Assembly (NCBI GenBank): GCA_964426185.1
Contig: CAYRPF010000060.1
Location: forward strand, 1-21,231
From: an uncultured archaeon
GTDB taxonomy: Archaea; Asgardarchaeota; Lokiarchaeia; Sigyniarchaeales; Promethearchaeaceae
Length of the DNA: 21,231 nucleotides
Direction: 5' to 3'
Shown: piece by piece, positions 1 to 21,231 of the stretch
Layout of the letters: each line of letters begins with the position of its first letter
How positions within the stretch are numbered: position 1 is the first letter of the stretch
Made by a program: the position numbers and the translations under genes
Notes under the pieces: model-generated
Databases searched by the model: none
What the model was told of the DNA's origin: nothing
What the model saw: the letters and a program-made list of their open reading frames with translations, nothing else

Positions 1-74
1 TGTCATCCGTAGTGGTGTCATCTGTTGTGGTGTCATCCGTAGTGGTGTCATCTGTAGTGGTGTCATCTGTAGTT
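1..74 (-). repeat. 15-bp coding tandem repeat (about 5 copies visible, likely continuing beyond the window) encoding (TTDDT)n
   Basis: Units TGTCATCYGTWGTGG at 1, 16, 31, 46 and a partial unit at 61. Confidence 0.95.
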
Positions 75-1855
75 CCCGCAGCGATTACATCAATTTCCAT
101 TGAATAGTTGGGATTTTGGTCAAATACGTAAACCAGAATATAATAAGTGCCGGTAGAACTGATCATCACATCTATATGTTCATTGTCTGTTGTTGTTTCA
201 GAGATCCCTAATACATTTGCTCCATCATCTAAAAAGGCGACATCAATGTCTCCAACAGCATGACTGAAATATAAGTCGATAATTATTTGTTGATCTGATT
301 GTAATGAAATAACATACCAATCATCATCCAACGCACATAAATTACTATAAATTCCTTCGGTCACCGGGGTGGCATGTTGGAAATCATCATTATCTTCGTA
401 GATATCATCTTCCACAACGGAGGTAATTGTGATTGTCATATCGTAGTGAGGATTTGATTCATAATTATCCACAAGAATGTAATAGTAACCCGAAGTCACC
501 GTTGTATAAGATATCTGTTCATCATCTGTAGTTGTGGCCGACGCGGCAACCAAAATTTCACTAGAATCAAATAAACCTAAATCTAGATCTCCCTCACTAT
601 TATAAAACTCAATTAAAACATCGATGATCTGACTTTCATCCAAGTAAATTTTGTAATAATCTTCGTCTAATCCGGCTAAATCGGGATAATAACCCTCAGA
701 AATCAATGGAGCACTTGCGAAATCATCGTTATCTTCATATTCATCATCTGGAACAGAGATAGTTAATGTCATGTCATAATTCGGATTGATTTCAAAGTCA
801 TCTATATGAATATAGTAATTTCCTGCAGTATCTGCAATGTATTCCACATACTCATCATCAGTGCTTGAAGAAGAAGCATCTACCATTACTTGACTTGGAT
901 TGTATAGTTCTAAATCAATATCACCATTTATATCAGAAAACTCTATTAAAACTTGGATCAATTCCCCAGTATTCACCCAAATCTTGAACCAATCGTCATC
1001 GCTACAAACCAAATCGGGATAAAATCCCTCAGAAATTGGATATGCTGCCCCAACTTCATCGTTATCTTCATAGTTATCGTCTACTATTTCCAAACTGTGC
1101 ACTAAATCGGTAGGCTGCTGATCGGAATCATAATTCCAAAATACAAAATACCACACATCCTCATATGGAATTGTAAATCGGCCAGAATCTGACCAATACC
1201 CTCCGCTTGAGAGAGAATAATATGTGTAGGAATATCCATTTGAAAAATCCCAGTACTGCTCATCATCCATTGCCATAGCTGTAATACCCACATATGTATT
1301 ACTTCCAGTGAATTCCCAATCCACCATGATTCCATCAGCCAAAGGATCTAAGAAATATGTATATCTCCACGAATTGTAACCAACATAATAACCGTTGAAA
1401 TAATTATAAGTGATAGAACCTGAATATGTAAGCATGGTGCTTTGCATATCTGAATCCCAATTGACAAAAATGACATACCAGGTATCAGAGTATGGTACAG
1501 TAAATGTCCCTGAATCAGAAATAAAATTTCCGCTTGATTGTGGGTAATATGTGTACGAATAACCGTTGTCAAAGTTGTAGTAATTAGCAGAATCCATCAT
1601 CATTACTGTAATTCCAACATAAGAGTTAGAACTTGAAAAACTCCAGCTGATTTCATCATTTCCTGCTGCATCATCCCAGTAGTATCCTGCCCATTCTCCA
1701 TAATTTAGAACTGTTAAATCTTGAGATAGTGGCTTGTTTGAAGGAATATGTGCTGATTGGTTTTTGTCTTTAGCATTTTTTATTCCTGCAACACTGCTAA
1801 AACTTACTAAAAGGAGTAAACACAACAAGAAAGCATTCATTTTCAATTTTTTCAT
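1..1855 (-). CDS. Secreted/cell-surface modular protein (>=618 aa, 3' end outside window): signal peptide, 2 beta-rich repeats, 3 PPC-like repeats, Thr/Asp-rich linker
   Basis: Manual translation from ATG at 1855 (MKKLKMNAFLLCLLLLVSFSSVAG...) stays open to position 1. Three ~112-aa repeats begin DDxYEDND (near 1081, 749, 410) and contain DxD[WY][FY], GD[IL]D[LV] and GxYYI, typical of pre-peptidase C-terminal domains. SD-like GAGGGA lies upstream. Absent from the ORF track because no stop codon is in the window. Confidence 0.9.
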   Translation of the reverse strand, partial: MKKLKMNAFLLCLLLLVSFSSVAGIKNAKDKNQSAHIPSNKPLSQDLTVLNYGEWAGYYWDDAAGNDEISWSFSSSNSYVGITVMMMDSANYYNFDNGYSYTYYPQSSGNFISDSGTFTVPYSDTWYVIFVNWDSDMQSTMLTYSGSITYNYFNGYYVGYNSWRYTYFLDPLADGIMVDWEFTGSNTYVGITAMAMDDEQYWDFSNGYSYTYYSLSSGGYWSDSGRFTIPYEDVWYFVFWNYDSDQQPTDLVHSLEIVDDNYEDNDEVGAAYPISEGFYPDLVCSDDDWFKIWVNTGELIQVLIEFSDINGDIDLELYNPSQVMVDASSSSTDDEYVEYIADTAGNYYIHIDDFEINPNYDMTLTISVPDDEYEDNDDFASAPLISEGYYPDLAGLDEDYYKIYLDESQIIDVLIEFYNSEGDLDLGLFDSSEILVAASATTTDDEQISYTTVTSGYYYILVDNYESNPHYDMTITITSVVEDDIYEDNDDFQHATPVTEGIYSNLCALDDDWYVISLQSDQQIIIDLYFSHAVGDIDVAFLDDGANVLGISETTTDNEHIDVMISSTGTYYILVYVFDQNPNYSMEIDVIAAGTTDDTTTDDTTTDDTTTDDTTTDD

Positions 1856-2003
1856 GATTTTTTCCCTCAAAAAAATGTGATTGTAAATACACATTTGTAT
1901 CAAATATTCCATTATAGATTTATATATATTTTGTTTTATTTGTTAATAATGAAGTTAAACCACTATTTCATTTAACGGGAAAAAGTATGAAATTAAAAAA
2001 ATA

Positions 2004-2906
2004 CTAAAAGAACCAGCTGATGGCAAATCCTACATTAACAATCACCACTGGTATCATCAAAATCAAGTATAATCGCTTCAATCCTTTTCTCACACTGTCA
2101 AAATCAATTAAGAAACTCATAATTAAGACACCTATAGTGTTTGCTAATGCCGCATTTTCTACTTGAGCCAGTTGATCAATCAAAATCTTCTTTGGTTCGT
2201 GAAAATGGCTGTTTATATATTCTTCAAAGAGATCAAGGTGTACTTCGATATATCCTGGCCTTCCTTCCAAATTATCTTCATAAGCTAGGTAGGTTTCATT
2301 GTAGATAAATGAGGTATATACGTAAGTAAAAGCAAAATCTATACCATCTTCGTTAATCCAGCGAATATCCCACTGTTCCAGATCTTCTTGAGTAAGTACT
2401 ACCTGCCCGAATCTATTCATTTCATCTAAAATTTGGGAATTCTTCTGTGATGGTGTTAAACTTGATCGATAAAACCAAAAAGTAAAAATTTCCTCGGTAA
2501 AGAGCCATTGAATTACAGGATTATCATAATTCTTCAAATAAATGTCTTTGAAATTATACCAACTATCGGTAAATTTAAGAAGATATACAAGTAAATCTTT
2601 ATACGCTTCAGTGGGATCTTTTCCCATCGTGTTTACTTCACCAAAAGTTTTATAGTCCAACTCCAGCAAGTCAAACCATAAATTTTCGTAGTTAAGTTTT
2701 AAATCAAGTAAATTGTCATAAAGTGCATAATAAGTGCTCTCATTCTGTTCTGCGGTATTTATGCGGGCATTTATGGCATTTCCTGTAAAATATTGAAACA
2801 TGGAGGTACCAATAAAAAGCAAGCCGATAATATAAATAACGGTTTGAAATTTCGAGAATTTTGATCTTTCCGAGAATACATTATCAGTTTCAAATTCAAT
2901 GCTCAT
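2004..2906 (-). CDS. Hypothetical membrane protein (1 N-terminal TM, large loop, 2 C-terminal TMs); paralog of 2912..3736
   Basis: 300-aa ORF with hydrophobic segments VIYIIGLLFIG, IGVLIMSFLI and LYLILMIPVVIVNVGFAISWFF; shares motifs with the neighbouring gene. Confidence 0.8.
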   Translation of the reverse strand: MSIEFETDNVFSERSKFSKFQTVIYIIGLLFIGTSMFQYFTGNAINARINTAEQNESTYYALYDNLLDLKLNYENLWFDLLELDYKTFGEVNTMGKDPTEAYKDLLVYLLKFTDSWYNFKDIYLKNYDNPVIQWLFTEEIFTFWFYRSSLTPSQKNSQILDEMNRFGQVVLTQEDLEQWDIRWINEDGIDFAFTYVYTSFIYNETYLAYEDNLEGRPGYIEVHLDLFEEYINSHFHEPKKILIDQLAQVENAALANTIGVLIMSFLIDFDSVRKGLKRLYLILMIPVVIVNVGFAISWFF

Positions 2907-2911
2907 TATTT

Positions 2912-3736
2912 CTACCCCCCTTTCAAAAAGATTAAAATTGAAGCCCTTACAGCTACAAATATTACTCCTAGTGCAATAATTAGATAGAACCCCTTCCAGA
3001 ATCCTGACACATCATCAAAATTTACAATATAGCCTATGATCAGTAAACCTAACATGGTTAAACTCACCATAGCATTAAGTTGACTTAATTGTTGACCGGC
3101 TTTTGACAAGGGTTGCTGAAAATGAGATTCCACATAATCATCAAATTTCCAAAAATCAACTACAATTAAAAATGGCATATTCCCCAACCAATCCTTTAGG
3201 ATAGAATATGATGCTGCAAAGAAGAAGAAATCGGCACTTTGTGCATAGGCCACGGTGCTCCATTCTTCAAAATTATCGATATTATATTTACTTTCAAAGG
3301 TAGGCAAAATGGTTGAAAAATCCTCCGCCAACCACTGCATTGTGATTATTTTTTCGCTGAAAATCCAATCTACTTCTGCTACTGGATCGTTTAATTTGAA
3401 TAGGAAAAACTCTTCCAAATCTTGATATGGTTCACTGAAGTGGATGGAATTAGCCATTAAACGAATAATTGCTTCTGTAGTGTTGAAGTATCCGTTAGTG
3501 GTGCTGGCATAACAATCAAAATCTAATGCTACATATTCCATATTTACGCGCGATGATTTTTCTGTGATTTCGATAAGATATTGGCGATTTAATTCGGCTT
3601 GCTCGATTCGATTCTCATAATTGCTGATATAATTTGATAAAAAATTCCCATAGGAATATTCAATAACCGAAACCAGAATAAGAAGCACCCCCAAAGCAAA
3701 CACGGCTGATTGATAACGTCTTTCTTTTTTTACCAT
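2912..3736 (-). CDS. Hypothetical membrane protein (3 TM); paralog of 2004..2906
   Basis: 274-aa ORF with the same topology; 5 bp from the downstream paralog; SD-like GAAGGTG upstream. Confidence 0.8.
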   Translation of the reverse strand: MVKKERRYQSAVFALGVLLILVSVIEYSYGNFLSNYISNYENRIEQAELNRQYLIEITEKSSRVNMEYVALDFDCYASTTNGYFNTTEAIIRLMANSIHFSEPYQDLEEFFLFKLNDPVAEVDWIFSEKIITMQWLAEDFSTILPTFESKYNIDNFEEWSTVAYAQSADFFFFAASYSILKDWLGNMPFLIVVDFWKFDDYVESHFQQPLSKAGQQLSQLNAMVSLTMLGLLIIGYIVNFDDVSGFWKGFYLIIALGVIFVAVRASILIFLKGG

Positions 3737-4051
3737 AAAAACACCTTCAAAAACTGATAACTAGGTGTGACTTATATGTATATTAATATTTGCTTTTGTG
3801 CTTATATTGTTTATAATGTTAAAAGCGAAACTGATTTTGTGATTTTCGAATATCTTTCCTCTAACTGAGAAAAATAAGCGCACATTCTTGTTGGGGCTGA
3901 TCATTTATTTGTTGCATCAATTCTTTGAGATACTTGCTCTTTCATAAGAAAATTTTGTGGGAATAGTTAATAAATAGTTGATTATTCGAGATCTTCTCTT
4001 AAGCATTAAATTTAGCGATAATTATAAATAAATTATGAGAAGAAAATTTTA

Positions 4052-4112
4052 TTCATTGTTATTGAAAACTTTTATTCATTGGTAATGAAATGATCTGTTC
4101 ATTTGTAATGAA
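4052..4112. promoter_or_regulatory. Array of three 15-bp palindromes (TTCATT-N3-AATGAA) at 23-bp period, next to a putative BRE/TATA box
   Basis: TTCATTgttATTGAA at 4052-4066, TTCATTggtAATGAA at 4075-4089, TTCATTtgtAATGAA at 4098-4112. TTTTAAAT at 4116-4123 ends about 24 bp before the ATG at 4147. Confidence 0.75.
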
Positions 4113-4146
4113 AATTTTTAAATGGTTTTAATTCGTTTATTTTAAT

Positions 4147-5352
4147 ATGATTTTAAAAAAAGTTTTGAAAGAAATAGTTAAATCTCAAAAAGCAAATCTT
4201 TCAAAATATGATTTCGGAATAGAAAGAGAAATATTAAACGATATTACAATAAATAAGAATTTTGCATTAGTAATATCAGGAATACGAAGATGCGGTAAAA
4301 GTACATTATTAATTCAACTTATGAAAGAATTACCTGACTTCTATTATTTGAACTTCGAAGATACGCGCCTTTTAAGCTTTGATAATTCCGATTTTCAAAA
4401 ACTTGATGAGATATTCATAGAAGAATATGGAGAATCAGAATATTTTTTTTTCGATGAAATTCAAAATATTCAGCAGTGGGAGATTTTTGTTAGATCAAGG
4501 TTAGATCAAGGAAAAAAATTTGTGATAACAGGATCAAATGCATCGCTACTTAGTAAAGAATTAGGAACAAAACTTACTGGTAGACACTTAAGATATGAAT
4601 TATTTCCCTTTTCTTATCGAGAAATGCTCAAATTTTTAAATAAAGAGAATAATATTGCTTCTTTTGAGTATTACTTAAAAAATGGAGGTTTTCCTGAATT
4701 TCTAAAATTAAACAATGAACAAATCCTTCAAGAACTTTTTAACGATATTGTTTTAAGAGATATTGTTGCAAGATACGGCATTAGAGAAATAAAACTCATT
4801 AAAGAATTAGGAATCTATCTTCTTACGAATGTCGGGAAAGAATTTTCCTTCAACAAACTGAAAAGAATTTTCCATGCTGGCTCCATAAATACAATAATTT
4901 CATTTATTTCATATTTTGAAGAAAGTTACTTGCTATTTTCAATATCAAAATTCAGTTTCTCCTTAAAAAAACAAATAGTTAATCCTAAAAAGATTTATTC
5001 GATAGATAATGGATTAACTAAGGCAAATTCCACTTCATTTTCTGCAGATCATGGAAGAATGCTCGAAAACTTGGTTTTTCAAGAACTAAAAAGAAGATAT
5101 AAAAAAATATTCTATTTCAAAGAAAATGGTGAATGTGACTTTGTAATCAAAGAAAAAGAAAAAATAACTTTGGCAATTCAAGTATGCCATGAATTAAATG
5201 AAAATAATATGAAAAGAGAATTTGATGGATTAATTGAAGCCCTAATTAAGTTTAATCTTAAAGAAGGTTTAATATTAACCTATGATGATGAAGATGAAGT
5301 AATATATGAAAATAAAAAAATTATTATAAAACCTGTTCGGAATTGGATGTAA
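4147..5352 (+). CDS. AAA+ superfamily ATPase (AAA_14) with C-terminal DUF4143 PD-(D/E)XK-like domain
   Basis: Walker A GIRRCGKST, Walker B FFFDEIQ, ITGSNA, LTGR, GGFPE, KKIYSIDNG, ENLV and ECDFVI...AIQV motifs; 401 aa. Confidence 0.92.
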   Translation: MILKKVLKEIVKSQKANLSKYDFGIEREILNDITINKNFALVISGIRRCGKSTLLIQLMKELPDFYYLNFEDTRLLSFDNSDFQKLDEIFIEEYGESEYFFFDEIQNIQQWEIFVRSRLDQGKKFVITGSNASLLSKELGTKLTGRHLRYELFPFSYREMLKFLNKENNIASFEYYLKNGGFPEFLKLNNEQILQELFNDIVLRDIVARYGIREIKLIKELGIYLLTNVGKEFSFNKLKRIFHAGSINTIISFISYFEESYLLFSISKFSFSLKKQIVNPKKIYSIDNGLTKANSTSFSADHGRMLENLVFQELKRRYKKIFYFKENGECDFVIKEKEKITLAIQVCHELNENNMKREFDGLIEALIKFNLKEGLILTYDDEDEVIYENKKIIIKPVRNWM

Positions 5353-5522
5353 GCACGATGGTGTTTTATAGGATTCTTCATTCTTTTTATTTTCCCGGCA
5401 ATAAAGGTGCTCATGTATATATGTTTTATTTCGAAAACGGATGAATGATAAATTTTAAAATTTATCAACCTTTCTTTTACTCAGCATAAAAACTTCTGTG
5501 TTCTTTTCTCAGATGGATTTTT

Positions 5523-5594
5523 GCGTCCATTGTGTAGCGGTTATCATCCGGGCCTTCCAAGTCCGGGACCCGGGTTCAATTCCCGGTGGACGCA
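5523..5594 (+). tRNA. tRNA-Gly (anticodon TCC)
   Basis: Acceptor stem GCGTCCA/TGGACGC plus discriminator A; anticodon arm CGGGC-CTTCCAA-GTCCG; T arm CCGGG-TTCAATT-CCCGG; no intron and no encoded CCA. Confidence 0.96.
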
Positions 5595-5661
5595 TCTTCT
5601 TTATATTTTCTTCTAAAAAAGTTAAAAGGCTGATAATTCATAAAGTTAGAATTTGAAAGCA

Positions 5662-5744
5662 CGCACACGGCAGGACTTGAACCTGCGAGCCCGTACGGGC
5701 AATGGATTTCGAATCCATCTCGGTAACCACTTCGATACGTGTGC
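5662..5744 (-). tRNA. tRNA-Ser (anticodon CGA)
   Basis: Minus strand: acceptor GCACACG/CGTGTGC plus discriminator G; anticodon arm ATGGA-TTCGAAA-TCCAT; long variable arm GCCCG-TA-CGGGC; T arm GCAGG-TTCAAGT-CCTGC. Confidence 0.96.
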
Positions 5745-5910
5745 TCAGATATTTTTTATTTTTGCTTATAATTAGAATACAATTAGAAATTTCAAAAATA
5801 CCAGTTTCGCTTGTAAAAAAAATTTTTTGGCACATCGGAACAATCGACCTTCATATTATTGCTAAAGCAAATATTTATCTTTTTAATGAACATATTTCCA
5901 AGTAAGAAGG

Positions 5911-6957
5911 ATGAATGGATCGGTAAATGGAGGCAAAATTCCTCCGAATGGAGTAGAAATTCCAATTATTCAACAAATGTTTAATACTTGTGGTCTTGCA
6001 TCAATCTTAATGCTGAGTCATGATCCTTCCCGCTCGGAAATTCACCAAAATTTGATGAAACTCTTGGAAATCATTCAACCTTTAATAAAAGATGAATGTC
6101 AGAAAATGTTAAATTCATTATGTTTGCAATATGCGGTTCAATATCTTCTTTTAAAAATCCAACATCAAGAGGCGCGCAATTTTCACTTTTTACATAATTA
6201 CCTACACGGGAAATATGGTTATACGTTCGATGATCAAGAAACCGTGCTGTCCTATATGATGAAAACCAAAATGCAACAGTTTTTGGAGACTCAAGATTTT
6301 CTATTATTCGACAGTTATAGGCTTTTTCTTGAACATCACGGGCTTATTACTCCCCATTTATTGCGAAATGAAATGTTGACGATGAAATCCGATTTAGAAT
6401 TAAAATTTCTAATGGAACCTCTGGGATTTTCATTTGAATCCCATGAAACAGGCGATGGAACTGGTGCATTATATATTCCTGTAAAAAAGGTGAGAAACCG
6501 AAAAGAAGGTTTAAAATTTATTCATAGATTGAAGAAATTCGCAAATCAACCAAATAAACGAGTATTATATGGTTTTGCTAATCATTGGGTGGCAGTCTCT
6601 TATATTTCTGAGGTGGATATTGATAATCCTTTGATTTATTATGTCGATCCTATGACTTCTTCAGTAAAACAAGCTGGAGTGGAATTTTTAGATGAATCGC
6701 ACAGGTTTTACGTTTTTACCCGAAATAGGATTAATTATTCTAAATTATGGAAAAATATTTTAGAGATTTCGAAGGAAACGGTAAAGATTGAAAGAAAATT
6801 GCAAGAAACTCATTCTGTAGATAAAGTTCTTGCCGCACGCAGCGAAAAAAATTCAAAAGATGCTCTATTTTCTATTTTAAATCAAGAAAGTTCCAAAAAT
6901 CAAAATCATGAAGATGATTGGGATGTTGAAATCGATTTTGAATTTGAGGATAAATAA
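5911..6957 (+). CDS. Putative papain-fold (C39-like) cysteine peptidase, paralog A
   Basis: IPIIQQMFNTCGLASILM (Gln/Cys), LYGFANHWVAV (His) and IYYVDP (Asp) occur in C39-like order. No signal peptide. Acidic C-terminal tail. Confidence 0.7.
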   Translation: MNGSVNGGKIPPNGVEIPIIQQMFNTCGLASILMLSHDPSRSEIHQNLMKLLEIIQPLIKDECQKMLNSLCLQYAVQYLLLKIQHQEARNFHFLHNYLHGKYGYTFDDQETVLSYMMKTKMQQFLETQDFLLFDSYRLFLEHHGLITPHLLRNEMLTMKSDLELKFLMEPLGFSFESHETGDGTGALYIPVKKVRNRKEGLKFIHRLKKFANQPNKRVLYGFANHWVAVSYISEVDIDNPLIYYVDPMTSSVKQAGVEFLDESHRFYVFTRNRINYSKLWKNILEISKETVKIERKLQETHSVDKVLAARSEKNSKDALFSILNQESSKNQNHEDDWDVEIDFEFEDK

Positions 6958-6998
6958 AGTGAAAATAATTTAGGGATCAACAATTAACTATAACTATC

Positions 6999-8252
6999 GT
7001 GGATCCATCGAATCAAACTTCTTCTCAAGCTACTGTTAGAGATCTTCCATTATATGGCCAGCATTCAAATGCATGCGGGTTGGCCTCCTTATTGATGTTG
7101 CTAGATATTCCTCATAATCCCGAAATCGGAAGATTTTTAGATACGGTTTGGAATCATATAAAACCCTTGTATTCTCAACCAGTAGTAAAAAAAAAGGAAT
7201 ACCAATGGGCCATTGCTTTACAATATATATTGTTAAAAATTTTGGGGTATGCCGATAAAGAGGATTTATATGAATTTTTCAACCAAAGGTTAGAATTTAT
7301 GTATGAAGATCAACGCATCATGAATAAATTCAACCAAGAACAGTATTACAATGAATTATTAAAGAGAAAGAAGTATCTTGAAGCTTATACCTATTTACAT
7401 TATACAGAAGATCACGATTATGTTCTCCCTTTTATCTTGTTTAAAAACTTGCACACTATGAAAACGGATCTTGAATTGAAGATTTTAGCTGAAGTTTTCA
7501 ATTATACGTTCATATATCAAGATGCTGAAGATTATACAGGGGCATTATACTTTACTAATCAAGAATTGGGGCGGGAAATTTCACAATCGGCGCGGGTGAA
7601 ATGGAATCGATTGGAAAAATTCTCGAGACAACCGGATGTTATCATTCTTTACGGACAACAGCACCATTGGTTAGCGGTCCGCGGTGTATACAAACTTCAA
7701 GCTAAAGATAATATTCCAGAAGAAGTCATGGAAGTTTTGCAAGATAATGGAAACAAATTTAAAAAAACAAGCACAATTTCCGACATTTCAGAAATTTTCA
7801 GCACTTCACCTAATTCAAATTCATCCGATTCAAATTTATCCGATTCAAGTTCATCCGATTCAAATTCATCGAAATCAAGTTCTAGAACTCGTAATGGCAA
7901 AGATAAATCCATCTTAGCCGAAATCAGCGCTATTTTTGATGATGAATTTAACACATGGCATCCCCGTCGCCTAATTGTCGATATGAATGATCCTGCTACA
8001 GTGTCTCAAGTGCAATTTTCTTATAAAAGTTTGAACGAATCTGATCGATTTTATATATTTCGAAAACGCTCCGAAAAGGAATATTCAGCTTTTAAATTGC
8101 TTTTAAAATATTTGAAAGATGATTGTTTAGCAGAACAAGTTCGTTGGAATGATTTTTTAGATAAACGTGCTGAATCTGCTAAAAATGCCACAAATAGTAA
8201 AGCACCGAATTCAGAAAATAAAAAAGAAGAATCAAAAAATAATAAAGAATAA
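6999..8252 (+). CDS. Putative papain-fold (C39-like) cysteine peptidase, paralog B, with Ser-rich insertion
   Basis: GTG start. LPLYGQHSNACGLASLLM, LYGQQHHWLAV and VDMNDP. Shares QYxLLKI, TMKxDLELK, TGALY and ESxRFYxF with paralog A. Confidence 0.7.
   Translation: MDPSNQTSSQATVRDLPLYGQHSNACGLASLLMLLDIPHNPEIGRFLDTVWNHIKPLYSQPVVKKKEYQWAIALQYILLKILGYADKEDLYEFFNQRLEFMYEDQRIMNKFNQEQYYNELLKRKKYLEAYTYLHYTEDHDYVLPFILFKNLHTMKTDLELKILAEVFNYTFIYQDAEDYTGALYFTNQELGREISQSARVKWNRLEKFSRQPDVIILYGQQHHWLAVRGVYKLQAKDNIPEEVMEVLQDNGNKFKKTSTISDISEIFSTSPNSNSSDSNLSDSSSSDSNSSKSSSRTRNGKDKSILAEISAIFDDEFNTWHPRRLIVDMNDPATVSQVQFSYKSLNESDRFYIFRKRSEKEYSAFKLLLKYLKDDCLAEQVRWNDFLDKRAESAKNATNSKAPNSENKKEESKNNKE
7806..7880 (+). 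repeat. 15-bp coding tandem repeat x5 encoding SPNSN-SSDSN-LSDSS-SSDSN-SSKSS
   Basis: Units at 7806, 7821, 7836, 7851 and 7866 with consensus TCATCCGATTCAART. Confidence 0.9.
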
Positions 8253-8253
8253 A

Positions 8254-9462
8254 TCAATTCTTATCTTCATAAATTTTGCCTTCCAACTCGAAACCATCGT
8301 GAGATCCACAATGGGGGCAACCTTTTTCCATTAATTCCTCAATCGTGTGAATTTGAGCGTTTTTGCCAATAAAAATGGTCTTCTTACAAGATTTACAAAC
8401 ATAATTTCTGCAGGTCGGAGTAATCTCCCCCGTATAAATCGGCGTTTCCCATGTTTTATCAGATGACACCCTAATTAATGTTTCCTCACTCTTTGAAAAA
8501 GTGCGTTTGGTTGTAATTAATCGATAGAGTTGGGTGATATTTCCTAGAATTTGTGCTCCTTCATAATAATTGAATCGTGGATAAATTTCCACAATAGCCA
8601 GTCCCATTTGGGTGAATAATTCTTGCATCTTCCACATTTCTTCAGGACTACGATGGGCAAATGATAAGTAAATTTCCGTTCCTGGAAAAGGAACCAATAA
8701 ATCAATAGCTCGTGAAAGTACCAGCTGTAACGCTGAAAAAGAATAAGGTGGATCAACCATGATGGTGTTAAAGTAATTTTTATATTCAATCGGAGCGGGA
8801 GTGCGATAATCCCAGTGATGTGTAATGAATTCTGAAGATTTCCATTTTGAATTCTCTTGAATATTAGATAATAACCTATCATCAATATCAAATACCACAA
8901 TTTGCTTAGGAATAAGATGTGGTTCTTCTGGAAAAAATCCACGATACAGCTCGGCAACTGCCATCGATGTATAATCATCGTCACCGAGGAAACCTATGGA
9001 TTTTCCCTCTAATGCGCCGTTTTTGTATAAAAGTAGTGCACGTTGAAGAGAAGTCTCAGCATCAGCATAAGCTTGATCCAATTGTGTGTTAACTTTAGGT
9101 CGTTGTTCAAAAATTTGGTTTAAATAATCGAGTAGATCCTCCCAACGGGGTGATATCCAGATTGGTAAACTATCGCATTCGTCGCATTCGCTAATTCCAA
9201 ATCCATAGAATTGCAATTCTTGCTCAATAAACTTCATTCCCTTTTCAGTGTACAAGATTCCTTCAGGAATACGGTCAAAAACTTCTTTTTCAATTAAGAA
9301 ATTGACAACTTTAGATAAGATTGGGATGGGGATTTTAGTTTGATAGGATAAATCTTGAAGTGAAATATGCCCAGCACGGTAAATTTCCCTTAAAATTGTG
9401 CGATGACCTTCAATTCCTTCCTTTATAGGTATTTTTTCTTGTAATTGAAATAGAAATCTCAT
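8254..9462 (-). CDS. bpsA: Branched-chain polyamine synthase (N4-bis(aminopropyl)spermidine synthase, DUF43) with N-terminal wHTH-like region and C-terminal Zn ribbon
   Basis: RP...LDQAY, LEGKSIGFLGDDDYTS, VFDIDDRL, DPPYS and FNYYEGA motifs; internal CDEC; C-terminal CKSC...CPHC. Confidence 0.85.
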   Translation of the reverse strand: MRFLFQLQEKIPIKEGIEGHRTILREIYRAGHISLQDLSYQTKIPIPILSKVVNFLIEKEVFDRIPEGILYTEKGMKFIEQELQFYGFGISECDECDSLPIWISPRWEDLLDYLNQIFEQRPKVNTQLDQAYADAETSLQRALLLYKNGALEGKSIGFLGDDDYTSMAVAELYRGFFPEEPHLIPKQIVVFDIDDRLLSNIQENSKWKSSEFITHHWDYRTPAPIEYKNYFNTIMVDPPYSFSALQLVLSRAIDLLVPFPGTEIYLSFAHRSPEEMWKMQELFTQMGLAIVEIYPRFNYYEGAQILGNITQLYRLITTKRTFSKSEETLIRVSSDKTWETPIYTGEITPTCRNYVCKSCKKTIFIGKNAQIHTIEELMEKGCPHCGSHDGFELEGKIYEDKN

Positions 9463-9549
9463 TTAAATCAGATGTTCTCCAAATATAATTGATTATTAAG
9501 ATACAAGAGCAAAAGAGAAAAAAAAATGTTTGGATCTTTATATGGATGA

Positions 9550-9906
9550 TTAAACTGGATTAAATACTTTAAGCCTGGAACTGCTGGAAATTCGTTTGAT
9601 TATTCCTTTAGCTTCTAAATCCAATAGAAATTTCTTCATAGTCGAAACGCGTACATCATATTTCAAGGCTAATTCATTTGCGGTGATTGCCTTCATCTTA
9701 ACGATTTCTTTTCGCAATTTCTTTTCTAAAGCAAGAGGGAGATATGGATCACGTTGAATAGTCTCTAAAGTTGCAACTTTTCCGTATTTTTTAGCCATTT
9801 TTCGAACTTGGGATTCAACTTGGACTTTATTAATCTTATCATCATCAATAACTAAATCTTCGGATTCTTCTGTTTCTTCTTCCGAGATATTTTTTTTCTT
9901 AGCCAT
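9550..9906 (-). CDS. rps25e: Small-subunit ribosomal protein eS25 (S25e)
   Basis: Winged-helix core KEIVKMKAITANELALKYDVRVSTMKKFLLDLEAKGIIKRI...VFNP. The start was moved from 9960 to ATG 9906 (MAKKK), giving 118 aa. Confidence 0.88.
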   Translation of the reverse strand: MAKKKNISEEETEESEDLVIDDDKINKVQVESQVRKMAKKYGKVATLETIQRDPYLPLALEKKLRKEIVKMKAITANELALKYDVRVSTMKKFLLDLEAKGIIKRISSSSRLKVFNPV

Positions 9907-10128
9907 GGTAGTGCACATCAATTTTAAATTAATGATAGTTAAGTTGGCACAATGTCGCATAATTAAAAAATTTTGGCTTTTCCTTGCGAAAAGGGGTATT
10001 TTTGGGGATTCAAAGCAACTTATTCATCAGCAATAAATGGAATAGAGTATTAATGAAAAGTAGGAAAAATTTCGGAAGAAATGTAATAGGAAATTGGTGA
10101 TTCCGCGCATTTGGAAAGGTGTTAATCT

Positions 10129-10782
10129 ATGGGAAAAAATCGACAAGAACGAAAAAAAAAAGTATATGAATTTTTTATTAAATACCAACGCCCTGAAGAA
10201 TTCGCTAAAGATCCCCTAAAATATTACAATGCTGATAGGGTCAAAGAATATGCAGAATCAAAAGCTTTAATGCGAATTCAAGAGGGAATTACTAAAAGAT
10301 GCGTGGAACTGGTACAAGCTGTCCCTCCATCGTTGTTTCTTGATCTTGGTGCTGGATGTGGTTTTTCTTCTTTATATTTAAAAATCAAAGGATTTCGAAC
10401 CGTTGGTATGGATATCAATCGAATTTTTCTTTCTTATTATTCACTTTTCGAAACTAATCCTATTCAAGGGGATTTACGAGAATTCACATGGCGTCCCAAC
10501 TCAGTTGACTTTATTATCTCAATTTCCGCCGTTCAGTGGTTATTGGCAGAAGATGATGAATTATTACGTAAAAGATATCTATATCGGCTGTCACATTTTT
10601 GTGCTTCTGCTTTAAAACCTCAGGGAAAATTAGTCTTTCAATTTTTCCCTAAATCTAATGAAGCTATGATGGAATTAGGTCATACTTTTTTGGAAACTAA
10701 TGCCTTTGAAGGAAATTTTGTTATTGATAACCCCGATAATCCTAAAAAAAGGCGTATATTTTTGTTACTCACCCGTAAATAA
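10129..10782 (+). CDS. bud23: Bud23/WBSCR22-like class I SAM-dependent rRNA m7G methyltransferase, copy 1
   Basis: RPEE...YYN...Y...IQ..IT.RC.EL, LDLGAGCGFS, ISISAVQWL, QFFP and GNFVIDNPDNPKKRRIFLLL match the remembered Bud23 motifs RPE, ISISAIQWL, QFYP and GGLVVDxP..KK.YLVL. Confidence 0.82.
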   Translation: MGKNRQERKKKVYEFFIKYQRPEEFAKDPLKYYNADRVKEYAESKALMRIQEGITKRCVELVQAVPPSLFLDLGAGCGFSSLYLKIKGFRTVGMDINRIFLSYYSLFETNPIQGDLREFTWRPNSVDFIISISAVQWLLAEDDELLRKRYLYRLSHFCASALKPQGKLVFQFFPKSNEAMMELGHTFLETNAFEGNFVIDNPDNPKKRRIFLLLTRK

Positions 10783-10807
10783 CGATTCAGAAGAGAACCC
10801 GAAAAAA

Positions 10808-11614
10808 ATGCCAAAAAAAAAGGTTTCTTACAAAAATCCTAAAAAGAAAAACCAAAAAAAAAACTTGTATAAGCATAAATCATTACCCCGCTCACATTCA
10901 GAAACTAAAAAGAAAGGATGGGGTAATCGTCCCTCTATTGATGAATATTTCGGGCTAGAAGCCGAATTATATGCCAGATCGAATTGGATGAAACGAAACC
11001 AGCAAAAAACTGCAAGATATGCTGTTGAATTATTGAAATCTAACCAGTTTTTTCAAAAAAATTCCTTCAATTTAGATGTTAAGGATGAAATTCCAAATGG
11101 GTCTGATTCTTCCGTAATTGGTAAAAATATTCAATCAAAAAATCCAGTGGAATATCCTTGTATCAGTTTAGATTTGGGATGTGGTACGGGTTATTCCAGT
11201 CATATTTTGGCAGAAAACTTTGCTCGGGTTTTAGGTGTGGATTTTTCCCGCGACATGCTCACTTTTACTTCTCTTAATCATCCAAATACTTCTATCCATT
11301 TTATTCAAGCCGATTTAAGGGCATTACCATTTCGTGAACATCTATTCTCTGTGGCTATCTCCATCTCTGCCTTCAATTTCGTTTCAGAGGGAGCACGTGA
11401 AAAATCCACTGTGAAAAAACAAATAAGAAAAGCTTTTTCTGATCTCCGTTGGTGTTTGCAGAATTATGGCAAAGTTGTGATCGAGTTTTATCCAACTCCT
11501 CTGGAAGAAATGTTCTTCATGCAAGTATTAAAGGAATTAAACTTTCAAGGCGGGCTTCTCCGCAACGATCCAGACACGCGGAAAGAAAAAAAATATCTTG
11601 TTCTTCAAAAATGA
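10808..11614 (+). CDS. Bud23/WBSCR22-like methyltransferase, divergent copy 2 with Lys-rich N-terminal extension
   Basis: LDLGCGTGYS, GVDFSRDML, LPFR, ISISAFNF, EFYP and FQGGLLRNDPDTRKEKKYLVL. ATG 10808 (MPKKK) is preferred to 10700, which would overlap copy 1 by 83 nt. Confidence 0.75.
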   Translation: MPKKKVSYKNPKKKNQKKNLYKHKSLPRSHSETKKKGWGNRPSIDEYFGLEAELYARSNWMKRNQQKTARYAVELLKSNQFFQKNSFNLDVKDEIPNGSDSSVIGKNIQSKNPVEYPCISLDLGCGTGYSSHILAENFARVLGVDFSRDMLTFTSLNHPNTSIHFIQADLRALPFREHLFSVAISISAFNFVSEGAREKSTVKKQIRKAFSDLRWCLQNYGKVVIEFYPTPLEEMFFMQVLKELNFQGGLLRNDPDTRKEKKYLVLQK

Positions 11615-11743
11615 TTATTTTTTCTTGATCAAATATGATCACATTTAAATTAGCTGTGGAATATGTCTCTTAAAAAACCATAAAATTTTTTGAAGGTTAT
11701 GCAAAAATCGCAAATTTTTTTTATTGCGTTGCATTTCCAATCT

Positions 11744-11887
11744 TAGTAGTTTGGCGAAAGAATTAAAAACTCTTTTGCGGGTAGGACTGAAAGGAGAATC
11801 CAATTTGGACTGGATATTTTCTTTACCGGTTCTTTCTTCCTTTTAATAATAGCCTAGCTGTCAAAAGAGGTTCTCCGTCAATATCTA
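11744..11887 (+). ncRNA. Candidate structured RNA or 5' leader upstream of rps10
   Basis: Nested pairings: TTGGCG(11751)/CGTCAA(11876), CTCTTTTG(11770)/CAAAAGAG(11862), CGGGTAGG/CCTAGCTG, and an inner hairpin AAAGGAGA-ATCCA...TGGAT-A-TTTTCTTT. Several G-U pairs favour the + strand. No family recognised. Confidence 0.4.
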
Positions 11888-11913
11888 AATAAATGTCCTA
11901 ACCGTGAAAAATT

Positions 11914-12219
11914 ATGCAAAGAGCTCGTATTCGATTAAGTTCACCTGATTTAGAAGCTTTACAAGATGTTATTAAAGAAATTAACCGTGTAGTTGTAAAA
12001 ACTGGAGTAAAACAATATGGTCCCGTCCCATTACCTACCAAAAAGTTGACCATTCCGACTCGGAGAACACCATGTGGTCAAGGAACCAGCACGTGGGAAA
12101 CTTGGGAACTTAGGATTCATAAACGTTTGATCGATATCAATGCCGATGAGCGTTCAATGATATTGATCATGAAAATTATCTTTCCGGAAAGCGTCTTGGT
12201 AGAAATTGAGTTAATTTAA
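11914..12219 (+). CDS. rps10: Small-subunit ribosomal protein uS10 (archaeal S10 / eukaryotic S20 type)
   Basis: ARIRLSS, GPVPLPTKKLTIPTRRTPCGQGTSTWETWELRIHKRLIDI; 101 aa. Confidence 0.97.
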   Translation: MQRARIRLSSPDLEALQDVIKEINRVVVKTGVKQYGPVPLPTKKLTIPTRRTPCGQGTSTWETWELRIHKRLIDINADERSMILIMKIIFPESVLVEIELI

Positions 12220-12292
12220 ATCACTGATTTTTTTCTTGCACTTTTTTATCTCTTTAAAATTATTAACCAAATTTGCTGATGATTTGGAGTAA

Positions 12293-13084
12293 TTACTCAT
12301 AATTTAATTTTCCATAATTTTTAGTGCCAATTTGATCTTTATATTTGTTTACCGCTGATTTCATTATTTTGAAAAACATCCAATTGAAAAACGCTCCGAA
12401 CAACCGGTAGAATAGATTTATTCGACATTCATAATAATAAATTTTGTTTAACCAATTCATGCCCTGCCAATAGGGAAAATCATTTGGAAATACCGTTTTT
12501 GCTAGAACTTTCTTAACTTGAAATTGAATAATTTGATTCAATGTGGGTCGGTGAAATTTAGGATCTAGGTAAATATAATGAATAAATCTATCTATTATGG
12601 CATTATTCTTTTTCATATGGCTATTTCTCTTGCTCGCCCAGATATTTCCGATGGAATGTGCTCCCCAATTTACACCTACAATCGTTAAATACTTTAAAAC
12701 AATGTTTAAACCTGAACTTGAGGTGGTAGTTACTCCAAGATATGGTTTGCCAGTTAAAATCGGGCTATGAGCCCATTTTACCGTTTTATCAATGAACATC
12801 TTCATCTTTCCACTAACATTGTTATTATATACAGGAGATGCAATGATGATTCCATCTGAATTTTGAATCTTTTCCGTTATTTTGGGCATATCATCTTTGA
12901 TAGGACAGCCATCTCCTAAGACACAATTTTCGCAACCACGACAATCTTTTATATCGAGTTCATTTAGATGAATGATTTCCATTTTGATTGAATTTTCATT
13001 TAATCGTTTTTCAATGTATTTCAATAGATTATGAGTGTTTCCTTCCCGTTTTCCTCCTAAAATCGCAATAACTTGTTTGTCCAT
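12293..13084 (-). CDS. Flavodoxin-fold iron-sulfur flavoprotein / NADPH-dependent FMN reductase family protein
   Basis: GGKREGNT phosphate loop, CRGCENC...CPIKDDM cluster motif, DGIIIASPVY, MKMFIDK. Confidence 0.88.
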   Translation of the reverse strand: MDKQVIAILGGKREGNTHNLLKYIEKRLNENSIKMEIIHLNELDIKDCRGCENCVLGDGCPIKDDMPKITEKIQNSDGIIIASPVYNNNVSGKMKMFIDKTVKWAHSPILTGKPYLGVTTTSSSGLNIVLKYLTIVGVNWGAHSIGNIWASKRNSHMKKNNAIIDRFIHYIYLDPKFHRPTLNQIIQFQVKKVLAKTVFPNDFPYWQGMNWLNKIYYYECRINLFYRLFGAFFNWMFFKIMKSAVNKYKDQIGTKNYGKLNYE

Positions 13085-13233
13085 TTCATCAAAACCTGTA
13101 ATCTTTGAGTTTATAATGTATTTCTCTTTTTTATAAATACTTTATAAATCTTTTAATCTATATTTATAATTCTTTTATTATTTTTCTTCATTTCCATTGT
13201 TTAGCTCGGCTTTTTAACCAAAAAAAGTAAATT

Positions 13234-14505
13234 TCAAGATTTTTTTTGGAATAATACAATCCTGTTTGAATTTGTCCCCCTTTTATTGTTTGAAATCCCC
13301 CATATGTTTGATGTTTTGGTAAAAACTTGCTGATTTATCAATATAGCAATTGGAATAAAGCCTGCTTTACATCCTATGGGAAGTATTAATTCATCTAATG
13401 AAGTGGTTCCTCGATTAACTTCTCCCACTTCAAATGCTACCCATCCATTTGGCTTTACTTTGTGATGAAATTCATTAAAGCATTCTGCCATAAAATTCTG
13501 CCACTCTCTGATATTACTGGTACACATAATTTTCTGGTCAATTTCATCTATATTTAAAGAATTAAACCAGCCCCTCAACCAATTATCTTGGGAATACTGC
13601 ACCACGTTTAAGAATGGTGGTGATGTAACGATTAGTTGAATGCTATCATCTTTTATTTCGGGTGTATATCTTGCATCTTTGGATAAAAACAGTCCATTCT
13701 TTCCATTTTTTCTCAGATTCTCTTTCTGAATGGGGGATAAATTTCTCATCAATGATTTGGATTTTTTCAATATTCGGTGAATAATTGGTCTATATTCAGG
13801 AACTTGACTCCTTTTTTCATTAATCTTCCGCTGTCGTTCTGCTGAAACTGCTTGGTTAGGAGGTAATGTATATACAGAAAAAAAACCGGTAGAATGCCCT
13901 GTTAATCTGTTAGTTGCCACCATTCGGATCCATTGATCGATTTCGTCTTCTTCGCCTAATTGATGGCGCTGCAGTAAATAATTACGAAGTGAAACAATTT
14001 CTGCTTCTGTTTTAGGGTGATAAAACATGGAAAGATCAATTTCTGCCCGTTGGGAATAATTTATGGAAAGATTTTCCAATCTGTCCTTAATATCAGAAAG
14101 AGTAGGAATAAAAAATCGGGGTTTACAGAGAATTTTACTTAAAGGATTTACATCGTTTTGAATTATTTGCCGATTGAGCAAGCCCGCTTCAATTACTGTG
14201 GTTCCCCTTCCGCTGAAAGGATCATAAACAATATCTCCTTCTGTTGTGAATAATTCTATAAAAAATCGGGGTAGTTGAGCCTTAAAACATGCTCTATATG
14301 AAATTTCATGGAGTGAATGACCTTGTCGCTGCTTAGCAGTCCAAAATTCATTGATATATTTTGGCACCTTCACAGAATCTAACTGGAAGAATTTTACTTG
14401 AGTTTGTGTTTCTTCTGTATTATTTTGGCTCGATTTGAGATTTTTTAAAGAGTCTAAAGTAAATTCTTGTAAAAAACGATGTAAATTCTTTGGGCTGTCA
14501 ATCAT
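13234..14505 (-). CDS. Site-specific DNA methyltransferase (amino-MTase, probably N4-cytosine; motif I precedes motif IV)
   Basis: SAM-binding VYDPFSGRGTT and catalytic IVTSPPF, separated by a region of about 190 aa. Confidence 0.85.
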   Translation of the reverse strand: MIDSPKNLHRFLQEFTLDSLKNLKSSQNNTEETQTQVKFFQLDSVKVPKYINEFWTAKQRQGHSLHEISYRACFKAQLPRFFIELFTTEGDIVYDPFSGRGTTVIEAGLLNRQIIQNDVNPLSKILCKPRFFIPTLSDIKDRLENLSINYSQRAEIDLSMFYHPKTEAEIVSLRNYLLQRHQLGEEDEIDQWIRMVATNRLTGHSTGFFSVYTLPPNQAVSAERQRKINEKRSQVPEYRPIIHRILKKSKSLMRNLSPIQKENLRKNGKNGLFLSKDARYTPEIKDDSIQLIVTSPPFLNVVQYSQDNWLRGWFNSLNIDEIDQKIMCTSNIREWQNFMAECFNEFHHKVKPNGWVAFEVGEVNRGTTSLDELILPIGCKAGFIPIAILINQQVFTKTSNIWGISNNKRGTNSNRIVLFQKKS

Positions 14506-14549
14506 TTATTTAGAAAAAGAACTTAAACTTTTAAATTCCTTTGTGAGAA

Positions 14550-15455
14550 ATGATAGTTATGTGGATTGAACTATTTGAATGGATGGTTGTTGGAAGTTTC
14601 GTTATCGCTCTCGTAGGATTAATTATTTGTAAAAAATGGATTATAATTAGCGAGCTTTTTGCAGGGGCCATTTTTGGGGTAATGTTAGAATACATAAACA
14701 TCGCTCTTTTTCAAGGTTATACTTATCATGCAGATTTTTTACTGCAGTTAGGGAAACCCCCGAATAATGTTCCAGTAGCAATAGGAATGGCTTGGGGGTT
14801 GTTGGGAATTAGTACCTTAAACATTAGTGAACGGTGGCAGACATTTCCGATAATTCAAATATTGTTTGCCGTAATAATCGCAGTTTCCTATGATCTTTTA
14901 CTAGATGTAGTGGTTACCCGTTTAGAAGGTGGATTTTGGATCTGGGCAGGATTTCCTTTGGAATGGACTATTACTTCAAAAGCCCTTTATGGTGTTCCAT
15001 GGGGTAATTTCATAGGTTGGTTTTTTGTAATGTTTTACTTTGGGTTTTTTAGAAAAATAGGGAGGAAATTGCTTAGCAAACCGAATTGGTGGAAAAATAT
15101 TCTCCGAATGTTGATAATTCCAATTGCTTCAAACGTATCTTTATTGATTACATTGCTGTTACTGGGAATTATAGGAGCAATGCCGTATGGTTCAATTATC
15201 TTTGGGATTCTTTATGGCGGTAGTATTCTTTTAGTGTTAGGGTTTATAATTTTCAAACATCCAGAAATAGAAAAAGTGAAATTTTCTTATACTATTTTCT
15301 TTTGGATTGGAAATTATCTTTATTTAATTATTGTCACGATTCTTGAGCATTTCTGGGCAAATATACAGTTATACCTAATTATTTGTGTGCTTTTTTTTGT
15401 TTTAACCTTGTTTGTAGACATTTTTTCGATTAAATTTAAGCGAAACCCAAATTAA
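14550..15455 (+). CDS. CruF/DUF422-like (carotenoid hydratase family) polytopic membrane protein
   Basis: Family motifs E...Y.Y, VPVAIGMAW, YDLLLDVV, GFWIW and YGVPWGNFIGWF; many hydrophobic segments. Confidence 0.7.
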   Translation: MIVMWIELFEWMVVGSFVIALVGLIICKKWIIISELFAGAIFGVMLEYINIALFQGYTYHADFLLQLGKPPNNVPVAIGMAWGLLGISTLNISERWQTFPIIQILFAVIIAVSYDLLLDVVVTRLEGGFWIWAGFPLEWTITSKALYGVPWGNFIGWFFVMFYFGFFRKIGRKLLSKPNWWKNILRMLIIPIASNVSLLITLLLLGIIGAMPYGSIIFGILYGGSILLVLGFIIFKHPEIEKVKFSYTIFFWIGNYLYLIIVTILEHFWANIQLYLIICVLFFVLTLFVDIFSIKFKRNPN

Positions 15456-15527
15456 GGGGAATTTGACAAGATTTTTTTGAAATCTTTCATTTTTTCACTC
15501 ATTAAAATTAAGGAAAATTAGAAATAG

Positions 15528-16106
15528 ATGAGTTTTTTCACTGAAATCTTATCAATTCTCTTGCTAAGTGTAGGATTAAGCATGGACAGTTTGGCGTTAG
15601 CAGTTTCATGCGGATTGCAATATTCCCCCCATAAGCAGACCGAGGCGTTAAAAGTTGCAATTATTTTTGCATTAACTCAAGCCACTACTCCAATAATCGG
15701 TTATTTTTCAGGAAAATTATTTGCAAATCTAATGGCACCTTTCGATCATTGGGTAGCATTTATTTTACTTGCCTTAATTGGAGGTCATATGATAAAAGAA
15801 GGCATCAGCCACCATAACGGAGGGGAATGCATTGAAAGAAAACTAACACTGTGGGTTTTATTTACAATGGGCGTAGCCACTAGTATCGATGCACTGGCGG
15901 CTGGCATTAGCTTAATTGCTACAAATTTAAACATCCCCCTAACTATATTTTCAATTTTTATTGGAACCTTCATTTTTTCATATTGTGGTTATATGTTCGG
16001 TAAAAAACTCGGTGATATATTTCAAGTGAAAGCAGAAATTTTCGGTGGAATTGTTTTGGTTTTGCTGGGGATAAAAATTGTGGTTGAACATTTATTTTTT
16101 CAATAA
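15528..16106 (+). CDS. mntP: Manganese efflux pump MntP family protein
   Basis: GLSMDSLALAV, DHWVAFILLALIGGHMIKE, ATSIDALAAG, AEIFGGIVLVLLGIKI. Confidence 0.92.
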   Translation: MSFFTEILSILLLSVGLSMDSLALAVSCGLQYSPHKQTEALKVAIIFALTQATTPIIGYFSGKLFANLMAPFDHWVAFILLALIGGHMIKEGISHHNGGECIERKLTLWVLFTMGVATSIDALAAGISLIATNLNIPLTIFSIFIGTFIFSYCGYMFGKKLGDIFQVKAEIFGGIVLVLLGIKIVVEHLFFQ

Positions 16107-16113
16107 TTTGCGA

Positions 16114-16170
16114 TTAGATAAATTTATACGACAATACATGCGAAAGGAAAAGGTACCTGGTTTGGCAATG
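16114..16170 (+). pseudogene. 19-codon relic of a serine-hydrolase paralog N-terminus
   Basis: LDKFIRQYMRKEKVPGLAM versus LDRFIRNYMRKGKVPGLAI at 16386-16442 (15/19 identical). Similarity stops abruptly. Confidence 0.75.
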
Positions 16171-16355
16171 GTTGTGAATGGTAAATTTTGTAGAGATTTC
16201 TTCCTTTCAGTTAATTTCACCCTTTGGATTGCTTGGAAAATCTATCTATTAATATCTAATTCACGTGCAGAATGCCGAAAGTTAGCAAAAAAAAAATTTT
16301 TTTGGCTCTCGTATTTAGCTAACATTTTAATATATACCTATCTTGAAAGAGAATT

Positions 16356-17762
16356 ATGAATATCGAAGGGCAATCATTTGAAAAATTAGATAGATTTATC
16401 CGAAATTATATGCGAAAAGGGAAGGTTCCTGGTCTCGCCATATCAATCATTCAAGACGGTAATTTAATTTATTCTAAAGGATTCGGTGCCAGAGATTTGG
16501 AAAAAATGCTTCCTATGACACCTCAAACCTTAATTGGAATTGGTAGTGTGACAAAATCATTCACCGCCATGGCGATAATGAAGCTGGTAGAAAAAGAAAA
16601 AATCTCTTTGCATGATTCAGTAGGCAAATATATTCCATCAAAACCCTTTATTGACCATCCTGAAGTAACTATCCGCCATATACTTTCCCATTCATCTGGA
16701 TTTCCCGCTTGCGATGCCAGCCTATTTGAAATGTTTTACTTATTCGGAGATTACACCAGAATTTGCCCGGTTCAATCGCGCGAGCAATTTATTTCTCATC
16801 TTGCTGATGCTGAGGAATTCTACGTTTTTAGACCTGGGGAACATTTTTTTTACAACAATGATATGTATGTATGTTTAGGATTTATTATCGAAGATCTGAC
16901 CGGAATTCCATTTGCACAGTTTATTCAAACTGAAATTTTGGAACCCTTAGAAATTTCTCGATTTGCGTTCACTCCCAACCAGCTCACTTCTCATCCCGAA
17001 AATAATTATATTACCGGCTATCTTCATAAACCAAAAGACAATACTATGGTTCCCACGAAAACACTTCTCCCTATTTTCAAGGAACTGCAAGCTCCAGGGG
17101 GTTTATATATAGCTATGGAGGATATGATGAACTATGCTGAATGTTTGCTCAATCAAGGTCGTTATCGGGATGTCCAGATAATTCAACCTTCATCTATCGA
17201 GGAACTTTGGCAGGGTATGATTGATATGCCTTATGGCTACGGACCAAATCCTCGCTATGGATTGGGTTGGGTTATCGATAGTGATCTATTATCACACACC
17301 GTAATGCATCATGGAGGAGGATTGGGAACAAGTTGTGCCTTTTTTGCCGTAATTCCTGAATTGAAAATTGGTATTTCTGTTGCCCAGAATTGCTGTTCTG
17401 ATTCAGTGGCGAAGGTGGGAAGGGCTGCTTTAGCTTACTTATTAGAACAATCACCAAAAGAAGTATTGCCAGATCTTAGACGGATAGAAATTTTAGAGGA
17501 AATTTGCGGTGAATATCAAGCACCTTACGGCATGTATTCTATGAATGTATCTCAAAAGGGAGGTATAGTTACCGCAAAATTGGAAATAGACGATGGTCAT
17601 TTGGAATTTCCCATTATGCTGGAGAACTGTGATGAATTAAGATTTATTGTTTGCCAATCCACTTCTGTGCAACCTGTTTTCATAGAATTTTATCGCGATA
17701 CAATCAATAAACGAATTGCATTTGCTACTTTTGACCGTTATCTTTATAAAAGGAAATGTTGA
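16356..17762 (+). CDS. Serine hydrolase, beta-lactamase/AmpC-like family (Pab87-type peptidase architecture)
   Basis: SxxK (GSVTKSF), ILSHSSG, YxN (FFYNNDMY), HHGGG, plus an extra beta-rich C-terminal domain; no signal peptide. Confidence 0.9.
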   Translation: MNIEGQSFEKLDRFIRNYMRKGKVPGLAISIIQDGNLIYSKGFGARDLEKMLPMTPQTLIGIGSVTKSFTAMAIMKLVEKEKISLHDSVGKYIPSKPFIDHPEVTIRHILSHSSGFPACDASLFEMFYLFGDYTRICPVQSREQFISHLADAEEFYVFRPGEHFFYNNDMYVCLGFIIEDLTGIPFAQFIQTEILEPLEISRFAFTPNQLTSHPENNYITGYLHKPKDNTMVPTKTLLPIFKELQAPGGLYIAMEDMMNYAECLLNQGRYRDVQIIQPSSIEELWQGMIDMPYGYGPNPRYGLGWVIDSDLLSHTVMHHGGGLGTSCAFFAVIPELKIGISVAQNCCSDSVAKVGRAALAYLLEQSPKEVLPDLRRIEILEEICGEYQAPYGMYSMNVSQKGGIVTAKLEIDDGHLEFPIMLENCDELRFIVCQSTSVQPVFIEFYRDTINKRIAFATFDRYLYKRKC

Positions 17763-17770
17763 AGCGAAAA

Positions 17771-17880
17771 TACTCTTTTTTTATGACTGTACTCTTTCTT
17801 CCTCTTTTTATTCAAGGAAAAGTATCTATAGATAAGAGCAAGGATAAGAAATAAGATAAAAAATAAAATAGAAGAAAAGA
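17771..17880. terminator. Convergent archaeal pyrimidine/U-rich termination region
   Basis: T/C-rich tract on + after the stop at 17762 and an A/G-rich tract (U/C-rich on -) after the stop at 17881. Confidence 0.45.
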
Positions 17881-18861
17881 TTAGAGAGTATTTTCAATAG
17901 AAGATCGGGTCAAATCCTCTGCAAACATGGCCCCTATGCTTCTTTCTCGAGATATGTCAATGTGTGGTAGTTTTTCAAATTCTTTCAATTTAAGTTCAGC
18001 CAATGTTTCAGGGGAGATGGGTGTTGGGATTTCTAATTGCTTGGGATTTTCCATATACGCCTTTAAATCCATTAATGAATGGTGAAAATAGATACCTTCT
18101 GCAATTCTTTCATCAATGGCAACGCCTACATCCACTATCTTATGAATTTCAATTTGATTCGTTTCTTCATTCACCACAGGAAGTTTTCGAATTCGATTTA
18201 ATGTTAAAAAGATTGAAGCATTTCCCCATTCATATAAGTGATGAATAATGGTTCCTGATAGTCCTACAGAACCTAAATTAGCTACGATGGCACTGGAAAA
18301 GAGAGGATCTCCCTCGATAAGATCTTTCGGCATCCATCCCAGAAAATCGAGTAATTTCAAAAATTTTACCAACAACATCAGAATCCATCTGGGCATTTTA
18401 CCAAAAAAATTAATCAAACCTTCAGTATCATTTCCTTTATCGCTTCGAGCTTGGTGAACCAAGTGATGAAATCTATTACGCACACTTTCAATGGTATCGA
18501 AAGGATGAAAATCCATTTTCATCATGGTACTTTTTCCATCTAAAGTAAGGGCTTTCTTAACCACAAAAGCTAGATTAATTCGATTTCTTTGCCAGTATTT
18601 ACGCCCTGAAATAAACCGATTAACCTTTGGATGCAAGGCCATAGAACGGGAAATTGCCAGCAAAAAGACTTGGAACAGAGTTAAACGCTCAGTTTTATCT
18701 AATTTGTGTTCTTTATTGTAATCTTCGATAAAAGGTAGAGTTTTAGAAAGATCGTATTGTGCTGTGTAAAAAACTAAGGAATCACAGCGTCGTTGCATCA
18801 GATGTGCCTCAATATTTTTGAAAGGGGGCAATTTTATTTTGGTTCCGTCATACCGTCCCAT
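17881..18861 (-). CDS. 2-oxo-acid dehydrogenase E2-like (CAT-fold) acyltransferase, catalytic domain only
   Basis: TLFQVFLLAISRSMALHPKVNRFI, SAIVANLGSVG, AIDERIAEG (canonical DHRxxDG). No lipoyl domain. ATG 18861 (MGRYDG) is preferred to 18888. Confidence 0.82.
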   Translation of the reverse strand: MGRYDGTKIKLPPFKNIEAHLMQRRCDSLVFYTAQYDLSKTLPFIEDYNKEHKLDKTERLTLFQVFLLAISRSMALHPKVNRFISGRKYWQRNRINLAFVVKKALTLDGKSTMMKMDFHPFDTIESVRNRFHHLVHQARSDKGNDTEGLINFFGKMPRWILMLLVKFLKLLDFLGWMPKDLIEGDPLFSSAIVANLGSVGLSGTIIHHLYEWGNASIFLTLNRIRKLPVVNEETNQIEIHKIVDVGVAIDERIAEGIYFHHSLMDLKAYMENPKQLEIPTPISPETLAELKLKEFEKLPHIDISRERSIGAMFAEDLTRSSIENTL

Positions 18862-19071
18862 AATTATCTCACAAATATATTTTTGCAATATTTTTATTTA
18901 TATTGATAAATAGTGCTTTAATCAAAAGTTTATTTTAAGAATTAATAAATATATCGAAATGGCAATTACGGTAATAGGATTGCCATGCAAAAAGAAAGAG
19001 AGAAAAAAATTCCACAGTTACGTTTTTTGAATCAATTTGTCAAAAATACATAGTGTGATCTTGAGGGGTTA

Positions 19072-20226
19072 CTAACTAATTTTTTTTGTTTCATCTCCTT
19101 GAATTTTTTGAGTTCCTTCAGCATCATTTTTAATGGTTTGCTCGGTGATCTCTTGAGCGGTACTAAAATATTGGGCGAATCTTTTATTGATTTGCATGTT
19201 TATACGATGTTCACTTGGATCATCACTAAATTTTACCGAAATTTGCTTGGTTATAGTTAAATCTTTTTTTCCTAAATCGAATTTAACATCCAAAACATGC
19301 TGGTCTCCCATCATTTTAAATTTCTTTTCATCCAAATCCAAGCGTAATTTGACCAGAAATTGATATGTATCACCCGCTTCAAATGATCGTAACCATGTCT
19401 TATAATTATACTCCTTTAATTTTCCTCGAACCTTTTCAAAGGGCATTCGAATTATGGTGGGTTTATACTGTACTGCATCATCCACTGTAATTGAACCGGC
19501 TACCGGAATAAGTTCTACGCTTGGTTGACTGAAAATTATACGGGTGGTTTGTTCCGATGCGATGAGCATTTTAGTCTTTAATTCTTCAGCATCTTTGGCA
19601 AAAATATACTTTCCGGTGGATTGTTTGGCAATCTCGTAAAGCAGAAAAACGTTATGCTCTCCCAACGCGCCCACGGTATCTATCGAAGCCTTATATTCCA
19701 ACGCTTCATGGGCCAGCTCAAAATATTTTTGATAGTTGGGATCGGTCTCATCGCCGAGCTTTACCCGAACATCACCTGGTTCACCATCTGTTATAAGGGT
19801 GATCTTTTTGGTGAGTGGTCCTTTGTAATTTCTCACCATTTTAATTCCTTCTTTAAGGGCACCGTATAAAGCAGTTCCTCCCGAAGCTGAGATTTTATCA
19901 ATTAATTCAATAATTTTAGGGCGCGTTTTATTGGTAATTGTTTCATTTCGGATTACTGTTTTAACTTGTGATTGAAAAATTAGTAGATTGAAGTTTGTTT
20001 CAGCGGGTAGTTTTTCTATCTGCTTGATCAAAGATTCTTTTGCTTTTTGAATACGGTTTCCGCTCATAGAACCAGATACATCGAGGAGCCATACCCCGAA
20101 AAATGGTCGGGAAGGAACATCGCGTTCGGGAAGTATTTTGATCTCCAAAATAATTGCCAGTTGTGAAGTAGGCGGAACACAAATTGCAGATTGATTGATG
20201 CTAATAAAAGGAAGATTCATAGCCAT
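19072..20226 (-). CDS. von Willebrand factor A (vWA) domain protein
   Basis: Intact MIDAS: LLDVSGSM, GGTAL, LITDGEP; C-terminal beta-rich region; no signal peptide. Confidence 0.9.
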   Translation of the reverse strand: MAMNLPFISINQSAICVPPTSQLAIILEIKILPERDVPSRPFFGVWLLDVSGSMSGNRIQKAKESLIKQIEKLPAETNFNLLIFQSQVKTVIRNETITNKTRPKIIELIDKISASGGTALYGALKEGIKMVRNYKGPLTKKITLITDGEPGDVRVKLGDETDPNYQKYFELAHEALEYKASIDTVGALGEHNVFLLYEIAKQSTGKYIFAKDAEELKTKMLIASEQTTRIIFSQPSVELIPVAGSITVDDAVQYKPTIIRMPFEKVRGKLKEYNYKTWLRSFEAGDTYQFLVKLRLDLDEKKFKMMGDQHVLDVKFDLGKKDLTITKQISVKFSDDPSEHRINMQINKRFAQYFSTAQEITEQTIKNDAEGTQKIQGDETKKIS

Positions 20227-20267
20227 TTCAAATCACACTTATATTTTGATGTTGAATTCTTAAGTAT

Positions 20268-20618
20268 TTATCCTTCCCACAAATAACTATTCAAATCCAA
20301 CTTCTTATGCGAAGAAAAGATGATTCCCTCGATTTCTAAAGCAGTTTTTTGCTCTTCCCATCCGTTAATTAGGCTGATTTCGCCTTTTGAATTAATTACA
20401 CGGTGCCAAGGTAAATGATATTTTGAAGAGAGTGAATGGAGAATTCGAGAGACTTGTCGTGCTCCTTTTGGATTTCCCGCCATTCGAGCAATCCCCCCAT
20501 AAGTCTGAACTTTTCCTACAGGAATCGCTCTTATTATACGAATTACTTCTTGAGTGAAGGGTTGCAAGCGCTGGAAATCTTCATCGAGAATATCTGATAT
20601 ATCTCTCCTTAAATTCAT
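20268..20618 (-). CDS. atl: Alkyltransferase-like protein (ATL, MGMT family, non-catalytic PWHRV type)
   Basis: IPVGKVQTYGGIA, ARQV, LPWHRVINSKG (Trp in place of the catalytic Cys of PCHRV), LEIEGI. Confidence 0.88.
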   Translation of the reverse strand: MNLRRDISDILDEDFQRLQPFTQEVIRIIRAIPVGKVQTYGGIARMAGNPKGARQVSRILHSLSSKYHLPWHRVINSKGEISLINGWEEQKTALEIEGIIFSSHKKLDLNSYLWEG

Positions 20619-20674
20619 AATTCAATGGTTATCATCCGAGCATTTATATTTTTCATAATTCAATGGTTATCATC
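20614..20674. repeat. Exact 23-bp direct repeat x2 (38-bp period) spanning the atl start codon
   Basis: TTCATAATTCAATGGTTATCATC at 20614-20636 and 20652-20674. Confidence 0.92.
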
Positions 20675-20746
20675 AAGATTGTGCATGATAAAAAGGTTTA
20701 ATTCCTTTAATTAATCAAATTGAATCAACAATCTCAATTATTTTCC

Positions 20747-20781
20747 TTTCATCATGGTACTTTTTCCATCTAAAGTAAGGG
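20747..20781 (+). repeat. Exact 35-bp dispersed copy of 18517-18551 (internal to the E2-like gene)
   Basis: TTTCATCATGGTACTTTTTCCATCTAAAGTAAGGG is identical at both sites, same orientation, 2230 bp apart. Confidence 0.93.
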
Positions 20782-20825
20782 TTTTTAAGAGTAAAAATCT
20801 TTTAAGAGTAAAAGGAATCGATTAT

Positions 20826-21231
20826 ATGGCTGAAAAGCAGATTGTGCAACATAAAAATTATTTTACGTTAATTTTTCTGACATATATTAGTTTACTTCTA
20901 TTTTTAGGAGATATTTTAATTATTTCTATATCAAATCATGAGGAAATCTGGGAAATAATTTCTTTAATGAATCTTGGCGTGATTCTAATAATTTCTGTGA
21001 TAGGATTAGTATTTTGTGTTAAAGAAATAATTCGCCCAACAGGGAGTTTCCATCCCTTGTTTTTCGCACTGAGTCGGATAGAGATTATTTTGGTAATTTT
21101 ATATTTAGTTATAATGTATTTCTATCTTCCTTCAACTTTTGAGCAAGCTTGGTCTTCTATTTTTATGATCTATCCGCTAATTTATGAAATGTCAGGTAAG
21201 AAAAGGTTTTTTTCTCTAAAATCAACTCGAT
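20826..21231 (+). CDS. Hypothetical multi-pass membrane protein (3' end outside window)
   Basis: ATG at 20826 opens MAEKQIVQHKNYFTLIFLTYISLLLFLGDILII..., open to the window edge with 3-4 hydrophobic segments; purine-rich AAAGGAA upstream. Confidence 0.75.
   Translation, partial: MAEKQIVQHKNYFTLIFLTYISLLLFLGDILIISISNHEEIWEIISLMNLGVILIISVIGLVFCVKEIIRPTGSFHPLFFALSRIEIILVILYLVIMYFYLPSTFEQAWSSIFMIYPLIYEMSGKKRFFSLKSTR

Follow-up and report, generated by a model that had tools for sequence, protein, structure and literature searches.

The 21,231-nucleotide window analysed here, a contig of an uncultured Asgard archaeon from the same genus as Harpocratesius repetitus, carries two adjacent genes that represent two old, long-diverged subfamilies (types A and B) of the Bud23 methyltransferase family. 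Bud23/BUD23-WBSCR22, together with Trm112/TRMT112, is the 18S rRNA guanine-1575/1639 N7-methyltransferase. Judged from their sequences, copy 1 (type A) probably makes Bud23's mark and copy 2 (type B) a different one. In its full form, the reading that we prefer has about an even chance of being right: type A would write m7G at the 16S G1575-equivalent with Trm112, and type B would be a second active enzyme with another target in the same assembly step.

Coordinates of the gene pair, its neighbors, and the Trm112 gene (window positions unless a contig is named)
Feature	Position	Strand	Remarks
Copy 1, type A archaeal Bud23-family methyltransferase	10129..10782	+	217 aa
Spacer between copy 1 and copy 2	10783..10807	+	25 bp
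Copy 2, type B archaeal Bud23-family methyltransferase	10808..11614	+	268 aa
Ribosomal protein eS25	9550..9906	-	Head-to-head with copy 1
Ribosomal protein uS10	11914..12219	+	Downstream of copy 2
Branched-chain polyamine synthase BpsA-like gene	8254..9462	-	Downstream of eS25; conserved neighbor in the window's family
Trm112	Contig C8:14773-15408 (L063:2274-2909)	-	211 aa; located by motif search; Pfam 35.7 bits versus a cut-off of 22

The locus is arranged as the preliminary description had it, i.e., as two co-oriented neighbors whose coordinates leave a short gap. Copy 2 starts at the ATG immediately past this gap, and the same protein is present in the database (P0027). A 304-aa ORF opening at 10700 was discarded as copy 2; it shares positions with copy 1 and probably reflects nothing more than the ORF finder's choice of the first start. 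In a public contig spanning 10627-10822, the copy 1 stop and the copy 2 start are identical, with zero differences. A sequencing error at the intergenic stop or at codon 173 of copy 1 was rejected because public contigs agree at both sites. The two proteins share 31% identity over 155 aa. Their previously noted motifs were located at R21-E24 (RPEE) and I130-L138 (ISISAVQWL) in copy 1 and at I184-F191 (ISISAFNF) in copy 2. The Lys-rich N terminus of copy 2 has 14 Lys among residues 1-40, and the insertion before motif I, first put at about 30 aa, is 36 aa long relative to copy 1 by alignment. Neither protein extends beyond the final core strand; PF12589, the domain of the eukaryotic C-terminal tail, was detected in neither but was detected in the eukaryotic control P0107. 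Scans of the locus for sigma-70 promoters and terminators stayed at chance level, and such models do not suit archaea. The closest named genomes are those of H. repetitus (76%) and Promethearchaeum syntrophicum MK-D1 (55%).

The likeness of both copies to Bud23 is far above chance. A PDB sequence search placed Bud23/BUD23 at the top for both (E = 1.8e-22 for copy 1 and 8.3e-18 for copy 2); the best non-Bud23 match of copy 2 had an E value of 1.2e-8, and copy 1 had none at E ≤ 0.001. When the AlphaFold models (mean pLDDT 91.5 and 87.5) were used for fold searches, Bud23/BUD23 chains took all of the top eight places for either copy, with a lead over the next fold of about six orders of magnitude for copy 1 and about four for copy 2, and with TM scores by target of up to 0.90 and 0.89, respectively. 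The class I core is common to both copies and the Saccharomyces cerevisiae and human proteins (PDB 4QTU, 6G4W, and 7WTW), with identities in structural alignments of 27-30% (copy 1) and 24-28% (copy 2). Bud23-specific features also recur in the archaeal copies: the N-terminal RP(E) segment, the Y22 and Q32 equivalents, SISA-QW, QFYP, and the C-terminal hairpin. It is hardly credible that the pair arose by recent duplication and is redundant, or that the two are generic class I methyltransferases whose Bud23-like motifs are due to chance. Such a reading would suit the Pfam and NCBIfam matches of both copies, which are generic alone (Methyltransf_11/25), but it conflicts with the fold ranking, headed by Bud23. 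The copies score 35.5 and 40.6 bits against a BioC cut-off of 184.95 bits, and UbiE-type models give about 35 bits against cut-offs of 158-216. Thus, the assignment to Bud23 rather than to generic Methyltransf_11/25 or BioC-like enzymes holds.

Weaker fold matches of the copies (E of about 1e-10) include the Haloferax volcanii Hvo_0019-Trm112 (PDB 6F5Z) and A. fulgidus Trm11-Trm112 (PDB 6ZXW) complexes, which contain Trm112-dependent class I enzymes of the archaeal Trm112-methyltransferase network that belong to other families and have other substrates. RsmG, the bacterial 16S m7G527 methyltransferase, likewise places m7G in small-subunit rRNA (PMC5372719), but its site differs, and it is absent among the listed sequence and fold matches of the copies. 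Unlike Bud23, the archaeal proteins have no basic C-terminal WBS_methylT tail (PF12589), form two ancient paralogues rather than one, and include a type, B, with a different pocket; their activity is predicted. In eukaryotic Bud23, this tail binds helix 18 and keeps it immature in pre-40S particles (PMC9723619), and the yeast Bud23 crystal construct is also without it (PMC5372719). Since the tail is absent, neither archaeal copy would be expected to keep helix 18 in its immature state in the manner of eukaryotic Bud23.

A profile search over 300 Asgard genomes gave a bimodal outcome, with E values either below 1e-40 or above 1e-22, which also argues against chance resemblance. The strong matches (E below 1e-40) were found throughout the window's family (8/8) and in its sister family f2 (89/92), in f29 (1/1), f30 (2/2), and f19 (1/1), and in three of four Odinarchaeia genomes. 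The other 192 Asgard genomes, which probably include Heimdallarchaeia, returned generic matches or none, and no Bud23-family member was found among them. Family f30, from the same class as the window but another order, is perhaps Helarchaeales. The second copy in f2 is the orthologue of copy 2, and both types occur across the window's order, most genomes of which have both. The pair is adjacent in both cultured Lokiarchaeia, MK-D1 and L. ossiferum (NEF87_000158 and NEF87_000157). Single copies with a Q-W pocket occur in Iainarchaeota, f30, and Odinarchaeia. Exactly one family match was present in 15 of 121 Iainarchaeota genomes, and the two inspected are type A. Type B without type A occurs in G025, a genome that is 91% complete. 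Outside Asgard archaea, the family is also found in Aenigmarchaeota and Undinarchaeales, and in a search of cluster representatives, eukaryotic Bud23 proteins were interspersed with archaeal matches. One type A protein (P0071; L062:2782-3930) is joined to a second, unrelated methyltransferase-like domain.

The phylogenies indicate that the split between the two types is old. Type B forms a supported clade in both trees (99; 100/99) that holds G025, Undinarchaeales, and the N-terminal half of the fusion protein P0066, and the Lokiarchaeia type A clade is supported too (97/98). A tree forcing the Lokiarchaeia A and B sequences together was rejected (p-AU = 0.0014), which rules out a duplication within Lokiarchaeia. 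With type B having non-Asgard members, the recent-duplication or generic-methyltransferase reading is refuted by the profile search, the trees, the AU test, and the folds. The Undinarchaeales A copy clusters with other DPANN sequences, not with Lokiarchaeia; therefore, the Undinarchaeales pair is not a recent transfer from Lokiarchaeia.

Eukaryotic Bud23 proteins make up one clade (100/99) beside the archaeal groups. Its placement is model dependent: the quick tree puts it close to type A, the mixture-model tree close to type B, Odin-type, and f30 sequences, and neither a grouping of eukaryotes with Lokiarchaeia type A (p = 0.29) nor one with f30 (p = 0.31) was rejected. Rooting with generic methyltransferases was unreliable, as one outgroup row fell inside the ingroup. 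The initial suggestion of an archaeal precursor of the eukaryotic step can be upheld at the family level only; the family is patchy, it occurs also in DPANN archaea, and the sister of the eukaryotic clade shifts with the tree model. The quick tree makes the single-copy Bud23-family gene of f30 (L066:5271-5873, L076, and L077) the sister of eukaryotic Bud23 (SH-aLRT 88); the mixture-model tree does not.

For the residue comparisons, yeast numbering was taken from the PDB-search alignment, and counts refer to 50 type A and 59 type B rows. The SAM site (yeast D53, G55-G57-G59, and D77) is intact in copy 1 (D72, G74/G76/G78, and D95) and copy 2 (D122, G124/126/128, and D145), and its residues are conserved in at least 90% of the rows. 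Copy 1 also has D115, and copy 2 has GCGTG, M150, and D169. Within type B, D122 is kept in 98% of the rows, and G126, G128, M150, and an acidic residue (D or E) at D145 are kept in 100%. Letoquart et al. in 2014 reportedly found the guanine pocket of yeast Bud23 to be lined by I31, S118, W122, and Y159; the pocket comparison made here also took in Q121 and Q157. Copy 1 has a Bud23-like pocket (I50, Q51, S133, Q136, W137, and Q171). S133, Q136, W137, and Q171 (yeast S118, Q121, W122, and Q157) are invariant in type A (100% of the 50 rows), as they are in eukaryotic Bud23, and the I31 and Y159 equivalents are kept in 86% and 98% of these rows, respectively. Active-site mutants validated the Bud23 binding model (PMC5372719). 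Among the points against our preferred reading are that F173 of copy 1 occupies the position of yeast Y159, in this genome only, and that sites next to SAM (yeast S79 and M82 equivalents) have undergone drift in Lokiarchaeia type A.

Copy 2 misses the Bud23 guanine pocket, with N64, N190, F191, and E226 replacing I31, Q121, W122, and Q157, and keeps S187 and Y228. The replacements are themselves conserved across the 59 type B rows: N190 in 98%, F191 in 100%, E226 in 95%, N64 in 88%, and W60 (for R27) in 92%; the Y22 and Q32 equivalents are retained. Copy 2 thus represents a sister subfamily and is no Bud23 equivalent. Fixation of new pocket residues along with preservation of the SAM site resembles the outcome of selection for a new site rather than of decay. 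This conserved, different pocket fits one of the two options offered initially, two enzymes with different targets. The other option, a catalytic subunit with an RNA-binding partner, loses ground, as the SAM motifs of copy 2 are intact and neither its Lys-rich start nor its long insert is a subfamily feature. Most type B proteins have 202-230 aa, an insert of about 10 aa, and no long Lys-rich start. The 36-aa insert of copy 2 was modelled at low confidence, and both the insert and the Lys-rich N terminus are local features. The latter, considered as a conserved RNA-binding part, was dismissed because it is local to this genus.

A related proposal is that copy 1 methylates the G1575-equivalent and copy 2 is a SAM-binding, noncatalytic assembly factor, a role reminiscent of yeast and human Bud23, which matter more through being present than through being active. 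We consider this quite improbable. Catalytically dead Bud23 does rescue the yeast bud23 deletion (PMC7758049), and type B has lost the Q-W pocket and diverges faster than type A (53% versus 76% identity to the H. repetitus orthologue). However, the type B pocket is fixed at new residues in 88-100% of the 59 rows, its SAM site is more canonical than that of type A, and it, too, has no tail, the part responsible for the structural role on helix 18 (PMC9723619).

The preliminary description had seen no Trm112 gene, which is correct for the window but not for the genome, where Trm112 is encoded on another contig (see the table). This Trm112 has a very long central insert, and the whole-genome family search missed its gene; the crenarchaeal form, of 130-140 aa, is shorter (PMC5372719). 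The sole whole-genome PF03966 match (L001) was rejected as Trm112, being a zinc-ribbon protein that by eye is RpoM/TFS-like. Yeast Bud23 R107 and D112, presumably Trm112 interface residues, correspond to R122 and D127 in copy 1 and to R176 and S181 in copy 2. Since no 16S gene is present in this assembly, the 16S rRNAs of relatives were examined. The G1575-equivalent motif GGAAUC-CCUAGUAA is present in the same genus and in MK-D1, as well as in Odinarchaeia. Like the Bud23 system, then, the archaeal one combines an encoded Trm112 with the target G motif in relatives' 16S rRNA. This motif occurs equally in G012, an Asgard genome where the Bud23-family gene was not found, and the target G is therefore nondiscriminating. 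According to earlier work that does not mention Lokiarchaeota, neither a Bud23 orthologue nor m7G at the G1575-equivalent is known in archaea (PMC6144793, PMC5372719). The 2018 paper among these, the H. volcanii study, in which Asgard archaea are unmentioned, states that m7G at this position was not found in archaeal 16S rRNA (PMC6144793).

The gene order in the window's family places the A-B tandem between the divergent eS25 gene and uS10. In f2, the two types have become separated within the cluster: type A is head-to-head with eS25 in 27/27 loci, and type B has a radical SAM gene directly downstream in 14/14 loci and runs onward to uS10 in 9 of these 14. In the single-contig f2 genomes G311 and G313, A and B lie far apart. 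The Undinarchaeales tandem is reversed, with B followed directly by A; a metagenome scan for further Undinarchaeales-type loci recovered the same organism alone. In Odinarchaeia, the lone family gene lies head-to-head with uS7 in 3/3 genomes, aIF5A neighbors the family gene in G309, and P0066, a B-A fusion with a Lys-rich linker, lies beside RIO1. The occurrence, in several lineages, of neighbors with a part in the small-subunit head or in translation (eS25, uS10, uS7, RIO1, and aIF5A) is counted for our preferred reading, with the proviso that kin genomes are nonindependent and the neighborhood evidence amounts to about four lineage-level observations. The f2 radical SAM gene between type B and uS10 (e.g., L053:3200-4345), which is unassigned, encodes an N-terminal cysteine motif; a gene of this type was not found in the window's genome (tblastn, E = 1e-10).

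Ribosomal neighbors could also mark a mere housekeeping cluster, with one or both proteins methylating tRNA, a ribosomal protein, or a small molecule. The family is patchy, with members found in 15/121 Iainarchaeota and 0/192 other Asgard genomes searched, many DPANN and f30 loci are without a ribosomal neighbor, and Trm112 has a wider variety of partners in archaea than in eukaryotes (PMC6144793). The radical SAM gene next to type B in f2 could point to another pathway. Against this, type A retains all of the pocket positions at which eukaryotic Bud23 is invariant, and ribosomal neighbors recur in separate lineages. A substrate other than 16S rRNA is credible mainly for type B, and as a whole this explanation strikes us as distinctly unlikely.

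In a further alternative, which we hold to be doubtful, A and B would work on the pre-30S head as a single heteromeric module, probably including Trm112, with one subunit positioning or activating the other; lineages with both types would use them as a unit. The two types are adjacent in two distant lineages in opposite orders (A-B in the window's family and B-A in Undinarchaeales), both occur in most genomes of the order, and one natural B-A fusion (P0066) exists. Copy1:copy2 structure prediction, proposed at the outset as a check, supported the heterodimer weakly (a median score of 0.48 against 0.00 for the best control, runs that share at least 48% of contacts, and partner pLDDT of at least 70), but the controls were unrelated proteins, and packing through the likeness of two similar folds is possible. 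The mark used was reached by 58/80 solved complexes and 2/110 mismatched pairs; among those at the mark with a score of 0.60 or under, there were only 7 solved complexes and both mismatches. The fusion, moreover, comes from a single gene call on a 5.6-kb metagenome contig and could reflect the loss of a stop codon; no further fusions were found among 8000 candidates. An obligate heterodimer is weakened by the Q-W-pocket singles of Iainarchaeota, f30, and Odinarchaeia, by the occurrence of B alone in G025, and by the unlinked genes of f2.

Our preferred reading instead envisages two separate active SAM-dependent methyltransferases of the archaeal Bud23 branch acting on the immature small-subunit head. 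Copy 1, bound and stabilised by the genome's Trm112, would take the 16S G1575-equivalent into its pocket and methylate N7. Copy 2 would bind SAM and methylate a different atom or nucleotide, which most likely also lies on the pre-30S head; its different, strongly conserved pocket suggests such a separate target. Involvement in the same assembly step, presumably with co-expression, would explain why A and B have been kept together and beside head-protein genes.

If type A works as predicted, archaea possessed, in the form of a tail-less enzyme, a step of 40S head maturation regarded as eukaryotic, and the helix-18 assembly role came later. Type B predicts a further, new methyl mark. These predictions are testable now, as the pair is adjacent in the cultured MK-D1 and L. 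ossiferum. More speculatively, and with little likelihood in our view, Asgard archaea and Undinarchaeales may share an A-B module, either a two-subunit enzyme or a two-step writer, that acts on the small-subunit head and adds a second, novel rRNA methylation near the P-site guanine; eukaryotes would have retained one of the two copies and gained the helix-18 tail. In a 2021 ortholog survey (PMC8481954 supplement), BUD23 was assigned to the last eukaryotic common ancestor with the strictest filter, and looser filters traced it back to LUCA. A literature search covering few subscription journals found no description of these genes. The novelty is tempered by JGI automatic annotation, which already names some members 18S rRNA (guanine1575-N7)-methyltransferase, and by the profile search, which did not recover the family from most of the other Asgard genomes.

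Other features of the window deserve mention. The BpsA-like gene encodes a C-terminal four-cysteine motif and fits a warm habitat; the best-matching runs are hydrothermal vent metagenomes. Beyond it, two tandem paralogues (5911-6957 and 6999-8252; 31% identical, with no Pfam match) are kept near eS25 in several Lokiarchaeia, and their N-terminal CGL and later HW motifs suggest, by eye, a cysteine-peptidase-like fold. A second tandem (2004-2906 and 2912-3736) specifies membrane proteins that are alike in build, also with no Pfam match. A stand-alone N6/N4 DNA methyltransferase-like gene lies at 13234-14505, with no restriction enzyme recognised nearby. Finally, a dispersed repeat of about 55 bp with the core TGATCA-N4/5-TGATCA (11610-11670) overlaps the copy 2 stop codon. 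It has 22 matches in the genome at 84-100% identity, 0 of them inside a long ORF and 8 just 3' of a same-strand ORF, and may represent a miniature mobile element or serve as a binding site for a protein.
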